Part shown: positions 1 through 64,000 of the stretch, one piece after another
Layout of the letters: every line of letters starts with the position of its first letter
Position numbering within the stretch: position 1 is the stretch's first letter
Assembly (NCBI RefSeq): GCF_003790525.1
Contig: NZ_CP033635.1
Length of the DNA: 64,000 nt
Direction: 5' to 3' (one strand)
Origin: Escherichia coli
Lineage (GTDB): Bacteria > Pseudomonadota > Gammaproteobacteria > Enterobacterales > Enterobacteriaceae
Program-made: the position numbers and the translations under genes
Notes under the pieces: generated by a model
Database searches by the model: none
What the model was told of the DNA's origin: nothing
The model's input: only the letters and a program-made list of their open reading frames with translations

Positions 1-1338
1 GGTCTGCCCGCACTGTGGGGGATGGTGAGTGGTGCGGTGGGCGCACTTGGCGGGGCGCTGGGTTTTCTGTTAAGTCCGGTGGGCCTTGTGGTGGCGACAC
101 TGGTCGGTGCGGCAGTGCTTATCTGGCGGCACTGGGACCAGCTGAAGGCTGTCGTGGGCGGGTTCTTGTCCGGCCTGTGGCAGGGGCTTACGCCACTGCG
201 CGAGGCTGTGGCACCACTGGGACCGCTGTTTGAGTATGTCGGGCAGACAATCGGGCGTGTGTGGCAGTGGTTCGTGGATTTGTTCGCGCCGGTAAGCACA
301 ACAAAGGATGAGCTGGACAAGTGCACGGAAGCCGGGCGTACGTTCGGGCAGAAGGTAGGGGAGTTTATCAGCAATCTGGTGACCGGTCCGGTTACGCTGC
401 TGATTGACTCATTAACCCGGGTGCTGGAAAAACTCGGGCTGATTCCGTCGGCGGTTGAGCGCGCCCGGAAAAAGGCGGAAGAACTAAAACAGAAGGAGTT
501 GCTGAACGAGAAAGCTGCCATGCTTCTGGCGGATGTTAACGTCATTAATCCGCCGAAAAAGGACGAGGATAAAAAAGACGGCGAAAAACCCAAAGGGGGG
601 CAACCACCCCTGACGGGGGAGAATACCGGCACTATGCGCCGCCTGAACAAAATCGTCGATAACACCGGTGGTCTGCTGGATGAGGCGAAACAGGCGAAAA
701 AACGCGCTGGTCCCGGCGATATTATCTTTAAAAACCTGCCGGAAGCGCTGGCCGTTCGTGGTGAGTGGAAGGAGGAACGCTTTAACCGAGCAGCTTCCCT
801 GTTACCGGGTAGTGTCAGTGAGCCACCTGTCAGACTGCCGCAGGTGCCGTCGGTCAGTGTGCCTTCGTTGCCACCGCTGCCAGCGCCACCGCCTGTCAGT
901 GTTTCGCCGCTGATATCCACCACGGCGAACGTGTCGCCGGTCGTGAAGCCGGTGGTGTCCGTGAATAATGTGCCGGTTATTCCTCCGGTCGTCCGTCCGG
1001 TACTGTCCGGTAATATTACGCCAGTGGTTCCGCCGGTGATCAAACCGGTTATGACTCACGATGTCATGCCGACGTTCTCCCCGCTAATGACACCAGTGAT
1101 GGCGGCAACATCCCGTCCGGTGGTTGAGGCTGTGCGCCAGCCCATATCCCCCGCATCGCCCCGACCGCGCCAGAGTGAGCCGGCACCATGGGGATTAACT
1201 GGCGAACTGCATATTCACCTGCATGATGTTCACACGCAAAACCCGCGCGAACTGGCAAAAATGGTGGGTGATGCCGTCCGTGCGGAAATGGAACGCCGTA
1301 TCCGCCAGACAGTCGGTAGTTTCCGTGACAGAGATTAG
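1..1338 (+). CDS. phage tail tape measure protein, C-terminal part (P2 gpT-like); 5' end outside window
   Basis: Frame is open from base 1; Pro/Val-rich C-terminal region; lies immediately upstream of a gpU-like gene as in P2 T-U; family recognised from memory, no search. Confidence 0.7.
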   Translation, partial: GLPALWGMVSGAVGALGGALGFLLSPVGLVVATLVGAAVLIWRHWDQLKAVVGGFLSGLWQGLTPLREAVAPLGPLFEYVGQTIGRVWQWFVDLFAPVSTTKDELDKCTEAGRTFGQKVGEFISNLVTGPVTLLIDSLTRVLEKLGLIPSAVERARKKAEELKQKELLNEKAAMLLADVNVINPPKKDEDKKDGEKPKGGQPPLTGENTGTMRRLNKIVDNTGGLLDEAKQAKKRAGPGDIIFKNLPEALAVRGEWKEERFNRAASLLPGSVSEPPVRLPQVPSVSVPSLPPLPAPPPVSVSPLISTTANVSPVVKPVVSVNNVPVIPPVVRPVLSGNITPVVPPVIKPVMTHDVMPTFSPLMTPVMAATSRPVVEAVRQPISPASPRPRQSEPAPWGLTGELHIHLHDVHTQNPRELAKMVGDAVRAEMERRIRQTVGSFRDRD

Positions 1339-1349
1339 GAGTACCTCTC

Positions 1350-1838
1350 ATGATGATGATTTACGGCATGTTTGTTTTTGAGTTGCGTACGCTGCCTCAT
1401 CAACAACTGCAACATAATAAAACCTGGCGCCACGTTAAAAATGAACGCATCAATCGTTCGGCCAGCTGGCAGTATATCGGGGCGGGTGACGACCAGATCA
1501 CGTTGTCCGGTGTGCTTTATCCCGAAATTACCGGCGGTGAGGTTTCCCTCAGCCTTTTAACGACGCAGGCTTACACTGGTCGCCCATGGCCGCTGATTGA
1601 CGGTGTGGGGCAGATATACGGCATGTATGTGATAACGGCTGTCCGCACAACGCGAAGCGAACTTGACCGCCACGGTAAGGCCAAAAAAATTGAGTTCACT
1701 GTCAGTCTGGAACGCTGTGATGAGGATTTGCGGGAGAGTATGGCCTCGTCGCCGGTGTCTGATATGCTTTCGGGAATGAAAGGGAAGTTAAGTTCGGTCT
1801 GGAATACCACAGTAAGCGGCGTAAATGATCTGATGTGA
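1350..1838 (+). CDS. phage tail protein U (P2 gpU-like)
   Basis: 162-aa ORF; N-terminal MMMIYGMFVFELRT... and WRHVKNERINRSASWQYIGAGDDQITLSG resemble P2 GpU family; directly follows the tape-measure gene. Confidence 0.75.
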   Translation: MMMIYGMFVFELRTLPHQQLQHNKTWRHVKNERINRSASWQYIGAGDDQITLSGVLYPEITGGEVSLSLLTTQAYTGRPWPLIDGVGQIYGMYVITAVRTTRSELDRHGKAKKIEFTVSLERCDEDLRESMASSPVSDMLSGMKGKLSSVWNTTVSGVNDLM

Positions 1839-1845
1839 AGGTAAT

Positions 1846-1865
1846 GTGCCGCATTCTTGCGGCAC
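1846..1865. terminator. 8-bp stem hairpin (GTGCCGCA-TTCT-TGCGGCAC) between convergent gpU and tail fibre assembly genes
   Basis: Perfect inverted repeat read directly in the 70-bp gap between the two convergent stop codons; no strong U-tract. Confidence 0.4.
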
Positions 1866-1908
1866 CTGCATGATGAATTATTTATGAATGCCCGTTCCTT
1901 TTCCCCGC

Positions 1909-2520
1909 TCATTCCATTTCTGGTGGTGTTTCCGGCCAGCTTATTTCAGGCTCCGTGCTGATATCCAGTGCGTTCAGCTCGTCGATATAATCCAGCACGG
2001 CATTCAGTTTTGCCGTTTCTTCTGGTGTCAGACTGCGACCTGCCCGCAACTTAAGGTTGATGAGGTCGATGGACTTCATCGCCTGATCCACCCGTTCCTT
2101 GCGTTGCTGTCTGGCAACCTCCAGCTCTTCGGCTTGCTGCCGTTCTGTATCGGTTACCCACGCCTCACCGTTCCAGGTATCCCATGGTGTGGCAGGCTGT
2201 TTTGTCGTTGTCCCTTCCGGGTAGTCACCTGGTTGGGTAATCTGGACCGGATTACCGTTCTCTGTGCTGTATACCGTCTCTCCACGATGATCGGGGACAT
2301 ACTCCCACCCGTCCAGCGTGGACGTCCGGCAAATCACGTAACCCGGCATTGCCTCTGGCGGGGCATCGGCGCATGAATGTGCCGGGGTACCCACCCCCAG
2401 GGCGAGATACTCCACAGAGGATGAGGTGTATTCCCGGGTTTCCTCATCATAGTGATATACAGTGATATCGCCTGCGAAAGTGGCGATACCGTTTTCATCC
2501 AGAACTGCAGTGTTACTCAT
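1909..2520 (-). CDS. phage tail fibre assembly protein (P2 gpG-like)
   Basis: 203-aa ORF immediately downstream of the tail fibre gene, start overlapping its stop; typical size and position. Confidence 0.75.
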   Translation of the reverse strand: MSNTAVLDENGIATFAGDITVYHYDEETREYTSSSVEYLALGVGTPAHSCADAPPEAMPGYVICRTSTLDGWEYVPDHRGETVYSTENGNPVQITQPGDYPEGTTTKQPATPWDTWNGEAWVTDTERQQAEELEVARQQRKERVDQAMKSIDLINLKLRAGRSLTPEETAKLNAVLDYIDELNALDISTEPEISWPETPPEME

Positions 2521-4754
2521 TAAACTGCCCTCACAATATAATTAAAAGCGATATTGCGCGGTCTGATCGCTATCCATCTGTCTTTTTCATTACTCACCAG
2601 CTTACCGGCTCTGGCTATTGCCCATCTGTCAACTGGTTTTGTGCCGTACAGGATGCCGTTACCGGTTCTGGGTTGATCAGGGGTTATGTTTATGATGTCG
2701 TTATCATGTGATGCAAATGAAATCCCTGCCTGAATATCTGCACCTCCCGCTACGCCGTGGTACGCCTGTATGGCGGTACAAATATATGTTGCTTCCTGTG
2801 TGGATAACAATAAGCGTCCCCTGTCAATCATTCGCAGGTCATCCCATCCACGAATAAATTCCCCGCGCAAATCTGGTAGCCTGAGGTCAGGGTAGGCCAC
2901 CGCCAGTTTTGGGTATTTTGTACGCGTGAATGCGGCACCGTTGCACTGTAACCACCCCTCAGGTGGTCTTGACGAAGGCCACGGAACGGGTACGCCAACT
3001 GGCAGCGTCGAGCCTTCTCCTAAACCAAAGTAATCAAGAATATCTTTTATGCTTTGTTTACCCATGATGACGCGGGCAACAGACGAAAAAACAGGGGCGT
3101 CTGTGATCTGAGCCCAGCGATGAGTGTGGGCTGCCGAGGCTTTGCTGTTGGCAAGGTCATACGCAGCTTTAACAGCTTTTGGTGTGGCCGCCAGCGTTTC
3201 GGAATTGCTGTTTGTGGCGCTGCTTAGCTGTACGATGCCTTTGCGTCCGGTGGTTGCATCCTGTCCTGTATACTTGCTCGTCAGCATATCGTGTAAGGCT
3301 TTAACCGCTTTGGGGGTGGCGGCCTCAGTCTCTGACTCACTGTTTGTGGCACTGCTCAGCTGTACGGTGCCTTTTGCCGTCAGCGAGGCTGATGGCACAC
3401 CTGTTATCTGATTCCACGGGTGGGTGTGGCTGGCGGGTGCTTTACCGGCTGCAAGGTCATATGCAGCCTTGACGGCTCTTGGTGTGGCCGCCAGCGTTTC
3501 GGAATTGCTGTTTGTATCGCTGCTCAGCTGTACGATGCCTTTGCGTCCAGTTGTTGCATCTGTGTTTGTCACCTCCACCCACTCTGACCATGGGCCGTTA
3601 CCGTTAAAGTTTCCGGTAACTGTCCTGATAAATTTTCGTGGCGGATCCCAGCTCGTGTATTCATGCTGGCAGAATCCCCATGCACCAACACGGATGCGTA
3701 ACTCTCCTGCCTTCTCTACAGGATAGTTTCTGTCTGTTCTCGCACCTGAGTCACTCTGCTGGTAATAATCTCCCGCGTCTTCCTTACGCCCCAGAGTGTT
3801 CAGGTCTGTTTCCCCCAGGGATGTTGTTGGCTTCACGAACGCCATGCTCAGTGCATCACTTACTGCCTTCGGTGTGGCCGCCAGTGTTTCGGAATTGCTG
3901 TTTGTGGCGCTGCTCAGCTGTACGATGCCTTTGCGTCCGGTGGTTGCATCCTGTCCTGTATACTTGCTCGTCACCATATCGTGTAAGGCTTTAACCGCTT
4001 TGGGGGTGGCCGCCTCAGTCTCTGACTCACTGTTTGTGGCACTGCTCAGCTGTACGGTGCCTTTTGCCGTCAGCGAGGCTGATGGCACACCAGTTATCTG
4101 ATTCCACGGGTGGGTGTGGCTGGCGGCTGCTTTACCGGCTGCAAGGTCATATGCAGCCTTGACGGCCTTCGGTGTGGCGGCCAGTGTTTCAGAGGTGCTG
4201 TTTGTGGCGCTGCTCAGTTGGGTGAATCCTTTTTCTGTCAGTGTCGCGTCAGGGTGGTTACGGGAACGTGCGTGTTCCGCCATTTTCTCATCAATGTAGT
4301 CCGTGGTCGGCAGAATTGTTGTTGTGTCCATGACCAGTTCCACCACGGCGTCGGAGGTGACGGTGATTACTGCACGGAATATCTGCGCCCGCCCTGAACC
4401 TTCCTCTCTGGTGGGCTTGTAACTTTCAGCGGTATTTCCTACTGCAATCATTGTACCTGTATCATCAAACACACCAATTTCACGCACCCAGAATCCGCCG
4501 GTTTCAGGAGGAATGACCAGTTCGGCGATGAGGCGGTTCGGGTTCTCCGGGTCGGTGAAGACGCGGTTGACAGACTGGCGCCAAACCTCATTGTAAAGCG
4601 ATGTCTGGTTTTTCTGCGGCTGACGAAGCTCTCCATTGCCGTCCCCTACAGCCATGTGCGTAAGGCGTACAGGTCTACCGCCAGGCGCCGTTGTTGCGGC
4701 CAGCTTTGCCAGCCCGATGTCGGTGATAAGGGTTCTGAATTTTCTCGTGCTCAT
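2520..4754 (-). CDS. phage tail fibre protein (P2 gpH-like) with multiple internal repeats
   Basis: 744-aa ORF; motif TGRKGIVQLSSATNS(N/E)SET(L/E)AATPKAVK repeated at least 6 times (phage tail fibre repeat); position between baseplate I and assembly gene. Confidence 0.85.
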   Translation of the reverse strand: MSTRKFRTLITDIGLAKLAATTAPGGRPVRLTHMAVGDGNGELRQPQKNQTSLYNEVWRQSVNRVFTDPENPNRLIAELVIPPETGGFWVREIGVFDDTGTMIAVGNTAESYKPTREEGSGRAQIFRAVITVTSDAVVELVMDTTTILPTTDYIDEKMAEHARSRNHPDATLTEKGFTQLSSATNSTSETLAATPKAVKAAYDLAAGKAAASHTHPWNQITGVPSASLTAKGTVQLSSATNSESETEAATPKAVKALHDMVTSKYTGQDATTGRKGIVQLSSATNSNSETLAATPKAVSDALSMAFVKPTTSLGETDLNTLGRKEDAGDYYQQSDSGARTDRNYPVEKAGELRIRVGAWGFCQHEYTSWDPPRKFIRTVTGNFNGNGPWSEWVEVTNTDATTGRKGIVQLSSDTNSNSETLAATPRAVKAAYDLAAGKAPASHTHPWNQITGVPSASLTAKGTVQLSSATNSESETEAATPKAVKALHDMLTSKYTGQDATTGRKGIVQLSSATNSNSETLAATPKAVKAAYDLANSKASAAHTHRWAQITDAPVFSSVARVIMGKQSIKDILDYFGLGEGSTLPVGVPVPWPSSRPPEGWLQCNGAAFTRTKYPKLAVAYPDLRLPDLRGEFIRGWDDLRMIDRGRLLLSTQEATYICTAIQAYHGVAGGADIQAGISFASHDNDIINITPDQPRTGNGILYGTKPVDRWAIARAGKLVSNEKDRWIAIRPRNIAFNYIVRAV
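3181..3480. repeat. ~300-bp direct repeat unit, copy 1, inside tail fibre gene
   Basis: Near-identical to 3871-4170 (690 bp downstream) by direct comparison of the sequence lines; partial further copies begin at 3481 and 4171. Confidence 0.8.
3871..4170. repeat. ~300-bp direct repeat unit, copy 2, inside tail fibre gene
   Basis: Near-identical to 3181-3480; only a few substitutions seen. Confidence 0.8.
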
Positions 4755-4757
4755 GGT

Positions 4758-5321
4758 TCAGTCTTCCGGGTAAATGGTGATGATGTCGCCGTCGTAACCT
4801 GCGGCAGCGGCGTAAATGGCACCGTGTATTTCCTGGATGATACTAAGCCCCACGAGGTGGCGGCTGACGGGGCGCGCATCGGCAATCAGACGCTCCATTT
4901 CTTCATGCAGCTCTTCACTTACTCCGGTTTCAAGTGTGCCAATCTCAATGGTGAAGGTCCCGGGCGAGCCGTCAAACTCCCACCATTCTGATACACGGAT
5001 GAGGTAGCCCAGTGGTTCAACGATGCGGCGGAGTGCACTGATGGTCCCTTTGTGGCGATGTATCATCCATGCGTCCCGAATCACCTGTCGCCTGGTCTCT
5101 TCCGGCCAGTTGCGGTCCCAGCTGTCAACGGAACATGCCCATGCAAGGTAGGGCAGGAGGTGAGCAGGGCAGCGGTCCGGCGACCACAGGGTGTCGGCGT
5201 CCACCGGTATGGTACTGATGCGTACTCCTGTCGCCTCTGTGGCGCGCATGAATGGCCCTGCGGACGGTGGAAGCAGTGATGTACTGTGCTGTGCGCTGTC
5301 TGTTTTTTTCCTGTCACTCAT
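4758..5321 (-). CDS. phage baseplate/tail protein I (P2 gpI-like)
   Basis: ORF 4758-5375; start placed at internal Met (MSDRKK...) next to the J stop; position between J and tail fibre as in P2. Confidence 0.7.
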   Translation of the reverse strand: MSDRKKTDSAQHSTSLLPPSAGPFMRATEATGVRISTIPVDADTLWSPDRCPAHLLPYLAWACSVDSWDRNWPEETRRQVIRDAWMIHRHKGTISALRRIVEPLGYLIRVSEWWEFDGSPGTFTIEIGTLETGVSEELHEEMERLIADARPVSRHLVGLSIIQEIHGAIYAAAAGYDGDIITIYPED

Positions 5322-6210
5322 TGCGTCCTCCTTCGCTGATGCTGAATGTGGTACATCTGGCTGCCTGAGTGTCACTGATGGTGATGTTCTGCGTGGGTTT
5401 TATGACCTCAACGCGCTGGACACCGTGAACATGCAGCGCTGCAGTGATGGCTGACAGGGCCACGTCCTGACCGATACGGCCCTGGTCTGCCAGCCATGCA
5501 CGGAAAGCGGCGTCAGCGGCCGCAAGCATGGGTTCAGACTCCGGCCCTGGATAAAAATACAGCTTCGCTTCCATTACCCAGTTCACGATGGTAGCACTCT
5601 GCACAGTCAGGCGGTCGGCAACCGGGCGCACGTTCTCGGCATTCAGGGCGGTGCGCACCGTGTTCAGTAACGCCTCACCGGCGGTGCCGTCACCGTCTGC
5701 TGACAGGATGGAGACGGTGACTGTGGCCGGTGACGGGCTGATGGCGCGCGCATCACGGACAAGACCGCTTGCGCTCCGGGCAAAATACTCATACGCGCCG
5801 GACGGTCCGGCCACACTCAGGCCGTCCCAGGCTGACTGGGCACGCAGACGCAGCGATGTGTCGCTTTCCATCACTGCTTCCGTGGTATCAGTGGCCGGAT
5901 GAATGACCAGGCGGCGGGTGTTGTTGTTGGCGGCCAGATTGTCCAGGTCACTGCCCCGGCTGTGGCTGAGCATGCAGGCGCGGGCGGCTTCATTGATGCG
6001 CTGGCGAAGCAGCATTTCACGAAAGGCCATGGCCTGGGAAATGATGTTCAATGGCTCGGATTCCAGAGTAAGGGCACGGGTGACGGCGGCGCGGTATTCT
6101 TCCGGGAAGGAGCTCACCATCATGGTTTTAATGTCTGCCAGGATGGACTCAAAATCCGGCTGCGCGATGATGGCCGGTTCCGGTAACTGTGACAGGTCAA
6201 CGGAAGGCAT
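5314..6210 (-). CDS. phage baseplate assembly protein J (P2 gpJ-like)
   Basis: 298-aa ORF (P2 J is about 300 aa); position between W and I. Confidence 0.8.
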   Translation of the reverse strand: MPSVDLSQLPEPAIIAQPDFESILADIKTMMVSSFPEEYRAAVTRALTLESEPLNIISQAMAFREMLLRQRINEAARACMLSHSRGSDLDNLAANNNTRRLVIHPATDTTEAVMESDTSLRLRAQSAWDGLSVAGPSGAYEYFARSASGLVRDARAISPSPATVTVSILSADGDGTAGEALLNTVRTALNAENVRPVADRLTVQSATIVNWVMEAKLYFYPGPESEPMLAAADAAFRAWLADQGRIGQDVALSAITAALHVHGVQRVEVIKPTQNITISDTQAARCTTFSISEGGRNE

Positions 6211-6213
6211 GAT

Positions 6214-6564
6214 TTACTCCCTCAGGGTGATACTGAATGTGATGTTCTGCATGGTTTCGGTGATGATGCCGGATAACGTCACCACGGCGCGTCCGCCAGC
6301 CCGCCAGTTCACATCGACGTTCTGCAGTGCTATACGGGGTTCATGGCGCGCCAGCGCAGTCACCGTGGCGCTCATGCACTGTAAACGCGTGGTGTCGTTC
6401 ATGGGCTCGTCGATGAGGTCCGGTAACAGGCTGCCGTATTCGCGGCGCATCACCCGGCTGCCTGGCGGTGTGGTCAGGATATCCCGCACGCTGTTTTTCA
6501 GGTGTTCGCTGTCGCTCAGCGTGCCGGTTCCCTGCGGGTTCATCCCCCTGTAAACAGCGGTCAT
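6214..6564 (-). CDS. phage baseplate protein W (gpW/gp25-like)
   Basis: ORF 6214-6729; start placed at internal Met (MTAVYRGM...) giving ~116 aa, overlapping the V stop; P2 synteny. Confidence 0.75.
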   Translation of the reverse strand: MTAVYRGMNPQGTGTLSDSEHLKNSVRDILTTPPGSRVMRREYGSLLPDLIDEPMNDTTRLQCMSATVTALARHEPRIALQNVDVNWRAGGRAVVTLSGIITETMQNITFSITLRE

Positions 6565-7142
6565 TGCGGGCCTCCCGTGGTGCCCGGGCCCGTCCTGACG
6601 CCACCGTGGGTGTGCGTATGAACGGTGATACCGTTGGATGTCAGGCTGCCGCCGCTGTGGGATATGCTGCCGCGCATCTCGCCGCCGTTCTGCACCTCCA
6701 GGGTGGCGGTGATAAGTTTGCGGGTACACACCACCTCCGACGTGTCCAGGGTGATGCGCGTGTCGGCCTGAATGCTGGCTGTTTTAATCCCCTTAACCTC
6801 CAGTGCACCGGCGTCTGCATCGTAGCGGAATACCGCACCGTCCGGTGCTGTCATGATGATTTCCTTCAGTGTGCTGCCCGGTGCCGGGATATCATCGCTC
6901 CAGAGGCTGCCGATGATTATCGCGGTTTCGGGATTACCACCGATACAGACGAACGCCACCTGTTCACCGGTGGCTGGCGGCACCCAGACACTGAACGCGC
7001 CCGCCCGCGCGGTGCTCCAGCGAAGCCAGCCTGTCTCCAGTCCGCCACTGCGCACCCGGACCTCCCAGGTCTGCGGGTTCACGTCGAAAATCACGCCGGT
7101 TCTGATGATGTTGCTGATAAGGCGCATTAATTCCGCGTTCAT
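6561..7142 (-). CDS. phage baseplate assembly protein V (spike, P2 gpV-like)
   Basis: 193-aa ORF; Gly-rich C-terminus; between S and W. Confidence 0.75.
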   Translation of the reverse strand: MNAELMRLISNIIRTGVIFDVNPQTWEVRVRSGGLETGWLRWSTARAGAFSVWVPPATGEQVAFVCIGGNPETAIIIGSLWSDDIPAPGSTLKEIIMTAPDGAVFRYDADAGALEVKGIKTASIQADTRITLDTSEVVCTRKLITATLEVQNGGEMRGSISHSGGSLTSNGITVHTHTHGGVRTGPGTTGGPQ

Positions 7143-7795
7143 GCCACAGCCCTCGCGATATTGTCCATAATGATACGCTGAATAAGTCGTTCATCTGCCG
7201 GTGTTATTCCAAGAAGTTCACGGGCCGGATAATCCGTATACATCCCTGCGGCCACCCGGTCGCGCTCCCCGAACTGGTGAACGCGGGCAATGCGTGCCGC
7301 CACGCCGCTGTAGCCCACCGTCACGCCTGATGCGTCCGCCTTCACTTTCAGATAACGGGCCGTGCGCAGCTTCGCAAACATCGGCACCGTTTTTGTGGTG
7401 TCACGGTTGATGCGGCGTGTCCTGATTTCAAGGAAACGGAGGATATCACTCCGGTAAAAGGTACGTATGCCGCTCCGGTCTTCATCCCAGCCGGTGATGG
7501 TCTGGCCGTATTTTCCTGAACCGTGATGCCAGTTTTTCAGGGTGCGGTTCTGGTTTTGCCAGATAAAGCTGATGCGCTCCTGAAGGCGTGATATACGGCG
7601 TTTACGGCGTGTCCACACCGAACCGTCCGGCGCTTTCTGGGCGCGCATCCGGCTCTGGTTCACGCGCCGCAGCTCCTTACCCACATGCGCGGCAATGCGC
7701 TTCACTGCCTGCGGGCTGGTTGCCAGCCGGATATTGACAAACATGTTACTCATTCCTTCAGCGGGAACGAGGTTACGGTATCTCAGTTTCCCCAT
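7139..7795 (-). CDS. phage virion morphogenesis / tail completion protein (P2 gpS-like); start uncertain
   Basis: ORF 218 aa, longer than P2 S; internal Met candidates near 7753; position between R and V. Confidence 0.65.
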   Translation of the reverse strand: MGKLRYRNLVPAEGMSNMFVNIRLATSPQAVKRIAAHVGKELRRVNQSRMRAQKAPDGSVWTRRKRRISRLQERISFIWQNQNRTLKNWHHGSGKYGQTITGWDEDRSGIRTFYRSDILRFLEIRTRRINRDTTKTVPMFAKLRTARYLKVKADASGVTVGYSGVAARIARVHQFGERDRVAAGMYTDYPARELLGITPADERLIQRIIMDNIARAVA

Positions 7796-7810
7796 AACAT
7801 TCTCCGCGTG

Positions 7811-8275
7811 TTATCCGGTGACAATGTTCCACGTCACATCCTCCAGAATGTGTGACCAGTCGCCGTCCTGCGGGATGCGTGATTTCGGCTCCGGTAGATG
7901 TTCTGTCATGAGGGTGCCGTCATCCCTGCGGGTGACGCGCACGCGTTCACGTAACGGCAGCTCAAACAGCACGTCCGCGCTGTCGTCGTCGTTAATGGCC
8001 GCCGTGAACTGAATATCGTTGTTGCGCTCAGGATTAAGCAGCAACTGCGGCTGGTTCTCTGCCAGCCAGACAATCAGTGGAAGCGTCAGGTTGTCCAGAT
8101 CGCCCGTGTAGTCCATCACGAACATCACCAGCCGGTAGTTGTACACGAACGTCGGCGTCTCGCCGGTGGTCTCTATCCCGCCACGTTCAATGAACACGGT
8201 GAACTTTTCCGGGTTGGCCCTGCACCACCGGCACGCTGTACTCATGTGTGTGCTCAGGGATTTACTTTTCAGCAT
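7811..8275 (-). CDS. phage tail completion protein (P2 gpR-like)
   Basis: ORF 7811-8359; start at internal Met gives ~154 aa, matching gpR size; position after the lysis cassette. Confidence 0.7.
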   Translation of the reverse strand: MLKSKSLSTHMSTACRWCRANPEKFTVFIERGGIETTGETPTFVYNYRLVMFVMDYTGDLDNLTLPLIVWLAENQPQLLLNPERNNDIQFTAAINDDDSADVLFELPLRERVRVTRRDDGTLMTEHLPEPKSRIPQDGDWSHILEDVTWNIVTG

Positions 8276-8576
8276 GCGCCTCTCCGTTCTGTCGGTTGAG
8301 TCTCCGGCGCTCCATCGCCTCAATGGCCCGTTTGTCTGCGTTGCAGGTTTCCAGTGCATCCAGGAGGCTGTCGCTCCATATCCCGATATTTCCCCAGGTG
8401 GGGTGTTCAGGGAAGGGCGGGGGCCGTGTTCCCGTCGTCAGTCCCGCCGGAATGAACCGGAAGGAGGGCGCGGGCAGTGGCGCGTTCCGTGTGTTCGCGC
8501 AGCCGGTCAGTAAAACGGTGGTCAGGAAGAGTGCCGGCGCACTCATCCGTCGCAGCAATTTCGCGAAGCTGTTCAC
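8262..8576 (-). CDS. o-spanin lipoprotein (Rz1/LysC-like)
   Basis: Signal peptide with lipobox LLTGC; Pro-rich; embedded out of frame in the 3' part of the i-spanin gene. Confidence 0.65.
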   Translation of the reverse strand: MNSFAKLLRRMSAPALFLTTVLLTGCANTRNAPLPAPSFRFIPAGLTTGTRPPPFPEHPTWGNIGIWSDSLLDALETCNADKRAIEAMERRRLNRQNGEAHAEK

Positions 8577-8814
8577 GTCTGACTTCTCCTTCCTGTGCCC
8601 TTTTCTGTCGCTGCGTCATCACCTCATGCAGTACGGCGGAGGCATCGCTGATAACGGCGGAGGACTCACGCAGCGCCCGGCTGTATTCGCCCAGCTGCTG
8701 CTCTGCGGCGTCACGTGCCTCACCGGCACGCCCCAGCCGGTATGACTGCCACATGGCCGCCGCCGTCAGGGTGGTCACCATGAGGGCAACAATCACGGCG
8801 TAAACCGGTCTCAT
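8407..8814 (-). CDS. i-spanin (Rz/LysB-like)
   Basis: N-terminal TM segment (AVIVALMVTTLTAAAMW) followed by charged helical region; immediately downstream of endolysin; overlaps the o-spanin gene. Confidence 0.65.
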   Translation of the reverse strand: MRPVYAVIVALMVTTLTAAAMWQSYRLGRAGEARDAAEQQLGEYSRALRESSAVISDASAVLHEVMTQRQKRAQEGEVRREQLREIAATDECAGTLPDHRFTDRLREHTERATARALLPVHSGGTDDGNTAPALP

Positions 8815-9356
8815 GTGCTGCCTCCCGTGTCGCGAAGACACCACTGTCTGAACTCCTCCCGGCGGTTAACCAGCCCCTGTGAGCGGCGTCCGCCACTGTT
8901 GACAAAATCGGTCAGTCTCCCGCACATCGCCACCCAGCGGTGCGCCTGTGCGTGCTTCCAGATGGTGGTGCGCTGCCGGTTGCCGCTCCTGTCCCGGTAC
9001 CACATCAGGCCGGTACAGCCGACGTTGAACGCCGCGTCGGTCATCGCCTCAAAGGCGGACTGGGGCATGGCGGCACCGCTGAAGTTCTGGTTGATACAGT
9101 TTTCCGCGTGCCGCAGGTCATTCACCCAGCGGCGGGCCACCTCCTTTTCTCCGTAAACCCGGTTCTCCACGCCCCCTGTTGAACCACATCCCACGGTCAT
9201 TACTCCTGCAATATCACGGTACGGTGTCGCCCGGCACTCTTCCCGGGTGGCGATTTTTATCTGTGCTTCCCGTGAGGTTCTCAGTTCACCGGGTGCCATG
9301 GAGACGCCCAGCGCCACAATGGCCGCCACCGCATAACGTTTTACCGGCAGTTTCAC
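8811..9356 (-). CDS. phage endolysin (lysozyme-type), possibly with N-terminal signal-anchor-release segment
   Basis: 181-aa ORF between holin and spanins; Gly/Ala-rich hydrophobic N-terminus (AVAAIVALGVSMAPG). Confidence 0.75.
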   Translation of the reverse strand: MKLPVKRYAVAAIVALGVSMAPGELRTSREAQIKIATREECRATPYRDIAGVMTVGCGSTGGVENRVYGEKEVARRWVNDLRHAENCINQNFSGAAMPQSAFEAMTDAAFNVGCTGLMWYRDRSGNRQRTTIWKHAQAHRWVAMCGRLTDFVNSGGRRSQGLVNRREEFRQWCLRDTGGST

Positions 9357-9643
9357 CGCTCTTCTCCGTCCTGTCTCACGCTGTCCAGTGCCCGTCTCTC
9401 ACCGTCGTGAAGCTCGCGGTTTTCTGAACGTGCCAGGATGCGGGCGATAAGGTCATTGCGGCGCTTCATTGCCTGCTCCGTACGCCTGCGGTGGCACCAG
9501 GCATGGATGGCGGAAAGTGACCCCAGAAGCAGCCCGGCCAGCGCAATTTTTTCGCTGATGGTCATAACACCAATGGTTGTTGCCGTCACTGACGCCCAGA
9601 AGGTGATCCAGTCACTGACGCGCTGAAAAAATCCCGTCACCAT
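9353..9643 (-). CDS. phage holin
   Basis: 96-aa protein with hydrophobic segments and charged C-terminus; directly upstream of endolysin. Confidence 0.65.
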   Translation of the reverse strand: MVTGFFQRVSDWITFWASVTATTIGVMTISEKIALAGLLLGSLSAIHAWCHRRRTEQAMKRRNDLIARILARSENRELHDGERRALDSVRQDGEER

Positions 9644-9834
9644 AGCTTTACCTTTTCGCGTTGCTGTTTCCTTTCCGGCTCCGGCATCTCCACCTCCTGT
9701 CCCGCTTCCAGAATTACCTGGCGGCAGAGCCCTGGATTGGCATCAAGTACCTGTGCGGTCACCCCCTGCGTGGTGCCGTAGTGCCGGAAACAGAGTAAAT
9801 CGACGGTATCCCCCTGGAGTGCCCTCACTTTCAT
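9637..9834 (-). CDS. phage tail protein X (P2 gpX-like, LysM-type)
   Basis: ORF 9637-9903; internal Met start (MKVRALQGDTV...) gives ~65 aa; position between L and holin. Confidence 0.65.
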   Translation of the reverse strand: MKVRALQGDTVDLLCFRHYGTTQGVTAQVLDANPGLCRQVILEAGQEVEMPEPERKQQREKVKLW

Positions 9835-10328
9835 CACACCAGCTCCGCAAAAAGACGGGGGCGACCCAGAATATCTGCCACGGACCAGCGCACATCGCGC
9901 CATAAGTCTTCCATCTGCTCATCCAGTGCGTCAGCCCGGCGGTCCCCCTTGTCGGTGGTGTCCACATCCCGCCAGCGTTCCAGAATCAGGGCGCGGGTGG
10001 CGCTGTAGACGGCGTTGCGGTAATGCCATACGTTGACGCTCTCACCGTTGATGGTGGCGGCAGGCACTTCTGCGAGGATGCTGAACCCTGCGGCAGACTG
10101 CGCCTTCTGCCACTCTTCCAGCTCCCGCGTGACGTGAGCCACGGCTCCCGTGGCAACGTGCGCCAGACGTGTGGAGGTGATGCGGCCCGGCAGGCGTACT
10201 GCAAGGCGCAGCTCCCGCAGCACAATCTCCGGCCAGAATGCCCCGGCGGTGATGGTGGCGTCGCCGTCGTCGGTGTCGGGGATATCGTCCCGTGCAGGGG
10301 CGGCTTCCGGTCTTGCGACCATGCTCAT
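9834..10328 (-). CDS. phage head completion/stabilisation protein (P2 gpL-like)
   Basis: ORF 9834-10406; start at internal Met; position after small terminase M. Confidence 0.7.
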   Translation of the reverse strand: MSMVARPEAAPARDDIPDTDDGDATITAGAFWPEIVLRELRLAVRLPGRITSTRLAHVATGAVAHVTRELEEWQKAQSAAGFSILAEVPAATINGESVNVWHYRNAVYSATRALILERWRDVDTTDKGDRRADALDEQMEDLWRDVRWSVADILGRPRLFAELV

Positions 10329-10430
10329 AAATCGCTCCTTCAGAAAAAAAGGCGGTGGGTGCCGGGTGTAAGGGGAACGGAAAACCGTAACCGGAACGCC
10401 CGGCACGCCGCCTTCTGACGGGGTCAGCCG

Positions 10431-11207
10431 TTAACCACGTTTCGCCTTCGCTTTCGCCTTCGGCGTCGTGGTCTGTTCTCTGGTTGTATCTTTCTGTGCC
10501 GCAGGCTCCTGTGCGGCAGCGGCTTCATCCTGTCCGGCCTTTTTCAGGGCCCGTGAAAGCGTGGCAATCTCACGTTTTACCCCCGCATTCGGGTTAAGGT
10601 GCATTGCCTCACGGAACAGCTTCAGACTCACCGCCATGCTGTCGGCATCGGTCAGGCCACGACGGGCAAAGGCGCATGCCTTGCACAGCTTGGCGCGGAC
10701 CTCATCGGGCATGTCCCGGTTCGCGACAATTTGCCAGAGGGTGTCCAGCGGTTCGATGTAGCCGGACAAATCGGCGTGTGCATCCGTTCCGGCCTGTGTC
10801 AGAACAGGGTTGCAGATTTCCTCGGTCAGTACCGTGGCTGCCGTACGCCCGAAGTTGTCAGGCATCGTGAGGTTGTGGCGAACCACATAATCCCCGATGC
10901 GCAGTGCAAGCGCCAGGTCGCCACAGTCCACGGCCCACACCATGAGTGTGGCTATCACCTCATCCTGCTGTCCGCCGTCGGCTTCCAGCGTGCCGTCTAT
11001 CCAGCCTGCAAAACCCGGCAGCATTTCACGCTTGAGCGCGGCCTTTGCCGCTTTTGCCTGGACGCCCTTTATGCGTTGCTGTGCCAGGCGCAGACGGTGA
11101 AGGACCTGCTCATGAGCCGTGCGGGCCACGATATCCTCGTTTTCTGCTGCCGTTCCTGCCCGTAAAGCCATCACGTGCTGGAAATGAGCCTGTGCCGGTG
11201 TCAGCAT
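10431..11207 (-). CDS. phage terminase endonuclease (small) subunit (P2 gpM-like)
   Basis: 258-aa ORF following the major capsid gene; basic Lys/Ala-rich C-terminus. Confidence 0.75.
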   Translation of the reverse strand: MLTPAQAHFQHVMALRAGTAAENEDIVARTAHEQVLHRLRLAQQRIKGVQAKAAKAALKREMLPGFAGWIDGTLEADGGQQDEVIATLMVWAVDCGDLALALRIGDYVVRHNLTMPDNFGRTAATVLTEEICNPVLTQAGTDAHADLSGYIEPLDTLWQIVANRDMPDEVRAKLCKACAFARRGLTDADSMAVSLKLFREAMHLNPNAGVKREIATLSRALKKAGQDEAAAAQEPAAQKDTTREQTTTPKAKAKAKRG

Positions 11208-11209
11208 GG

Positions 11210-12349
11210 TTAATCCTCCTCTTCCCCTGCATCCTTGTCTTCAGCCTGCGCTGACAGTGCTTTTATGCCCTCCCGGTACCAGTCCGGCGCGTCATGGTCA
11301 TATTCGGCAAAGCTGATATTCTCAATCAGTGCGCACTTACCATGGTCCTCAACCACATAGCAGTCGTTAACGGACTGATAGATGGCGATACGGTTGTATT
11401 CGGGCTCATCCTTCATGAGACGACGCATGGACCCCTTCTGCCAGTAAACCGACAGGTTGCTGAATGAGGTGATGAGCATTGACTGAGCCGGGAAAAATGG
11501 CGCAAGGTACACATCAAGGTCGCCAATGGTCCGCGTTGACACAATGAGCTGTCCGGCAAGCAGTTCGGCATTCGCATTCTGCATGCTGATACTGTTCAGG
11601 ACCGGCAGGCGCAGGGAGTTAAAGAGGTTTCGCCCCATGATGACAACGAGGTCGTCTGCGTCCTTGTGCCATTCGTCAAGCAGGGATGAGCGTGCATCCT
11701 GGACCAGTGCATCGGGATTGGCGTATCTGCCTGTGTATGCCACCGAATTGTCCATATTGCGCGCAGTCAGCATCACGTCTTTCATGACGCGTTGCGGGGC
11801 CTGGTCCCTGATATCCTGCAGCCACCCCTTATTGACGTCCTCAAGTCGCGGGTGTTTTTTTATATCCGAGACTTCCGCATGGTGCGTACCGTTAAAACCT
11901 GTCATGATGCGATCAAGTGCCACCTGTCTGGCAATCTGGCGACTCACACGCAGCTGGAAGTCAGGGTGTCCGGCCCACATGTCAAGCTGAGGGTAGGAGA
12001 TGAAGGTGTCGTAGTTCACCTGCTCGCACTCATAGCGTCGCGCTTTCATGTCCACCACATTCAGCGGGTTACGACGATTTGTACCGTCATAACTGCTGTT
12101 CGTGCGCGCAACCGGCCCGGTGGTGTCCAGGAGTACCTTTTCACCTTTCTGCTCTGTCACACCAATGCTGTTGGCTTTCTGAAGAAAATCATGGCTTTCC
12201 TTTGATGCGTTTTCAAATCTCTGCTGCACTGCCGGCTGTACCGAAAAGCGGGAGGAGAGCGCAGATATCGTGATGTTATTCATCTCCGCCTGTTGTGCCT
12301 GGTAAGCAAAAAGCTCGGCCCGCGCGGCATCGCTCATGATCAGATTCAT
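11210..12349 (-). CDS. phage major capsid protein (P2 gpN-like)
   Basis: 379-aa ORF between scaffold and terminase M. Confidence 0.8.
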   Translation of the reverse strand: MNLIMSDAARAELFAYQAQQAEMNNITISALSSRFSVQPAVQQRFENASKESHDFLQKANSIGVTEQKGEKVLLDTTGPVARTNSSYDGTNRRNPLNVVDMKARRYECEQVNYDTFISYPQLDMWAGHPDFQLRVSRQIARQVALDRIMTGFNGTHHAEVSDIKKHPRLEDVNKGWLQDIRDQAPQRVMKDVMLTARNMDNSVAYTGRYANPDALVQDARSSLLDEWHKDADDLVVIMGRNLFNSLRLPVLNSISMQNANAELLAGQLIVSTRTIGDLDVYLAPFFPAQSMLITSFSNLSVYWQKGSMRRLMKDEPEYNRIAIYQSVNDCYVVEDHGKCALIENISFAEYDHDAPDWYREGIKALSAQAEDKDAGEEED

Positions 12350-12377
12350 CGGTTATCACCTCTTGTGGTTATTTCTG

Positions 12378-13214
12378 TCAGTAGTCAGCCAGTTGTCTGG
12401 ACTGCCCGCCGGTTGCCGTAAAACGACTTTCCTGATCAGCGTCCAGTCCGCGCAGTCTGTTTTTCAGCTCTGCCAGCTCAGTGGACAGGGTGGCGATTTT
12501 CTGTCTGTCTGCCTGATGGCGCGATTCCAGTGCACTGAAGCGGTCGAGAAGGTCGGCATGCGATGAGGCTATCCCCTCAACGGCGTCATGAATGCGGGAG
12601 AACCGGGTGTCGTCAGCCCTGCGTCCTCGCCCAATCATGTTCATCACGCGGTTAAGCCACTGCGCACCTTCCTCGCTGCGGCGCTCCGTCAGTTCGATCA
12701 CTTCAGCCTCAATGGCGTCAGAGAACATCGGTGCTTCCGTCTGCTGATTATTGAAGGTCATGACCGAACGGCGCTGCTGCAGGGCGAACTGAAGACGCTC
12801 CGTGCCGATGCTTGCCGGGGTGTCTGTCATGGCAAGGCCAATAAGATACGGGGTGCCCGTAGGGGTGAAATTTCGTGCCAGCTCAATACTGGAGTAAATT
12901 TTCTTACCCCGGGAGACCAGATTTTTCATGCGGTCGGTGGGTTCGATTTCCGCATACAGCGCAGTACGACCGACCAGCGGACCTTCGGTGATTTCTTCTG
13001 TGCTCAGTGCCGTCACATCACCCATGGCGGAAAATTCACTGGACGGAACCGGTGAAAGCCAGTGCTCCACGTTCACGCGTGCGCCGTAAATCTCAGGGTT
13101 GAAGTTACTGGCCGCCGCGCGCAAATCTGCGGCACTGATTTCGCGACCGTCTGCGGTGGGACCGGAAACGGCCACGCGGAATGTTTTACGGGATGTTTTT
13201 TTCTGTTCAGGCAT
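12378..13214 (-). CDS. phage capsid scaffolding protein (P2 gpO-like)
   Basis: ORF 12378-13355; start at internal Met (MPEQKKTSRK...) gives ~279 aa; divergent from terminase gene as in P2. Confidence 0.8.
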   Translation of the reverse strand: MPEQKKTSRKTFRVAVSGPTADGREISAADLRAAASNFNPEIYGARVNVEHWLSPVPSSEFSAMGDVTALSTEEITEGPLVGRTALYAEIEPTDRMKNLVSRGKKIYSSIELARNFTPTGTPYLIGLAMTDTPASIGTERLQFALQQRRSVMTFNNQQTEAPMFSDAIEAEVIELTERRSEEGAQWLNRVMNMIGRGRRADDTRFSRIHDAVEGIASSHADLLDRFSALESRHQADRQKIATLSTELAELKNRLRGLDADQESRFTATGGQSRQLADY

Positions 13215-13285
13215 TGTCGGGCCCTCGTGATGATCGTTTGTCTCATGATGGCAAAACGGGGCAGGGACAGACAAAGTGCGTTTGT

Positions 13286-13303
13286 TGTAAGCGAATGCCG
13301 ACA
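13286..13303. promoter_or_regulatory. TGT-N12-ACA dyad in the O/P divergent late promoter region (possible Ogr-type activator site)
   Basis: TGTAAGCGAATGCCGACA read directly, ~66 bp upstream of the P start; P2 late promoters are known to carry this dyad. Confidence 0.3.
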
Positions 13304-13368
13304 ACACCGGGCATGGCAGGAGGCCTGTAAGGGGTGAGTAAACTGCCTGAATCACATGAGGGGGAGAA

Positions 13369-15120
13369 ATGATTCAGGATACATTTGTTCGCCAGCGGGC
13401 ACGCCAGCTGTACTGGCAGGGTTACCCTGTTGCGGAAATTTCCCGCCTTATGGGTATCAACCAGAACACGATCCATTCGTGGAAAAAACGCGACCAGTGG
13501 GATGAGACGCCCCCGGTTCAGCGTGTCACGCAGTCCATGGATGCGCGACTCATTCAGCTCACGGAAAAACAGAATAAAACAGGCGGGGACTTTAAGGAAA
13601 TTGATTTGCTGACCCGTCAGCTTAAAAAGCTGCATGACGGTCTGCCGGATGAGACGGCAACAGGAAAGAAAGGCCGGGCGAAAAAACACAAAAATCATTT
13701 CACGCCGGAACAGATCGCGGCGCTGCGGGAAAAAATTACCGACAGGCTGGCCGGACACCAGCGCAAATGGCTTGATGCTATCGGTGCCTGTGAGCGTGCC
13801 GGAATTACTGACAGGATGATCCTGAAATCCCGCCAGATTGGGGCGACCTGGTATTTTGCGCAGGAAGCGCTGCTGATGGCGCTGCGTGACGATGTGGCAC
13901 AACCTTACCAGCGTAACCAGATTTTTTTGTCTGCGTCTCGTCGTCAGGCGCTCCAGTTTAAAAGCATTATTCAGAAGGCTGCATCTGAAGTTGATGTGGA
14001 ACTGAAAGGGGGCGATAAAGTCATCCTCTCCAACGGTGCAGAGCTGCATTTTCTCGGCACTTCTGCGGCCACCGCGCAAGCGTACACAGGGAATCTGTAT
14101 TTTGATGAGTTTTTCTGGACGGGGCGTTTCGCAGAGCTGCGCAAGGTGGCTGCTGCTATGGCAACGCTGGATGGTTTGCGGTGTACCTATTTTTCCACGC
14201 CATCAAGTGAAACACATGAGGCGTATGCATACTGGAACGGCGATCACTGGAATGAAGGGCTTCGTACTCATAAACGTCAGCATTTTGATGTGAGCTGGAA
14301 TGCGCTTCATAACGGCCTTATCTGTCCTGACTATATCTGGCGGCAAATTGTGACGCTGGAAGATGTGGTCAGTCAGGGATGGACGTTAACCAACATTGAC
14401 AAAATCCGGCGCAATAACACTGAAGACGAGTTCCGCAATCTCTACATGTGTGAATTTGCTCGCGAAGGGGAATCGGCATTTAACCTGAATATCCTGATTG
14501 GCTGCGGTGTTGACGGATACGACGAGTGGCCGGACTGGAAGCCGTTTGCACCGCGTCCGATGGGGAACCGCCCTGTGTGGATTGGGTACGACGCCAACGG
14601 CAGTAGCGGGAACGGTGACAGCGGGGCGGTTGTCGTGGTGGTGCCGCCAGCCGTACCGGGCGGGCGTTTTCGCACCGTGGAGACGCGGCGGGTGCAGGGG
14701 CTGGAGTTTGAGGCGCAGGCGAAGGTGATTGAAGAGTTCACCTTTCGCTATAACGTTGAGCATATCGGTATTGACGTAACCGGCGGTCACGGGGATGCGG
14801 TGTATCAGATTGTGAAGCGCTTTTTTCCGGCAGCCATTCCCTACACCTTCACCCTGTCATCAAAGCGCACGCTGGTTCTGAAGATGCTGCAGCTCATGCG
14901 CGCCGGGCGGTGGGAGTACGACCGCAGCGAGCGCGAACTGGTGAGCGCCTTTAACGCGGTACGCAAAACAAAAACGCAGGCCGGATTTATCACCTACGAA
15001 ACAGATCGCGCAAGAGGCGTAAGCCATGGCGATCTTGCATGGGCCACCATGCTGGCCGTTATCAACGAACCTGTCGGCGGTGAACATGATGCCGCCCCCT
15101 TCAGTGTTACGGAGTTCTGA
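13369..15120 (+). CDS. phage terminase large (ATPase) subunit (P2 gpP-like)
   Basis: 583-aa ORF, divergent from O, followed by portal gene. Confidence 0.85.
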   Translation: MIQDTFVRQRARQLYWQGYPVAEISRLMGINQNTIHSWKKRDQWDETPPVQRVTQSMDARLIQLTEKQNKTGGDFKEIDLLTRQLKKLHDGLPDETATGKKGRAKKHKNHFTPEQIAALREKITDRLAGHQRKWLDAIGACERAGITDRMILKSRQIGATWYFAQEALLMALRDDVAQPYQRNQIFLSASRRQALQFKSIIQKAASEVDVELKGGDKVILSNGAELHFLGTSAATAQAYTGNLYFDEFFWTGRFAELRKVAAAMATLDGLRCTYFSTPSSETHEAYAYWNGDHWNEGLRTHKRQHFDVSWNALHNGLICPDYIWRQIVTLEDVVSQGWTLTNIDKIRRNNTEDEFRNLYMCEFAREGESAFNLNILIGCGVDGYDEWPDWKPFAPRPMGNRPVWIGYDANGSSGNGDSGAVVVVVPPAVPGGRFRTVETRRVQGLEFEAQAKVIEEFTFRYNVEHIGIDVTGGHGDAVYQIVKRFFPAAIPYTFTLSSKRTLVLKMLQLMRAGRWEYDRSERELVSAFNAVRKTKTQAGFITYETDRARGVSHGDLAWATMLAVINEPVGGEHDAAPFSVTEF

Positions 15121-16175
15121 TGAGCAGAAAAAATAAACAACGACGTACGAACGCCCGCGCAGCGCAGGGCAGCCTTGCGGATTCCCTGCGAAGCGACCCG
15201 ACACTGAGTGCCTTCACGTTTGAAGGACCTTACCGGCTGTCAGGGGCCGACCTGCTGGACAGCATGTACTGCGCCGACAACGGGCGGTGGTTTGAAACGC
15301 CCGTTGACTGGTACGGACTGGCACGGGCTGCCCGCCAGACGTCCTGGCACCAGTCGGCGCTCAGCTTCAAACGTAATGTGCTGCTGGGCTGCTATATTCC
15401 ACATCCTCTGCTGTCCCGCCAGGAGTTCGCCGGGGTGGCGATGGACTGGTTTGTGTTCGGTAATGCCTGTCTTGAGCTGCGGCGCAACATGCTTGGCGAA
15501 CCGCTGGCCCTGCGCCGGGCGCTGGCGAAATACATGCGACGTGGCAGCGATATGAAATCATGGTGGTATATACAGGAAGGACAGGAAGAGTACCGCTTTC
15601 GTGAGGGGACGATATGCCACCTGATGAATCCTGATATCAACCAGGAGATTTACGGGATGCCGGATTACCTGGGCGGCCTGCTGTCTGCCAGCCTGTCACA
15701 TTCCGCCGATATCTTCCGCAAGCTCTACTACGATAACGGCTCACACGCGGGCTGTATTGTCTACATCGGTGCGGCGCAGGTTGACCGTGAAAGCATGGAA
15801 AAACTGCGGGAAACACTGCAAAGCGCGCGTGGTGGCGGGGCGTTTAAAAATCTGCTCATCCACGCGGCGGGAGGTGGTAAGGATGGCGTACAGATTTTGC
15901 CGTTTCAGCAAATCACCGCAAAGGATGAGTTCATGAACGTCAAGGCTGCATCGCGTGATGATGTGCTGTCCGTGCACCGTGTACCGCCGCAGCTGATGGG
16001 GGCCATGCCGGGTGAGAAGGGGTCATTCGGGGATGTGGAGAAGGCAGCCCGTGTGTTTGCCATTAACGAACTGATGCCCGTCATGGAAGCAATGAAACAC
16101 GTCAACGACTGGCTGGGCGAAGAGGTGATCCGTTTTAACCCTTACGCACTGTTAGACACCCAGCCCATATCCTGA
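15120..16175 (+). CDS. phage portal protein (P2 gpQ-like)
   Basis: 351-aa ORF with start overlapping the P stop; P2 Q-P-O arrangement. Confidence 0.85.
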   Translation: MSRKNKQRRTNARAAQGSLADSLRSDPTLSAFTFEGPYRLSGADLLDSMYCADNGRWFETPVDWYGLARAARQTSWHQSALSFKRNVLLGCYIPHPLLSRQEFAGVAMDWFVFGNACLELRRNMLGEPLALRRALAKYMRRGSDMKSWWYIQEGQEEYRFREGTICHLMNPDINQEIYGMPDYLGGLLSASLSHSADIFRKLYYDNGSHAGCIVYIGAAQVDRESMEKLRETLQSARGGGAFKNLLIHAAGGGKDGVQILPFQQITAKDEFMNVKAASRDDVLSVHRVPPQLMGAMPGEKGSFGDVEKAARVFAINELMPVMEAMKHVNDWLGEEVIRFNPYALLDTQPIS

Positions 16176-16202
16176 CGCGCTTCGCTTGTCTGCTGCTTCG
16201 CC

Positions 16203-16225
16203 GGGGCATAAAAAATTTATGCCCC
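16203..16225. terminator. 10-bp stem hairpin between convergent portal gene and cargo gene
   Basis: GGGGCATAAA-AAA-TTTATGCCCC read directly; no flanking U-tract, so may instead be a packaging-site (cos) element. Confidence 0.4.
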
Positions 16226-16241
16226 GACTCTCCAGCTCTGC

Positions 16242-16955
16242 TTAACGAAGTGCTGATGGCGCTCGCTTTTTCAGGTGATTAGCGATGTGCTTTTTCATGT
16301 GCATAACAACATCGCCCCAGGCTTCTTCGCTGGGTTTATTGATAAATACGCGAACAGAAATATCGTCTTCCACCCGGACTCTCAGAGACACCCGTTCCGC
16401 ATCTACTGAATATAATTCAAGTGCAATAACCACGCTTACCGGGTAGCTGCTGTCAGATGACTTAACCCAGGTTCGCACGGCCATGCGGAAAATATTGTCT
16501 GGTGCAGATGCGATATTGTGGACTGAAAGAGGACTAAAATCCGCCGCTGTCTTACATGGCAAGCCTGTCTCCACGTAGCGGTGCAGGTCGCCATCATCGT
16601 CTTCCCAGTACATGGATGGAAGCCCCAGCCATTCTTCATAGAAATCAATCAGCCTTGCCGCTTCATCCCGCAAAATTTGAGCTGCCTCAGCGCGTTTTTC
16701 TTCAGCTTCACGATTGATCTGGCATAAATCATTAAAGTGGCTCATGACATTATCCTCTTTTGAGTTGATGCCTGCCGCTATTCTGACTTTGCCCGGGTTC
16801 TCCTGCAAGCTGGTTATTCCTTCAGATAATTTCACAACATCTCCAACCTTGTAGCCATCATCGCCGGGCGGATGCTTACGCAACCCCGCAACTCTGACGA
16901 CATATTCTCGCTGCCTCAGTGCGATTTTGACGGCCTTATCTTTCACCCCCATCAA
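16242..16955 (-). CDS. hypothetical protein, stand-alone cargo gene at the P2 tin/old-equivalent position; start ambiguous
   Basis: Open frame with normal codon usage; the listed first codon is TTG with ATG as codon 2 (16950-16952); an internal ATG at 16745 has a strong AAGAGGA Shine-Dalgarno; GC lower than the late genes; no family recognised. Confidence 0.55.
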   Translation of the reverse strand: MMGVKDKAVKIALRQREYVVRVAGLRKHPPGDDGYKVGDVVKLSEGITSLQENPGKVRIAAGINSKEDNVMSHFNDLCQINREAEEKRAEAAQILRDEAARLIDFYEEWLGLPSMYWEDDDGDLHRYVETGLPCKTAADFSPLSVHNIASAPDNIFRMAVRTWVKSSDSSYPVSVVIALELYSVDAERVSLRVRVEDDISVRVFINKPSEEAWGDVVMHMKKHIANHLKKRAPSALR

Positions 16956-17171
16956 ATCAAGCTTTTACGTCTTTTTTACGCTCAGCGTGAGAAATACAGC
17001 CATTCTGTTGTGTCGCTGCAACATCGTTCAGGGAATGCTATTTACCCCCTGAAACGCGGGCTGTTCCCCCGTCACCTGCGCGCAGAAAAAGGCCTTTTTT
17101 CGTGCACGCACGGATCCCCGACGGATCCAGACGCCACACGGGCCGGAAGGGCAAAAAGTCGTTCAAAAAAA

Positions 17172-17198
17172 TTGTGCAAATTTGTGCACTATTGTGCA
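17172..17198. repeat. three direct TTGTGCA repeats at exact 10-bp spacing
   Basis: attgtgcaaa / tttgtgcact / attgtgcatt read directly; immediately beside the terminator of the upstream operon. Confidence 0.6.
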
Positions 17199-17205
17199 TT
17201 GAAAT

Positions 17206-17228
17206 AAACGCCCTGGAGGAGGGCGTTT
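17206..17228 (-). terminator. rho-independent terminator after the five-gene small-protein operon
   Basis: AAACGCCCT-GGAGG-AGGGCGTTT 9-bp stem, followed on the minus strand by a U-rich run. Confidence 0.6.
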
Positions 17229-17235
17229 TGCTCAT

Positions 17236-17637
17236 CTATTTATAGCCTTGCCCCTTACTGGCCAGCGCCCTGATGGCAGGGCGTGCCAACACCATATTTT
17301 GGCAATGATGAATTGCCCGGCAAAATTCATCTCTACCCATTGGATGCTCAACTGGCAATGTAAAATACAGGTTCCATGCATCGCCTAAAAGTTGGGCTAT
17401 CTTTTGTTCTTCAGATGTCAGCAAGCGGTACTCCCCATCCTTGATGTAGTCACTTGTGCCATCGACCTGCTGTTCTGCAATGTGGAAAGCACCTATTGGT
17501 TTTGCTTCCAGCGATGCCAAAGCAATCCGTGCCAGTTTTTCCGCTTCTTCGGCTGGCAGTACAACGTTGCTACCAGGTCCGTATGTTTCGCGCCACTGCC
17601 TGATTGTCAGTAGTCGCTCTTTGGTTATAGTGGTCAT
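17236..17637 (-). CDS. hypothetical protein (133 aa)
   Basis: ORF with start overlapping the upstream stop; last gene of the operon following gene A; no family recognised. Confidence 0.5.
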   Translation of the reverse strand: MTTITKERLLTIRQWRETYGPGSNVVLPAEEAEKLARIALASLEAKPIGAFHIAEQQVDGTSDYIKDGEYRLLTSEEQKIAQLLGDAWNLYFTLPVEHPMGRDEFCRAIHHCQNMVLARPAIRALASKGQGYK

Positions 17638-17843
17638 TTGTTAATCCTCAAAACTTTATGCCCGGGCGCAAAAGCACGAGTTTTGTCTTTGCTTATTCGC
17701 CAGCCATCCTTACGCGCCTCTTTTGCACAGCCAGTCCATGACGTACCGATATATTCACCGAAGTCTGGCGTTTGATATTTACCATTTGTACACTGGCGAC
17801 AATCACAATAGAGATGCATGGTGTAACTTGCGGCAATAGCCAT
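17634..17843 (-). CDS. hypothetical small Cys-rich protein (69 aa), possible zinc ribbon
   Basis: Cys residues in a C-x-C-x2-C pattern plus a further Cys; translationally coupled to neighbours. Confidence 0.45.
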   Translation of the reverse strand: MAIAASYTMHLYCDCRQCTNGKYQTPDFGEYIGTSWTGCAKEARKDGWRISKDKTRAFAPGHKVLRINK

Positions 17844-17844
17844 A

Positions 17845-18174
17845 TCAGTCTCCTTTGATGCCAGTGTTTACAACCTGACAAGCCTCTTTGAGCACCCAGT
17901 CAACAGCGTCTTGCCATGCTCCGGTTTCGACTGGCGGATTCTCACGCTTTACCAGTTCATAGAAACGTACTGCTCTAACCAGTCCATCTGACGGTTTTGC
18001 CTGTAGTGCAGCCTGAGCTATGCGGTATACCTGGAGCATACAGGCGTCGTTGATATCCATTCCGAATGGAATATCTGATGACTGAGATTCCACATCTTCC
18101 AGCCTGGCAATTTCTTTACGTAAGAAGCCTTTCAGTTCCTGCTTCTGTTTCCTGTTCATATATTTTTCCTTCAA
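17845..18174 (-). CDS. hypothetical protein (109 aa)
   Basis: ORF in operon; start overlaps the upstream stop. Confidence 0.45.
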   Translation of the reverse strand: MKEKYMNRKQKQELKGFLRKEIARLEDVESQSSDIPFGMDINDACMLQVYRIAQAALQAKPSDGLVRAVRFYELVKRENPPVETGAWQDAVDWVLKEACQVVNTGIKGD

Positions 18175-18365
18175 AGTTCGGTTCGCTGACAGGGTTTCTC
18201 TTTACGGCAGACAATGACGCTTCCTTTGCTCGAGTCGGTGATTGTTACCGTGCCGTCATCACACTGGACAATGACAACGGTGTTGCTCTTTTTCGCTACG
18301 CAGTTCGGCGTGGCTGATTGTGCGAATGGCGCGAAAAACAGCAGAAAAAGTAATATTCTGCTCAC
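18171..18365 (-). CDS. small secreted Cys-containing protein (~64 aa), predicted GTG start
   Basis: GTG at 18363-18365 preceded by GGAGGA Shine-Dalgarno; N-terminal signal-peptide-like SRILLFLLFFAPFAQSA followed by a 4-Cys mature region; the longer ATG-initiated ORF lacks a ribosome-binding site. Confidence 0.45.
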   Translation of the reverse strand: MSRILLFLLFFAPFAQSATPNCVAKKSNTVVIVQCDDGTVTITDSSKGSVIVCRKEKPCQRTEL

Positions 18366-18793
18366 TGTTGTTTCCTCCCGTTCTGTGCTGGTCTGGCGAA
18401 TGAATTGCGTTGTGGTGAAAAGACCATTCGCGCCAGCGCGGCCTTGTGATTGACTGTGTTCAGTGTTCTGGCCAGTCCGCCGTTGTGCCTGCGTGTCCGC
18501 TCTTCGTGATATCTCTGCATGATTTTCCCGGCAGGCGTGCACGGCTCCGGTTCCTCCGGCGAACGGCGCGGACGAATGACGACAGTCCAGCTATGGCTCT
18601 CGCTGCCCGGCCGCCTGTTGAGTATGTCGGCGATGGTGGTCTCCGTGGTGCGATCGGGGCTGACTATCGTGATTTCCAGCTCGTCGCCCGGTTGTGGCCT
18701 TGTGGCAGGCCTGAACAGTGTCAGCACCGGCATACGCTGGCGCATGATGGCCTCAAACTGTGGGCGCTGCATGGTGCAGCAAAATCGCGTCAT
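18362..18793 (-). CDS. hypothetical protein (143 aa), Arg/Pro-rich
   Basis: ORF with start immediately after the gene A stop; GC-rich with alternative frames also open, so coding status is uncertain. Confidence 0.4.
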   Translation of the reverse strand: MTRFCCTMQRPQFEAIMRQRMPVLTLFRPATRPQPGDELEITIVSPDRTTETTIADILNRRPGSESHSWTVVIRPRRSPEEPEPCTPAGKIMQRYHEERTRRHNGGLARTLNTVNHKAALARMVFSPQRNSFARPAQNGRKQQ

Positions 18794-21300
18794 GCTCCCG
18801 CCTCCACTGGCTGCTCTGTGATGATGTGACGGGCTGACTCATCCCAGTACGCTGTTCCCCCGTTATCCAGACGCACACGGGCACCGTTACGCACGGAGAT
18901 GATGGCCGCGTCAGGCAACTGCACACCCAGCGCATCAAGTTCGCGGGCGATTTGCGTGTCCGTCGCGGTATCCGCAGGCACGACAATCCCCACCCTTACA
19001 GGGGTGTCAGATGCCGGTGTGGTGTCGTTTTGTCCGGTTTTTGCGCCCGACGGCTGATTTTTAATCTGATTACGCAGTTTTCTCCGATCGCCCCTGCTTA
19101 ACGTATTCAGCCAGCTTTCCAGGTTCTCTTCGGGAAGCGTCAGTCGTCCGGGGTCCTGCCTGTTTTCTGGTCCGTGATTGTCTGTTTTTTCATCCCGGGG
19201 ACAGTTATTGCCACGAGTCCAAGGGGCGACGGGGTCGCCCTGAAGGTCAAAACCCTCGCCCGTGCGGTTGTCTGGTATTGTTTCTTTTTTAACCAGTTTC
19301 CACTCGTCCGGATGGGTGCATATGGTGTACCGCTCTCCGAGCGACGGGGCGCAGATTCCGTAGATACGTTGAGGGAATTCACCGTAGTCGTTGGCTTCGT
19401 CTGCGGTTTCGTATGCGGTGCGGACCAGATACTGGTTGCGCGGAATGAGCACACCACCCTGTTTCATGATGTAGGTGGCAAAACATCCCACATCTGCGGC
19501 AGCCATAATGGCGTCAATATCGTCATGATCGAGGTGCTTCGGTGATGCCGGGTTGCGCTCCATCTGGCTTGCAAGGCGGCGGAGTTCACGCCATACCTGG
19601 CGGGGCGGAATGCCGAAAAACTGGAACTGACGGATGCGGTGAAGGCTTGCCCAGGCAATGGCGTTCTCCACGGTTTCCGCCATGGTTTTCCCGGATTCCT
19701 CATCAACGTAAGGTTTTCCGGTTTTCGGATCATTGTTGTGGAAAGCGCTGGCGTCCAGGTTCTTACCGATATAGGTTGCGATATAGCTTGCCGGTGTGCC
19801 TTTTTCCGGGTCTATCTTCTCGCATTTAAAGCGCGGTGAAATATCGTCCCCCAGTTCGTGGCGATCTGATTTAATTGCTGCTTCGCGCATAATTTCGATG
19901 ATGCGCTCTGCGTTCTCCGGGGAAGTGAATACCAGCATATGCCAGTGTGGCGTGCCGTCATGGTGTGGCTCAGCGGTTCGCACGCCGTACCAGCCCAGCC
20001 CCTCTTTTTTTATTTTTTTTCTTACGGCTGCGAAGAAGTCGTAAACCAGATAATCACTGGCATCTCGTACTGTGGCACCGTTGTATTTCGGGTTCAGGCT
20101 GCCGTTCTCGTTCACGCTGTGAAAGCGGGAAGGGGTGGTTACTGTGATGAAGAATGCGACGTCAGCCCGTAATTCGGCCACCATCTCCATCCCTCTGACG
20201 CAGACCATCATTTCATTGCGGCGGTTGCGTGGATTACCCAGGCCAGCCCAGTACACGTCCTCCAGACTCAGGCGCTCGCCGTCTTCGTTTTCAATATCCC
20301 AGCTTTTGAGAAAGTCACAGGTGCGCTGGCGCTTCTCGCGGAACTCCAGTAGTGACTCATGGCTGATATAGGGGGATTGTTTACGTGACACTCTGCCGGC
20401 GGCGCGCAGTAACTCCTCCCGCCAGAGATCGGCGACGTGGCGTAACTGGTTGTTCCACCAGGTCGCGCAGGTGATGCGCAGTACCGCACCCGGAACCCGT
20501 TCAGGGTCCGGCGGTGTGCGTCGGTTGTGCCTGATTTCGAGTTCCGGCCAGTATGGCGGGACCATGCCCAGAATTAAGGCTGTGCGTGCCACCTTCTGGT
20601 AGGCCAGCAGCCAGATAACCGGGCTGTCATTATCCTTGCCTGTCCGTTCAAGAACTTCATCACATATGCGTTCAAATTCTGCGGCGAATGCCTGGGCTGT
20701 CAGTGTGGCGATGCGCTGGATTTCGTCACGGGTGAGTTGCGGCAGTGTGAGCAGTTCTTCAAGGCGATGGCGCACGACGGTGGTTTTGAATGCCGGCGTT
20801 GCAAAGCGGTCGTTAACCCTTTCAATACGTTTCAGGCGCGCACGCAGTCCACGGCGAACGAAATTATCGGCCACGTATGCGCTGTTGTTTTTTACACCTT
20901 CACTGCGGGCACTTTGCTGTTTCCGGTTCAGTCGTGCCAGATCACGGATCAACACACTGGCAAGAAACGAGGGCAGGGTGCGAAGTTCGGCTATCGCCTC
21001 CGATACCGCCGTTGGCGGATTTTCGCGTCTGTGTCGTGCCAGCTTATCCAGCCTTATCTGCCGCTCTTCGTCCCGGTGAAGGTGTGAATTAATTTGCTTA
21101 CCTTTGTCCGTGGTTGTCAGGAAGGCCACGGTTTCTTCATCCAGCCGGGCCTCAGTGCGAATGTCTTCGGTGAGGTAGTCACGGATTGCCCGTTGTAATG
21201 CGGTTGGCTTCTGCGGTAATGCTCTGCCGAATGTCTCAGGATCAATAACCGGCAGCGGGGCGTTCCACGGGTACGCCAGGTGCGTGTGGTGATGGCTCAT
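18790..21300 (-). CDS. phage replication initiation endonuclease (P2 gpA-like, rolling-circle)
   Basis: 836-aa ORF; contains a GTPHWHMLVF HUH-type motif; position in the early operon as for P2 A. Confidence 0.8.
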   Translation of the reverse strand: MSHHHTHLAYPWNAPLPVIDPETFGRALPQKPTALQRAIRDYLTEDIRTEARLDEETVAFLTTTDKGKQINSHLHRDEERQIRLDKLARHRRENPPTAVSEAIAELRTLPSFLASVLIRDLARLNRKQQSARSEGVKNNSAYVADNFVRRGLRARLKRIERVNDRFATPAFKTTVVRHRLEELLTLPQLTRDEIQRIATLTAQAFAAEFERICDEVLERTGKDNDSPVIWLLAYQKVARTALILGMVPPYWPELEIRHNRRTPPDPERVPGAVLRITCATWWNNQLRHVADLWREELLRAAGRVSRKQSPYISHESLLEFREKRQRTCDFLKSWDIENEDGERLSLEDVYWAGLGNPRNRRNEMMVCVRGMEMVAELRADVAFFITVTTPSRFHSVNENGSLNPKYNGATVRDASDYLVYDFFAAVRKKIKKEGLGWYGVRTAEPHHDGTPHWHMLVFTSPENAERIIEIMREAAIKSDRHELGDDISPRFKCEKIDPEKGTPASYIATYIGKNLDASAFHNNDPKTGKPYVDEESGKTMAETVENAIAWASLHRIRQFQFFGIPPRQVWRELRRLASQMERNPASPKHLDHDDIDAIMAAADVGCFATYIMKQGGVLIPRNQYLVRTAYETADEANDYGEFPQRIYGICAPSLGERYTICTHPDEWKLVKKETIPDNRTGEGFDLQGDPVAPWTRGNNCPRDEKTDNHGPENRQDPGRLTLPEENLESWLNTLSRGDRRKLRNQIKNQPSGAKTGQNDTTPASDTPVRVGIVVPADTATDTQIARELDALGVQLPDAAIISVRNGARVRLDNGGTAYWDESARHIITEQPVEAGA

Positions 21301-21305
21301 TCCGC

Positions 21306-21719
21306 TTACTCCCCTGCTGTTGCCTTCTGAAATGCAGCCCGGTACAGCACAAGAAGGCGCTGGTATTCAGCGATAAAGTCTTCTGCTGTTTTAATCCCTT
21401 TCACGACCACGCTGTGGGTGGTCATTTCCAGAACGAGCACCATTTCTGACGATGACCAGCTGATAACGCTGCTGTCGCACCCGTTGATGTGGAACAGGCC
21501 CAGCTCCAGGCTGTGGTTCTGGTCTCTGACATCCACGCGGTAACGGTCGTCAACGGTGAAGGAAAAATCCCCGTATGTGGCAGCGCTGCGGGCTGCCTGT
21601 TTACAGGCGCGGCGGTAATAGTCGTGCAGGTCATTGAGACGGGAAGCGAGGCGTGGATCCACCGCCCACATCCAGTTAAAAAAATCCTGAATATCTGAAA
21701 GTCCCTTAACGCTCTTCAT
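21306..21719 (-). CDS. hypothetical protein (137 aa)
   Basis: ORF immediately upstream of gene A on the same strand. Confidence 0.5.
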   Translation of the reverse strand: MKSVKGLSDIQDFFNWMWAVDPRLASRLNDLHDYYRRACKQAARSAATYGDFSFTVDDRYRVDVRDQNHSLELGLFHINGCDSSVISWSSSEMVLVLEMTTHSVVVKGIKTAEDFIAEYQRLLVLYRAAFQKATAGE

Positions 21720-21787
21720 GAGAACCTCCGGAAACGGACGTGCGGAAGCCTCCCGCGTACGGGGGCGGGATGGCTCCGGGATGTTGA

Positions 21788-22012
21788 TTAGTGGTGGTGC
21801 TGGTTAATGAGGTCCTGCAGCTCGCGCAGGTCATCCACCAGGTAGCTGAATACAGCGGCGGAATACATGTTTGACAGTGCGTGGCTGCGCTCATGCAGCA
21901 TATTGATGTGCATGATATGCGCGACGCGGAATGCGCGGAAAAGTCTGCGGTTGATTTCAGTCTGGATGTGACGACGCGCAGCGTATGCGCGCTGTTGTTT
22001 GCGGTTTGCCAT
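21788..22012 (-). CDS. hypothetical small basic protein (74 aa) with C-terminal His run
   Basis: ORF downstream of the iteron-like non-coding region. Confidence 0.45.
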   Translation of the reverse strand: MANRKQQRAYAARRHIQTEINRRLFRAFRVAHIMHINMLHERSHALSNMYSAAVFSYLVDDLRELQDLINQHHH

Positions 22013-22332
22013 GGTGTGGCCTCTGTAGTTGCAAGTTTTGAAAACTCACCATCCAGAGGTTGCAATTCTGGGTGGCGAGACGTACAGGGTTGCAACCACC
22101 GGCAACTACAGAAACCGGCCCGACCGAAGTCGGCCCCATACGCCCCGCCATAATTCTGGCGCGAAAAAGACGTGGCGATACGGTACGCACAAAAAAACCG
22201 CTGGCGCGGTTGTGCGCTGTAGTTGTCAGCGGGGGTTGCAATCCCGGCACCCGTTTTATGAGGTGCAGCGGAAATGTAACCTGACTGATTGCGGCATGGC
22301 AAGCGGTTTTTTTGTGTGTGCATAGTGGTTAC
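22013..22332. repeat. non-coding region with iteron-like CTGTAGTTG / GGTTGCAA repeats
   Basis: GGTTGCAA-type motif at about 22027, 22059, 22089, 22235; CTGTAGTTG at about 22023 and 22218, with its reverse complement at about 22103; all read directly. Confidence 0.6.
22191..22211 (-). terminator. rho-independent terminator inside the iteron region
   Basis: Minus strand reads AACCGC-GCCA-GCGGTT followed by T7. Confidence 0.5.
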
Positions 22333-22971
22333 TCAGTCCGGTAGCAGTTCGCAAAGCACGGTGTCAGCGGCGGTATATCGTGCGTAAAGCCGGGCGAGGA
22401 CCCATCTTTTAAGGGATATCCCGGCCGTGTCCCGGATGTACTTTCTGATTTCGCTGAATGTCATCCCCTGTTCATCGCGCAGTTCAGTTACCAACTCCAC
22501 CAGGTGATCGCTGTATCTGGCTCTGTGGTGGAGTTCCCCGTATTTCCTGAACCGGTACCCTCTTTTTCTCAGGTTCAGTCCCACCGTGGATGTCGAGCGC
22601 CCCAGTTCATTCGCGAGTTCCCGGATGGTTTTTGTGTGGCGATTCCTGATGAGCGTGTTGAGTTCTTTTGTATTCAGGGGGGGTTGTTTGGTGTGGATAA
22701 CCCCCTGAGAGAGCAAAAGACGGATGCGGCTTCGTATTGCTGGCCCGGTTCTCTGAAAGTGTTTTGTCAGTTCTGGTACGGTGTGGGAGGGGTATAAACC
22801 GACCAGTAGAGCATCTTCCTGTTGTGTCCAGGCTCTGACATGCTTCGGTGGTACACCTGATACACCCATAGGTTTAAGTGCGGGCATAGTTGTTCTCCGT
22901 TGTTCTGTTTTGTGTCGGGGTAATGGTCCGGTTTTTTCGCCTTCAACCGGAAAAGAAGGGCGTGTTAGCAT
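22333..22971 (-). CDS. putative DNA-binding protein with repeated helix-turn-helix / Myb-SANT-like motifs; start uncertain
   Basis: WTQQEDALLVGLYPSHTVPELTKHFQRTGPAIRSRIRLL and two further HTH-like segments; several in-frame Met candidates. Confidence 0.5.
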   Translation of the reverse strand: MLTRPSFPVEGEKTGPLPRHKTEQRRTTMPALKPMGVSGVPPKHVRAWTQQEDALLVGLYPSHTVPELTKHFQRTGPAIRSRIRLLLSQGVIHTKQPPLNTKELNTLIRNRHTKTIRELANELGRSTSTVGLNLRKRGYRFRKYGELHHRARYSDHLVELVTELRDEQGMTFSEIRKYIRDTAGISLKRWVLARLYARYTAADTVLCELLPD

Positions 22972-23121
22972 TGATGAATCCGCCGTTCAGTGGATCTGGC
23001 GGACACTTTGTTCAACACGCCCGGGGGTAAAGATGTCTGGCTGCAAAAATTCCACGAGCCAGGTTACCCTGCACTCTGCGCTGATTAGGGGCAGAGCGAT
23101 GACGATGAGGGATAAAACACC

Positions 23122-23604
23122 ATGCAAAACAACCAACGTAAAAAATCGAGAGAACGGGATGAGGTCATGTTCCGTCTCTGGTACAGCTACTGGCTGGAGC
23201 GCATCGCGGCGGTATTCAATCGTCGCCTTGATGCGATCATCAACATTTTGATCCTTGCGGCGGGTGCGTTCATCGTAGCCGGCTGGCATTTCGGCTGGGT
23301 GCTTGGGGCAGTGGTGGTGGTTCTCGGAGCCTGTAATTTCATATGTCGTTTCGGGCAACGTGCGCAGGCGGCGAGTGAGCATGCCCATCGCTACAATGAG
23401 TTGATTACCAAAAGCGCCCTCCTCAGTACGGAAGCTCTGCTGGCACGCCTTCCAGAGCTTGAGATGCATGACTCTCCTGTCCTGGAATGCATGGAAAATG
23501 TGGCGTACAACAAAGCCTGTATGTCTCTGAATATCAGTCATCGTGAATCTCTCTCTTTCGCTGAAAAGATGATGGCTGCCATTACGATCGGTTTTTCCCG
23601 ATAA
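23122..23604 (+). CDS. predicted 2-TM inner-membrane protein (160 aa), opposite strand to the surrounding early operon
   Basis: GAGGG about 11 bp upstream of ATG; basic N-terminus, two adjacent hydrophobic helices (ILILAAGAFIVAGW and WVLGAVVVVLGACNFI), helical C-terminus; preferred over the overlapping His/Arg-rich antisense ORF. Confidence 0.55.
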   Translation: MQNNQRKKSRERDEVMFRLWYSYWLERIAAVFNRRLDAIINILILAAGAFIVAGWHFGWVLGAVVVVLGACNFICRFGQRAQAASEHAHRYNELITKSALLSTEALLARLPELEMHDSPVLECMENVAYNKACMSLNISHRESLSFAEKMMAAITIGFSR

Positions 23605-23643
23605 GTGCCCTGCGTGTGTCATCTGACGCTCGCCATGTTCCCG

Positions 23644-23892
23644 TCAGTCGTTCGGGTTTATGACGTAATCCACGACGTTTTCCACGCGGCGGCGTAATTC
23701 CCTGTGTATCTGGCCTGGTGTTGCTGGTTCGCCCGGTTGCCCCAGGCCTGCCACAAAATCGTCGATTTCACTCATAAGCAGGTTGCGCATTACGGCGATA
23801 TGGTGACGCGCCTCTTTGCCTGGTCTGCGTGCGTTGGTATCGTGTTTGCTGCTCATGTTCTTACCTCGCTTATTATCTCGAGTTCGCGCCAT
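23644..23892 (-). CDS. hypothetical small basic protein; start possibly at 23856
   Basis: ORF in early operon; an internal ATG overlaps the upstream stop. Confidence 0.4.
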   Translation of the reverse strand: MARTRDNKRGKNMSSKHDTNARRPGKEARHHIAVMRNLLMSEIDDFVAGLGQPGEPATPGQIHRELRRRVENVVDYVINPND

Positions 23893-24062
23893 GACTCTGT
23901 CAGGACGGTTATCTGTGACCCGTCCGTCAGGTGGACGTAAATCAGTTCGTCACCTGCCGGGCATCGGGTGGTGGTGGCGATGACACTGCTTTCCACTTCG
24001 TATTCCATCCCGGATGTATCGGTAAAAAGCGTTTTATTGCGTCTTCTCAGAATTGCAGTCAT
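23853..24062 (-). CDS. hypothetical protein (69 aa)
   Basis: ORF in early operon. Confidence 0.4.
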   Translation of the reverse strand: MTAILRRRNKTLFTDTSGMEYEVESSVIATTTRCPAGDELIYVHLTDGSQITVLTESWRELEIISEVRT

Positions 24063-24072
24063 GGTGTGGCCC

Positions 24073-24366
24073 TCAGTGTATTCGTGATGACGTGCCAGCC
24101 TCAGTGCTCTGAAGCTGACGTCTGAGGTTTTTCAGCTCCTGAGCCAGCCTGATGTTTTCTTCCCGGAACTCAGAAAGCGCCTGCACGGCAAGGGCGATGG
24201 CTATCGCTTCTGTCTGGTGCATCATGGCTAATAATATTTCTTCCGGATGTTCCATTAATTCACGGCTTAGTTTGTTTTTTTTCTTAATTAATTTGTTTGT
24301 GCCTTCGATTATTTTGTTGACCTGTTCACTGTTATCAATGATTCGGTTTTTTTTATTATTAAGCAT
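24073..24366 (-). CDS. hypothetical protein (97 aa), Lys-rich N-terminus, predicted coiled coil
   Basis: AT-rich ORF; heptad-like helical sequence. Confidence 0.45.
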   Translation of the reverse strand: MLNNKKNRIIDNSEQVNKIIEGTNKLIKKKNKLSRELMEHPEEILLAMMHQTEAIAIALAVQALSEFREENIRLAQELKNLRRQLQSTEAGTSSRIH

Positions 24367-24446
24367 TCCTGATTTCTCCTTTTTGAGCGGGTCAACCCCT
24401 CCGCGTGAGCGGATGTTTCTGGTTGTTTCTGGTGTTAAACGCCTGT

Positions 24447-24572
24447 TTATTTACGGCGCTTATCGCCAGTAAATAACGATTCAATGGTGTTAATGCTGTT
24501 AATTACCCGCATAATCCCCACAGCGCAAATAATGGCAAGGATAAGAATTAACCATGACATAAATACGCTCAT
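24447..24572 (-). CDS. unlisted small hydrophobic peptide (41 aa, MSVFMSWLILILAIICAVGIMRVINSINTIESLFTGDKRRK)
   Basis: My own reverse-complement translation; ATG overlaps the TGA of the upstream 80-aa gene in an ATGA arrangement; single predicted TM helix. Confidence 0.3.
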   Translation of the reverse strand: MSVFMSWLILILAIICAVGIMRVINSINTIESLFTGDKRRK

Positions 24573-24811
24573 GCTTCCTCCTGAATTACAAAGGGGGTTA
24601 TTACGTTTCCTTCAGACAGGTCTTTATTAATGGCCTGTAATTCCGTCAGAGCTTCATTATCTCCGGAACCAAAGGCGCAACAGGTCAGGCCCTTGATTGC
24701 TGTAGTCAGTGCTGCAAGTGAAACAGCGTCACCGTTAGTGCCACGGCTTGTAAGTCCGTAATGGTAATTCTGAAGCGCGTCGTTAATGAGTTCTTTATAG
24801 GCTCTTTTCAT
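24569..24811 (-). CDS. hypothetical protein (80 aa)
   Basis: ORF in early operon. Confidence 0.4.
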   Translation of the reverse strand: MKRAYKELINDALQNYHYGLTSRGTNGDAVSLAALTTAIKGLTCCAFGSGDNEALTELQAINKDLSEGNVITPFVIQEEA

Positions 24812-24849
24812 CTTGCTGCCTCTTCTGTCTTATTAAGACTCCTTTTGCC

Positions 24850-25158
24850 TTAGTAGTCGGTATGCTGAAAGCTGCGCCCCTCGATTAAGCGGTCGGCAGT
24901 TCGCAAGGCTTCGTGCAGTGTGAAATCCTGTCCGAACTGATTGTCGCCGCTGCTCAGTGCAAAAATGCGGTTTCCGGTAAACGGATTGCGGTGGCATCTG
25001 TGGATCACGAGTCCGGCCTGCTCAATCAGCCAGGTGTGTTGACCAGTCTGTTTTACAGCATGACCGCCCGGCGTTGCGTGTGTTTCGCGCAGGCTCCAGC
25101 GGTTATTGCTGCGTGGTGCACTGTTGCGGAAATGTGGCTGTGAATAATGTTTTCGCAT
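24850..25158 (-). CDS. hypothetical protein (102 aa)
   Basis: ORF preceded by a strong AGGAG Shine-Dalgarno; follows a 280-bp AT-rich gap. Confidence 0.5.
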   Translation of the reverse strand: MRKHYSQPHFRNSAPRSNNRWSLRETHATPGGHAVKQTGQHTWLIEQAGLVIHRCHRNPFTGNRIFALSSGDNQFGQDFTLHEALRTADRLIEGRSFQHTDY

Positions 25159-25440
25159 TATTTATCTCCTGCGCTTATTTTTCCTTCTATGCAATCTTTC
25201 ATGAATAACAAATACTCATTGGCTTCCTCTTCCGTTTTTAATATTCTCTCCAGATAGAAATTCTGAAAGTGTATATAGACTTATGCTCCTACCTTTGTTG
25301 TGGCTATTATGTCTTTTGCTTTAAAGTGCAATGCGTCACTACTTCTGGAGGTTAATCTTTGTCTTGGTTTCATGTTGTTGTCTTCCTTTACTTGAATACT
25401 ATTGCGGAAATATAGCTACGAATGATTACGTTGTGTGCCT

Positions 25441-25647
25441 CTACCTGATGAGCCAGATGACAAACGCTGTAAGTCCCGCGCCAACAACTATTGGAAAAAG
25501 CCCTTTAGAATAAGCTGCGACGTAATGAACGTTGAGGACAATAAAACGTTCTTTTTGTCCTGTTAGCTTGCCAAGCAGATAAATCACTACTACGCCTAAT
25601 TCCAGGAATATAATGTTCAAAACGGCATTGATGATATTGCTGGTCAT
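25441..25647 (-). CDS. small membrane protein (68 aa, two predicted TM helices)
   Basis: Highly hydrophobic AT-rich ORF directly after the first early gene; weak ribosome-binding site. Confidence 0.4.
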   Translation of the reverse strand: MTSNIINAVLNIIFLELGVVVIYLLGKLTGQKERFIVLNVHYVAAYSKGLFPIVVGAGLTAFVIWLIR

Positions 25648-25655
25648 TTTCGTGT

Positions 25656-26177
25656 TTAGCCGGGCTGGTTGTTTTTGAGTTGCTCCAGTTTTGAAACTCT
25701 GGGGGAGTAAACCTGCTTACCTTTAACGGTCTGGCAGTCCTCCTTGTTTGCCGGTGAAAACTTTCTTTTCTTGCGGTCGTACGTCCAGTAGCTTTTCCAG
25801 TTGTGCCACTCTGGCGGTTCGCACTCCAGTAGTTCGTCGGCTAGTTCGTCCCAGGCTTTGGCGTTAAACCACCATGTACCGTCTGACTTTTCATCTTCGG
25901 GATTTGAGCGCGTTTTGTGACCCGGCATCTGCCCGCGCTGAATGGCGGCGCGTAGCGCAGATTTTGTTACCCCCAGATAGGCAGCCCCTTTTTCCAGTGA
26001 CACAAGTCCTGCGACTGGGCCGTCCAGTCGTAGGGTTGCGCCCTTTTTGTAGGACGGTCTGGTTTTGGTTTCCAGGTGTTCGTTGTCGTTGGCAGCTTCA
26101 ATGAATTCATTGTCCGCGCCATCATCCTGAACCGGTTGAGCGCCAGATAACTCTTTGTCGGCAATAATCTCCCGCAT
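25656..26177 (-). CDS. first early-operon protein, Cox/Apl-like helix-turn-helix protein with acidic N-terminal and basic C-terminal extensions
   Basis: Divergent from the repressor gene; HTH-like LEKGAAYLGVTKSALRAAIQRG; at 173 aa it is larger than P2 Cox. Confidence 0.45.
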   Translation of the reverse strand: MREIIADKELSGAQPVQDDGADNEFIEAANDNEHLETKTRPSYKKGATLRLDGPVAGLVSLEKGAAYLGVTKSALRAAIQRGQMPGHKTRSNPEDEKSDGTWWFNAKAWDELADELLECEPPEWHNWKSYWTYDRKKRKFSPANKEDCQTVKGKQVYSPRVSKLEQLKNNQPG

Positions 26178-26213
26178 TTGTTATCCTCTTGCATTGGTGC
26201 GCTTGTTGCGCCT

Positions 26214-26259
26214 TTTGATGATTTTTGATGACTTGTAAAGATAATCGTACGGTTATCTT
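26214..26259. promoter_or_regulatory. immunity switch region: two direct TTTGATGA repeats 10 bp apart plus a 22-bp near-perfect palindrome
   Basis: Direct repeats at 26214-26221 and 26224-26231; palindrome AAGATAAT-CGTACG-GTTATCTT at 26238-26259; lies between divergent repressor and cox-like genes; P2 C is known to bind direct repeats. Confidence 0.5.
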
Positions 26260-26280
26260 TTGTAGGAGATTAATCCCCAA

Positions 26281-26622
26281 ATGAGTATCTTGTCAATAGA
26301 CTATGCGAAAAAGTTGCGTTTGATACGCAAGACGGAAGGGCTAACTCAAAAGCAATTTGCTGATATTACAGGGTTATCTCTGGCAACTGTCAGGAATTAT
26401 GAGTCAGGGCAAAAGATCGCCAGAGCAAAGATTGTTGAGGCCGTCCTTCAAGTGGATCGGTTTGAAAAATATATGTTCTGGCTAATCAAAGATAAGACGC
26501 TACCTGTTGCCGGTCAGATCGCCCCGGCTCTCTCTCTTGATGGCTCCACGCAGTCGGAGGACGATCAGGTTTCAACCCGCAATACCCAAAAATCACCCCA
26601 ATCAGGCCGCAATGCTGGCTGA
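26281..26622 (+). CDS. phage immunity repressor, P2 C-type (XRE-family HTH)
   Basis: HTH LTQKQFADITGLSLATVRNYESGQ; C-terminal GQIAPAL segment resembling P2 C as I recall it; upstream of and co-oriented with integrase. Confidence 0.75.
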   Translation: MSILSIDYAKKLRLIRKTEGLTQKQFADITGLSLATVRNYESGQKIARAKIVEAVLQVDRFEKYMFWLIKDKTLPVAGQIAPALSLDGSTQSEDDQVSTRNTQKSPQSGRNAG

Positions 26623-26682
26623 CGCTGTATATTGAACGGGCGGCGTTCAGTAAGCAGGGGTTAACAGGTTTATCCGTCGGAG

Positions 26683-27687
26683 GTGCTGATCATGTCGATT
26701 AAGCAACTCAAAGACGGACGTTATCAGGTTGATGTAAGGCCTCAGGGGGCGGGAGGAAGGCGGATTCGTAAGATTTTCACCCTGAAATCAAAGGCGCAGG
26801 AATTCGAAAGATACGTTCTTCAGAATTTCCACAATAACCCGTGGCAGGCAAGGCCCGCCGATCAACGGCGGTTATCAGAACTGATTGAGGTGTGGTGGAT
26901 GCTTGATGGTCGTAATCAGGCATATGGTGATACCTACAGAACCAGACTGGAGAAGGTGATACGTGAAATGGGGGACCCGCGCGCCAGCCAGATGACACGA
27001 AAATTCGTGATTGAGTATCGCTCGGATAAGTTGCAGGCGGGACTGATGCCGTCCAGTATCAATCGCGACCTGTGCGCCTTATCTGCGATGTTTTCGTTGT
27101 TAATTGACGCGGAGGTTTATCATAACGAAAACCCTGTGCGCGGAATACGTAAACTCAAGGTTCAGAATACAGAAATGGCCTTTCTTTCAGATGACGAGAT
27201 TGATCGCCTTCTGAAACGGCTTGAGGGTGATGCACGACGCATTGCCATTCTGTGCCTTTCGACCGGGGCCAGATGGAAAGAGGCGTCAACGCTTCGCGGG
27301 GAACACATCGTGGGTAACAGGGTGACGTTCTTTAACACAAAGAACGGGAAATCGCGCTCGGTTCCTGTAGCTGATTCCGTTGTGCCGTTAATTAAAACCC
27401 GCCGGACCGGCCTGTTATATCAGGTTGATTATCTCAGTTTCAGGGAGATCCTTCAGGAGGTGAAGCCCGACTTACCCAAAGGGCAGGCCACGCATGTCAT
27501 GCGGCACACGTTCGCCACGCATTTCATGATGAACGGCGGGAACATCGTCACGTTGCAGAGGATCCTGGGTCACGCCACGATTCAGCAAACGATGACGTAT
27601 GCGCATTTTTCACCGGACTTTTTACAGGATGCGATCAGCTTTAATCCGCTGGCTGAAAGTGTCCATAAACTGTCCATCGACCAGTAA
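26683..27687 (+). CDS. int: tyrosine integrase (P2 Int-like)
   Basis: 334-aa ORF; C-terminal HxxRHT and Y motifs (ATHVMRHTFATH ... MTYAHF); terminal position in the prophage. Confidence 0.85.
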   Translation: MLIMSIKQLKDGRYQVDVRPQGAGGRRIRKIFTLKSKAQEFERYVLQNFHNNPWQARPADQRRLSELIEVWWMLDGRNQAYGDTYRTRLEKVIREMGDPRASQMTRKFVIEYRSDKLQAGLMPSSINRDLCALSAMFSLLIDAEVYHNENPVRGIRKLKVQNTEMAFLSDDEIDRLLKRLEGDARRIAILCLSTGARWKEASTLRGEHIVGNRVTFFNTKNGKSRSVPVADSVVPLIKTRRTGLLYQVDYLSFREILQEVKPDLPKGQATHVMRHTFATHFMMNGGNIVTLQRILGHATIQQTMTYAHFSPDFLQDAISFNPLAESVHKLSIDQ

Positions 27688-27799
27688 TTATTTGTGATAA
27701 TTTGCTCCCCTTGTTTTTGTTTACTTATTGAAAAATAAGGAAATCAGCAAGAGGAGTAAGTACCGTTAAATCTCCTGCGGGCGCTTTTTTTGTCTCCCT
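27688..27799. other. putative prophage-chromosome junction (att region); core not identified
   Basis: Non-coding stretch between the int stop and the dmsA FNR site; the other prophage end is outside the window. Confidence 0.3.
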
Positions 27800-27813
27800 T
27801 TGATACCGAACAA
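27800..27813 (+). promoter_or_regulatory. FNR binding site of the dmsA promoter
   Basis: TTGAT-ACCG-AACAA read directly, matching the FNR consensus TTGAT-N4-ATCAA; dmsABC is FNR-activated. Confidence 0.5.
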
Positions 27814-27983
27814 TAATTACTCCTCACTTACACGTAATACTACTTTCGAGTGAAAATCTACCTATCTCTTTGATTTTCAAATTATTCGATATATACAAGC
27901 CTATATAGCGACCTGCTATAGAAATAATTACACAATACGGTTTGTTACTGGAATCAATCGTGAGCAAGCTTGAGTGAGCCATT

Positions 27984-30428
27984 ATGAAAACGAAAATCCC
28001 TGATGCGGTATTGGCTGCTGAGGTGAGTCGCCGTGGTTTGGTAAAAACGACAGCGATCGGCGGCCTGGCAATGGCCAGCAGCGCATTAACATTACCTTTT
28101 AGTCGGATTGCGCACGCTGTTGATAGTGCCCTTCCGGCAAAGTCAGACGAAAAGGTAATCTGGAGCGCCTGTACAGTTAACTGTGGTAGCCGCTGCCCGC
28201 TACGTATGCACGTTGTGGACGGTGAAATTAAATATGTTGAAACGGATAATACCGGCGATGACAACTATGACGGCCTGCACCAGGTGCGCGCCTGTCTGCG
28301 TGGGCGTTCCATGCGTCGCCGTGTCTACAATCCGGACCGCCTGAAATATCCGATGAAACGAGTCGGGGCGCGCGGTGAAGGCAAATTCGAGCGCATTAGC
28401 TGGGAAGAAGCCTACGACATCATCGCGACCAATATGCAGCGCCTGATCAAAGAGTACGGCAACGAGTCTATCTATCTGAACTATGGTACCGGTACGCTGG
28501 GCGGCACCATGACCCGCTCCTGGCCGCCGGGAAATACCCTGGTCGCTCGCCTGATGAACTGCTGCGGCGGTTATCTGAACCATTACGGTGACTACTCTTC
28601 CGCGCAAATTGCGGAAGGTTTGAACTATACCTACGGCGGCTGGGCAGATGGTAACAGCCCGTCGGATATCGAAAACAGTAAACTGGTAGTGCTGTTTGGT
28701 AATAACCCTGGCGAAACGCGAATGAGTGGCGGTGGGGTGACTTACTATCTTGAACAGGCGCGCCAGAAATCTAATGCTCGCATGATCATCATCGATCCGC
28801 GCTATACCGACACCGGTGCCGGGCGCGAAGATGAGTGGATCCCTATTCGTCCGGGAACAGATGCCGCACTGGTTAACGGTCTGGCGTATGTCATGATCAC
28901 CGAAAACCTGGTGGATCAGGCATTCCTCGATAAATATTGCGTTGGCTACGACGAGAAAACACTGCCAGCCAGTGCGCCGAAAAATGGTCACTATAAAGCT
29001 TATATTCTGGGTGAAGGGCCAGATGGCGTGGCTAAAACGCCGGAATGGGCCTCGCAAATCACTGGTGTTCCGGCAGACAAAATCATCAAATTGGCTCGTG
29101 AAATCGGTAGTACCAAACCGGCGTTTATCAGCCAGGGATGGGGCCCGCAGCGTCACGCTAACGGTGAAATCGCAACCCGTGCTATCTCGATGCTGGCGAT
29201 TCTGACCGGTAACGTTGGTATTAACGGAGGCAACAGCGGCGCGCGTGAAGGTTCATACAGCTTACCGTTTGTCCGTATGCCGACCCTCGAAAACCCGATC
29301 CAGACCAGCATTTCGATGTTTATGTGGACCGATGCCATTGAACGTGGCCCGGAAATGACAGCGCTGCGTGATGGTGTGCGCGGGAAAGATAAGCTGGATG
29401 TGCCGATCAAAATGATCTGGAACTATGCCGGTAACTGCCTGATTAATCAGCATTCTGAAATCAACCGTACCCATGAAATCCTTCAGGATGATAAGAAGTG
29501 CGAGCTGATTGTGGTTATCGACTGCCACATGACCTCATCGGCGAAATATGCTGACATCCTGCTGCCTGACTGCACCGCTTCAGAACAGATGGACTTTGCA
29601 CTGGATGCATCCTGCGGGAATATGTCTTACGTGATTTTCAACGATCAGGTGATTAAACCGCGCTTTGAATGTAAGACCATCTATGAAATGACCAGCGAAC
29701 TGGCAAAACGTCTTGGCGTTGAGCAACAATTTACTGAGGGCCGTACCCAGGAAGAGTGGATGCGGCATCTGTATGCCCAGTCGCGGGAAGCGATTCCTGA
29801 ACTGCCAACGTTTGAAGAGTTCCGTAAGCAGGGGATCTTTAAAAAGCGCGACCCACAAGGGCATCACGTTGCTTATAAAGCTTTCCGTGAAGATCCGCAG
29901 GCAAATCCACTGACCACGCCATCGGGGAAAATTGAGATTTATTCGCAGGCGCTGGCTGACATTGCCGCGACCTGGGAATTGCCAGAAGGTGATGTGATCG
30001 ATCCACTGCCGATCTACACGCCGGGCTTTGAAAGTTATCAGGATCCGCTGAACAAACAGTATCCGCTGCAGCTTACGGGTTTCCACTATAAATCTCGCGT
30101 TCACTCAACTTACGGCAACGTTGATGTGCTGAAAGCAGCTTGCCGTCAGGAAATGTGGATCAACCCGCTTGATGCGCAAAAACGCGGTATCAACAACGGC
30201 GATAAAGTCAGGATCTTTAACGATCGTGGTGAGGTTCATATTGAGGCGAAAGTGACGCCACGAATGATGCCGGGTGTGGTCGCACTGGGTGAAGGTGCCT
30301 GGTATGACCCGGATACAAAACGTGTCGATAAGGGCGGTTGTATCAACGTACTGACCACTCAACGTCCGTCTCCTCTCGCTAAGGGGAATCCGTCACATAC
30401 AAACCTTGTTCAGGTTGAAAAGGTGTAA
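27984..30428 (+). CDS. dmsA: anaerobic DMSO reductase catalytic subunit A
   Basis: 814 aa; Tat-type signal (SRRGLVKTTAIGGLAMA), molybdopterin oxidoreductase; conserved dmsABC order. Confidence 0.95.
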   Translation: MKTKIPDAVLAAEVSRRGLVKTTAIGGLAMASSALTLPFSRIAHAVDSALPAKSDEKVIWSACTVNCGSRCPLRMHVVDGEIKYVETDNTGDDNYDGLHQVRACLRGRSMRRRVYNPDRLKYPMKRVGARGEGKFERISWEEAYDIIATNMQRLIKEYGNESIYLNYGTGTLGGTMTRSWPPGNTLVARLMNCCGGYLNHYGDYSSAQIAEGLNYTYGGWADGNSPSDIENSKLVVLFGNNPGETRMSGGGVTYYLEQARQKSNARMIIIDPRYTDTGAGREDEWIPIRPGTDAALVNGLAYVMITENLVDQAFLDKYCVGYDEKTLPASAPKNGHYKAYILGEGPDGVAKTPEWASQITGVPADKIIKLAREIGSTKPAFISQGWGPQRHANGEIATRAISMLAILTGNVGINGGNSGAREGSYSLPFVRMPTLENPIQTSISMFMWTDAIERGPEMTALRDGVRGKDKLDVPIKMIWNYAGNCLINQHSEINRTHEILQDDKKCELIVVIDCHMTSSAKYADILLPDCTASEQMDFALDASCGNMSYVIFNDQVIKPRFECKTIYEMTSELAKRLGVEQQFTEGRTQEEWMRHLYAQSREAIPELPTFEEFRKQGIFKKRDPQGHHVAYKAFREDPQANPLTTPSGKIEIYSQALADIAATWELPEGDVIDPLPIYTPGFESYQDPLNKQYPLQLTGFHYKSRVHSTYGNVDVLKAACRQEMWINPLDAQKRGINNGDKVRIFNDRGEVHIEAKVTPRMMPGVVALGEGAWYDPDTKRVDKGGCINVLTTQRPSPLAKGNPSHTNLVQVEKV

Positions 30429-30438
30429 GGAGTAACCG

Positions 30439-31056
30439 ATGACAACCCAGTATGGATTTTTTATTGATTCCAGCCGTTGCACCGGTTGCAAAACCTGCGA
30501 GCTGGCCTGTAAAGACTACAAAGATTTGACGCCAGAAGTCAGTTTCCGCCGCATTTATGAATATGCTGGCGGCGACTGGCAGGAAGATAACGGTGTCTGG
30601 CACCAGAACGTGTTTGCCTACTATCTGTCGATTTCATGTAACCACTGCGAAGATCCGGCTTGTACTAAAGTCTGCCCGAGCGGTGCGATGCATAAACGTG
30701 AAGATGGTTTTGTTGTGGTCGATGAAGATGTGTGCATTGGCTGCCGCTACTGCCATATGGCTTGCCCGTATGGCGCACCGCAATATAACGAAACGAAAGG
30801 CCGTATGACCAAATGCGATGGTTGTTATGACCGTGTTGCGGAGGGGAAAAAGCCGATCTGTGTTGAATCTTGCCCGCTGCGGGCGCTGGATTTCGGCCCT
30901 ATCGACGAGCTGCGTAAAAAACATGGCGATCTGGCGGCCGTTGCGCCGTTGCCGCGAGCTCACTTTACCAAACCGAATATTGTGATCAAACCCAATGCCA
31001 ACAGCCGCCCGACCGGGGATACCACTGGCTATCTGGCAAACCCGAAGGAGGTGTGA
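30439..31056 (+). CDS. dmsB: DMSO reductase iron-sulfur subunit B
   Basis: 205 aa with four Cys-x2-Cys-x2-Cys-x3-Cys-Pro ferredoxin motifs. Confidence 0.95.
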   Translation: MTTQYGFFIDSSRCTGCKTCELACKDYKDLTPEVSFRRIYEYAGGDWQEDNGVWHQNVFAYYLSISCNHCEDPACTKVCPSGAMHKREDGFVVVDEDVCIGCRYCHMACPYGAPQYNETKGRMTKCDGCYDRVAEGKKPICVESCPLRALDFGPIDELRKKHGDLAAVAPLPRAHFTKPNIVIKPNANSRPTGDTTGYLANPKEV

Positions 31057-31057
31057 G

Positions 31058-31921
31058 ATGGGAAGTGGATGGCATGAATGGCCGCTGATGATCTTCACGG
31101 TCTTCGGGCAATGTGTAGCGGGTGGTTTTATCGTTCTGGCTTTGGCGCTGCTCAAAGGCGACCTGCGAGCAGAAGCCCAGCAGCGTGTTATTGCCTGCAT
31201 GTTTGGTTTATGGGTGCTGATGGGCATTGGCTTTATCGCCTCTATGCTTCATCTTGGTTCACCGATGCGCGCCTTTAACTCGCTCAACCGGGTAGGGGCT
31301 TCAGCACTCAGTAACGAAATCGCCAGCGGTTCGATCTTTTTTGCTGTTGGTGGCATCGGCTGGTTACTGGCAATGCTGAAAAAGCTGTCACCGGCATTGC
31401 GTACGCTGTGGCTGGTGGTGACGATGGTTCTTGGCGTCATCTTTGTCTGGATGATGGTGCGTGTCTATAACAGCATCGATACCGTACCTACCTGGTACAG
31501 CATCTGGACGCCGATGGGCTTCTTCCTGACGATGTTTATGGGCGGCCCGTTACTGGGTTACCTGTTGTTGAGTCTGGCTGGCGTCGATGGCTGGGCGATG
31601 CGTCTGCTGCCAGCAATTTCTGTACTGGCACTGGTAGTGAGTGGCGTGATGTCAGTGATGCAGGGCGCAGAGCTGGCGACTATTCATAGTTCTGTGCAGC
31701 AGGCCGCAGCGCTGGTGCCGGACTATGGTGCGCTGATGTCCTGGCGGATCGTGCTTTTGGCCGTTGCCCTGTGCTTGTGGATTGCACCACAGCTAAAAGG
31801 TTATCAGCCTGCGGTTCCGCTACTTTCTGTATCATTCATTCTGCTTCTGGCAGGGGAATTAATCGGTCGCGGCGTATTCTATGGTTTGCATATGACCGTG
31901 GGGATGACCGTCGCAAGCTAA
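31058..31921 (+). CDS. dmsC: DMSO reductase membrane anchor subunit C
   Basis: ORF 30995-31921; start placed at MGSGWHEWPLMIF (287 aa); polytopic membrane protein. Confidence 0.9.
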   Translation: MGSGWHEWPLMIFTVFGQCVAGGFIVLALALLKGDLRAEAQQRVIACMFGLWVLMGIGFIASMLHLGSPMRAFNSLNRVGASALSNEIASGSIFFAVGGIGWLLAMLKKLSPALRTLWLVVTMVLGVIFVWMMVRVYNSIDTVPTWYSIWTPMGFFLTMFMGGPLLGYLLLSLAGVDGWAMRLLPAISVLALVVSGVMSVMQGAELATIHSSVQQAAALVPDYGALMSWRIVLLAVALCLWIAPQLKGYQPAVPLLSVSFILLLAGELIGRGVFYGLHMTVGMTVAS

Positions 31922-31956
31922 TCAGTAACAACCGGGGTTTCGGCCCCGGTTCTCTT

Positions 31957-32583
31957 TTATTTCTGCTTCGTTAACGTGTCATAACTGGTCATCAAATTAC
32001 GATAATCAGGAATGTGGTTAGAGAACAACGTCGCCAGTCCTTCAATATCATTACGCCAGTCACGGTGCAGCTCGCAAGCCACGCCGAACCATGTCATCAA
32101 TTGCGCACCTGCTTGCGACATGCGATCCCATGCCGAATGCCGGGTAATTTCATTAAAGGTCCCTGAGGCGTCAGTCACGACAAAGACGTCAAACCCTTCT
32201 TCAATGGCTGAAAGCGCCGGGAATGCCACGCAAACTTCAGTTACCACACCGGCAATAATTAACTGTTTTTTACCTGTCGCTTTGACTGCTTTTACAAAAT
32301 CTTCGTTATCCCAGGCGTTAATATTTCCCGGGCGAGCAATGTAAGGTGCATCGGGGAATTGTGCTTTCAGTTCTGGAACTAATGGACCGTTAGGACCGGT
32401 TTCAAAACTGGTGGTAAGAATAGTTGGTAAGTTAAAATACTTAGCCAGGTCACCCAGCGCCAGCACGTTATTTTTAAACTTATCGGGTTCGATATCCCGT
32501 ACAAGGGAAAGTAAACCAGCCTGGTGATCAACAAGCAAAACGGCAGCATCATTTTTATCAAGACGAACATACGGTTTGGTCAT
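31957..32583 (-). CDS. ycaC: isochorismatase-family hydrolase YcaC
   Basis: 208-aa ORF recognised as YcaC; conserved position. Confidence 0.9.
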   Translation of the reverse strand: MTKPYVRLDKNDAAVLLVDHQAGLLSLVRDIEPDKFKNNVLALGDLAKYFNLPTILTTSFETGPNGPLVPELKAQFPDAPYIARPGNINAWDNEDFVKAVKATGKKQLIIAGVVTEVCVAFPALSAIEEGFDVFVVTDASGTFNEITRHSAWDRMSQAGAQLMTWFGVACELHRDWRNDIEGLATLFSNHIPDYRNLMTSYDTLTKQK

Positions 32584-32897
32584 CCTCTTCTCCTTTCGAG
32601 AGTCAGTGGTACGTCTGAAATCGGTCAGACGCGATGCATTGCTCTGAAAGCATAGACGGGAAATATGAGTTTGCTGTGACCATGAAATTTTTCGACTGAA
32701 CGAAGCGTATGAAATTTGTGTTAGATCAATAAAAACAATCAGATGAGATTAATCGTCTCTCCAGCATTAGCGTTATGAATGAGTAATATAAATCGATAAT
32801 ACCTCAGCTGCGATATGCGCGTATTTTCACCCATTGACAATGTTTTTGGCGGTGGCATGATGCGCATGAAATTTGAACTTCCTCACGGTTTTAATTC

Positions 32898-34046
32898 ATG
32901 TCCACGTATACCCGGCCTGTCATGCTTTTGCTGTCTGGCCTGCTTTTGTTGACTCTGGCGATTGCGGTGTTAAATACACTCGTGCCGCTTTGGCTCGCCC
33001 AGGAACACATGTCCACATGGCAGGTAGGCGTTGTCAGCTCATCCTATTTTACCGGCAACCTGGTCGGTACATTGCTGACAGGGTATGTCATTAAGCGCAT
33101 TGGCTTTAACCGCAGCTATTATCTGGCCTCCTTCATTTTTGCCGCTGGCTGTGCCGGCCTTGGCCTGATGATTGGATTCTGGAGCTGGTTGGCTTGGCGT
33201 TTTGTCGCCGGCGTCGGCTGTGCCATGATTTGGGTGGTTGTTGAGAGCGCGCTGATGTGCAGTGGGACGTCACGTAACCGTGGGCGTTTGCTTGCTGCGT
33301 ATATGATGGTTTATTACGTGGGAACGTTTTTAGGCCAGTTACTGGTCAGCAAAGTTTCAACCGAGCTGATGTCCGTATTGCCGTGGGTTACAGGTTTGAC
33401 GTTGGCAGGGATCTTACCGCTGTTGTTTACGCGTGTGCTGAATCAGCAGGCTGAAAACCATGATTCGACGTCAATTACGTCAATGCTAAAACTCCGTCAG
33501 GCGCGGCTTGGCGTGAATGGCTGCATTATCTCAGGAATCGTTCTGGGATCTCTATATGGCCTGATGCCGCTGTACCTCAATCACAAAGGGGTGAGCAATG
33601 CCAGCATTGGTTTCTGGATGGCGGTACTGGTCAGTGCGGGTATCCTTGGACAATGGCCGATTGGACGTCTGGCGGATAAGTTTGGTCGACTGCTGGTGTT
33701 GCGTGTTCAGGTCTTTGTCGTCATTCTCGGCAGTATCGCGATGCTTAGCCAGGCGGCGATGGCCCCAGCGTTATTCATCCTCGGTGCCGCTGGCTTTACG
33801 CTATATCCGGTGGCGATGGCATGGGCTTGCGAGAAAGTTGAACATCATCAACTGGTGGCGATGAACCAGGCCTTACTGTTGAGCTATACCGTGGGAAGTC
33901 TGCTTGGCCCGTCATTTACTGCCATGCTAATGCAGAATTTCTCCGATAATTTATTGTTTATCATGATCGCCAGCGTATCGTTTATCTATTTGCTGATGCT
34001 GCTTCGCAACGCCGGTCATACGCCGAAACCCGTTGCTCACGTGTAA
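32898..34046 (+). CDS. ycaD: MFS transporter YcaD
   Basis: 382-aa polytopic membrane protein; conserved position. Confidence 0.9.
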
Positions 34047-34255
34047 ATGAATTAACGCAGAGTGTGAACTTACTGTTTCACACTCTGTTTTTTTGTTTCT
34101 TCTATCTGACTTGCTTTTTTCAAAATTTTATTCGTTTCAAAATAAAATGTGCAGCAGGTTATAATTTTGCATTTCGCTATTTCCGCACTTCTTATTTGCC
34201 GCGCATAATCCCTCGTTTTACAGATGCCCCTTTACTTTTGGCGAAGGATTTGTCT

Positions 34256-35686
34256 ATGGCTGGGAATGTTCAGGAAAAACAGCTGCGATGGTACAACATT
34301 GCGCTGATGTCTTTTATCACTGTCTGGGGTTTTGGCAACGTTGTTAATAACTACGCCAACCAGGGGCTGGTGGTTGTTTTTTCATGGGTGTTTATCTTTG
34401 CGCTCTATTTCACACCTTATGCGCTAATTGTTGGTCAGTTAGGCTCGACCTTCAAAGATGGGAAGGGCGGGGTCAGTACCTGGATTAAACACACGATGGG
34501 ACCCGGACTGGCTTACCTCGCCGCGTGGACCTACTGGGTAGTGCATATTCCCTATCTGGCACAAAAACCCCAGGCAATACTGATTGCGCTCGGTTGGGCG
34601 ATGAAAGGCGACGGTTCGTTAATCAAAGAATATTCAGTCGTAGCGTTACAGGGGTTAACGCTGGTGCTGTTTATCTTCTTTATGTGGGTTGCTTCACGCG
34701 GTATGAAATCGCTGAAAATCGTCGGTTCTGTGGCAGGGATTGCGATGTTTGTTATGTCGCTCCTGTATGTGGCGATGGCGGTAACCGCGCCTGCGATTAC
34801 TGAAGTGCATATTGCGACCACAAACATTACCTGGGAAACGTTCATTCCTCATATCGACTTTACCTACATCACCACTATTTCAATGCTGGTTTTCGCGGTT
34901 GGCGGAGCAGAGAAGATTTCTCCTTACGTTAATCAAACGCGCAACCCAGGAAAAGAATTTCCAAAAGGGATGTTATGCCTGGCGGTGATGGTTGCGGTTT
35001 GTGCCATTCTGGGCTCGCTGGCGATGGGGATGATGTTTGATTCGCGTAATATCCCGGATGACTTAATGACTAACGGTCAGTATTACGCCTTTCAGAAACT
35101 GGGCGAGTATTACAACATGGGTAATACTTTAATGGTGATTTACGCCATTGCGAATACCCTGGGACAAGTAGCTGCGCTGGTATTCTCGATTGATGCGCCG
35201 CTTAAAGTACTATTAGGCGATGCTGATAGCAAATATATTCCAGCCAGTTTATGTCGTACCAACGCTTCTGGTACGCCCGTTAATGGCTATTTTCTGACCC
35301 TGGTGCTGGTGGCGATCCTGATTATGCTGCCGACGCTGGGTATCGGCGATATGAATAATCTCTACAAGTGGTTGCTGAATCTTAACTCGGTGGTGATGCC
35401 ACTACGTTATCTGTGGGTATTTGTTGCATTTATTGCAGTCGTTCGTCTGGCGCAGAAATATAAACCAGAGTATGTCTTTATTCGTAACAGGCCGCTGGCG
35501 ATGACTGTCGGGATCTGGTGTTTTACCTTTACCGCTTTTGCCTGCCTGACAGGGATCTTCCCGAAAATGGAAGCCTTCACTGCAGAGTGGACCTTCCAGT
35601 TAGCGCTGAATGTTGCAACGCCGTTTGTCCTGGTTGGACTGGGGCTGATATTCCCGCTGCTGGCGCGTAAAGCGAATAGTAAATAA
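34256..35686 (+). CDS. ycaM: APC-family amino acid transporter YcaM
   Basis: ORF 34064-35686; start placed at MAGNVQEKQL (476 aa). Confidence 0.85.
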   Translation: MAGNVQEKQLRWYNIALMSFITVWGFGNVVNNYANQGLVVVFSWVFIFALYFTPYALIVGQLGSTFKDGKGGVSTWIKHTMGPGLAYLAAWTYWVVHIPYLAQKPQAILIALGWAMKGDGSLIKEYSVVALQGLTLVLFIFFMWVASRGMKSLKIVGSVAGIAMFVMSLLYVAMAVTAPAITEVHIATTNITWETFIPHIDFTYITTISMLVFAVGGAEKISPYVNQTRNPGKEFPKGMLCLAVMVAVCAILGSLAMGMMFDSRNIPDDLMTNGQYYAFQKLGEYYNMGNTLMVIYAIANTLGQVAALVFSIDAPLKVLLGDADSKYIPASLCRTNASGTPVNGYFLTLVLVAILIMLPTLGIGDMNNLYKWLLNLNSVVMPLRYLWVFVAFIAVVRLAQKYKPEYVFIRNRPLAMTVGIWCFTFTAFACLTGIFPKMEAFTAEWTFQLALNVATPFVLVGLGLIFPLLARKANSK

Positions 35687-35852
35687 TTATTGTGGTCGGT
35701 GACGCTGACTCTGGCAGATCTGACCCGTTTTTACATAATCGAGAAATGCGCGCAAGCCGCAGGACATATACTGGCGGTTTGGGTAATACATTTGGAAGCT
35801 GTGCTGTAAGGGCGCTAGAAATAGAGCCCTGAATTATTTATGCAGCACGGAA

Positions 35853-35883
35853 TAAAAAAGCGGCAACTCAATAAAGTTGCCGC
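35853..35883 (-). terminator. pflA rho-independent terminator
   Basis: GCGGCAACT-caataa-AGTTGCCGC stem with a U-run on the minus strand, just downstream of the pflA stop. Confidence 0.6.
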
Positions 35884-35895
35884 TTTACGGGGAAA

Positions 35896-36636
35896 TTAGA
35901 ACATTACCTTATGACCGTACTGCTCAAGAATGCTTTTCACGCGTTCCATGGTCTCTTTCTTCGGTGGTTTAACACCATCAAGTTTGTATTCTTCACCCAT
36001 CGCCACCCATTTGTGTTTGCCCAGCTCGTGGTAGGGGAGAAGCTCGATTTTCTCAACGTTGCCCATATCACGGGTAAATTCACCGAGGCGATGCGCTGAA
36101 TCGTCATCGTCAGACCAGCCAGGGACAACAACGTAGCGGATCCACACCTTAACATCTTTGTTCGCCAGATATTTAGCGAACTCCAGTGTACGGTGGTTAG
36201 ATACGCCAACCAGATTCTGGTGAATTTCGTCGTTCATCTGTTTGAGATCGAGCATTACCAGGTCGGTTACTTCCAGCAGTTCATCAATCACCGGATCGTA
36301 ACGACGAACAAAACCGTTGGTATCCAGACAGGTATGAATGCCTTCTTTTTTGCAGGCGCGGAACCAGTCACGAACAAACTCAGCTTGCAGGATTGCTTCA
36401 CCGCCGGATGCGGTAACGCCGCCGCCGGAAGCGTTCATAAAGTGGCGATAGGTCACCACTTCCTTCATCAAATCTTCAACGGTAACTTCTTTACCGCCAT
36501 GCGTGTCCCAGGTGTCGCGGTTATGACAATACAGGCAGCGCATCAGGCAGCCCTGGAAAAAGGTGATAAAGCGAATACCCGGGCCGTCTACGGTTCCACA
36601 GGATTCAAAGGAGTGAATGCGACCAATAACTGACAT
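35896..36636 (-). CDS. pflA: pyruvate formate-lyase activating enzyme (radical SAM)
   Basis: ORF 35896-36663; start at [20 protein letters not shown] (246 aa); CxxxCxxC motif. Confidence 0.95.
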
Positions 36637-36827
36637 TGCGGTGTTTCTCCAGATGTGGCCCATCTGAGGCCGTGTTGGTGCGCAGCTCGAAGGCTACGTC
36701 GAGTCTGTTTTGGCAGTCACCTTAAAGTATAGATAGCTGACAAAAAAGGCTCTCGTGCTAAAAAAGGCCCCACTTTCGTGGAGCCTTTATTGTACGCTTT
36801 TTACTGTACGATTTCAGTCAAATCTAA

Positions 36828-39110
36828 TTACATAGATTGAGTGAAGGTACGAGTAATAACGTCCTGCTGCTGTTCTTTAGTCAGCGAGTTGAAACGTACT
36901 GCGTAGCCAGATACACGGATGGTCAGCTGCGGATATTTTTCCGGGTTTTCCATCGCGTCGAGCAGCATTTCACGGTTCATCACGTTAACGTTCAGGTGCT
37001 GACCACCTTCGATGGACGCTTCGTGGTGGAAGTAACCATCCATCAGACCAGCCAGGTTGGTCTTACGAACTTCGTCGTCTTTACCCAGTGCGTTCGGAAC
37101 GATAGAGAAGGTGTAGGAGATACCATCTTTAGCGTAAGCAAACGGCAGTTTAGCAACGGAAGTCAGAGAGGCTACTGCACCTTTCTGGTCACGACCGTGC
37201 ATCGGGTTAGCACCCGGCCCGAACGGCGCGCCAGCACGACGACCGTCTGGGGTGTTACCAGTTTTCTTACCATACACAACGTTAGAAGTGATGGTCAGAA
37301 CAGACTGAGTCGGGATAGCGTCACGGTAGGTGTGCAGTTTCTGAATTTTCTTCATGAAACGTTCTACCAGGTCAACAGCCAGGTCATCTACACGCGGATC
37401 GTTGTTACCAAACTGCGGGTATTCGCCTTCGATTTCGAAGTCGATAGCCAGACCGTCTTCGTCACGAATCGGTTTAACTTTCGCATATTTGATTGCAGAC
37501 AGGGAGTCAGCAGCAACGGACAGACCAGCGATACCACACGCCATGGTGCGGATAACGTCACGGTCGTGCAGCGCCATCAGAGAGGCTTCGTAGCTGTACT
37601 TGTCGTGCATGTAGTGGATGATGTTCAGTGCAGTGATGTACTGTTTAGCCAGCCAGTCCATGAAGTGATCCATGCGCTCCATCACTTCATCGTAGTTCAG
37701 GAGATCGCCTTTGATCGGTTCAGACTTCGGACCAACCTGCATTTTCAGTTTTTCGTCAACGCCGCCGTTGATTGCGTACAGCATGGTTTTCGCCAGGTTT
37801 GCACGCGCACCGAAGAACTGCATTTGTTTACCAACGATCATCGGGCTTACGCAGCAAGCGATAGCGTAGTCATCGTTGTTGAAGTCCGGACGCATCAGGT
37901 CATCGTTCTCATACTGCAGAGAAGAGGTGTCGATGGACACTTTAGCAGCGAATTTCTTGAAGTTCAGCGGCAGTTTTTCGGACCACAGAATGGTCATGTT
38001 CGGTTCCGGAGACGGACCCATGGTGTACAGGGTGTTCAGGAAACGGAAGCTGTTTTTGGTAACCAGGGTACGACCGTCGAGGCCCATACCACCGATAGAT
38101 TCGGTTGCCCAGATTGGGTCGCCAGAGAACAGTTCATCGTATTCCGGAGTACGCAGGAAGCGAACCATACGCAGTTTCATGACCAGGTGGTCAACCATTT
38201 CCTGCGCTTCTTGTTCGGTGATCTTGCCAGCTTTCAGGTCACGTTCGATGTACACATCCAGGAAGGTGGAGGTACGACCGAAGGACATTGCAGCACCGTT
38301 CTGAGACTTAACAGCAGCCAGGTAGCCGAAGTAAGTCCACTGGATAGCTTCCTGAGCGTTGGTAGCCGGACCAGAGATGTCGTAGCCGTATTTCGCAGCC
38401 ATTTCTTTCATCTGACCCAGAGCGCGGTGCTGTTCAGCGATTTCTTCGCGCAGACGGATAGTCTGTTCCAGGTTTACGCCGTTTTCCAGATCAGCCTGCA
38501 GAGAGGTGAACTGAGCGTATTTGTCTTTCATCAGGTAGTCGATACCGTACAGCGCAACGCGACGGTAGTCACCGATGATACGACCACGGCCATAAGCATC
38601 TGGCAGACCGGTCAGAACACCGGATTTACGGCAACGCAGGATGTCCGGAGTGTAAACGTCGAACACGCCCTGGTTGTGAGTTTTACGGTATTCAGTGAAG
38701 ATTTTTTTGATCATCGGGTCCAGTTCGCGGTTGTACGCTTTGCAGGAACCTTCGATCATTTTGATACCACCGAACGGGATAAGAGCACGTTTCAGCGGAG
38801 CTTCAGTCTGCAGACCAACAACTTTTTCCAACGCTTTGTTGATGTAGCCAGCGTCGTGAGAGGTGATGGTGGAAGCAACAGCGGTGTCAAAGTCAACTGG
38901 CGCGTGAGTGCGGTTTTCCAGTTTAACGCCTTCCATTACTTTGTCCCACAGGGTGGTGGTCGCTTCAGTAGCGCCAGCCAGGAAGGACTCGTCACCCTCG
39001 TACGGAGTGTAGTTTTTCTGAATGAAGTCACGGACGTTTACTTCATTCTGCCAGTCACCTTTGGTAAAACCTTCCCAGGCTGTGGCTAACTTTTCATTAA
39101 GCTCGGACAT
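36828..39110 (-). CDS. pflB: pyruvate formate-lyase (formate C-acetyltransferase 1)
   Basis: 760 aa; C-terminal glycyl-radical motif RVSGYAV. Confidence 0.97.
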
Positions 39111-39164
39111 GTAACACCTACCTTCTTAAGTGGATTTTTTATTTACTGCGTACTTCGACAACCA

Positions 39165-40022
39165 TTAATGGTGATCGTTTTCACGCAGGTAAATGACCCA
39201 GTATGTCAACCCAACCAACAAACCACCGCCGATAATATTACCGATCGTAACCGGAATCAGGTTATCAGTGATGAAGTTCATCACGGTCAGGTGAGAAAAA
39301 TTTTCCGGTGCAGAACCGACAGCGGTCCAGAATTCCGGAGATGCGAAGTCGCGGATTACAATACCCATCGGGATCATAAACATGTTTGCGATACTGTGCT
39401 CAAAACCGCTGGCAACAAACATCGCGACCGGCAGCACCATAATGAACGCTTTATCCATCAGGCTGCGGCCAGAATAACTCATCCATACTGCCAGACATAC
39501 CATCAGGTTTGCCAGGATACCAAGGCAGACGGCCTCAATAAAAGTATGGTGCACTTTGTGGTCGGCGGTTTGTAGGACGTTTAGTCCCCATTGACCATTC
39601 GCGGTCATATACTCGCCGGAAAGCCACATTAAAAGTACAAACAGCAGTGCGCCGACCAGGTTGCCAAAATAGACATTTAGCCAGTTTTTCGCCAACTGAC
39701 CCCAGGTGATGCGCCCACTCGCCTTAGCAACAACAATCAACACTGTGGAAGTAAAGAGATCGGCTCCGCAGACAACACAAAGAATCAGCCCCAGAGAGAA
39801 GCAAATGCCGCCAACCAGTTTTGCCATGCCGAAGGGCATTGTTCCTGTGCCAGTGGTTGCTGTGATATAGAAGACGAATGCGATTGAGATGAAAACACCG
39901 GCGGTAATCGCCAGATAGAAAGTCTTAAGCGGATGTTTCGTTGCTTTATAGACACCTGCCTCTTCGGCCACTTTGGCCATTGCTGCAGGAAGTAAAAGAT
40001 CAAAAGGGTTGTCAGCTTTCAC
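39165..40022 (-). CDS. focA: formate channel FocA (GTG start)
   Basis: Protein from VKADNPFDLL onward matches FocA (285 aa); GTG verified at 40020-40022 on the complement; the longer ORF extends into the AT-rich promoter. Confidence 0.9.
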   Translation of the reverse strand: MKADNPFDLLLPAAMAKVAEEAGVYKATKHPLKTFYLAITAGVFISIAFVFYITATTGTGTMPFGMAKLVGGICFSLGLILCVVCGADLFTSTVLIVVAKASGRITWGQLAKNWLNVYFGNLVGALLFVLLMWLSGEYMTANGQWGLNVLQTADHKVHHTFIEAVCLGILANLMVCLAVWMSYSGRSLMDKAFIMVLPVAMFVASGFEHSIANMFMIPMGIVIRDFASPEFWTAVGSAPENFSHLTVMNFITDNLIPVTIGNIIGGGLLVGLTYWVIYLRENDHH

Positions 40023-40082
40023 ACTAACTCTCTCTTTATTAAGTCGGCGACGAGATACTAACAAAGCATTATAGATGAGAAA

Positions 40083-40096
40083 TTGATATAGATCAT
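40083..40096. promoter_or_regulatory. FNR-like site in the focA-pflB promoter region
   Basis: TTGAT-ATAG-ATCAT read directly; focA-pflB is known to be FNR-activated. Confidence 0.35.
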
Positions 40097-40397
40097 ATCT
40101 CGCCTGGCTTATAGGCCCGTAACTCGCATGGTTTTTATGCAAATACGGAGTAAATATTTGATTATCCAAATAAAAATAAATTTTAAAAATTAACAAATGA
40201 GTTGAATTTTTTCCGCATCCTCCGCTAAAACAGTTAATTAAAAGGGAGCACCAGGCGAATAAAGTAACAATATCGATCGTATTTATTAAATACAAATTAC
40301 CGATACTTAACTTTATAATTACAATTATTTTATTAATGCAAATATATGTAAAGCGGGGCATTAAAAAAACGCCCCGTAATATAACTCAGATGAATCA

Positions 40398-40424
40398 AAT
40401 AGCCTACATTGCGTAGGCTATTTG
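40398..40424. terminator. 11-bp stem hairpin downstream of ycaO (bidirectional terminator candidate)
   Basis: AAATAGCCTAC-attgc-GTAGGCTATTT read directly, adjacent to the ycaO stop. Confidence 0.5.
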
Positions 40425-40427
40425 ATT

Positions 40428-42188
40428 TTATTTTGCCCAGAATGCCGCTTTGGCGCGCTGCAGCTTTTCGTAGGCTTTCAGCAACGATTGATGTGCAGCA
40501 AACGCGTGCAGATCGCTATCTACTGGTTGCAAGCCATAAAACGCCGCTTCGCCGCTCATTGCCGCACTGGCGGCTTCCACGGCGTCTGCGCCATACATAC
40601 GAACGAAGGCATTCAGATATTGCAGCGGTTGGCGGTCTTCTTCCTGTGCCAGTAATAACAACGTTTGCAGACAGCGATAATAGTTGGCGCGTTCCGGACT
40701 GAACACTGATGAGTTAAATTCCATCGTCCATTCAGTCCAGACCAGAGCCTGTTCCAGATCGCCACCAGCCAGCGCCAGCATGGCTTTTAATTCACCGATA
40801 CGCAGGGTGTACCAACCGTTATCCGGTCCGGTCGCCAGACCCAGTAGTTCACGTACGCGAGTAAAGTCATCAAAACCTTCTTCATCCAGTTGCTCGATGA
40901 GGTTCAGGTAATCTTCTTTTTCCCACACACTGCCTGGTAGCGAGAGAATGGTTTCACGTAAATGGCTACCCATACTGTTATTCGCTAACCACAGATCTTC
41001 AGCCGGATAAATATCGGACATGCCAGGCACGATAATACGGCAAGCATAAACGCCCAGATGCTCGTAATCGGCAATATAAACTTCTTTATCTTCTTTGTTG
41101 AAGATAGCCATCAGCGTAGCAAACTCTTCTTCCGTAGTGCCGGAGAAATTCCAGTCCACAAACGGATAATCGGCATCCTGCTTGAACAGGTCCCAGGAGA
41201 TTAAACCGCTGGAATCGATAAAGTGCGTTTCGAGGTTGGTATGTTCAGCAACTTCTTCATCATCGAAGGTTGGCGGAGTAAACACATCCAAATCTTTCAG
41301 GCCACGACCTTGCAGCAGCTCGGTCACGGTACGTTCCAGTGCTACGCCAAAATCAGGATGCGCACCGAAAGAGGCAAAGCAGGTGCCGTTAGCAGGATTA
41401 AACAGAACCACGCAAATCACCGGATACTGGCCGCCAAGCGAACCATCATAAGCAAAGATTGGGAAACCTTCTGCTTCCAGTGTTTCGATCGCTTCAACCA
41501 CCGCTGGGTAACGCGCCAGCACGTCTGCCGGGATTTCCGGCAAGCTGATGCTTTCAGCAATAATGCGGTTTTTCACGTAGCGTTCGAAAACTTCGGACAA
41601 TCCCTGAACGCGTGCTTCGTTACGGGTATTGCCAGCAGACATACCGTTAGAAACGTACAAGTTACCAATGATATTCATCGGAATATAAATGGTCTGGTTG
41701 TCGGACTGGCGCGTAAACGGTAGACCACAAATACCACGATCTTCGTTACCGGATTGCAGGTCAATCAGCATACTACCGGTCAGTTCATTCTCCGGATCGT
41801 AAAATGCGCGCAGACGGTCATCGAGCAGCCCTTCTGGTACATCGTCATTTTCGGTCAGTGGGAACCATTTTTCGTTGGGATAATGCACGAATGGGCCGTT
41901 GGCGATGGTTTCGCCCAGCCAGAAGTCCGCAAAAAAGTAGTTGGTTGAGAGACGCTCGAAATATTCACCGAGTGCAGAAGCCAGCGCCGCTTTTTTGGTT
42001 GCGCCTTTACCGTTGGTAAAACACAGTGCGCACTCTTTGTCGCGAATATGTACAGACCAGACGTTAGGCACGGGATTCAGCCAGGAGGCCTCTTCAATCT
42101 GAAAGCCGAGGTCTGAAAGTTTTTGCTGGAAGCGAGCGATGGAATCTTCCAGTGCGGCATCTTTGCCGGGGATAAATGTTTGCGTCAT
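40428..42188 (-). CDS. ycaO: YcaO-domain protein (ribosomal protein S12 methylthiolation accessory factor)
   Basis: ORF 40428-42221; start at MTQTFIPGKDAALEDS (586 aa). Confidence 0.9.
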   Translation of the reverse strand: MTQTFIPGKDAALEDSIARFQQKLSDLGFQIEEASWLNPVPNVWSVHIRDKECALCFTNGKGATKKAALASALGEYFERLSTNYFFADFWLGETIANGPFVHYPNEKWFPLTENDDVPEGLLDDRLRAFYDPENELTGSMLIDLQSGNEDRGICGLPFTRQSDNQTIYIPMNIIGNLYVSNGMSAGNTRNEARVQGLSEVFERYVKNRIIAESISLPEIPADVLARYPAVVEAIETLEAEGFPIFAYDGSLGGQYPVICVVLFNPANGTCFASFGAHPDFGVALERTVTELLQGRGLKDLDVFTPPTFDDEEVAEHTNLETHFIDSSGLISWDLFKQDADYPFVDWNFSGTTEEEFATLMAIFNKEDKEVYIADYEHLGVYACRIIVPGMSDIYPAEDLWLANNSMGSHLRETILSLPGSVWEKEDYLNLIEQLDEEGFDDFTRVRELLGLATGPDNGWYTLRIGELKAMLALAGGDLEQALVWTEWTMEFNSSVFSPERANYYRCLQTLLLLAQEEDRQPLQYLNAFVRMYGADAVEAASAAMSGEAAFYGLQPVDSDLHAFAAHQSLLKAYEKLQRAKAAFWAK

Positions 42189-42317
42189 GAAAATCACTTT
42201 AGTCGTACGGAAAGCGCGCAATAATACGGGTTTTATCTCAAAGGCGCTATCACCGCCGCCATGCCGATGAACTGTTGACTATGCTTTTAGTGGATAAACC
42301 ACGATAAGAGCATAAAA

Positions 42318-43010
42318 ATGAAGGCGTTCGATCTCCACCGTATGGCATTTGATAAAGTGCCTTTTGATTTCCTTGGCGAAGTGGCACTACGTAGTCTTTA
42401 TACCTTTGTACTGGTTTTTTTGTTCCTCAAAATGACCGGAAGACGCGGTGTGCGGCAGATGTCGCTTTTTGAAGTGTTAATCATTCTGACGCTGGGATCA
42501 GCGGCGGGAGATGTGGCGTTTTATGATGATGTGCCGATGGTCCCGGTACTTATCGTCTTTATCACTCTGGCGTTGTTATACCGCCTGGTAATGTGGTTGA
42601 TGGCGCACAGTGAAAAACTGGAAGATCTTCTGGAAGGCAAGCCGGTTGTCATTATTGAAGATGGCGAGCTGGCCTGGTCAAAACTCAACAACTCCAACAT
42701 GACGGAATTTGAGTTCTTTATGGAGCTACGATTGCGCGGTGTGGAACAGCTGGGGCAGGTACGTCTGGCGATTCTCGAAACCAACGGGCAAATCAGTGTT
42801 TATTTCTTTGAAGATGACAAGGTGAAACCGGGCTTACTTATTTTACCCAGTGACTGTACTCAGCGTTACAAAGTGGTGCCGGAGTCGGCGGACTATGCCT
42901 GCATCCGTTGCAGTGAAATCATTCATATGAACGCGGGGGAAAAACAATTATGTCCGCGCTGTGCAAATCCAGAATGGACGAAGGCAAGTCGGGCAAAACG
43001 GGTGACGTGA
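42318..43010 (+). CDS. ycaP: DUF421-family membrane protein YcaP
   Basis: 230-aa ORF; conserved position. Confidence 0.85.
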   Translation: MKAFDLHRMAFDKVPFDFLGEVALRSLYTFVLVFLFLKMTGRRGVRQMSLFEVLIILTLGSAAGDVAFYDDVPMVPVLIVFITLALLYRLVMWLMAHSEKLEDLLEGKPVVIIEDGELAWSKLNNSNMTEFEFFMELRLRGVEQLGQVRLAILETNGQISVYFFEDDKVKPGLLILPSDCTQRYKVVPESADYACIRCSEIIHMNAGEKQLCPRCANPEWTKASRAKRVT

Positions 43011-43056
43011 CAGTAAAAACATCGGCTTTTTGCTAATAATCCGAGAGATTCTTTTG

Positions 43057-43072
43057 TGTGATGCAAGCCACA
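43057..43072. promoter_or_regulatory. CRP-like site upstream of serC
   Basis: TGTGA-tgcaag-CCACA, one mismatch to the CRP consensus TGTGA-N6-TCACA; serC-aroA is reported to be CRP/Lrp-regulated. Confidence 0.3.
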
Positions 43073-43208
43073 TTTTTGCCCTCAACGGTTTTACTCATTG
43101 CGATGTGTGTCACTGAATGATAAAACCGATAGCCACAGGAATAATGTATTACCTGTGGTCGCAATCGATTGACCGCGGGTTAATAGCAACGCAACGTGGT
43201 GAGGGGAA

Positions 43209-44297
43209 ATGGCTCAAATCTTCAATTTTAGTTCTGGTCCGGCAATGCTACCGGCAGAGGTGCTTAAACAGGCTCAACAGGAACTGCGCGACTGGAACGG
43301 TCTTGGTACGTCGGTGATGGAAGTGAGTCACCGGGGCAAAGAGTTCATTCAGGTTGCAGAGGAAGCCGAGAAGGATTTTCGCGATCTTCTTAATGTCCCC
43401 TCCAACTACAAGGTATTGTTCTGCCATGGCGGCGGTCGCGGTCAGTTTGCTGCTGTTCCGTTGAATATTCTCGGTGATAAAACCACTGCAGATTATGTTG
43501 ATGCCGGTTACTGGGCGGCAAGTGCCATTAAAGAAGCGAAAAAATACTGCACGCCTAATGTCTTTGACGCCAAAGTGACTGTTGATGGTCTGCGCGCGGT
43601 TAAGCCAATGCGCGAATGGCAACTCTCTGATAATGCTGCTTATATGCATTATTGCCCGAATGAAACCATCGACGGTATCGCCATCGACGAAACGCCAGAC
43701 TTCGGCAAAGATGTGGTGGTCGCCGCCGACTTCTCTTCAACCATTCTTTCCCGTCCGATTGACGTCAGCCGTTATGGCGTGATTTACGCTGGCGCGCAGA
43801 AAAATATCGGCCCGGCAGGCCTGACAATCGTCATCGTTCGTGAAGATTTGCTGGGCAAAGCGAATATCGCGTGTCCGTCGATTCTGGATTATTCCATCCT
43901 CAACGATAACGGCTCCATGTTTAACACGCCGCCGACATTTGCCTGGTATCTGTCTGGTCTGGTCTTTAAATGGCTGAAAGCGAACGGCGGTGTAGCTGAA
44001 ATGGATAAAATCAATCAGCAAAAAGCAGAACTGCTGTATGGGGTGATTGATAACAGCGATTTCTACCGCAATGACGTGGCGAAAGCTAACCGTTCGCGGA
44101 TGAACGTGCCGTTCCAGTTGGCGGACAGTGCGCTTGACAAATTGTTCCTTGAAGAGTCTTTTGCTGCTGGCCTTCATGCGCTGAAAGGTCACCGTGTGGT
44201 CGGCGGAATGCGTGCGTCTATTTATAACGCCATGCCACTGGAAGGCGTTAAAGCGCTGACAGACTTCATGGTTGAGTTCGAACGCCGTCACGGCTAA
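43209..44297 (+). CDS. serC: phosphoserine aminotransferase
   Basis: 362 aa, [15 protein letters not shown] start. Confidence 0.97.
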
Positions 44298-44367
44298 TGT
44301 CGAAATTTTGCTTAATCCCCACAGCCAGCCTGTGGGGTTTTTATTTCTGTTGTAGAGAGTTGAGTTC

Positions 44368-45651
44368 ATGGAATCCCTGACGTTACAACCCATCGCCCGT
44401 GTCGATGGCACTATTAATCTGCCCGGTTCCAAGAGCGTTTCTAACCGCGCTTTATTGCTGGCGGCATTAGCACATGGCAAAACAGTATTAACCAATCTGC
44501 TGGATAGCGATGATGTTCGCTATATGCTTAATGCGTTAAAGGCATTAGGGGTAAGCTATACGCTTTCAGCCGATCGTACGCGTTGCGAAATCATCGGTAA
44601 CGGCGGTCCATTACACGCAAAAAGCGCCCTGGAGTTGTTCCTCGGTAACGCCGGAACGGCAATGCGTCCGCTGGCGGCAGCTCTTTGTCTGGGTAGCAAT
44701 GATATTGTGCTGACCGGTGAACCGCGTATGAAAGAACGCCCCATTGGTCATCTGGTGGATGCGCTGCGCCTGGGCGGGGCGAAGATCACTTACCTGGAAC
44801 AAGAAAATTATCCACCATTGCGTTTACAGGGCGGCTTTACTGGCGGCAACGTTGACGTTGATGGCTCCGTTTCCAGCCAGTTCCTCACCGCACTGTTAAT
44901 GACTGCGCCTCTTGCACCGGAAGATACGGTGATTCGTATTAAAGGCGATCTGGTCTCTAAACCTTATATCGACATCACACTCAATCTGATGAAGACGTTT
45001 GGTGTTGAAATTGAAAATCAGCACTATCAACAATTTGTCGTTAAAGGCGGGCAGTCTTATCAGTCTCCGGGTACTTATTTGGTCGAAGGCGATGCATCTT
45101 CGGCTTCTTACTTCCTGGCAGCAGCAGCAATCAAAGGCGGCACTGTAAAAGTGACCGGCATTGGACGCAACAGTATGCAGGGTGATATTCGCTTTGCTGA
45201 TGTGCTGGAAAAAATGGGTGCGACCATTTGCTGGGGCGATGATTATATTTCCTGCACGCGTGGTGAACTGAACGCCATTGATATGGATATGAACCATATT
45301 CCCGATGCGGCGATGACCATTGCCACCGCGGCGTTATTTGCAAAAGGCAACACCACGCTGCGCAATATCTATAACTGGCGTGTTAAAGAGACCGATCGCC
45401 TGTTTGCGATGGCAACAGAACTGCGTAAAGTCGGTGCGGAAGTCGAAGAGGGGCACGATTTTATTCGCATTACGCCACCGGAAAAACTGAAATTTGCTGA
45501 GATCGCCACTTATAATGATCACCGGATGGCGATGTGTTTCTCGCTGGTCGCATTATCAGATACGGCAGTGACGATTCTTGATCCCAAATGCACGGCCAAA
45601 ACATTTCCGGATTATTTCGAGCAGCTGGCGCGGATTAGCCAGGCAGCCTGA
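44368..45651 (+). CDS. aroA: 3-phosphoshikimate 1-carboxyvinyltransferase (EPSP synthase)
   Basis: 427 aa, [23 protein letters not shown] start. Confidence 0.97.
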
Positions 45652-45710
45652 ATGAACAACGTGCAATAAATAGCCAAATCTTTCTTTATCAAAACGTCGG
45701 CACATTGCCG

Positions 45711-47136
45711 TAATGCCGATCAGTTAAGGATCAGTTGACCGATCCAGTGGCTGTGTAAGAATCCGGAAACGCTCACTTGTTTCCGGATTTTTTTATGCAC
45801 ATTGGACAGGCTCTTGATCTGGTATCCCGTTACGATTCTCTGCGTAACCCACTGACTTCTCTGGGGGATTACCTCGACCCCGAACTCATCTCTCGTTGCC
45901 TTGCCGAATCAGGTACTGTAACGCTACGCAAGCGCCGTCTTCCCCTCGAAATGATGGTCTGGTGTATTGTTGGCATGGCGCTTGAGCGTAAAGAACCTCT
46001 TCACCAGATTGTGAATCGCCTGGACATCATGCTGCCGGGCAATCGCCCCTTCGTTGCCCCCAGTGCCGTTATTCAGGTCCGCCAGCGCCTGGGAAGTGAG
46101 GCTGTCCGCCGCGTGTTCACGAAAACAGCGCAGCTCTGGCATAACGCCACGCCGCATCCGCACTGGTGCGGCCTGACCCTGCTGGCCATCGATGGTGTGT
46201 TCTGGCGCACACCGGATACACCAGAGAACGATGCAGCCTTCCCCCGCCAGACACATGCCGGGAACCCGGCGCTCTACCCGCAGGTCAAAATGGTCTGCCA
46301 GATGGAACTGACCAGCCATCTGCTGACGGCTGCAGCCTTCGGCACGATGAAGAACAGCGAAAATGAGCTTGCTGAGCAACTTATAGAACAAACCGGCGAT
46401 AACACTCTGACGTTAATGGATAAAGGTTATTACTCACTGGGACTGTTAAATGCCTGGAGCCTGGCGGGAGAACACCGCCACTGGATGATACCTATCAGAA
46501 AGGGAGCGCAATATGAAGAGAGCAGAAAACTGGGTAAAGGCGATCATCTGGTGAAGCTGAAAACCAGCCCGCAGGCACGAAAAAAGTGGCCGGGACTGGG
46601 AAATGAAGTGACAGCCCGCCTGCTGACCGTGACGCGCAAAGGAAAAGTCTGCCATCTGCTGACGTCGATGACGGACGCCATGCGCTTCCCCGGAGGAGAA
46701 ATGGCGGATCTGTACAGTCATCGCTGGGAAATCGAACTGGGATACAGGGAGATAAAACAGACGATGCAACTGAGCAGGCTGACGCTGAGAAGTAAAAAAC
46801 CGGAGCTTGTGGAGCAAGAGCTGTGGGGTGTCTTACTGGCTTATAATCTGGTGAGATATCAGATGATTAAAATGGCGGAATATCTGAAAGGTTACTGGCC
46901 GAATCAACTGAGTTTCTCAGAATCATGTGGAATGGTGATGAGAATGCTGATGACATTGCAGGGCGCTTCACCGGGACGTATACCGGAGCTGATGCGCGAT
47001 CTTGCAAGTATGGGACAACTTGTGAAATTACCGACAAGAAGGGAAAGGGCCTTCCCGAGAGTGGTAAAGGAGAGGCCCTGGAAATACCCCACAGCCCCGA
47101 AAAAGAGCCAGTCAGTTGCTTAACTGACTGGCATTA
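45711..47136 (+). mobile_element. IS4 insertion sequence, complete (1426 bp) with 13-bp target-site duplication
   Basis: Terminal inverted repeats TAATGCCGATCAGTTAAG and reverse complement of CTTAACTGACTGGCATTA; flanking direct repeat CGGCACATTGCCG at 45698-45710 and 47137-47149. Confidence 0.85.
45795..47123 (+). CDS. IS4 transposase
   Basis: ORF 45777-47123; start at [15 protein letters not shown] (442 aa); DDE transposase. Confidence 0.85.
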
Positions 47137-47258
47137 CGGCACATTGCCGGCGTTTTTTTTCGGACCTTGTGAGTCATTTTGATTAATGGTAGCGTCGTTT
47201 GTCAATGTAAGTTATTGATACATAATATTTATATATGATTAATCAACGGATGATTCAC

Positions 47259-48023
47259 ATGAAGAATACTAAATTACTGCTGGCGATTGCGGCCTCTGCA
47301 GCTTTACTGACAGGGTGTCAGAATACCCACGGTATTGATACCAATATGGCTATCAGCTCAGGTTTAAATGCCTATAAAGCAGCAACGTTAAGCGATGCTG
47401 ATGCAAAAGCGATTGCCAATCAGGGCTGTGCCGAAATGGACAGCGGCAATCAAGTCGCAAGTAAATCCAGCAAGTACGGTAAACGTCTGGCAAAAATCGC
47501 CAAAGCATTGGGTAACAATATTAATGGCACGCCGGTCAACTATAAGGTTTATATGACCAGCGACGTCAACGCATGGGCGATGGCGAACGGCTGTGTTCGT
47601 GTCTACAGTGGCCTGATGGACATGATGAACGACAACGAAATTGAAGGCGTTCTGGGTCATGAACTGGGCCACGTCGCGTTGGGTCACTCGCTGGCTGAAA
47701 TGAAAGCTTCTTATGCGATCGTTGCCGCACGTGATGCGATTTCCGCTACCAGCGGTGTGGCTTCCCAGCTTTCTCGCTCACAATTAGGTGATATCGCAGA
47801 AGGCGCTATCAATGCGAAATACTCCCGCGATAAAGAGTCCGAAGCAGATGATTTCTCCTTTGATCTGTTGAAGAAACGTGGCATCAGCACCCAGGGGCTG
47901 GTTGGCAGCTTTGAAAAATTGGCCAGCCTGGATGGCGGTCGCACCCAGTCCATGTTTGACTCTCACCCACCATCAACAGAGCGTGCGCAACACATCCGTG
48001 ATCGTATCGCCTCTGGTAAGTAA
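47259..48023 (+). CDS. ycaL: M48-family metalloprotease lipoprotein YcaL
   Basis: Start at MKNTKLLLAIAASAALLTGC (lipobox); HELGH zinc motif. Confidence 0.9.
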   Translation: MKNTKLLLAIAASAALLTGCQNTHGIDTNMAISSGLNAYKAATLSDADAKAIANQGCAEMDSGNQVASKSSKYGKRLAKIAKALGNNINGTPVNYKVYMTSDVNAWAMANGCVRVYSGLMDMMNDNEIEGVLGHELGHVALGHSLAEMKASYAIVAARDAISATSGVASQLSRSQLGDIAEGAINAKYSRDKESEADDFSFDLLKKRGISTQGLVGSFEKLASLDGGRTQSMFDSHPPSTERAQHIRDRIASGK

Positions 48024-48195
48024 ATCATTGTCATCTTTCGGGCTGGTCTTCTGCCAGCCCGCTATAATTGCGCAATAAATCCCCATCTGAATACAGACAA
48101 AACTGGTTTTTGCACACAACGTTAACGATTTGTGGCGTCGGCGCGTATAATGCGCGCGGTTATGTTAACGGTACGCCTGTTTTAAGGAGATAAAG

Positions 48196-48879
48196 ATGAC
48201 GGCAATTGCCCCGGTTATTACCATTGATGGCCCAAGCGGTGCAGGGAAAGGCACCTTGTGTAAGGCTATGGCGGAAGCGTTGCAATGGCATCTGCTGGAC
48301 TCGGGTGCAATTTATCGCGTACTGGCACTGGCGGCATTACATCACCATGTTGATGTTGCATCGGAAGATGCGCTGGTGCCGCTGGCATCCCATCTGGATG
48401 TACGTTTTGTGTCGACCAATGGCAATCTGGAAGTGATCCTCGAAGGGGAAGATGTCAGCGGCGAAATTCGTACTCAGGAAGTGGCGAATGCTGCCTCACA
48501 AGTCGCGGCATTCCCACGCGTTCGTGAAGCATTATTGCGTCGCCAACGCGCGTTTCGCGAATTACCAGGCCTGATTGCCGATGGCCGCGACATGGGAACG
48601 GTGGTATTCCCTGATGCGCCAGTGAAAATTTTCCTTGACGCCTCCTCGGAAGAACGTGCGCATCGCCGCATGCTACAGTTGCAGGAGAAGGGCTTTAGTG
48701 TTAACTTTGAGCGCCTTTTGGCCGAGATCAAAGAACGCGACGACCGCGATCGTAACCGAGCGGTAGCGCCACTGGTTCCGGCAGCCGATGCTTTAGTGTT
48801 GGATTCCACCACCTTAAGCATTGAGCAAGTGATTGAAAAAGCGCTACAATACGCGCGCCAGAAATTGGCTCTCGCATAA
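48196..48879 (+). CDS. cmk: cytidylate kinase
   Basis: 227 aa; P-loop GPSGAGKGT. Confidence 0.95.
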
Positions 48880-48989
48880 GCGACCGAATTTGCAGTACCC
48901 CCGTTGCAATGGAATGACAGCGGGTATGTTAAACAACCCCATCCGGCATGGAGCTAGGTGGACGTTAAATATAAACCTGAAGATTAAAC

Positions 48990-50663
48990 ATGACTGAATC
49001 TTTTGCTCAACTCTTTGAAGAGTCCTTAAAAGAAATCGAAACCCGCCCGGGTTCTATCGTTCGTGGCGTTGTTGTTGCTATCGACAAAGACGTAGTACTG
49101 GTTGACGCTGGTCTGAAATCTGAGTCCGCCATCCCGGCTGAGCAGTTCAAAAACGCCCAGGGCGAGCTGGAAATCCAGGTAGGTGACGAAGTTGACGTTG
49201 CTCTGGACGCAGTAGAAGACGGCTTCGGTGAAACTCTGCTGTCCCGTGAGAAAGCTAAACGTCACGAAGCCTGGATCACGCTGGAAAAAGCTTACGAAGA
49301 TGCTGAAACTGTTACCGGTGTTATCAACGGCAAAGTTAAGGGCGGCTTCACTGTTGAGCTGAACGGTATTCGTGCGTTCCTGCCAGGTTCTCTGGTAGAC
49401 GTTCGTCCGGTGCGTGACACTCTGCACCTGGAAGGCAAAGAGCTTGAATTCAAAGTAATCAAGCTGGATCAGAAGCGCAACAACGTTGTTGTTTCTCGTC
49501 GTGCCGTTATCGAATCCGAAAACAGCGCAGAGCGCGATCAGCTGCTGGAAAACCTGCAGGAAGGCATGGAAGTTAAAGGTATCGTTAAGAACCTCACTGA
49601 CTACGGTGCATTCGTTGATCTGGGCGGCGTTGACGGCCTGCTGCACATCACTGATATGGCCTGGAAACGCGTTAAGCATCCGAGCGAAATCGTCAACGTG
49701 GGCGACGAAATCACTGTTAAAGTGCTGAAGTTCGACCGCGAACGTACCCGTGTATCCCTGGGCCTGAAACAGCTGGGCGAAGATCCGTGGGTAGCTATCG
49801 CTAAACGTTATCCGGAAGGTACCAAACTGACTGGTCGCGTGACCAACCTGACCGACTACGGCTGCTTCGTTGAAATCGAAGAAGGCGTTGAAGGCCTGGT
49901 ACACGTTTCCGAAATGGATTGGACCAACAAAAACATCCACCCGTCCAAAGTTGTTAACGTTGGCGATGTAGTGGAAGTTATGGTTCTGGATATCGACGAA
50001 GAACGTCGTCGTATCTCCCTGGGTCTGAAACAGTGCAAAGCTAACCCGTGGCAGCAGTTCGCGGAAACCCACAACAAGGGTGACCGTGTTGAAGGTAAAA
50101 TCAAGTCTATCACTGACTTCGGTATCTTCATCGGCCTGGACGGCGGCATCGACGGCCTGGTTCACCTGTCTGACATCTCCTGGAACGTTGCAGGCGAAGA
50201 AGCAGTTCGTGAATACAAAAAAGGCGACGAAATCGCTGCAGTTGTTCTGCAGGTTGACGCAGAACGTGAACGTATCTCCCTGGGCGTTAAACAGCTCGCA
50301 GAAGATCCGTTCAACAACTGGGTTGCTCTGAACAAGAAAGGCGCTATCGTAACCGGTAAAGTAACTGCAGTTGACGCTAAAGGCGCAACCGTAGAACTGG
50401 CTGACGGCGTTGAAGGTTACCTGCGTGCTTCTGAAGCATCCCGTGACCGCGTTGAAGACGCTACCCTGGTTCTGAGCGTTGGCGACGAAGTTGAAGCTAA
50501 ATTCACCGGCGTTGATCGTAAAAACCGCGCAATCAGCCTGTCTGTTCGTGCGAAAGACGAAGCTGACGAGAAAGATGCAATCGCAACTGTTAACAAACAG
50601 GAAGATGCAAACTTCTCCAACAACGCAATGGCTGAAGCTTTCAAAGCAGCTAAAGGCGAGTAA
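48990..50663 (+). CDS. rpsA: 30S ribosomal protein S1
   Basis: 557 aa with six S1 repeats. Confidence 0.97.
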
Positions 50664-50822
50664 TTCTCTGACTCTTCGGGATTTTTATTCCGAAGTTTGT
50701 TGAGTTTACTTGACAGATTGCAGGTTTCGTCCTGTAATCAAGCACTAAGGGCGGCTACGGCCGCCCTTAATCAATGCAGCAACAGCAGCCGCTTAATTTG
50801 CCTTTAAGGAACCGGAGGAATC

Positions 50823-51107
50823 ATGACCAAGTCAGAATTGATAGAAAGACTTGCCACCCAGCAATCGCACATTCCCGCCAAGACGGTTGAAGATGCAGTA
50901 AAAGAGATGCTGGAGCATATGGCCTCGACTCTTGCGCAGGGCGAGCGTATTGAAATCCGCGGTTTCGGCAGTTTCTCTTTGCACTACCGCGCACCACGTA
51001 CCGGACGTAATCCGAAGACTGGCGATAAAGTAGAACTGGAAGGAAAATACGTTCCTCACTTTAAACCAGGTAAAGAACTGCGCGATCGCGCCAATATTTA
51101 CGGTTAA
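50823..51107 (+). CDS. ihfB: integration host factor beta subunit
   Basis: 94 aa, [11 protein letters not shown] start. Confidence 0.97.
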
Positions 51108-51133
51108 GTTTTTACTCAAACTTGAACGCGAGA

Positions 51134-51157
51134 AAAGCACCTGTCGGGTGCTTTTTT
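51134..51157 (+). terminator. ihfB rho-independent terminator
   Basis: AAAGCACC-tgtcg-GGTGCTTT followed by a T-run. Confidence 0.7.
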
Positions 51158-51312
51158 CATTTCTCTAATCTGGAACTGGAAGCTGCCTCGCAGAGTTTTG
51201 AGCAGTTTTCACCCTATCGTTAAATTCTTCTGAACGTGCCTCGGGGAACGCAAAACACCCACCAGACAACCGTTCAACAAAGTTGCACACTTTCTATAAA
51301 CAGGGAGGGTGC

Positions 51313-53577
51313 ATGAAAATAACGACAGTCGGCGTATGCATAATTTGCGGAATTTTTCCGTTGCTGATTTTGCCCCAATTGCCAGGGACAGTAACCCTTG
51401 CGTTTCTGACTCTCTTCGCCTGTGTACTGGCATTTATCCCTGTTAAAACCGTCCGTTATATCGCGCTGACGTTGCTGTTTTTCGTTTGGGGCATATTAGC
51501 AGCAAAGCAAATTTTGTGGGCAGGAGAAACCTTAACTGGCGCGACGCAGGATGCAATAGTTGAGATCACTGCTACTGACGGCATGACCACTCATTACGGT
51601 CAAATCACTCATCTACAAAGTCGACGTATATTCCCTGCGCCAGGCCTCGTACTGTATGGCGAATATCTTCCGCAAGCGGTTTGTGCCGGACAAGTATGGT
51701 CAATGAAACTCAAAGTTCGTGCAGTTCATGGTCAACTTAATGATGGCGGCTTTGATAGCCAGCGTTATGCCATTGCCCAGCATCAACCGCTCACCGGCCG
51801 TTTTCTGCAGGCAAGTGTCATTGAACCGAATTGTAGCCTGCGTGCACAGTATCTGGCGTCATTACAAACAACGCTGCAACCCTATCCGTGGAATGCGGTT
51901 ATTCTTGGTTTAGGTATGGGGGAACGGTTATCCGTTCCCAAAGAAATCAAAAATATCATGCGCGATACTGGAACGGCGCATTTAATGGCGATATCGGGAT
52001 TGCATATCGCTTTTGCGGCGTTGCTGGCTGCCGGACTCATTCGCGGTGGGCAAGTTTTTCTGCCTGGGCGCTGGATCCACTGGCAAATGCCATTAATTGG
52101 CGGAATCTGCTGTGCTGCTTTTTATGCCTGGCTGACTGGGATGCAACCTCCTGCATTGCGTACCGTGGTGGCGCTTGCTACGTGGGGAATGCTTAAGTTA
52201 AGTGGGCGACAATGGAGTGGCTGGGATGTATGGATATGTTGTCTGGCGGCAATTTTGCTGATGGATCCTGTTGCCATTCTCTCGCAAAGTTTATGGCTCT
52301 CTGCCGCTGCGGTCGCGGCACTGATTTTTTGGTATCAGTGGTTTCCCGGTCCTGAGTGGCAACTGCCGCCGGTATTGCGTGCACTTGTTTCCCTCATCCA
52401 TCTGCAACTGGGAATCACACTCCTGCTTATGCCCGTGCAAATCGTCATATTTCATGGCATTAGTCTGACCTCGTTTATTGCAAATCTATTTGCAATTCCC
52501 CTGGTGACATTTATCACGGTTCCGTTGATCCTCGCCGCTATGGTTGTGCATTTAAGCGGGCCGTTAATCCTGGAAGAGGGATTATGGTTTCTTGCCGACC
52601 GGTCTTTGGCTTTACTTTTCTGGGGGTTAAAGAGTTTGCCGGAAGGGTGGATCAACATTGCTGAACGTTGGCAATGGCTATCATTTTCCCCATGGTTCTT
52701 ACTGGTGGTATGGCGATTAAACGCCTGGCGAACGTTGCCAGCAATGTGTGTGGCTGGAGGCTTGCTGATGTGCTGGCCGCTGTGGCAAAAACCTCGACCT
52801 GACGAGTGGCAAGTGTACATGCTTGATGTCGGGCAAGGGCTGGCAATGGTGATAGCCAGAAACGGCAAAGCGATTCTCTATGACACGGGACTGGCCTGGC
52901 CTGAAGGGGATAGTGGGCAACAACTGATTATCCCCTGGCTCCACTGGCATAATCTTGAACCGGAAGGCGTTATTCTGAGTCATGAACATCTGGATCACCG
53001 GGGAGGGCTGGACTCAATATTGCATACATGGCCGATGTTATGGATCAGAAGTCCGTTAAACTGGGAACACCATCAGCCCTGTGTGCGTGGCGAAGCGTGG
53101 CAATGGCAAGGATTGCGTTTCAGCGTGCACTGGCCTTTACAAGCTAGCAACGATAAAGGAAATAACCATTCCTGTGTGGTTAAGGTTGATGACGGGACGA
53201 ATAGCATTCTTCTAACCGGTGATATTGAAGCCCCCGCTGAACAAAAGATGCTAAGCCGTTACTGGCAGCAAGTGCAGGCAACATTGCTTCAGGTACCTCA
53301 CCATGGCAGTAATACCTCATCATCGTTGCCATTAATTCAGCGAGTGAATGGAAAAGTGGCACTCGCATCGGCATCGCGCTATAACGCATGGCGACTGCCC
53401 TCAAGCAAAGTTAAACATCGCTATCAACAACAGGGTTATAAGTGGCTTGATACTCCACATCAGGGTCAAATAACGGTCGATTTTTCAGCGCAAGGCTGGC
53501 GGATTAGCAGCCTCAGAGAGCAAATTTTACCTCGTTGGTATCATCAGTGGTTTGGCGTGCCAGTGGATAACGGGTAG
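51313..53577 (+). CDS. ycaI: ComEC-family inner membrane protein YcaI
   Basis: ORF 51283-53577; start at MKITTVGVC (754 aa); metallo-beta-lactamase-like C-terminus. Confidence 0.85.
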   Translation: MKITTVGVCIICGIFPLLILPQLPGTVTLAFLTLFACVLAFIPVKTVRYIALTLLFFVWGILAAKQILWAGETLTGATQDAIVEITATDGMTTHYGQITHLQSRRIFPAPGLVLYGEYLPQAVCAGQVWSMKLKVRAVHGQLNDGGFDSQRYAIAQHQPLTGRFLQASVIEPNCSLRAQYLASLQTTLQPYPWNAVILGLGMGERLSVPKEIKNIMRDTGTAHLMAISGLHIAFAALLAAGLIRGGQVFLPGRWIHWQMPLIGGICCAAFYAWLTGMQPPALRTVVALATWGMLKLSGRQWSGWDVWICCLAAILLMDPVAILSQSLWLSAAAVAALIFWYQWFPGPEWQLPPVLRALVSLIHLQLGITLLLMPVQIVIFHGISLTSFIANLFAIPLVTFITVPLILAAMVVHLSGPLILEEGLWFLADRSLALLFWGLKSLPEGWINIAERWQWLSFSPWFLLVVWRLNAWRTLPAMCVAGGLLMCWPLWQKPRPDEWQVYMLDVGQGLAMVIARNGKAILYDTGLAWPEGDSGQQLIIPWLHWHNLEPEGVILSHEHLDHRGGLDSILHTWPMLWIRSPLNWEHHQPCVRGEAWQWQGLRFSVHWPLQASNDKGNNHSCVVKVDDGTNSILLTGDIEAPAEQKMLSRYWQQVQATLLQVPHHGSNTSSSLPLIQRVNGKVALASASRYNAWRLPSSKVKHRYQQQGYKWLDTPHQGQITVDFSAQGWRISSLREQILPRWYHQWFGVPVDNG

Positions 53578-53613
53578 AATATGCGGCTATTTCAACAAAT
53601 GCTGGTTTTTTGA

Positions 53614-55362
53614 ATGCATAACGACAAAGATCTCTCTACGTGGCAGACGTTCCGCCGACTGTGGCCAACCATTGCGCCTTTTAAAGCGGGTCTGATCGTG
53701 GCGGGCGTAGCGTTAATCCTCAACGCAGCCAGCGATACCTTCATGTTATCGCTCCTTAAGCCACTTCTTGATGATGGCTTTGGTAAAACAGATCGCTCCG
53801 TGCTGGTGTGGATGCCGCTGGTGGTGATCGGGCTGATGATTTTGCGTGGTATCACCAGCTATGTCTCCAGCTACTGTATCTCCTGGGTATCAGGAAAGGT
53901 GGTAATGACCATGCGTCGCCGCCTGTTTGGTCACATGATGGGAATGCCGGTTTCATTCTTTGACAAACAGTCAACGGGTACGCTGTTGTCACGTATCACC
54001 TACGATTCCGAACAGGTTGCTTCTTCCTCTTCCGGCGCACTGATTACTGTTGTGCGTGAAGGTGCGTCGATCATCGGCCTGTTCATCATGATGTTCTATT
54101 ACAGTTGGCAACTGTCGATCATTTTGATTGTGCTGGCACCGATTGTTTCGATTGCGATTCGCGTTGTATCGAAGCGTTTTCGCAATATCAGTAAAAACAT
54201 GCAGAACACCATGGGGCAGGTGACCACCAGCGCCGAACAAATGCTGAAAGGCCATAAAGAAGTATTGATTTTCGGTGGTCAGGAAGTGGAAACGAAACGC
54301 TTCGATAAAGTCAGCAACCGAATGCGTCTTCAGGGGATGAAAATGGTTTCAGCCTCTTCCATCTCTGATCCGATCATTCAGCTGATCGCCTCTTTGGCGC
54401 TGGCGTTTGTTCTGTATGCGGCAAGCTTCCCAAGTGTCATGGATAGCCTGACTGCCGGTACGATTACCGTTGTTTTCTCTTCAATGATTGCACTTATGCG
54501 TCCGCTGAAATCGCTGACCAACGTTAACGCCCAGTTCCAGCGCGGTATGGCGGCTTGTCAGACGCTGTTTACCATTCTGGACAGTGAGCAGGAGAAAGAC
54601 GAAGGTAAGCGCGTGATCGAGCGTGCGACTGGCGACGTGGAATTCCGCAATGTCACCTTTACTTATCCGGGACGTGACGTACCCGCATTGCGTAACATCA
54701 ACCTGAAAATTCCGGCAGGGAAGACGGTTGCTCTAGTTGGACGCTCTGGTTCAGGTAAATCAACCATCGCCAGCCTGATCACGCGTTTTTACGATATTGA
54801 TGAAGGCGAAATCCTGATGGATGGTCACGATCTGCGCGAGTATACCCTGGCGTCGTTACGTAACCAGGTTGCTCTGGTGTCGCAGAATGTCCATCTGTTT
54901 AACGATACGGTTGCCAACAACATTGCTTACGCACGGACTGAACAGTACAGCCGTGAGCAAATTGAAGAAGCGGCGCGTATGGCCTACGCCATGGACTTCA
55001 TCAATAAGATGGATAACGGTCTCGATACAGTGATTGGTGAAAACGGCGTGCTGCTCTCTGGCGGTCAGCGTCAGCGTATTGCTATCGCTCGAGCCTTGTT
55101 GCGTGATAGCCCGATTCTGATTCTGGACGAAGCTACCTCGGCGTTGGATACCGAATCCGAACGTGCGATTCAGGCGGCACTGGATGAGTTGCAGAAAAAC
55201 CGTACCTCTCTGGTGATTGCCCACCGCTTGTCTACCATTGAAAAGGCAGACGAAATCGTGGTCGTCGAGGATGGTGTCATTGTGGAACGCGGTACGCATA
55301 ACGATTTGCTTGAGCACCGTGGCGTTTACGCGCAACTTCACAAAATGCAGTTTGGCCAATGA
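53614..55362 (+). CDS. msbA: lipid A ABC exporter MsbA
   Basis: 582 aa; Walker [10 protein letters not shown] and ABC signature LSGGQRQR. Confidence 0.97.
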
Positions 55363-56345
55363 TCGAAAAAATCTGGTCTGGTGAATCCCCTTTGTGGCGG
55401 CTATTGCTGCCACTCTCCTGGTTGTATGGCCTGGTGAGTGGCGCGATCCGTCTTTGCTATAAACTAAAACTGAAGCGCGCCTGGCGTGCCCCCGTACCGG
55501 TTGTCGTGGTTGGTAATCTCACCGCAGGCGGCAACGGAAAAACCCCGGTCGTTGTCTGGCTGGTGGAACAGTTGCAACAGCGCGGTATTTGCGTGGGGGT
55601 CGTATCGCGGGGATATGGTGGTAAGGCTGAATCTTATCCGCTGTTATTGTCGGCAGATACCACCACAGCACAGGCGGGTGATGAACCTGTGTTGATTTAT
55701 CAACGCACTGATGCGCCTGTTGCGGTTTCTCCCGTGCGTTCTGATGCGATAAAAGCCATTCTGGCGCAACACCCTGATGTGCAGATCATCGTAACCGACG
55801 ACGGTTTACAGCATTACCGTCTGGCGCGTGATGTGGAAATTGTCGTTATTGATGGTGTGCGTCGCTTTGGCAATGGCTGGTGGTTGCCGGCGGGGCCAAT
55901 GCGTGAGCGAGCGGGGCGCTTAAAGTCGGTTGATGCGGTAATCGTCAACGGTGGTGTCCCCCGCAGCGGTGAAATCCCCATGCATCTGCTGCCGGGTCAG
56001 GCGGTGAATTTACGTACCGGTACGCGTTGTGACGTTGCTCAGCTTGAACATGTGGTGGCGATGGCAGGGATTGGTCATCCGCCGCGCTTTTTTGCCACGC
56101 TGAAGATGTGTGGCGTACAACCGGAAAAATGTGTACCGCTGGCCGATCATCAGTCTTTGAATCATGCGGATGTCAGCGCGTTGGTCAGCGCCGGGCAAAC
56201 GCTGGTAATGACAGAAAAAGATGCGGTGAAATGCCGGGCCTTTGCAGAAGAAAATTGGTGGTATTTGCCTGTAGACGCACAGCTTTCAGGTGATGAACCA
56301 GCGAAACTGCTTGCGCAACTAACCTCGCTGGCTTCTGGCAACTAG
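55359..56345 (+). CDS. lpxK: tetraacyldisaccharide 4'-kinase
   Basis: 328 aa; start overlaps the msbA stop. Confidence 0.95.
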
Positions 56346-56381
56346 TTACGCCGCGGCAGCGTTCGATTGATGGAGTCATGA

Positions 56382-57614
56382 ATGTCGCTGCCGCACCTCT
56401 CTCTTGCTGATGCGCGTAATCTTCACCTCGCCGCGCAAGGCCTGTTAAACAAACCCCGCCGTCGAGCGTCGTTGGAGGATATTCCGGCAACGATCTCCCG
56501 CATGTCCTTGCTGCAAATCGATACCATCAATATTGTTGCCCGTAGCCCATATCTGGTGCTTTTCAGTCGTCTGGGAAATTATCCTGCCCAGTGGCTGGAT
56601 GAGTCTCTGGCGCGTGGCGAATTAATGGAATACTGGGCGCATGAAGCCTGCTTTATGCCACGTAGCGATTTTCGTCTTATTCGCCACCGCATGCTGGCAC
56701 CTGAAAAAATGGGCTGGAAATACAAAGACGCCTGGATGCAGGAACATGAGGTGGAAATTGCACAGTTAATTCAGCATATTCATGATAAGGGGCCGGTACG
56801 TTCAGCCGATTTTGAGCATCCTCGTAAAGGGGCAAGCGGCTGGTGGGAGTGGAAGCCGCATAAACGACATCTGGAAGGTTTATTTACTGCCGGAAAGGTG
56901 ATGGTGATTGAACGGCGCAACTTCCAGCGCGTTTATGATTTAACCCACCGTGTCATGCCTGACTGGGATGATGAGCGCGATCTCGTTTCGCAAACAGAAG
57001 CAGAAATCATCATGCTGGATAACAGTGCGCGTAGCCTGGGCATATTCCGCGAACAGTGGCTGGCAGATTACTATCGGCTGAAACGTCCGGCACTGGCGGC
57101 TTGGCGCGAAGCGAGGGCTGAACTGCAGCAAATCATTGCTGTGCATGTTGAAAAATTGGGCAATCTTTGGTTGCATGCTGATTTGCTGCCGCTACTCGAG
57201 CGTGCGCTGGCCGGAAAGCTCACTGCAACGCACAGCGCGGTACTTTCGCCTTTTGATCCTGTTGTCTGGGATCGCAAACGCGCAGAGCAGCTTTTTGATT
57301 TTAGCTACCGGCTGGAGTGCTATACCCCTGCGCCGAAACGCCAGTATGGCTATTTTGTTCTGCCGTTATTACATCGTGGGCAATTAGTTGGGCGAATGGA
57401 TGCCAAAATGCATCGCCAGACAGGCATCCTTGAAGTTATCTCTCTGTGGTTACAGGAAGGCATTAAACCAACGACAACGCTGCAAAAAGGGTTACGTCAG
57501 GCGATTACTGATTTCGCTAACTGGCAGCAGGCAACGCGGGTGACATTAGGACGCTGCCCGCAAGGCCTCTTTACTGATTGCCGCACCGGCTGGGAAATAG
57601 ACCCCGTCGCATAA
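56382..57614 (+). CDS. ycaQ: winged-helix DNA glycosylase-like protein YcaQ
   Basis: 410-aa ORF; conserved position. Confidence 0.85.
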   Translation: MSLPHLSLADARNLHLAAQGLLNKPRRRASLEDIPATISRMSLLQIDTINIVARSPYLVLFSRLGNYPAQWLDESLARGELMEYWAHEACFMPRSDFRLIRHRMLAPEKMGWKYKDAWMQEHEVEIAQLIQHIHDKGPVRSADFEHPRKGASGWWEWKPHKRHLEGLFTAGKVMVIERRNFQRVYDLTHRVMPDWDDERDLVSQTEAEIIMLDNSARSLGIFREQWLADYYRLKRPALAAWREARAELQQIIAVHVEKLGNLWLHADLLPLLERALAGKLTATHSAVLSPFDPVVWDRKRAEQLFDFSYRLECYTPAPKRQYGYFVLPLLHRGQLVGRMDAKMHRQTGILEVISLWLQEGIKPTTTLQKGLRQAITDFANWQQATRVTLGRCPQGLFTDCRTGWEIDPVA

Positions 57615-57665
57615 ATGATTATGATAAGATTTATGCATTCATAACCCGATCCATCTGGAGGAACT

Positions 57666-58591
<926 letters not shown>

Positions 58592-58744
58592 TTTCACTTC
58601 ACGACACTCCAGCCAATTTTGGGAGGAGTGTCGTACCGTTACGATTTTCCTCAATTTTTCTTTTCAACAATTGATCTCATTCAGGTGACATCTTTTATAT
58701 TGGCGCTCATTATGAAAGCAGTAGCTTTTATGAGGGTAATCTGA

Positions 58745-59638
58745 ATGGAACAGCTGCGTGCCGAATTAAGCCATTTACTGGGCGAAAAACTCAGTCGTAT
58801 TGAGTGCGTCAATGAAAAAGCGGATACGGCGTTGTGGGCTTTGTATGACAGCCAGGGAAACCCAATGCCGTTAATGGCAAGAAGCTTTAGTACGCCCGGA
58901 AAAGCCCGACAACTGGCATGGAAAACCACCATGCTGGCAAGAAGTGGGACTGTCCGTATGCCGACTATTTATGGTGTGATGACGCATGAAGAACACCCCG
59001 GCCCCGATGTCCTGCTACTGGAGCGGATGCGTGGTGTTTCGGTGGAGGCACCAGCCCGAACACCAGAACGCTGGGAACAACTCAAAGATCAAATCGTTGA
59101 AGCCTTACTGGCCTGGCACCGTCAGGACAGTCGCGGTTGCGTCGGCGCGGTCGACAATACTCAGGAAAATTTCTGGCCCTCATGGTACCGGCAACATGTT
59201 GAAGTGCTATGGACCACGCTCAATCAGTTCAATAACACCGGTCTGACGATGCAGGATAAGCGGATCCTGTTTCGCACTCGCGAATGTCTCCCGGCATTAT
59301 TTGAAGGCTTTAACGACAATTGTGTACTGATTCACGGTAACTTCTGTTTACGCAGCATGCTGAAAGATTCGCGCAGCGATCAGTTACTGGCGATGGTCGG
59401 ACCGGGACTAATGCTTTGGGCACCGCGAGAATACGAACTGTTCCGACTAATGGATAATTCTCTGGCGGAAGATTTGCTCTGGAGTTATCTGCAACGCGCG
59501 CCAGTGGCGGAGTCGTTCATCTGGCGGCGTTGGTTGTATGTGTTATGGGATGAAGTTGCGCAACTGGTCAACACCGGACGATTTAGTCGGCGTAACTTCG
59601 ATCTGGCATCAAAATCACTCTTGCCGTGGCTCGCCTGA
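58745..59638 (+). CDS. ycbJ: kinase-like protein YcbJ
   Basis: 297-aa ORF; conserved position. Confidence 0.85.
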   Translation: MEQLRAELSHLLGEKLSRIECVNEKADTALWALYDSQGNPMPLMARSFSTPGKARQLAWKTTMLARSGTVRMPTIYGVMTHEEHPGPDVLLLERMRGVSVEAPARTPERWEQLKDQIVEALLAWHRQDSRGCVGAVDNTQENFWPSWYRQHVEVLWTTLNQFNNTGLTMQDKRILFRTRECLPALFEGFNDNCVLIHGNFCLRSMLKDSRSDQLLAMVGPGLMLWAPREYELFRLMDNSLAEDLLWSYLQRAPVAESFIWRRWLYVLWDEVAQLVNTGRFSRRNFDLASKSLLPWLA

Positions 59639-60394
59639 CGAACCTTTCAGCCATTGCCAGATCCGGCCAAGCGTTTCATAGCCAACGCGGTCGCTATGCA
59701 TCAACCAAACCGGAGAAGGGATTGCCCGTTCCCACGGATTAAGCGGCGAGTCGATGGCCAACTGATTCGCCGGGGCTGGTAGCGGATTTAACCCTTCCTG
59801 CTGAAAAAAGATCATCGCCCGCGGCAGATGTGATGCGGAGGTCACCAGCAGGAAAGGGGCGTCACCAATCGCCTGTTTCACTGCCGCAGCTTCTTCTTCG
59901 GTATCTTTTGGCAAATCCAGGGTGATAATTTGCTCGCGCGGTACGCCCAGCGATTGCGCAACTCTGGCACCTACTTCCGCTGTACTCACCGTATTGGTTT
60001 TTGCTACGCCTCCCGTGAAGATCAGTTTTGATCCCGGATTTTCGCGCCATAAGCGAATACCTTCATTCAGGCGTGGCAGACTGTTATTGATTAAATTCGA
60101 ACTCGGTGCCCACTGTGGGTTCCAGGTATAACCGCCTCCGAGCACCACGATATAGTCCACTTTTTGCGAATTATTCCATGTCGGATAGGTGCTTTCGATG
60201 GGACGCAGCAGGCGGTCGGCTACCGGTTGCAAACTCAATAACAAGAGCGCCAGCCACCCAATGCTAATAAAAATCTTCCCGGTTTTTTGAAAACGGCTAA
60301 ACCACAGCAGCGCCAGGCCAGCGCCAATAATCAACAACATCAGCGGAAGTGGCAGCAACATATTGCCAATCACTTTTTTCAGTGTAAAAAGCAT
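59615..60394 (-). CDS. elyC: envelope biogenesis factor ElyC (YcbC, DUF218)
   Basis: 259-aa ORF convergent with ycbJ, 3' ends overlapping. Confidence 0.85.
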   Translation of the reverse strand: MLFTLKKVIGNMLLPLPLMLLIIGAGLALLWFSRFQKTGKIFISIGWLALLLLSLQPVADRLLRPIESTYPTWNNSQKVDYIVVLGGGYTWNPQWAPSSNLINNSLPRLNEGIRLWRENPGSKLIFTGGVAKTNTVSTAEVGARVAQSLGVPREQIITLDLPKDTEEEAAAVKQAIGDAPFLLVTSASHLPRAMIFFQQEGLNPLPAPANQLAIDSPLNPWERAIPSPVWLMHSDRVGYETLGRIWQWLKGSSGEPRQE

Positions 60395-60529
60395 CCTTTC
60401 TGGTTCCTTTTTTAACCATATAGCAAGGGATCGCCAGCGATATTACACCAGACGGGTTCATTCTCGCCGTGGCTGTGACAAAATAGCGTCTTTATCAGAA
60501 AACGTCTTAGCCAACCGGTGGAGAAAGCA

Positions 60530-61315
60530 ATGCAGGATCGCAATTTTGATGATATTGCGGAAAAGTTTTCCCGTAACATTTACGGCACCACCAAAGGGCA
60601 GCTTCGACAGGCTATTCTGTGGCAGGATCTCGATCGCGTGCTGGCGGAAATGGGCCCGCAAAAACTGCGTGTGCTGGATGCTGGCGGTGGAGAAGGGCAG
60701 ACCGCAATCAAAATGGCTGAGCGCGGGCATCAGGTCATTTTATGCGATCTTTCTGCGCAGATGATCGACCGCGCAAAACAGGCGGCAGAAGCAAAAGGTG
60801 TGAGCGACAACATGCAATTTATACATTGCGCCGCTCAGGATGTTGCTTCGCATTTGGAAACGCCCGTTGATCTGATATTGTTCCATGCGGTGCTCGAGTG
60901 GGTGGCCGATCCCCGCAGCGTATTACAGACCCTGTGGTCAGTGTTGCGTCCAGGCGGCGTGTTGTCGTTAATGTTCTACAATGCGCACGGCTTGCTGATG
61001 CATAACATGGTCGCCGGGAATTTTGATTACGTGCAGGCGGGAATGCCGAAAAAGAAAAAACGGACGCTTTCGCCAGATTATCCACGCGACCCGGCGCAGG
61101 TTTATCTGTGGCTGGAAGAAGCTGGTTGGCAAATTATGGGTAAGACAGGCGTTCGTGTGTTTCATGATTATCTGCGCGAGAAGCACCAGCAGCGCGACTG
61201 CTATGAAGCATTACTTGAATTAGAAACGCGTTATTGCCGTCAGGAACCGTATATTACCCTGGGGCGTTATATTCATGTCACCGCGCGCAAACCGCAGAGC
61301 AAGGATAAAGTATGA
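60530..61315 (+). CDS. cmoM: SAM-dependent tRNA methyltransferase CmoM (SmtA)
   Basis: ORF 60518-61315; start at [13 protein letters not shown]; methyltransferase motif LDAGGGEG. Confidence 0.9.
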
Positions 61316-62634
61316 GTGAATTTTCCCAGACAGTCCCCGAACTGGTTGCCTGGGCCAGAAAAAATGACTTCTCCATCTCGCTGCCGGTAGACCGACTCTC
61401 TTTTCTGCTGGCGGTTGCCACGCTGAACGGCGAGCGTCTGGATGGTGAGATGAGTGAAGGCGAGCTGGTGGATGCATTCCGCCATGTGAGTGATGCGTTT
61501 GAGCAAACCAGCGAAACCATCGGCGTGCGTGCCAACAACGCGATCAACGACATGGTGCGTCAACGTCTGCTGAACCGCTTTACCAGCGAGCAGGCGGAAG
61601 GGAACGCAATTTACCGTCTGACGCCGCTCGGCATCGGCATTACTGACTATTACATCCGTCAGCGCGAGTTTTCTACGCTGCGCCTTTCTATGCAGTTGTC
61701 GATTGTGGCGGGTGAGCTCAAACGCGCGGCAGATGCCGCCGAAGAGGGCGGTGATGAATTTCACTGGCACCGTAATGTTTATGCGCCACTGAAATATTCG
61801 GTAGCAGAAATTTTCGACAGTATCGACCTGACGCAACGTCTGATGGACGAACAGCAGCAGCAGGTGAAGGACGATATCGCCCAGTTGCTGAACAAAGACT
61901 GGCGGGCGGCGATCTCCAGCTGTGAATTGTTGCTTTCGGAAACTTCCGGAACGCTGCGTGAATTGCAGGATACGCTGGAAGCGGCAGGCGACAAATTGCA
62001 GGCTAATCTGTTGCGCATTCAGGATGCGACGATGACCCATGACGATCTGCATTTTGTCGATCGTCTGGTGTTCGATCTGCAGAGCAAACTTGACCGTATT
62101 ATCAGTTGGGGCCAGCAATCCATCGACTTGTGGATTGGCTACGACCGCCACGTACACAAATTTATCCGTACCGCAATCGATATGGATAAAAACCGCGTCT
62201 TTGCTCAGCGGTTACGTCAGTCGGTACAAACCTATTTTGATGAGCCGTGGGCGCTAACTTATGCCAATGCCGATCGTCTGCTGGATATGCGTGACGAAGA
62301 GATGGCACTGCGCGATGAAGAAGTGACTGGGGAACTTCCTGAGGATCTGGAGTACGAAGAGTTTAACGAGATCCGCGAACAGCTGGCGGCGATCATTGAA
62401 GAACAACTTGCCGTGTACAAAACCAGACAAGTGCCGCTGGATCTTGGTCTGGTGGTACGCGAATATCTGTCACAGTATCCGCGTGCACGTCACTTTGACG
62501 TTGCGCGCATTGTTATTGATCAGGCGGTACGTCTTGGCGTAGCGCAAGCAGATTTCACCGGACTGCCAGCGAAATGGCAGCCGATTAATGATTACGGAGC
62601 CAAGGTACAGGCGCATGTCATCGACAAATATTGA
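61312..62634 (+). CDS. mukF: condensin kleisin subunit MukF
   Basis: 440 aa; start overlaps the cmoM stop. Confidence 0.95.
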
Positions 62635-63319
62635 ACAAGTGATGCCGGTTAAGCTGGCGCAGGCGCTGGCGAATCCGTTATTTCCGGCGCTGGATAGCGC
62701 CTTACGTTCAGGCCGCCATATTGGCCTCGACGAACTGGATAATCATGCATTCCTGATGGATTTTCAGGAATATCTGGAAGAGTTTTACGCGCGTTATAAC
62801 GTTGAGCTTATTCGCGCACCGGAAGGGTTCTTCTATTTACGCCCACGTTCCACCACTCTTATCCCGCGTTCCGTCTTGTCGGAACTGGATATGATGGTCG
62901 GGAAAATCCTCTGTTATCTCTATCTCAGCCCGGAACGGCTGGCGAACGAGGGGATTTTCACCCAGCAGGAACTGTACGACGAACTGCTCACCCTGGCCGA
63001 TGAAGCGAAACTGCTGAAACTGGTGAACAACCGTTCAACCGGTTCAGACGTTGACCGCCAGAAGTTGCAGGAGAAAGTACGTTCTTCGCTCAACCGTCTG
63101 CGTCGTTTGGGTATGGTGTGGTTTATGGGCCACGACAGCAGCAAGTTCCGCATTACCGAATCGGTGTTCCGCTTCGGAGCCGATGTGCGTGCTGGCGACG
63201 ATCCCCGTGAAGCACAGCGTCGCCTGATTCGTGATGGCGAAGCAATGCCGATTGAAAATCATCTGCAACTCAACGATGAAACCGAAGAGAATCAGCCAGA
63301 TAGCGGAGAGGAAGAATAA
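62615..63319 (+). CDS. mukE: condensin subunit MukE (start ambiguous; ORF opens at 62588)
   Basis: [21 protein letters not shown] recognised as MukE N-terminus. Confidence 0.9.
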
Positions 63320-64000
63320 TGATTGAACGCGGTAAATTTCGCTCACTGACGCTGATTAACTGGAACGGCTTTTTTGCCCGAACTTTTGACCTTGACGAGC
63401 TGGTCACGACGCTTTCTGGCGGTAACGGGGCGGGTAAATCCACCACCATGGCGGCGTTCGTTACGGCGCTGATCCCCGACCTGACCCTGCTGCATTTCCG
63501 TAACACCACGGAAGCCGGGGCCACCAGCGGTTCGCGCGATAAAGGTCTGCACGGTAAGCTGAAAGCGGGTGTCTGTTATTCGATGCTCGACACCATTAAC
63601 TCGCGCCACCAGCGCGTGGTGGTCGGTGTGCGTCTGCAACAGGTTGCCGGACGCGATCGTAAAGTGGATATCAAACCGTTTGCCATTCAGGGTTTACCGA
63701 TGTCGGTGCAGCCGACACAACTGGTGACCGAAACCCTGAGCGAACGTCAGGCGCGCGTGCTGCCGCTTAACGAGCTGAAAGACAAGCTCGAGGCGATGGA
63801 AGGCGTGCAGTTTAAACAGTTCAACTCCATTACCGATTACCACTCGCTGATGTTCGATCTGGGCATCATCGCGCGTCGTCTGCGCTCAGCGTCTGACCGT
63901 AGTAAATTCTATCGTCTGATCGAAGCTTCGCTGTACGGCGGGATCTCCAGCGCCATTACGCGCTCTCTGCGCGACTACCTGTTGCCGGAAAACAGCGGCG
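63319..64000 (+). CDS. mukB: condensin SMC-like ATPase MukB, N-terminal part (3' end outside window)
   Basis: [19 protein letters not shown]; Walker [10 protein letters not shown]; runs to the window edge. Confidence 0.95.

What the first reader, a model, noticed from the sequence alone, without database searches (positions are those of the whole stretch)
22980..23640. Opposite-strand 2-TM membrane protein gene embedded in the early operon
Gene 23122-23604 is the only plus-strand gene inside the minus-strand early region. It has its own upstream ribosome-binding site and encodes a 160-aa protein with a basic N-terminus, two back-to-back transmembrane helices and a helical C-terminal domain. 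Phage-encoded small membrane proteins transcribed against the early operon are commonly superinfection-exclusion or abortive-infection effectors. The architecture also resembles 2-TM effector modules seen in defence systems, but I cannot confirm family membership from sequence alone.
Basis: inference. Interest (0 to 1): 0.6.

Follow-up and report, generated by a model that had tools for sequence, protein, structure and literature searches.

The report
Backwards membrane-protein gene inside prophage operon
A real but uncharacterised small membrane-protein gene sits backwards inside the early operon of a P2-type prophage, as part of a conserved cassette found in many temperate phages, and the operon strand opposite it is kept free of stop codons, a pattern not found in the papers searched.

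Summary
Window 23122-23604 (+) is a genuine 160-aa gene, the only plus-strand gene in the minus-strand early operon of a P2-like E. coli prophage beside dmsABC. Substitutions pile up at its third codon positions. About 107 sequence clusters of 150-170 aa share it, and AlphaFold gives pLDDT 96.

It has an N-in/C-in two-helix membrane hairpin flanked by cytosolic helices. It looks SLATT-like, but only at sub-threshold profile scores and by fold. It is not in Pfam or PADLOC and has no SMODS/SLOG/TIR/RT partner.

In every P2-like locus examined (about 30, from some 15 diverged alleles), and in several lambdoid prophages, it lies against the early operon, as sieB does in lambda. It travels as a cassette:
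- an extended -10 box;
- a 5' hairpin;
- a conserved proline-rich upstream ORF, broken in this window's allele;
- the gene itself.

The antisense ORF 22987-23622 is not conserved as a protein. Yet codons that would place stops in it are about 8-fold depleted (10 seen, 75 expected), so that frame appears to be kept open. My reading is that translation across it protects early transcription from Rho. A covarying pseudoknot follows on that strand.

A role in superinfection exclusion or abortive infection is plausible but untested.

The parts
23122..23604 (+). Gene for a 160-aa SLATT-like 2-TM inner-membrane protein ('TM2'). Predicted N-in/C-in hairpin (TM helices about residues 37-56 and 57-76) with cytosolic N- and C-terminal helices.
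   Evidence: ORF. PGAP CDS WP_029399959.1. phrog_6315 at E=5e-65. 107 cluster representatives. Third-position substitution bias. AF2 pLDDT 96. Hydropathy and charge.
23107..23112 (+). Shine-Dalgarno GAGGGA for TM2. In relatives it lies inside the acidic C-terminal codons of the upstream ORF.
   Evidence: Sequence; comparison with relatives.
23033..23115 (+). Degenerate remnant of the conserved proline-rich upstream ORF. The ATG at 23033 is retained. A 1-nt deletion lies in the A-run near 23045-23049, an in-frame TAG at 23086-23088, and the ancestral TAA at 23113-23115. Translation from 23033 now runs out of frame to 23251.
   Evidence: Three-frame comparison with intact uORFs in L007, L014, L003, L002, L005, L035, L037 and L043. 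Synonymous changes far exceed non-synonymous in the intact cores. The same break is seen in all six other copies of the window allele whose upstream DNA was read (L001, L009-L013).
22963..22971 (+). Extended -10-like box TGTTAGCAT (TGnTAnnnT), the putative promoter of the cassette.
   Evidence: A TGnTAnnnT box is present in 14 of 16 loci; it lies 69-78 nt upstream of the uORF ATG in 12 of them. Invariant alignment columns TG.TA...T. Not mapped experimentally.
22979..23003 (+). Predicted 5'-leader stem-loop (TCCGCCGTTCAGTGGATCTGGCGGA) with a GTTC(T) motif.
   Evidence: A comparable two-tier hairpin is predicted in all 12 loci folded, dG -10.8 to -20.2 kcal/mol, with differing outer stems. RNAalifold on automatic alignments returned no structure.
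22927..22959 (-). H-type pseudoknot-compatible element on the early-operon strand: CCTTC-TTT-TCCGGTT-GAAGG-CGAAAA-AACCGGA.
   Evidence: 10-12 Watson-Crick pairs in all 13 P2-like loci; 0-2 of 200 shuffles reach this. At least 7 different S1 sequences keep complementarity. No Rfam match. Function unknown.
22987..23622 (-). Antisense 'bridge' ORF (211 aa) in codon register with TM2. Its amino-acid sequence is unconstrained but the frame is kept open. It is packed between early genes: 21 nt after the stop of 23644-23856, and 15 nt before the ATG at 22971.
   Evidence: ORF. No TTA, CTA or TCA codons in TM2; P about 0.001-0.02. Family-wide depletion 10 observed vs 75 expected, with control codons normal or only mildly reduced. 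Antisense identity equals the null. SD/ATG and operon-like packing in relatives.
23644..23856 (-). Upstream early-operon gene (70 aa, phrog_4144), convergent with TM2. Only 39 nt separate the two stop codons and no terminator was found between them.
22333..22887 (-). Next early-operon gene, a 184-aa predicted DNA-binding protein (phrog_323). It is divergent from TM2. It is present with the window and CM2 alleles but absent from other TM2 loci, so it is not an obligate partner.

Best explanation
SHOWN. Window 23122-23604 is a real protein-coding gene. It belongs to a wide, uncharacterised family of about 155-aa proteins with a two-helix membrane hairpin and cytosolic helical flanks, a SLATT-like fold. 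In this window it sits in a P2-like prophage, pointing against the early (cox to gpA) operon. It is part of a self-contained accessory cassette found at varying positions in P2-like prophages and in some lambdoid prophages. Reading on the + strand, the cassette is: extended -10 box, 5' stem-loop, short proline-rich upstream ORF ending 5-7 nt before the start codon, then the membrane-protein gene. In this window's allele the upstream ORF is broken.

INFERRED. The cassette is transcribed from its own promoter while the early operon is repressed, that is, in the lysogen. The protein inserts N-in/C-in in the inner membrane. It acts as a prophage-encoded exclusion or abortive-infection effector that perturbs the membrane when a superinfecting phage triggers it, analogous to lambda/P22 SieB and to SLATT 2-TM effectors. 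On induction, convergent transcription from the early promoter silences it.

INFERRED from a shown statistical signal. The early operon has to read through the cassette on the other strand, so an ORF on that strand is kept open and translated. This keeps ribosomes on the transcript and stops Rho from terminating before the replication genes. The pseudoknot just downstream of this bridge ORF belongs to the same read-through arrangement.
For: Gene reality:
- PGAP calls the gene.
- phrog_6315 at E=5e-65.
- 107 representatives of 50%-identity clusters, mostly 150-170 aa.
- Third-position substitution bias, and + identity well above antisense identity.
- One homologue has a stop in the antisense frame.

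Fold and topology:
- pLDDT 96.
- Basic N-terminus and two hydrophobic helices.
- Foldseek hits at TM 0.8-0.94, many named SLATT or DUF4231.
- Sub-threshold SLATT_1/SLATT_4 hits over the TM region in 8 of 11 proteins.
- Marginal CBASS-2TM and RT-SLATT hits.

Cassette and orientation:
- Always opposite to gpA and the early genes in L001-L034.
- Lies between cox and C in L014.
- Opposite-strand again in lambdoid prophages L035-L039 and in L042.
- Only 31 of 5426 E. coli genomes carry it, against 1417 with similar early regions, so it is an accessory gene.
- Conserved extended -10 box, 5' hairpin, and uORF with synonymous changes far exceeding non-synonymous.
- Precedent: lambda sieB is the only rightward gene in the pL operon.

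Bridge ORF:
- TTA/CTA/TCA 10 observed vs 75 expected. Controls: GTA/ATA 32 vs 51; NCA 76 vs 80.
- Per-locus probability of an open frame 1e-4 to 0.05.
- Strong SD plus ATG, or ATGA overlaps, in L017, L024, L035 and L038.
- No depletion in the co-oriented L043 or in lambda sieB.
- The minus-strand RNA over the gene is C-rich, since the + strand GC skew is +0.08 to +0.12.
- A C4-type RNA module sits downstream in the same operon.
Against: - No expression, phenotype or localisation data exist for any family member. The exclusion or abortive-infection role is by analogy only.
- No SLATT profile reaches its curated cutoff, and no Pfam family matches any of 89 members.
- No signalling-enzyme partner is present in any locus, so any trigger is unknown.
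- There is no homology to SieB.
- The promoter is a consensus match only. The strict sigma-70 scan found none upstream.
- This window's allele has lost the upstream ORF, so its regulation, and possibly its activity, may differ from the family norm.
- The bridge ORF in this window has only a weak SD.
- L037 is embedded in an operon yet has 10 antisense stops.
- The loci share ancestry, so the depletion counts are not independent.
- Rho involvement is untested.
Confidence: 0.5

Rival explanations
1. The antisense ORF 22987-23622 is the real early-operon gene with a functional product, and the + ORF is its shadow.
For: - It is co-oriented and tightly packed with the early genes.
- The equivalent ORF is the one annotated (gp08) in Yersinia phage vB_YenM_42.18.
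- The frame is open in many diverged relatives.
Against: - Substitutions fall on + position 3, which is antisense position 1.
- Antisense amino-acid identity equals the null expected from the + protein alone.
- It has no PHROG, NCBIfam or PADLOC hit.
- L005, L007, L014, L016 and L019 interrupt it.
- The + protein has a deep family and a pLDDT-96 fold.
Confidence: 0.03
2. TM2 is a prophage-expressed inner-membrane protein that blocks DNA entry of superinfecting phages, in the manner of P22 SieA, T4 Imm or HK97 gp15. It does not kill or depolarise the cell.
For: The same positional and accessory-gene evidence as the main explanation. It is a stand-alone small membrane protein with no partner.
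Against: - The periplasmic loop is only 3-4 residues, so nearly all conserved residues face the cytoplasm.
- Its nearest detectable relatives are SLATT-type 2-TM proteins. These are regarded as cell-killing effectors; that point is from my own knowledge.
Confidence: 0.2
3. The cassette is a toxin or addiction-type module. TM2 is a membrane toxin, and either the overlapping early-operon transcript or the upstream peptide acts as its antidote.
For: - The arrangement is fully antisense with no terminator between the convergent genes.
- A conserved small upstream ORF is present.
Against: - The early operon is repressed in lysogens, so the supposed antisense antidote would be absent exactly when the cell must survive.
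- At 160 aa, TM2 is far larger than type I toxins.
- AlphaFold of a peptide-linker-TM2 fusion shows no docking; peptide pLDDT is 35-57.
- The window allele has lost the peptide yet is found in 26 complete genomes.
Confidence: 0.08
4. The open antisense frame is a by-product of codon usage or shared ancestry. It is not selected and not translated.
For: - Register antisense frames are known to be long in many genes (own knowledge).
- The loci are related.
- GTA/ATA are also mildly depleted, at 0.63 of expectation.
- The window's bridge ORF has a poor SD.
Against: - The depletion is specific and about 8-fold. Control NCA codons are at 0.95 of expectation, and rare CTT, CTC and AGT codons are over-used.
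- It persists across alleles only 35-60% identical in protein, where synonymous sites are saturated.
- It is absent in L043, L037 and lambda sieB.
- L042 keeps a different antisense frame open for 201 aa.
- Neighbouring real genes of the window carry 1-15 such codons each.
Confidence: 0.15

Closest known systems
SLATT (SMODS and SLOG-associating 2-TM effector) superfamily, including DUF4231
   Same: - Two adjacent TM helices with helical cytosolic flanks, and a similar size.
- Sub-threshold SLATT_4/SLATT_1 matches aligned over the TM core.
- Foldseek neighbours that carry these names.
- Marginal hits to CBASS 2TM and RT-associated SLATT models.
   Different: - No profile reaches its curated cutoff, and there are no Pfam SLATT hits in 89 members.
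- It is stand-alone. No cyclase, SLOG, TIR or reverse-transcriptase neighbour occurs in about 40 loci.
- It carries its own conserved upstream ORF.
- It is located in phage early operons rather than defence islands.
Lambda/P22 SieB (superinfection exclusion B, an abortive-infection protein)
   Same: A small membrane protein gene that is the only opposite-strand gene inside a repressed early operon of a temperate phage. It is an accessory gene.
   Different: - No detectable sequence or profile similarity.
- Lambda sieB has 9 antisense stops, so no bridge ORF.
- No evidence here for an Esc-type internal start.
Phage 'morons' (independently transcribed accessory genes in prophages, such as HK97 gp15, lambda bor/lom, P2 old/tin/fun)
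   Same: Sporadic distribution, own promoter-like element, and variable insertion point within a conserved backbone.
   Different: - It is inserted inside an essential operon in antisense, rather than between operons.
- It is not at the P2 hotspots described by Rousset et al. 2022 (PMC9122126).
- It comes with constraints on the opposite strand.
P1/P7 immI (c4 antisense RNA - icd - ant), where translation controls downstream transcription
   Same: The same operon contains Rfam C4 and isrK matches upstream of a 'derepression' gene. The idea that translation keeps early transcription going is the principle proposed for the bridge ORF. C4 regulation of ant via icd is cited in PMC8201110. The Rho step is from my own knowledge (Biere et al. 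1992).
   Different: That module is a neighbour of the TM2 cassette, not part of it. No C4 target was examined here.

Membership tests
SLATT superfamily | Two adjacent transmembrane helices flanked by cytosolic alpha-helices | tested here: met
   AF2 model with helices 2-52, 58-75, 77-99 and onward at pLDDT 96. Hydropathy and charge.
SLATT superfamily | Significant match to a SLATT profile (Pfam SLATT_1-6/fungal; NCBIfam NF03363x) at the curated threshold | tested here: not met
   Query: SLATT_1 16.5 bits against a cutoff of 41. Relatives: at most 26.5 bits against a cutoff of 55. Pfam: none at E<=0.001 in 89 members.
SLATT superfamily | Fold similarity to proteins annotated as SLATT | tested here: inconclusive
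   Many Foldseek hits at TM 0.8-0.94 are named SLATT or DUF4231. These are automatic names and some hits may belong to this same family. No solved SLATT structure was found.
SLATT superfamily | Operonic or fused association with a nucleotide-signalling or other sensor enzyme (SMODS, SLOG, TIR, RT) | tested here: not met
   No such neighbour in any locus examined.
SieB (Pfam PF14163) | Sequence or profile homology to lambda/P22 SieB | tested here: not met
   No Pfam hit. hhalign probability 0.2%.
SieB (Pfam PF14163) | Opposite-strand gene within the repressed early operon of a temperate phage | tested here: met
   This is positional analogy only.
SieB (Pfam PF14163) | Aborts lytic growth of superinfecting phages when expressed from the prophage | not testable with these tools
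   Needs plaque and one-step growth assays.
Phage moron | Accessory gene with its own promoter, present in some but not all related prophages | tested here: inconclusive
   Sporadic: 31 of 5426 genomes against 1417 with related early regions. A conserved extended -10-like box is present but no transcript data. No terminator lies downstream.
Type I toxin-antitoxin | Very small (<60 aa) hydrophobic toxin with a dedicated cis- or trans-encoded antisense sRNA | tested here: not met
   The protein is 160 aa with large soluble domains. The antisense RNA is the early operon mRNA, not a dedicated sRNA.
Holin | Membrane protein in the lysis cassette with a holin family match | tested here: not met
   It lies in the early region, opposite strand. 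No holin family appears in Pfam, PHROGs or NCBIfam.

The most novel reading that the evidence does not exclude
An accessory gene inserted backwards into an essential phage operon imposes a second, protein-independent constraint on its own codons. The three codons that would read as stops on the operon strand are purged. This lets the operon's ribosomes translate a sequence-free 'bridge' ORF across the insert and so shield early transcription from Rho-dependent polarity. A conserved pseudoknot then hands over to the next early gene. That would be a selected antisense overlapping ORF whose function is the act of translation, not its product.
Probability: 0.4. Interest if true: 0.8.

Novelty: new variant of a known kind. 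Interest (0 to 1): 0.62.

Why it matters
- It defines a widespread but unnamed prophage cassette: a SLATT-like membrane protein with a proline-rich leader ORF. This is a strong, cheap-to-test candidate for a single-gene exclusion or abortive-infection system outside the known P2 hotspots.
- It corrects at least one public phage annotation, where the opposite strand was called as the gene.
- It offers a clean natural test case for two open questions. One is whether long antisense ORFs in bacteria and phages are ever selected, and for what. The other is how an operon tolerates a convergent gene in its middle.
- The proposed experiment, silent codon changes with and without a Rho inhibitor, is simple and decisive.

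Tried and rejected
- Pfam on the query and on all 89 aligned relatives gave only chance membrane hits.
- PADLOC gave LeoBC at E=0.018 and marginal 2TM/RTasSLATT hits only. The family is not a catalogued defence protein.
- hhalign of the family against lambda SieB showed no relationship.
- A word-indexed homologue search with the family alignment added nothing and showed no Pfam labels. Cluster names were almost all 'hypothetical protein'.
- The search for related loci with the 89-sequence alignment failed because it was too divergent. It worked with 8 close sequences.
- RNAalifold on automatic alignments of the leader returned no structure. The hairpin and pseudoknot were then shown by per-sequence folding and an explicit stem search with shuffles.
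- AlphaFold of an upstream-peptide/linker/TM2 fusion did not dock the peptide. There is no support for a stable peptide-protein complex, though the test is weak.
- The strict sigma-70 scan found no promoter upstream and no terminator downstream.
- The divergent DNA-binding gene 22333-22887 was considered as an obligate partner and rejected. It is absent from most TM2 loci.
- Literature searches on SLATT with prophage, DUF4231, antisense ORF with Rho, and P2-like exclusion found no description of this family or arrangement.

Full report
CONTEXT. The window is E. coli chromosome carrying a P2-like (Peduoviridae-type) prophage next to dmsABC. The stretch 21300-25700 is 100% identical to NZ_CP128970. 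The RefSeq annotation of that record maps onto the window as follows:
- integrase, 26683-27687 (+);
- C-type repressor, 26281-26622 (+);
- a minus-strand early operon running from cox (25656-26177) to the replication endonuclease gpA (18790-21300).

OBSERVATION. ORF 23122-23604 (+), 160 aa, is present. It is the only + strand CDS that PGAP calls inside the early operon (WP_029399959.1, hypothetical protein). It has a GAGGGA Shine-Dalgarno 9 nt upstream. The N-terminus is basic, with 9 K/R in the first 36 residues. Two adjacent hydrophobic helices (about residues 37-56 and 57-76) are joined by a 3-4 residue loop, and the remainder is helical. The antisense ORF 22987-23622 (211 aa) also exists, in exact codon register with it.

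WHICH STRAND CODES. I collected diverged alleles from E. coli (L007, L003/L008), Enterobacter (L005) and a Yersinia phage (L002).
- Differences pile up at + codon position 3. Window vs L007 gives 48/30/88 at positions 1/2/3. Near-identical alleles differ only at position 3.
- The + protein is 58% identical between window and L007; the antisense product is 33% identical.
- For saturated pairs, antisense identity equals what is expected if only the + protein were constrained and synonymous codons were random. Window vs L003 gives 0.28 against 0.28 +/- 0.03.
- The + protein matches phrog_6315 at E=5e-65, while the antisense product matches nothing.
- An exhaustive search finds 107 representatives of 50%-identity clusters, mostly full-length and 150-170 aa.

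The + gene is therefore real. In Yersinia phage vB_YenM_42.18 the annotators called the antisense ORF (gp08) and left the homologue of this gene unannotated.

WHAT THE PROTEIN IS.
- AlphaFold with the 89-sequence alignment gives pLDDT 96 and pTM 0.88. The model has a long N-terminal helix running into TM1, then TM2, then four further helices.
- The charge distribution and the very short loop predict an N-in/C-in topology, with almost all conserved positions cytosolic. These include YSYWLE, NRRxD, QAxxYxxL and ExxDS.
- No Pfam family matches the query or any of 89 relatives.
- No solved structure is related by sequence or specifically by fold.
- NCBIfam gives SLATT_1 or SLATT_4 hits over the TM core in the query and in 7 of 10 relatives. 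All are far below the curated cutoffs; the best is 26.5 bits against 55.
- Foldseek against AFDB50 gives more than 100 hits. The top ones reach TM 0.8-0.94, and many are named 'SMODS and SLOG-associating 2TM effector domain-containing', 'SLATT', 'DUF4231' or 'Fels-2 prophage protein'.
- PADLOC shows only marginal similarity to CBASS 2TM effectors and RT-associated SLATT.

I conclude it is SLATT-like in architecture and probably a remote branch of that superfamily. It is not a member by any curated test, and it lacks the partner enzymes that define SLATT systems.

GENOMIC BEHAVIOUR.
- Only 31 of 5426 complete E. coli genomes carry the gene, in three allele groups. Related early regions occur in 1417 genomes. 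It is an accessory gene.
- In every P2-like locus retrieved (L001-L034, L042), the gene lies on the C/int strand, opposite gpA and the early genes. Protein identity to the window in these loci runs from 35% to 100%. Its position varies.
- In L014-L018 and L023 it sits directly between cox and C.
- More distant relatives (about 25% identity) are found in lambdoid-type prophages. There too it is a lone opposite-strand gene inside the leftward early operon (L035-L039).
- One distant relative is co-oriented with its neighbours (L043).
- Lambda sieB has the same placement in the pL operon, but is not detectably homologous.

THE CASSETTE. Alignment of the upstream regions revealed three conserved elements.

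1. A short upstream ORF of 27-50 codons with its own SD. It ends 5-7 nt before the TM2 start, and the TM2 SD lies inside its acidic last codons. Its core is D-x-F-H-V-x-x-K-P-A-P-x-P-E. Examples are MSDSDKFHVPRQPAPAPEKGQGRDDEEG in L007 and ...DFHILHKPAPPEEKKTDDEE in the Yersinia phage. Recognisable versions occur in the lambdoid loci, in a stromatolite metagenome contig and in L043. Synonymous codon changes far outnumber non-synonymous ones in the core, for example 7 to 1. The ORF is therefore translated and its peptide sequence matters.

   In the window allele this ORF is broken by a 1-nt deletion and an in-frame TAG. The same break is present in all six other copies of that allele whose upstream DNA was read (L001, L009-L013). 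Translation from the retained ATG at 23033 now runs out of frame across the TM2 start to 23251.

   A fusion model gave no evidence that the peptide binds TM2. I therefore favour a cis-acting leader or coupling role, but that is open.

2. An extended -10-like box TGnTAnnnT, present in 14 of 16 loci and lying 69-78 nt upstream of the uORF in 12 of them. The alignment columns are invariant. In the window it is at 22963-22971.

3. A 5'-leader stem-loop predicted in all 12 loci folded, with differing outer stems. In the window it is at 22979-23003.

THE OTHER STRAND. The TM2 gene of the window contains no TTA, CTA or TCA codons. These are the three codons that read as stops in the register antisense frame. 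Given its 17 Leu and 11 Ser, the probability is about 0.001 with the prophage's own codon usage, or 0.02 with whole-window usage.

- Over 14 enterobacterial P2-like alleles, these codons occur 10 times against 75 expected.
- Control codons behave differently. GTA/ATA occur 32 times against 51 expected, and ACA/GCA/CCA occur 76 times against 80. Rare CTT, CTC and AGT codons are over-used.
- Where one or two 'stops' remain, they are ORF boundaries near the TM2 3' end. In L028 the stop is simply the natural stop of the upstream early gene, followed 18 nt later by a 370-aa ORF.
- The antisense ORF often has a strong SD (GGGGGAGGG in L017, GGGGAGGAAG in L024) or an ATGA overlap with the preceding gene (L035, L038). 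It is packed like an operon gene.
- L042 keeps a different antisense frame open for 201 aa.
- There is no depletion in the co-oriented L043, in L037, or in lambda sieB, which has 9 stops.
- In the window, the minus strand from 23856 to 18790 is a nearly gap-free chain of ORFs: 23644-23856, then 22987-23622, then 22333-22971, then 21706-22323, then 21306-21719, then gpA.

The antisense product is unconstrained in sequence. What seems to be selected is therefore translatability.

My inference is that P2-type early operons lack N-type antitermination (own knowledge). An untranslated, C-rich stretch of about 600 nt would invite Rho-dependent termination before the replication genes. The + strand GC skew here is +0.08 to +0.12, which makes the minus-strand RNA C-rich. 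The same operon contains Rfam C4 and isrK matches upstream of a 'derepression' gene. In P1, that module works by coupling translation to downstream transcription. C4/icd/ant regulation is described in PMC8201110. The Rho step is from my own knowledge.

PSEUDOKNOT. Immediately beyond the -10 box, on the minus strand, all 13 P2-like loci carry two interleaved stems in H-type pseudoknot order.
- Each has 10-12 Watson-Crick pairs, and 0-2 of 200 shuffles reach this number.
- At least seven different S1 sequences, and several S2 variants, keep complementarity.
- L1 is 0-3 nt and L3 is an A-rich 3-8 nt. This geometry is feasible only on the minus strand.
- In the window it is 22927-22959, 25 nt after the bridge ORF stop and 36 nt before the next early gene. 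It has no Rfam match.
- Its role is unexplained.

FUNCTION. No experiment bears on it. Several features fit a prophage-expressed exclusion or abortive-infection effector that perturbs the inner membrane and is silenced by convergent early transcription on induction:
- accessory distribution;
- an independent promoter-like element;
- consistent orientation against the operon that is off in lysogens;
- the sieB precedent;
- the SLATT-like fold, with almost everything facing the cytoplasm.

I put this at about 0.5. A non-lethal DNA-entry block is the main alternative. The trigger is unknown. The broken leader ORF means the window's copy may be regulated differently or be decaying.

VERDICT. The family and its cassette are undescribed in the libraries and papers I could search. 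I class it as a new variant of a known kind, a prophage accessory membrane effector. The architecture on both strands is unusual and worth testing experimentally.

Noticed in passing
window 22068-22155 (-) and 22191-22266 (-): Rfam C4 antisense RNA (80 bits) and isrK (60 bits) lie in the early operon, just upstream of a 74-aa 'derepression protein' gene (21788-22012). This looks like a P1 immI-type or P4-type RNA-controlled antirepressor module inside a P2-like prophage.
   Followed up: partly
window 21706-22323 (-): A 205-aa ORF covers the isrK/C4 RNAs and overlaps the derepression gene in another frame. It starts 10 nt after the previous gene's stop and overlaps the next gene's start. Equivalent long ORFs exist in L007 (201 aa), L003 (455 aa) and L028 (370 aa). 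It may be another translated 'bridge' or an icd-like ORF.
   Followed up: partly
L002 (NC_070913, Yersinia phage vB_YenM_42.18) 4788-5453 (-) versus 4977-5444 (+): The deposited annotation calls the antisense ORF (gp08, 221 aa). It leaves the conserved 155-aa membrane-protein gene and its upstream ORF unannotated. This is probably a strand mis-call.
   Followed up: yes
window 23033-23115 (+): The conserved proline-rich upstream ORF of the cassette is inactivated in this allele by a 1-nt deletion plus a TAG. The retained ATG now opens a 72-codon out-of-frame ORF across the TM2 start.
   Followed up: yes
window 22927-22959 (-): A covarying element compatible with an H-type pseudoknot, on the early-operon strand, with no Rfam family. 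It travels with the cassette in all 13 P2-like loci tested.
   Followed up: partly
window 27759-27893 (-): Rfam STnc130 sRNA match (127 bits) just beyond the integrase gene, at the prophage/chromosome junction towards dmsA.
   Followed up: no
window 22888-22971 (-): The DNA-binding protein gene has an alternative upstream ATG at 22971 (212 aa, against PGAP's 184 aa from 22887). Using it would make ribosomes translate through the pseudoknot and the cassette promoter region.
   Followed up: no
L035, L036, L038, L039 (lambdoid-type prophages), directly downstream of the TM2 homologue: A conserved 41-aa minus-strand gene always abuts the 3' end of the TM2 homologue. Its stop overlaps (ATGA) the start of the 252-aa antisense ORF.
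   Followed up: no

Follow-up and report, generated by a model that had tools for sequence, protein, structure and literature searches.

Positions 23644 to 25647 of the 64,000-nucleotide stretch of Escherichia coli DNA analysed here (the window) probably form the accessory, promoter-proximal part of an early lytic operon, that of a P88-like prophage of the P2 family (Peduoviridae; Xuanwuvirus). The segment very likely consists of conserved backbone genes alternating with two variable cassette slots, presumably read as one transcript from the C/cox switch. By homology and gene order, the backbone would comprise the genes for a DUF4761 protein, a DUF4754 protein with an ATGA-coupled 41-amino-acid (aa) peptide, a gp08-like 69-aa protein and an Ea22-C-like 70-aa protein. 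Slot 1, directly after cox, appears to hold a 68-aa gene with two predicted transmembrane (TM) segments and a nonsense-inactivated 71-codon gene, and slot 2, which follows a conserved hairpin, a lineage-restricted 97-aa orphan ORF. Nothing sets the segment apart as unusual within P2-family phages: the apparent anomaly is normal P2-family early-operon anatomy, an ORF regarded as unlisted is already in RefSeq, and an apparent gap is a putative pseudogene. What the segment yields is a defined set of small phage membrane proteins, an under-studied class, and two mapped cassette slots.

Prophage identity and early-operon layout

The integrase gene int (26683-27687) and a C-type (HTH) repressor gene (26281-26622), both on the plus strand, face the cox-like first gene of the early operon (25656..26177, minus strand). 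The 173-aa product of the latter matches Pfam Phage_Cox (E 2.4e-8) and phrog_23196 ("transcriptional regulator"), carries the PGAP name "Cox family DNA-binding protein" and differs in length from its counterparts in P88 (141 aa) and P88_4B11 (95 aa). The replication endonuclease gene A (18790-21300, minus strand) lies downstream of the early genes, and P2 has the same layout, an int-C-cox switch with face-to-face operons followed by the endonuclease. Placement of the region in the early operon of a P2-family prophage, between the cox-like gene and the replication gene, had been proposed in a first-pass annotation and is borne out by this layout. All ORFs listed for positions 23644-25647 were recovered at the given coordinates, on the minus strand. 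The gene dmsA adjoins the prophage in the window, and a RefSeq annotation exists for an identical E. coli locus.

Given the gene arrangement and the P2 paradigm, a single transcript would start at the C/cox switch and run through cox and the packed, partly overlapping small genes toward the replication endonuclease gene. A candidate for the early promoter is TTGACA at 26291-26296, which lacks a good -10 hexamer and was not flagged by the promoter scan. Shine-Dalgarno sequences precede the 41-aa, 71-codon, 97-aa and 70-aa ORFs, but none is clear for the 68-aa ORF.

The window shares the series int, C, cox, DUF4761, DUF4754, coupled peptide, gp08-like gene and Ea22-like gene with the Xuanwuvirus members P88, P88_4B11, PhiR44_2 and Citrobacter phage Shae_phiSM. 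It is colinear with P88, in which the early order is cox, DUF4761, gp05, DUF4754, a 37-aa membrane protein and gp08: DUF4761, DUF4754, small TM peptide, gp08-like and Ea22-C-like genes follow one another in the same order. DNA identity with P88 is about 83%, over DUF4761 only. Unlike P88, the window lacks gp05 (92 aa) and the winged-helix gene gp09, and its DUF4754 allele shares only 30-33% identity with that of the P88 type. Furthermore, it carries the 97-aa orphan and the interrupted 71-codon gene, both of which are absent from the isolated phages. P2 resembles the window in its switch and in the small ORFs between cox and A (orf78, B, orf80-83), with a GC content about 8 points under that of gene A. 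However, the P2 early families (DUF2732, a DksA-like zinc finger and DUF5405) are not the DUF4761 and DUF4754 of the window, and P2 Orf78 is basic, not hydrophobic.

Base composition

The GC content of positions 23644-25647 is 46.2%, against 56.1% for prophage positions 1-23000, where windows of the same size have a standard deviation of 3.1 points and a minimum of 48.4%. The region had been described as markedly AT-richer than the rest of the prophage, which holds overall but not uniformly, since AT-richness is patchy by gene. The low-GC elements are the apparent gap (34%), the 41-aa gene (38%), the 68-aa gene (41.5%), the 97-aa ORF (42%) and DUF4754 (46%), whereas DUF4761 (55%), the 70-aa gene (55%) and the 69-aa gene (50.5%) lie near the prophage average.

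Per-gene GC matches across alleles in other prophages and related early operons, and the Xuanwuvirus values equal those of the window. In addition, the segment from cox to A is 7-12 GC points under gene A in P2, 186, P88 and the window alike. Low GC appears to be an inherited, family-wide trait of the early accessory genes and no sign of recent foreign acquisition. The first-pass annotation had considered that the same ORFs might recur in P2-like early operons with similar composition and known functions; they do recur with the same low GC, but not with known functions.

DUF4761, DUF4754 and the coupled 41-aa membrane peptide

The segment had been characterized as a run of proteins of no recognisable family. 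This is incorrect for two of its ORFs, which match the Pfam families DUF4761 and DUF4754, and overstated for the 68-aa and 70-aa ORFs, which belong to PHROG families. The conserved DUF4761 gene (24850..25158, minus strand; 102 aa) matches PF15958 with an E value of 5.6e-47 over model positions 10-100 of 105, belongs also to phrog_2492 and has a dN/dS of 0.07-0.20. A 2.9-kb query matched 959 of 5426 E. coli genomes, mostly at 80-90% identity, and in the phage collection the DUF4761 gene was the only matching stretch. The AF2 model of the protein has five strands, one helix and a disordered basic N terminus (pLDDT 71), and Foldseek with this model found no significant fold match in the PDB.

The DUF4754 gene (24569..24811, minus strand; 80 aa) is the upstream partner of the 41-aa peptide. 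It matches PF15946 (E 2.2e-10, model positions 1-75 of 80) and phrog_2549, and its product is predicted by AF2 to be a three-helix bundle (pLDDT 87), for which Foldseek returned generic helical-bundle matches only, none significant. The gene diverges fast, with alleles 30-48% identical and a dN/dS of 0.4-0.6.

The 41-aa ORF (24447..24572, minus strand) encodes a predicted single-pass membrane peptide, in which residues 3-21 form one Kyte-Doolittle TM-like segment and the C-terminal tail is basic, in agreement with its earlier description as hydrophobic. Although it is missing from the length-thresholded ORF list, as had been pointed out, it is not unannotated, since RefSeq/PGAP has it as WP_024211217.1. 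Its start overlaps the DUF4754 stop as ATGA, as first described, and its GGAGGA Shine-Dalgarno sequence lies within the end of DUF4754. The same 4-nt overlap occurs in 18 of 18 loci examined. The P88 homologue, the 37-aa "membrane protein" gp07, shows the same ATGA overlap, and Xuanwuvirus members likewise have ATGA-coupled membrane peptides of 37-45 aa.

At 90% identity the family falls into 113 protein clusters. Its members come from Escherichia coli, E. albertii and E. fergusonii and are 37, 41 or 45 aa long. In the family alignment the TM segment is nearly invariant, with S6, W7, A17, G19, I20 and M21 near-invariant, and the tail is variable; the dN/dS of the peptide is 0.10-0.28. A family of 37- to 45-aa peptides, strictly coupled to DUF4754 and under clear purifying selection, stands outside Pfam, NCBIfam and PHROGs, none of which has an entry for it. 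DUF4754 and the 41-aa gene appear to be core genes rather than optional cargo.

Variable cassette slots

Part of the region is variable cargo, as first supposed: the 68-aa gene together with the 71-codon remnant in one slot and the 97-aa ORF in the other, slots that are empty or otherwise filled in relatives. The 68-aa ORF (25441..25647, minus strand) encodes a predicted inner-membrane hairpin protein; the two TM segments proposed for it correspond to Kyte-Doolittle TM-like segments at residues 8-26 and 49-67. It matches phrog_14475 (E 3.7e-25), starts 8 nt past the cox stop and has a dN/dS of 0.26-0.36. Wherever else the gene was found, as in the isolated phages P88_4B11 and PhiR44_2, the homologue (58-90% identity) lies after cox, and Shae_phiSM encodes a homologue with 75% identity. 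About 335 of the 5426 E. coli genomes match a 497-bp query, nearly all over the 68-aa gene. P88 lacks the gene and has only 37 bp between its cox and DUF4761. Across loci, slot 1 is repeatedly filled by small TM ORFs, which belong to two or more unrelated families; one alternative content in relatives is a 36- to 39-aa "LLSG" peptide. Purifying selection and wide conservation indicate that the two small hydrophobic ORFs, of 41 and 68 aa, are real genes, as suspected at first reading.

The AT-rich gap described between the 68-aa gene and DUF4761 exists as a 282-bp unannotated stretch (25159-25440), but it is not empty. It contains a 71-codon gene (25158..25373, minus strand) whose translation has a lone in-frame stop, a TAA at codon 31 (25281-25283) that leaves a 30-aa N-terminal fragment. 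An AAGGAAG Shine-Dalgarno sequence lies upstream of its ATG, and its original stop overlaps the DUF4761 start as TAATG. Intact 71-aa homologues are present in CS5L (unannotated) and 23CRST011 (WP_029490429.1). Strain B771 shares the TAA, and other genomes with the allele are 99.7% identical over the stretch. The dN/dS of 0.6-2.3 indicates that constraint is relaxed, and the stretch appears to be a pseudogene.

The spacer that follows the 41-aa gene contains a short conserved hairpin, TCCGC-N4-GCGGA (24400..24413, not assigned to a strand), at which slot 2 begins. The hairpin stem is kept and the loop varies in the window, CS5L, 23CRST011 and P88. On the plus strand a T-rich tail follows and the scan flagged the site as terminator-like, but the stability of the fold is not significantly above that of shuffled sequence. 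The 97-aa orphan ORF behind it (24073..24366, minus strand) is a candidate gene that fits precisely into the interval bounded by the hairpin and the gene that follows, and it has a GGAGA Shine-Dalgarno sequence 8 nt upstream. Its description as a Lys-rich coiled-coil protein is half right: the N terminus is Lys/Asn-rich (9 K) and the C-terminal half looks helical, but the coiled-coil is not supported, as only sub-threshold Pfam matches to helical families were obtained. Among 1.84 billion representative proteins, the only matches were copies at 94% identity or more, and there was no match in phage records, Pfam or PHROG. The DNA occurs in 26 of 5426 E. coli genomes, always at 95% identity or more. 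An A8 run within it (24275-24282) slips, giving a -1 variant in L012, a frameshifted copy in P0136 and a +6 variant in P0020, and the copy in strain F11 is broken by an IS5-family element. CS5L, 23CRST011 and P88 lack the ORF; in relatives the slot is empty or holds a 108-aa or a 136-aa ORF.

Rival readings: chance frames, morons and toxins

Some of the ORFs may be chance open frames in an AT-rich spacer, a possibility of some weight chiefly for the 30-aa remnant within the gap and for the 97-aa ORF. T-rich or A-rich DNA readily yields hydrophobic or Lys-rich translations, no homologue of the 97-aa ORF with less than 94% identity was found, the variation among its copies is all non-synonymous or indel, and frameshifted (L012, P0136) and IS-interrupted (F11) copies persist; the fixed nonsense codon and the dN/dS of the 71-codon ORF point the same way. 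Nevertheless, the Shine-Dalgarno sequence of the 97-aa ORF is well placed, the ORF exactly fills a slot occupied by unrelated PHROG-family genes in relatives, and its +6 variant stays in frame. For the 41-aa and 68-aa ORFs, the selection and conservation described above exclude chance. Alternatively, the AT-rich ORFs could be horizontally acquired morons or lysogenic-conversion genes, expressed from the repressed prophage and acting in superinfection exclusion or anti-phage defence like small membrane proteins such as HK97 gp15, or T4 Imm and Sp if expressed early. Low GC, predicted membrane localisation and the repeated occupation of slot 1 by unrelated small TM ORFs would suit such genes, as would the position of the 68-aa gene with the 71-codon remnant, and of the 97-aa ORF, between genes that are adjacent in relatives. 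The DUF4761, DUF4754, 41-aa, 69-aa and 70-aa genes are not insertions of this kind, DUF4754 and the 41-aa gene being core. GC is under that of the late genes, and the same low GC occurs in the backbone early genes of all alleles and in P2, 186 and P88. The moron-like character proposed earlier is not supported by the expression signals. The ORFs all share the operon strand, tightly spaced or overlapping, downstream of the repressed early promoter. A consensus scan, a crude method that might overlook internal promoters in AT-rich DNA if these are weak or not sigma-70-dependent, gave 5 promoter-like sites (within ORFs) against 4.8 expected from shuffled sequence and 7 terminator-like sites against 5.4, with neither kind on the operon strand inside the region and no gene showing its own promoter and terminator. 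PADLOC returned no match, and moron status is improbable.

Equally doubtful is that the 41-aa peptide, the 68-aa protein or both are membrane-damaging type I toxins (like Hok, TisB or Ldr) or Kil-like killing peptides, restrained by an antisense RNA or by a partner protein such as DUF4754. Both are small hydrophobic peptides, single- or double-pass, and type I toxins are known on prophages (PMC12648545). A weak plus-strand promoter-like site (24332-24359) together with terminator-like hairpins on the same strand (24400-24413 and 24431-24443) could in principle give a short antisense RNA, and DUF4754, with which the 41-aa gene is tightly paired, could act as a neutralising partner. However, the antisense promoter candidate lies inside the lineage-specific 97-aa cassette and so cannot serve the conserved 41-aa family, the promoter-like count is at chance, and Rfam over 23000-26300 found no RNA family, antitoxin RNAs included. 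Type I toxins have a stand-alone promoter and an antisense RNA, whereas the 41-aa ORF shows neither, has no leader of its own and is invariably ATGA-coupled. Its near-invariant TM residues point to a specific contact rather than generic membrane insertion. There was no similarity to known toxin families in NCBIfam or PADLOC, neither of which gave any match for the region, and PDB sequence searches gave nothing significant. Since the searches revealed neither promoters or terminators of their own nor antisense RNAs, the small genes appear to be cassettes within the operon rather than type I toxins or morons in the classical sense of lambdoid and HK97-type phages.

Proposed function

The early genes would have as their likeliest role, proposed tentatively by analogy with 186 Fil and Dhr, the adjustment of host physiology in early lytic growth. 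With a repressor-controlled early promoter upstream and no own promoters detected, they would probably be made only after derepression or infection. In the annotated 186 record, the equivalent place between apl/cII and the replication genes is taken by fil, whose 75-aa product inhibits cell division, and dhr, whose 66-aa product inhibits host DNA replication. They are small, non-essential, relatively AT-rich (44% GC) and transcribed from the repressor-controlled early promoter; for the window, presence and absence among relatives suggest non-essentiality of the variable cassettes only. The resemblance does not extend to homology, as tblastn searches of the early regions of 186 and P2 with all window ORFs found no significant match. 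Fil and Dhr also differ from the window peptides in having no clear TM segment (maximum 19-residue hydropathy, 1.26 and 0.49). For the earlier suggestion that the small membrane peptides are toxins or host-takeover factors, the positional analogy with fil and dhr is the one line of support.

Small membrane proteins generally work by binding larger membrane proteins, and regulators of the single-helix type do so through contacts with such a partner (review PMC12648545). The 41-aa family, with its invariant TM segment, is consistent with this mode of action. The peptide resembles MgtS- and MgtR-type regulators in its size (≤50 aa) and single TM helix. It differs from these and from type I toxins in that no homology was found and in being a phage-operon gene coupled to one for a soluble protein. 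From the nearly invariant TM helix, the basic variable tail and the obligatory co-translation with the DUF4754 three-helix bundle, we propose that its helix specifically contacts a helix of some conserved inner-membrane protein, whether of host or phage, and that the peptide does not act as a non-specific pore-forming toxin. The C-terminal tail would probably be cytoplasmic.

More speculatively, DUF4754 and its peptide could be a dedicated early module of two genes in P88-like phages that seizes or disables one particular inner-membrane machine of the host, with the divisome, a transporter or a membrane-bound defence effector as candidate targets. The post-cox slot might then be a diversification hotspot, in which unrelated small membrane proteins (the 68-aa two-TM protein and the "LLSG" peptide) are swapped as phage-host or phage-phage counter-measures. 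If true, P2-family phages would possess membrane-targeted takeover or anti-defence peptides of a class not described before. Should the DUF4754-peptide pair target a membrane machine of the host, it would offer a way into studying early takeover by the P2-like prophages that are very common in E. coli.

Distal backbone genes

Two further backbone genes close the segment. The 69-aa gene (23853..24062, minus strand) is homologous to P88 gp08 by protein identity (32% over 34 residues, E 1e-5); it is 45% identical (E 5e-19) to a 71-aa protein of CS5L, and its position is constant in all relatives. The 70-aa gene (23644..23856, minus strand) is related to the C-terminal half of the Ead/Ea22-like P88 gp10 (42% identity over 52 residues, E 2e-13) and matches phrog_4144 (E 8.6e-13). 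Its start is most likely at 23856 (70 aa) and not at 23892 (82 aa), because the former has a GAGGT Shine-Dalgarno sequence, an ATGA overlap and the PGAP start, whereas the latter has no Shine-Dalgarno sequence.

Identity and context of the prophage

The region at 23644-25647 (minus strand) forms the promoter-proximal stretch of the early operon in a P88-like prophage of the P2 family. This assignment follows from the RefSeq gene order, DNA matches to Xuanwuvirus, a Phage_Cox match, and a P2-like int-C-cox layout. RefSeq annotation places the locus at the prophage end adjoining dmsA, in the order replication endonuclease, small ORFs, Cox family DNA-binding protein (minus strand), HTH repressor (plus), phage integrase (plus), and dmsA. 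The Cox family gene faces the repressor and then the integrase, and the annotated int-C-cox layout of P2 is the same. The cox-like gene (25656-26177) matched Pfam Phage_Cox in our own scan, and the only phage records with matching DNA were those of Xuanwuvirus and its relatives (P88, P88_4B11, and others), in which a single gene matched at ~83% identity. The first-pass annotation had placed an early operon between the cox-like gene and the replication module; gene order and the Phage_Cox match uphold this, and all of its listed ORFs are present. The locus is matched at 100% identity in TUM1886 and at ≥99% in 14 further genomes, all complete Escherichia coli chromosomes.

The cox-like protein (25656-26177, minus strand) has 173 amino acids (aa), roughly double the 91 aa of P2 Cox. 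Its Phage_Cox domain covers only residues 56 to 129, with an acidic extension on its N-terminal side and a basic one on its C-terminal side. Cox-like proteins of relatives fall into two length classes, short (95 aa) and long (141 to 173 aa), and the HTH region of the window protein has a weak PADLOC match to mad1 (E = 8e-7). Rfam places an STnc130 small RNA (127 bits; 27759-27893, minus strand) in the AT-rich stretch that separates the prophage int gene from dmsA; it is presumably part of the host sequence upstream of dmsA that borders the attachment site.

Conserved backbone and variable slots

Comparison with related loci revealed a conserved backbone interrupted by two variable slots, so that part of the region is indeed swappable cargo, as had been proposed. 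The backbone comprises DUF4761, DUF4754 with a small transmembrane (TM) peptide, a gp08-like gene, and an Ea22-C-like gene. The ORFs had been described as of no recognizable family, which was not borne out: 24850-25158 encodes Pfam DUF4761 (E = 5.6e-47), 24569-24811 encodes Pfam DUF4754 (E = 2.2e-10), and the 68-aa (25441-25647) and 70-aa (23644-23856) proteins belong to phrog_14475 and phrog_4144, respectively. The 69-aa protein (23853-24062) is a homologue of P88 gp08 and of a CS5L prophage protein, and the 70-aa protein has its homologue in the C-terminal half of P88 gp10 (Ead/Ea22-like). An 82-aa reading of this last ORF was dropped in favor of the 70-aa start on the basis of the PGAP start and a Shine-Dalgarno comparison. 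The first observation is largely real, but the region is ordinary for its phage family. Neither DUF4761 nor DUF4754 is mentioned in the literature searched (one searchable library), and early genes are not a topic in the titles and abstracts of the P88/Xuanwuvirus papers found.

Slot 1 lies between the cox-like gene and DUF4761. It is empty in P88, where the two genes are 37 bp apart, and elsewhere holds the 68-aa gene alone, the 68-aa gene with a 39-aa TM ORF and a 27-aa ORF, a 36-aa TM ORF with a 71-aa gene, or the 71-aa gene alone; the window has the 68-aa gene and a broken 71-codon gene. The 68-aa gene is absent from P88 and is therefore an optional cassette. In every other locus found to have it, including the isolated phages P88_4B11 and PhiR44_2, a homologue (58 to 90% identity) starts 6 to 10 nt after the cox stop. 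Approximately 335 of 5,426 complete E. coli genomes match a query of this gene plus the adjoining interval, nearly all over the 68-aa gene, whose dN/dS is 0.26 to 0.36. The two TM segments reported for its product are confirmed by hydropathy.

The AT-rich interval at 25159-25440, first described as a gap, contains a broken gene. Alignment of 25140-25460 with two other prophages identified a 71-codon frame (25158-25373) with a single TAA at codon 31 (25281-25283) and a TAATG overlap with the DUF4761 start. The ORF is annotated in the 23CRST011 prophage (WP_029490429.1) and is intact and unannotated in that of CS5L. Strain B771 carries the same stop as the window, the sole difference between the two sequences lying elsewhere, and the nonsense codon therefore appears to be fixed in the 15-genome lineage. 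A dN/dS of 0.6 to 2.3 indicates that constraint on the gene is relaxed even among intact copies.

A second family of small TM peptides (36 to 39 aa, motif FG(F/Y)LLSG) fills slot 1 in related prophages. Members lie in the prophages of F374 (L008, 2352-2471) and CS5L (L003, about 2745-2855), where PGAP does not annotate the peptide, and in two unannotated IMG/VR contigs (L013, 2016-2126; L011, 2296-2415). In P88_4B11 and PhiR44_2, two overlapping 35-aa ORFs are annotated at this slot. In the ETEC1732 prophage (L004, 2392-2510), an ATG-initiated frame read by eye (MNKQQRNSEPNNMGFRRNYFENG...) lies between the 68-aa gene and DUF4761, enters the annotated DUF4761 start in frame, and repeats its N-terminal motif (MKQQRNS...RFRNGAERHANRF). 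This points to either a duplication in tandem or a DUF4761 isoform with an extended N terminus.

Slot 2 follows a hairpin 3' of the small TM gene and has four states: nothing, a 97-aa ORF, a 108-aa ORF (phrog_21900), or a 136-aa ORF (phrog_9338). The window has the 97-aa ORF (24073-24366), which is best described as an orphan, putative gene. A proper Shine-Dalgarno sequence precedes it, and it occupies exactly the space from the conserved hairpin to the following gene. When 1.84 billion representative proteins were searched exhaustively with HMMER, only copies ≥94% identical were matched; no remote homologue came from a word-indexed search, tblastn against phages, Pfam, PHROGs, or PDB sequences. 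Its DNA occurs in 26 of 5,426 E. coli genomes, always at ≥95% identity. An A8 run (24275-24282) is a slippage site among otherwise near-identical copies (−1 in L012, frameshifted in P0136, and +6 with the frame kept in P0020), and in strain F11 the ORF is disrupted by an IS5-family element just downstream of this run.

The hairpin itself (TCCGC-N4-GCGGA, 24400-24413) keeps its 5-bp stem in four lineages (e.g., L002, 3715-3790; L003, 1695-1770). A role as a regulatory RNA or terminator was rejected: the stem is just 5 bp long, no covariation is seen, and its stability does not significantly exceed that of shuffled sequences. On the plus strand, antisense to the early operon, it is followed by a T-rich tail and has a terminator-like score, and a second plus-strand hairpin lies at 24431-24443. 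These hairpins might stop antisense transcripts from plus-strand genes such as the 160-aa ORF at 23122-23604.

Base composition

The reported AT richness is real but patchy. The GC content of 23644-25647 is 46.2%, versus 56.1% in prophage positions 1-23000, where same-size windows have a standard deviation of 3.1 points and a minimum of 48.4%. Low values are found in the 68-aa gene (41.5%), the interval containing the broken gene (34%), DUF4754 (46%), the 41-aa gene (38%), and the 97-aa ORF (42%). Three genes lie near the average of the prophage: DUF4761 (55%), the 69-aa gene (50.5%), and the 70-aa gene (55%). GC content is constant for each gene family across all prophages examined (small TM gene, 34 to 38%; DUF4754, 45 to 49%; 71-codon gene, 34 to 40%; DUF4761, 51 to 55%). 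In all four phages compared, the small-ORF segment between cox and gene A is 7 to 12 GC points below gene A (P2, 45.3 versus 53.2%; 186, 44 to 45 versus 51.8%; P88, 46.4 versus 58.9%; window, 46.1 versus 56.1%). The low GC content of the early small genes appears to be inherited and not a mark of recent import.

A membrane peptide coupled to DUF4754

The 41-aa ORF (24447-24572) had been described as unlisted; it is missing from a length-thresholded ORF list, but PGAP annotates it as WP_024211217.1. Its hydrophobic character (one TM segment by hydropathy) and ATGA overlap with the upstream stop are confirmed, and a GGAGGA Shine-Dalgarno sequence is readable. P88 gp07 (37 aa, annotated as “membrane protein”) is a homologue with the same ATGA arrangement. 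Profile searches retrieved 113 protein clusters of 37, 41, or 45 aa from E. coli, E. albertii, and E. fergusonii, in which the TM segment is nearly invariant (consensus MSIFISWLVLIISVxCAIGIMRII) and the C-terminal tail variable. Pfam, NCBIfam, and PHROGs all lack an entry for the family. Pairwise dN/dS is 0.10 to 0.28, with synonymous divergence near saturation. Every one of the 18 loci examined has the 4-nt overlap with the DUF4754 stop; they come from the window, P88, five E. coli genomes, and eleven IMG/VR contigs, and include loci that are near-identical to each other. DUF4754 evolves much faster than the 41-aa gene (alleles 30 to 48% identical; dN/dS, 0.4 to 0.6). Judged by this conservation, the 41-aa peptide is the product of a real gene tied to DUF4754, and the strictly coupled pair of DUF4754 and this unnamed family is the one, mildly new, item in the region.

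Expression signals and potential functions

The reading of the region as small, real early-operon membrane peptides is supported; the proposed moron-like character is not. The genes are closely packed, with 8 nt between cox and the 68-aa gene, one TAATG and two ATGA overlaps, and a gap of 10 nt, and most ORFs are preceded by Shine-Dalgarno sequences, which fits a polycistronic early transcript. Promoter and terminator sites are at chance level (sigma-70-like sites, 5 versus 4.8 expected; terminator-like sites, 7 versus 5.4), and none of the terminator-like sites within the region is on the operon strand. Rfam identified no RNA family within 23000-26300. A TTGACA at 26291-26296, lacking a convincing −10 hexamer, is a candidate early promoter element only. 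The arrangement is at odds with classical morons and with stand-alone type I toxin loci.

None of the computational searches assigned a function. No ORF of the region matched PADLOC or NCBIfam, and sequence searches of solved structures (PDB) gave nothing below an E value of ~0.04. AF2 predicts a three-helix bundle for DUF4754 (pLDDT, 87) and five strands with one helix for DUF4761 (pLDDT, 71). Neither model had a significant Foldseek match in PDB; top matches (designed helical bundles, FliS, and AcrIF24) had E values of ~0.5 or above and were not used for function. P2 and 186 early proteins have no similarity to these ORFs. The toxin-type or host-takeover role first proposed for the small membrane peptides is hypothetical. 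The best functional lead is position: the equivalent place in 186 holds the small genes fil, which blocks cell division, and dhr, which inhibits host DNA replication, followed by nonessential small ORFs. Following the positive-inside rule, two basic segments would face the cytoplasm: the tail of the 41-aa peptide and the loop of the 68-aa hairpin. In bacteria, small membrane proteins generally exert their effects by binding to larger proteins of the membrane (PMC12648545). The invariance of the 41-aa TM helix at the residue level fits such a binding mode better than nonspecific membrane damage.

Adjoining the region, a 160-aa ORF (23122-23604) is embedded in the early operon on the opposite (plus) strand and is conserved in the prophages of CS5L and 23CRST011. 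Its product, a phrog_6315 member, has two TM segments next to each other (residues 36 to 54 and 57 to 75); other matches are subthreshold (SLATT_1, E = 0.006; BaxI_1, E = 0.022). Because of its orientation, it is a better candidate for a lysogen-expressed moron or defense gene than any ORF of the region. Farther along, Rfam matches on the minus strand at 22068-22266, both above gathering scores, comprise C4 antisense RNA (RF01695; 80 bits; 22068-22155) and isrK (RF01394; 60 bits; 22191-22266). They lie just upstream of a 74-aa ORF (21788-22012) whose location corresponds to that of P88 gp14, a “derepression protein,” and the arrangement looks like a putative P1/P7-style c4-ant or Gifsy IsrK-type antirepressor control module in a P2-family prophage.

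What the first reader, a model, noticed from the sequence alone, without database searches (positions are those of the whole stretch)
26178..26280. Immunity switch region carries both P2-style direct repeats and a 22-bp palindrome
The divergent promoter region between the C-type repressor and the cox-like gene has two TTTGATGA direct repeats 10 bp apart, as expected for a P2 C-type operator. It also has a near-perfect palindrome AAGATAAT-CGTACG-GTTATCTT, which is more typical of dimeric HTH repressors of 186/lambda type. The first early gene is also atypical: 173 aa with acidic N- and basic C-terminal extensions, versus the ~90-aa Cox of P2.
Basis: partly seen in the sequence, partly recalled or inferred. 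Interest (0 to 1): 0.35.

Follow-up and report, generated by a model that had tools for sequence, protein, structure and literature searches.

The report
P2-type prophage immunity switch, dyad operators
This is the lysis–lysogeny switch of a P2-family prophage in E. coli: the palindrome is most likely the main repressor binding site, the short tandem repeats are more likely sites for the Cox protein, and the switch is a variant of a known design rather than a new kind.

Summary
The sequence features are real and non-random. TTTTGATGA(T/C) occurs twice at 26213-26232, and a 24-bp palindrome (11 of 12 pairs) lies at 26237-26260. The 173-aa Cox homologue has an acidic N-terminal and a basic C-terminal extension.

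About 45 related prophages fall into five repressor specificity classes. In each class the palindrome arms change together with the C recognition helix, while the dyad axis stays fixed. The C-proximal arm recurs as a direct repeat 32-33 bp away, abutting a conserved Pe -35 (TTGACA) inside the first C codons.

So the true P2/WPhi-style direct repeats are GGTTATCTT (26251-59) and GAGTATCTT (26283-91). The palindrome is operator O2 plus an inverted partner, which fits a symmetric C dimer.

The TTTTGATGA repeats lie where P2 has Pc. They belong to a 10-bp phased array, and part of it recurs in the att arm next to int. They are probably Cox boxes.

The long Cox belongs to an already recognised larger "group 2"/PHROG family.

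Verdict: a new variant of a known switch, of modest interest.

The parts
25656..26177 (-). Long Cox homologue (173 aa), first gene of the early operon. It has a winged-helix core at residues ~56-129, a disordered acidic N-terminal extension and a basic C-terminal extension.
   Evidence: Pfam Phage_Cox E 2.4e-8. phrog_23196 E 1.6e-92 over 1-171. In the AF2 model the core has pLDDT 70-91 and residues 1-45 are below 50. The top Foldseek PDB hit is 4LHF, P2 Cox, prob 1.00. An AGAGGA Shine-Dalgarno lies 6 nt before the ATG.
26196..26212 (+). Conserved GC-rich dyad/hairpin GGTGCG-CTTGT-TGCGCC between the cox Shine-Dalgarno and the tandem repeats. Its role is unknown.
   Evidence: Flagged as terminator-like. 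97% of cells pair across 19 distinct relatives, but covariation is no better than shuffles, 217/500.
26203..26242 (+). 10-bp phased T-rich array: TTGTTGCGCC / TTTTGATGAT / TTTTGATGAC / TTGTAAAGAT. Proposed Cox boxes overlapping Pc.
   Evidence: Lag-10 autocorrelation of 0.46 is in the top 0.2% of 60-bp tiles of the window. Relatives keep TTGT every 10 bp, and one (L027) has exactly one extra 10-bp unit. An 8-12-mer from this array recurs in the att arm in 5 of the 9 loci compared, with lineage-specific variants. In the window itself the match is weaker, 11/13.
26214..26219 (+). Tentative Pc -10 (TTTGAT). The implied start is near 26226.
   Evidence: Positional homology only. P2's annotated Pc -10 TATAAT lies 40-45 nt from the cox CAT. 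The Yersinia relative L049 has a perfect TATAAT at 39-44. The consensus scan found no strong sigma-70 site.
26237..26246 (+). O3: left palindrome arm AAAGATAATC, the inverted partner of O2.
   Evidence: It co-varies with the C class.
26251..26260 (+). O2: right palindrome arm GGTTATCTTT. It lies at about +1 to +10 of Pe.
26267..26272 (-). Proposed Pe -10 (TAATCT on the minus strand), 18 bp from the -35. It overlaps the C Shine-Dalgarno on the other strand.
   Evidence: TAnnnT sits at the same column in all five classes: TAATCT, TAACCT, TATCCT, TAAAAT (reading).
26269..26278 (+). Weak inverted partner of O1 (ATTAATCCCC). The inner 6 bases match the half-site at 5/6.
   Evidence: Reading. The same AATCCCC-N4-GRGTATCT unit occurs twice in Salmonella class D.
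26283..26292 (+). O1: GAGTATCTTG, a direct repeat of O2 32 bp away. It lies in C codons 1-4 and abuts the Pe -35.
   Evidence: GRKTATCTT occurs only 3 times in 64 kb, all of them here. The GAGTAT variant forms both palindrome arms in L037 and L040.
26291..26296 (-). Pe -35, TTGACA on the minus strand, inside the first codons of C.
   Evidence: TGTCAA is invariant across the E. coli, Yersinia and Serratia relatives even though the encoded residues differ. It is CGTCAA in Salmonella class D. P2 and WPhi have the same arrangement.
26281..26622 (+). P2 C-type immunity repressor, 113 aa.
   Evidence: HTH_3 E 7e-9. PDB 2L49/2XCJ P2 C, E 3.7e-15 over residues 8-92. 49% identity to WPhi C and 34% to P2 C.
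26683..27687 (+). Tyrosine integrase, co-transcribed after C as in P2.
   Evidence: phrog_1 E 1e-70; RefSeq annotation.
27660..27677 (+). Two TGTCCAT direct repeats, P2-type Int arm sites, inside the 3' end of int.
   Evidence: They match the reverse complement of the P2-type arm consensus tgTGGaCa (PMC3448106). Sequence; invariant in relatives.
27690..27729 (+). 10-bp phased T-rich array in the att arm, between the Int arm sites and the conserved core. It includes TTTTTGTTTACTT (27714-27726). Proposed Cox site for excision.
   Evidence: Lag-10 autocorrelation of 0.44 is in the top 0.35% of tiles. It matches switch 26222-26234 at 11/13. It occupies the same position as the annotated P2 Cox site, between core and P' arm.

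Best explanation
The 103-bp spacer is the transcriptional switch of a P2-family (P88/PhiECO5-like) prophage inserted upstream of dmsA.

Pe, the lytic promoter for cox, faces leftward. Its -35 TTGACA lies at 26296-26291, inside the first C codons, and its -10 TAATCT at 26272-26267, so it starts near 26260.

The C repressor is a P2 C homologue and probably a symmetric dimer. I propose it binds two dyad-type sites whose centres are 32 bp apart, about three helical turns, so both lie on the same face of the DNA.
- The promoter-distal site is the near-perfect palindrome O3-N4-O2 (26237-26260), covering about +1 to +24 of Pe.
- The promoter-proximal site is O1 (26283-26292) with a weak inverted partner (26269-26278), covering the Pe spacer and -10.

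Two dimers bound there would occlude Pe and maintain lysogeny. Read as half-sites, O2 and O1 are the classic P2/WPhi-style direct repeats. The palindrome exists because in this clade the second protomer of the O2-bound dimer also has a specific half-site.

The TTTTGATGA repeats belong to a separate element, a helically phased array (26203-26242) over the probable Pc promoter (-10 about 26214-26219). I propose it is bound by the long Cox protein, which also binds a related phased array in the att arm next to int (27690-27729). Cox would then repress Pc and direct excision, as P2 Cox and 186 Apl do.

Shown by the data: the sequence features, their non-randomness, homology of C and Cox to the P2 proteins, covariation of all three half-sites with the C class, and recurrence of the phased motif at att.

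Inferred: actual protein binding, promoter start sites, stoichiometry and regulation.

The overall confidence of 0.7 combines about 0.8 for the C-operator assignment and about 0.55 for the Cox-box assignment.
For: Covariation of the operator with C:
- Roughly 45 related loci fall into five C recognition-helix classes, each with its own half-site at the same positions.
- Class A (SLA[TA][VI]RNYESGQK): AAAGATAMYC-N4-GRKTATCTTT plus O1 GRKTATCTTG.
- Class B (SVGTIGNYESGYK): CTTCACC-N4-GGTGAAG plus GGTGAAC.
- Class C (IPVNTQRYYETGRQ): TGTCG-N6-CGACA plus CGACAC.
- Class D: AATCCCC-N4-GRGTATCT, twice.
- Class E: GTTACCT-N3-GCTAAC, twice.
- The O1-O2 spacing is 32-33 bp in every class.
- Within a class the arms are invariant, while the central 4 bp take 6-7 different values. 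That is the signature of a dimer site with an uncontacted centre.
- Cox stays 72-75% identical to the window's across classes A and B in the six-locus alignment, so the palindrome tracks C and not Cox.

Other support for the C operator:
- GRKTATCTT occurs 3 times in 64 kb, all within 54 bp of each other here.
- C is homologous to P2 C over the whole fold.
- The P2 C crystal is a symmetric dimer resembling palindrome binders. The published model places one dimer per repeat (PMC2995052).
- The P2 C footprint shows four protected patches, including one about 12 nt downstream of O2, the same side as O3 here (PMC1904263).
- WPhi has 10-bp half-sites 34 bp apart flanking the Pe -10, with the -35 TTGACA beside the C start. 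WPhi O1 is itself 6/8 palindromic (my reading).

Support for the Cox boxes:
- Both the switch array and the att-arm array show 10-bp phasing in the top 0.2-0.35% of the window.
- Identical 11-12-mers occur in both places with lineage-specific variants: TGTTTTGGCTT in ST131, TGTTTTGGTTT in NU14 and TTGTTTTGATTT in G1/2, each reached by at most 5 of 2000 shuffles.
- Serratia shares GTAATTTGT (13/1000).
- In the window the match is 11/13 at the homologous offset.
- RDF sites are typically direct repeats one helical turn apart (PMC7498355 abstract).
- P2 Cox binds over Pc and between the att core and the P' arm.
- The Cox core is a Cox/Xis-type winged helix.
Against: - No binding, footprint or transcript-start data exist for this phage group.
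- The sigma-70 consensus scan found no promoter in the region. The Pe -10 is weak (3/6) and overlaps the C Shine-Dalgarno, so its conservation could be due to translation signals.
- Pc is placed by positional analogy only.
- The operator and the 5' end of C are physically adjacent and would be co-inherited as a block anyway. The argument therefore rests on the internal triple-repeat geometry recurring in each class, not on linkage.
- The half-site motif searched was derived partly from these same sites.
- In the window itself the switch/att motif match is weak (p about 0.06). In C11 no shared motif was found.
- The repeats do not resemble the P2 cox-box consensus TTAAAG/CNCA.
- The palindrome would also form a -8.4 kcal/mol hairpin in both predicted overlapping transcripts.
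Confidence: 0.7

Rival explanations
1. The TTTTGATGA tandem repeats are the C-repressor operator, in P2 direct-repeat style, and the palindrome is an additional site for a different, 186/lambda-like mode of repression.
For: The repeats are perfect and statistically unusual. P2-type C proteins are known to read direct repeats.
Against: - Mapped C half-sites are 22-34 bp apart at the C-gene end, flanking the Pe -10 or -35. These repeats are adjacent and lie at the cox end.
- Relatives in three different C specificity classes share the same sequence here, TTGTGATGGTTTGTTTTGG. The window differs in this region, although its C is 88% identical to that of class-A relatives, with a nearly identical recognition helix.
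- The elements that do track C are the palindrome arms and O1.
- No 186-type CI is encoded; the only repressor is 113 aa.
Confidence: 0.05
2. The palindrome acts mainly as an RNA hairpin in the roughly 35-nt overlap of the convergent Pe and Pc transcripts, affecting stability, antisense pairing or translation, rather than as a protein site.
For: It folds as a 10-bp stem with a 4-nt loop at -8.4 kcal/mol, z -2.8 against shuffles. Compensatory arm changes between classes preserve the pairing. It lies inside the predicted transcript overlap.
Against: - A hairpin does not explain the third, directly repeated copy (O1), which changes in step with the arms in all five classes.
- In classes D and E both sites are imperfect dyads that keep the same half-site sequence, including the mismatched positions, in both copies. 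That indicates conservation of sequence, not of pairing.
- The geometry is that of a dimer site: the most conserved arm bases lie about one helical turn apart across an unconserved 4-bp centre.
- The two roles are not mutually exclusive.
Confidence: 0.1
3. The TTTTGATGA/TTGT phased array is not a Cox site. It is only Pc promoter architecture, such as curved T-tract DNA, an UP-like element or the spacer, or a site for a host factor such as IHF.
For: - It overlaps the probable Pc -10.
- Phased T-tracts bend DNA intrinsically.
- The repeats do not match the P2 cox-box.
- The window-specific switch/att similarity is only marginal.
Against: - The same 8-12-mers recur in the att arm, far from any promoter, and vary in parallel in several lineages.
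- The att array occupies the position of the P2 Cox site.
- One relative gained exactly one 10-bp unit, which keeps the helical phase.
- The repeats contain CATCAA on the other strand but lack the TTR element of the IHF consensus WATCAANNNNTTR (my reading).
Confidence: 0.25
4. The palindrome is a Cox or IHF site of a standard P2-type switch.
For: Cox and IHF both act in P2 switch and att regions.
Against: - The palindrome changes completely between classes while Cox stays highly conserved.
- P2 and WPhi show no homologous element in alignment or annotation.
- RDFs bind phased direct repeats, not 10+4+10 dyads.
Confidence: 0.03

Closest known systems
Bacteriophage WPhi Pe/Pc switch (P2-like, immunity class III)
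   Same: - The C proteins are 49% identical.
- The gene order is C then int, convergent with cox.
- The Pe -35 TTGACA lies beside or inside the C start codon.
- Two half-sites lie about three helical turns apart (34 bp in WPhi, 32 bp here). One sits in the Pe spacer and one just downstream of the start.
   Different: - WPhi O2 has no inverted partner, whereas here O2 is half of a near-perfect 24-bp palindrome.
- The WPhi spacer is 152 bp with an 82-nt transcript overlap. Here the spacer is 103 bp with a predicted overlap of about 35 nt.
- WPhi Cox is 90 aa; this one is 173 aa.
Bacteriophage P2 switch (C, Cox, Pe, Pc; PDB 2XCJ and 4LHF)
   Same: - The repressor fold is homologous (E 3.7e-15), and so is the Cox core.
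- The promoters face each other, and the Pe -35 overlaps the C start.
- The predicted transcript overlap of about 35 nt is the same.
- Cox is proposed to act both at Pc and at att.
- The P2 C footprint extends downstream of O2, where O3 lies here.
   Different: - P2 half-sites are 8 bp long, 22 bp apart, and have no dyad partner.
- The cox-box consensus TTAAAG/CNCA is not present here.
- The Cox here has an extra N-terminal extension of about 55 aa and a C-terminal extension of about 40 aa.
PhiECO5 (E. coli UTI89 prophage), tentative immunity class IX, with 'group 2' larger Cox (Nilsson et al. 2011, PMC3448106)
   Same: - It belongs to the same prophage family at what appears to be the same locus. 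The near-identical strain NU14 carries the class B switch upstream of dmsA, at coordinates matching those given for PhiECO5 in UTI89.
- It probably carries the same long Cox: the paper says only that group 2 Cox proteins are larger and does not list the group's members in the text I read.
   Different: - That work classified the proteins but did not map operators.
- The window carries a different (class A) repressor/operator set and the most divergent Cox and repeat array of the E. coli members.
Controller (C) proteins of restriction-modification systems, e.g. C.Esp1396I
   Same: They are small HTH dimers, structurally similar to P2 C. They bind directly repeated palindromic sites, one dimer per site, to form a tetramer (PMC2995052). 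That is the binding mode proposed here.
   Different: - The site spacing is 15 bp there against 32 bp here.
- The biological context is different.
- No sequence-level relationship was tested.
186 CI / lambda CI type repressors
   Same: They recognise inverted repeats.
   Different: - They are two-domain proteins about twice the size.
- They use an establishment promoter and CII, and have distal operator sites.
- None of this is found here. The repressor is 113 aa, and no further operator copies occur in the 64-kb window.

Membership tests
P2 C-type immunity repressor family | Small (~100 aa) single-domain HTH protein homologous to P2 C over the DNA-binding and dimerisation regions. | tested here: met
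   113 aa. phmmer hit to PDB 2L49/2XCJ 'C protein', E 3.7e-15, residues 8-92 against 5-89. HTH_3. phrog_147 E 3e-28.
P2 C-type immunity repressor family | [quoted passage not shown] | tested here: met
   C 26281-26622, int 26683-27687, cox 25656-26177 on the opposite strand, 103-bp spacer.
P2 C-type immunity repressor family | Operator made of two directly repeated 8-10-bp half-sites 22-34 bp apart, flanking the Pe -10 or -35. | tested here: met
   GGTTATCTT (26251-59) and GAGTATCTT (26283-91) are 32 bp apart and flank the proposed Pe -10. The pattern recurs with class-specific sequences in five classes. Extra feature: an inverted copy at 26238-46.
P2 C-type immunity repressor family | Demonstrated binding to the operator and repression of Pe; immunity specificity. 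| not testable with these tools
   Needs EMSA or footprinting, reporter assays and superinfection tests.
186 CI / lambda CI-type repressor switch | Two-domain repressor of ~190-240 aa with a C-terminal oligomerisation domain. | tested here: not met
   The only repressor-like gene in the switch encodes 113 aa and aligns with P2 C.
186 CI / lambda CI-type repressor switch | Inverted-repeat operators, with additional distal sites. | tested here: inconclusive
   One strong inverted repeat is present. No further copies of the dyad or half-site occur elsewhere in the 64-kb window. The left part of the prophage lies outside the window.
Cox/Apl recombination directionality factor and Pc repressor | Phage_Cox (PF10743) winged-helix DNA-binding core. 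| tested here: met
   Pfam E 2.4e-8, residues 56-129. The AF2 core is confident. The top Foldseek PDB hit is 4LHF, prob 1.00, TM 0.61 normalised to the target. A sequence-only PDB search found nothing.
Cox/Apl recombination directionality factor and Pc repressor | First gene of the early (lytic) operon, opposite the repressor. | tested here: met
Cox/Apl recombination directionality factor and Pc repressor | Arrays of helically phased repeats both over Pc and in the att arm next to int. | tested here: inconclusive
   Both places show phasing in the top 0.2-0.35% of the window. In several relatives they share lineage-specific 8-12-mers. In the window the match is 11/13, p about 0.06. No binding data exist.
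Cox/Apl recombination directionality factor and Pc repressor | P2 cox-box consensus TTAAAG/CNCA. | tested here: not met
   The repeats read TTTTGATGA / TTGTnnnnnn. Heteroimmune Cox proteins are expected to differ in sequence specificity (my inference).
Cox/Apl recombination directionality factor and Pc repressor | Size of about 80-95 aa (P2, WPhi, 186 Apl). | tested here: not met
   173 aa. It belongs to a 173-192-aa subfamily found in Escherichia, Shigella, Yersinia, Salmonella and Serratia, which probably corresponds to the larger 'group 2' Cox of PMC3448106.

The most novel reading that the evidence does not exclude
In this clade of P2-type phages the C repressor reads true dyad operators. 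That would make the puzzling 'direct-repeat recognition by a symmetric dimer' of P2, Hy dis and WPhi a degenerate form of tandem-dyad recognition, in which one protomer per dimer has lost its specific half-site. The clade would then be a natural, crystallisable model for resolving how C proteins sit on DNA. It would also show on which side of each repeat the second protomer lies. Separately, the acidic disordered N-terminal tail and the basic C-terminal tail of the long Cox might add a function that short Cox proteins lack, such as self-inhibition of filament formation or a partner interaction.
Probability: 0.45. Interest if true: 0.45.

Novelty: new variant of a known kind. Interest (0 to 1): 0.32.

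Why it matters
P2-family prophages are very common in E. coli. This switch family is present over at least 80% of its length in 349 of 5426 complete genomes, including ST131.

The field has a recognised structural puzzle. P2 C is a symmetric dimer that resembles palindrome binders, yet its mapped operators are direct repeats, and it is not known on which side of each repeat the second protomer sits (PMC2995052).

This clade offers operators in which the second protomer has an explicit, co-varying half-site. It comes in five natural specificity classes that pair recognition-helix sequences with half-site sequences, which gives a ready-made table for testing a recognition code.

Practically, it corrects the operator assignment for annotating and engineering these prophages, and it predicts which prophages are heteroimmune. 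It does not reveal a new kind of regulatory system.

Tried and rejected
- **Sigma-70 scan.** The consensus scan of 25900-26500 found no promoter. Pe and Pc were therefore placed by comparison with the annotated P2 and WPhi switches and by conservation across classes.

- **Wrong strain assumed, then corrected.** I first took the window to be the LH10-b-1 chromosome and the prophage to be a tail-only remnant. A direct comparison showed this was wrong. The window matches TUM1886, B771 and Ch1, which carry an essentially complete prophage of about 34 kb.

- **GC-rich hairpin at 26196-26212.** Pairing is conserved (97%), but covariation is no better than shuffles. No claim is made.

- **IHF.** The repeats contain CATCAA but not the rest of the IHF consensus (my reading), so this was rejected.

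- **Distal operators.** I searched for 186-style distal operator copies. None occur in the window.

- **PDB sequence search with a long-Cox profile.** It found nothing. Only the fold comparison recovered P2 Cox.

- **Literature.** Searches for work on this prophage group ('P2-like prophage dmsA', 'Xuanwuvirus') found no regulatory study.

- **More distant C homologues with short Cox (Chuche, Shae_phiSM, P88, ESSI2, pro483).** I looked at their spacers. They are too different to align and were not used.

- **Switch versus att motif sharing.** It is not significant for the window by exact match, nor for C11. This is reported as a weakness.
Full report
**Context**

The window is E. coli chromosome. 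The 1.1 kb around the finding is 100% identical to more than 15 complete genomes. Window 1-24000 is 100% identical to strains TUM1886, B771 and Ch1.

In those strains a Peduoviridae (P2-family) prophage of about 34 kb lies between dmsA and serS. It carries int, C, cox, early genes, a replication endonuclease, and capsid, lysis and tail genes. The window begins inside its tape-measure gene.

The finding lies in the 103-bp spacer between two genes. One is a cox-like gene at 25656-26177 on the minus strand. The other is a small HTH repressor gene at 26281-26622 on the plus strand, followed by int at 26683-27687.

**Observation**

All three described features are present.
- TTTTGATGAT (26213-22) and TTTTGATGAC (26223-32) are adjacent 10-bp units.
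- AAAGATAATCGT/ACGGTTATCTTT (26237-26260) is a 24-bp palindrome with 11 of 12 pairs.
- In 5000 dinucleotide-preserving shuffles of the spacer, a palindrome this good arose twice and a tandem repeat this good eight times.
- The cox-like product is 173 aa, and Pfam Phage_Cox covers only residues 56-129. The N-terminal 55 residues are net acidic and the C-terminal 44 net basic.

**Proteins**

The repressor is a genuine P2 C homologue. It matches the P2 C structure 2XCJ/2L49 at E 3.7e-15 over residues 8-92. It is 49% identical to WPhi C and 34% to P2 C.

The Cox core is predicted with confidence as a winged helix, and residues 1-45 are predicted to be disordered. The best PDB fold match is P2 Cox 4LHF, followed by excisionases.

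The long form is a family of its own. PHROG 23196 has a 174-position profile. Proteins of 173-192 aa occur in Escherichia, Shigella, Yersinia, Salmonella and Serratia. Nilsson et al. 2011 already noted a 'group 2' of larger Cox proteins. They also listed the UTI89 prophage PhiECO5 as tentative immunity class IX, without mapping operators.

**What a P2-type operator looks like**

In P2, Hy dis and WPhi, C binds two direct 8-10-bp half-sites 22, 26 or 34 bp apart. These flank the Pe -10 or -35 at the C-gene end of the spacer (PMC1904268).

In the P2 record the Pe -35 overlaps the C start codon. O1 and O2 flank the Pe -10, and Pc lies at the cox end. WPhi has the same plan.

Adjacent 10-bp repeats at the cox end are therefore not what a C operator looks like.

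**Comparative evidence for the C operator**

I collected the switch from several sources:
- E. coli genomes carrying heteroimmune relatives at the same dmsA locus;
- 34 IMG/VR loci;
- Yersinia, Salmonella and Serratia relatives.

The cox-proximal two-thirds of the spacer is nearly constant. The C-proximal third changes together with the N-terminal HTH of C.

Five recognition-helix classes emerge. Each has its own half-site, placed identically in every class. An inverted pair sits about a fixed dyad axis, and a direct copy of the C-proximal arm lies 32-33 bp away, abutting the conserved TGTCAA.

| Class | Dyad site | O1 copy |
|---|---|---|
| A (window, ST131) | AAAGATAMYC-N4-GRKTATCTTT | GRKTATCTTG |
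| B (NU14/UTI89, Yersinia) | CTTCACC-N4-GGTGAAG | GGTGAAC |
| C (E. coli, Serratia) | TGTCG-N6-CGACA | CGACAC |
| D (Salmonella) | AATCCCC-N4-GRGTATCT | same unit, second copy |
| E (Salmonella) | GTTACCT-N3-GCTAAC | same unit, second copy 32 bp away |

Within a class the arms are invariant, but the central four bases take six or seven values.

The window's O1 variant, GAGTAT, forms both arms of the palindrome in two relatives (L037, L040). It is therefore an accepted half-site variant.

GRKTATCTT occurs only three times in the 64-kb window, all within 54 bp here. That motif was partly derived from these same sites.

Linkage alone would make the operator and the 5' end of C travel together. 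The weight of the argument is that an unrelated sequence shows the same triple-repeat geometry in every class. By my own arithmetic, the chance that one fixed 8-mer matches both another fixed 8-mer and the reverse complement of a third at 7/8 or better is about 1e-7 per class.

**Promoters**

TGTCAA (26291-96) is TTGACA on the cox strand. It is invariant in the E. coli, Yersinia and Serratia relatives although the codons it overlaps encode different residues, and it is CGTCAA in Salmonella class D.

Eighteen base pairs downstream on the cox strand, every class has TAnnnT. In the window this is TAATCT at 26272-67.

Pe would then start near 26260. That places O2 at about +1 to +10 and O3 at +15 to +24, with O1 in the Pe spacer. 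The layout is WPhi-like.

O1 also has a weak inverted partner (26269-78, inner 5/6) that overlaps the -10.

Pc is less certain. The Yersinia relative has a perfect TATAAT 39-44 nt from the cox start, the same offset as P2's Pc -10. The window equivalent is TTTGAT at 26214-19, inside the first repeat. That gives a transcript overlap of about 35 nt, as in P2.

The simple consensus scan found nothing, so both promoters are inferences.

**Mechanism for C**

P2 C crystallises as a symmetric dimer resembling palindrome binders. Its authors proposed one dimer per repeat, with the second protomer on non-specific DNA on an undetermined side.

The P2 C footprint has four protected patches: O1, the spacer, O2, and about 12 nt downstream of O2.

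The switch here fits that model exactly and makes it explicit in sequence. The dimer on O2 has a specific partner half-site (O3) on the downstream side. The dimer on O1 has a degenerate partner between O1 and O2.

The two dyad centres are 32 bp apart, which puts them on the same face of the helix. WPhi O1 (GTCACCAATAGGTTAC) is itself 6/8 palindromic (my reading).

**The tandem repeats**

The repeats belong to a 10-bp phased array (26203-26242). Its lag-10 autocorrelation is in the top 0.2% of the window. Relatives have TTGT every 10 bp at the same place, and one relative has exactly one extra 10-bp unit.

Just past the int stop codon is a second phased array (27690-27729, top 0.35%). It lies between two P2-type Int arm sites (TGTCCAT, 27660-77) and the conserved att core. 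That is the position of the annotated P2 Cox site.

Several relatives share identical 8-12-mers between the switch array and the att array, with lineage-specific variants:
- TGTTTTGGCTT in ST131, TGTTTTGGTTT in NU14 and TTGTTTTGATTT in G1/2, each reached by at most 5 of 2000 shuffles;
- GTAATTTGT in Serratia (13/1000);
- TTGTCG(G/C)C in a Salmonella relative, a weaker match that is not significant on its own (exact 6-mer reached in 487/1000 shuffles).

In the window the match is 11/13, TTTTTGATGACTT against TTTTTGTTTACTT, at the homologous offsets. On its own that gives p of about 0.06.

RDF sites are typically direct repeats one helical turn apart, and P2 Cox binds over Pc and at att. I therefore assign the repeats to Cox with moderate confidence.

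**Rivals**

- An RNA hairpin in the transcript overlap is possible (-8.4 kcal/mol). It does not explain O1, or the imperfect but sequence-conserved dyads of classes D and E.
- A Cox or IHF site at the palindrome is excluded, because the palindrome tracks C while Cox is conserved.

**Novelty and verdict**

The phage group, its P2-type switch and its larger Cox were already recognised. The operator layout appears undescribed in the literature I could search. In that layout a C-type repressor has a true palindromic O2 plus a directly repeated O1, seen across five co-varying specificity classes.

This is a new variant of a known kind. It is of modest interest mainly to people working on P2-family regulation and on how symmetric dimers read direct repeats.

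Noticed in passing
L001 (E. coli LH10-b-1, NZ_CP100530) versus window / L056 (TUM1886): LH10-b-1 carries a deletion derivative of the same prophage. It has an identical switch, int and early genes, joined directly to the tail genes. The replication endonuclease, portal, terminase, capsid and lysis genes are missing. The window's own prophage has them.
   Followed up: partly
window 1-~2200; L056 27046-30369: RefSeq marks the tape-measure gene of this prophage as an incomplete pseudogene in TUM1886, and as frameshifted in LH10-b-1. The window starts inside it, and a 438-aa ORF (22-1338) covers the unannotated part. The prophage may be tail-defective, or the call may be an annotation artefact.
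   Followed up: no
window 26196-26212: A conserved GC-rich dyad, GGTGCG-CTTGT-TGCGCC, is followed by a T-run and was flagged as terminator-like on the plus strand. It lies between the cox Shine-Dalgarno and the repeats. Pairing holds in 97% of cells across 19 distinct relatives when G-U pairs are allowed on the plus-strand sense. Covariation is not above shuffles (217/500). Function unknown.
   Followed up: yes
L027 (IMGVR_UViG_2541047944_000005), switch spacer: One relative has exactly one extra 10-bp unit (TTTGTTTTGG three times instead of twice) in the phased array. This lengthens the spacer by one helical turn and keeps the phase between the cox-side and C-side elements.
   Followed up: partly
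window 25441-25647 (-): The second gene of the early operon encodes a 68-aa, very hydrophobic protein (phrog_14475, function unknown). In ST131-type relatives a different 140-aa gene occupies this slot, so it looks like an accessory 'moron'-like position.
   Followed up: no
L008 (P2) 1932-1958; L009 (WPhi) 612-650: P2 has an unannotated inverted repeat, TTTAGTGC-N10-GCACTAAA, between the Pc -10 and O2. WPhi has TCAAAAGGT...ACCTTTTGA enclosing O2, plus a CCAGTCCCT/AGGGACTGG repeat. WPhi O1 together with the 6 bp toward the -35 (GTCACCAATAGGTTAC) is 6/8 palindromic. I did not find these described as such in the papers read.
   Followed up: partly
window 26281-26292: The annotated C start (ATG 26281) lies 12 nt after the AGGAG. 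P2 and WPhi start at or beside the TGTCAA, and the in-frame TTG at 26290 (ATG in class B relatives) is the positional equivalent. The true start codon is uncertain. Either way, O1 overlaps the first codons.
   Followed up: no
window 27743-27751 versus 26185-26193: A 9-bp exact match on opposite strands, GCAAGAGGA, links the att arm and the cox Shine-Dalgarno region. It is not conserved in relatives and is probably chance.
   Followed up: partly
L056 35318-35458 (outside the window, beyond the prophage ogr end): A Hok/Gef family toxin gene lies between the prophage end and serS in the strains that carry this prophage.
   Followed up: no
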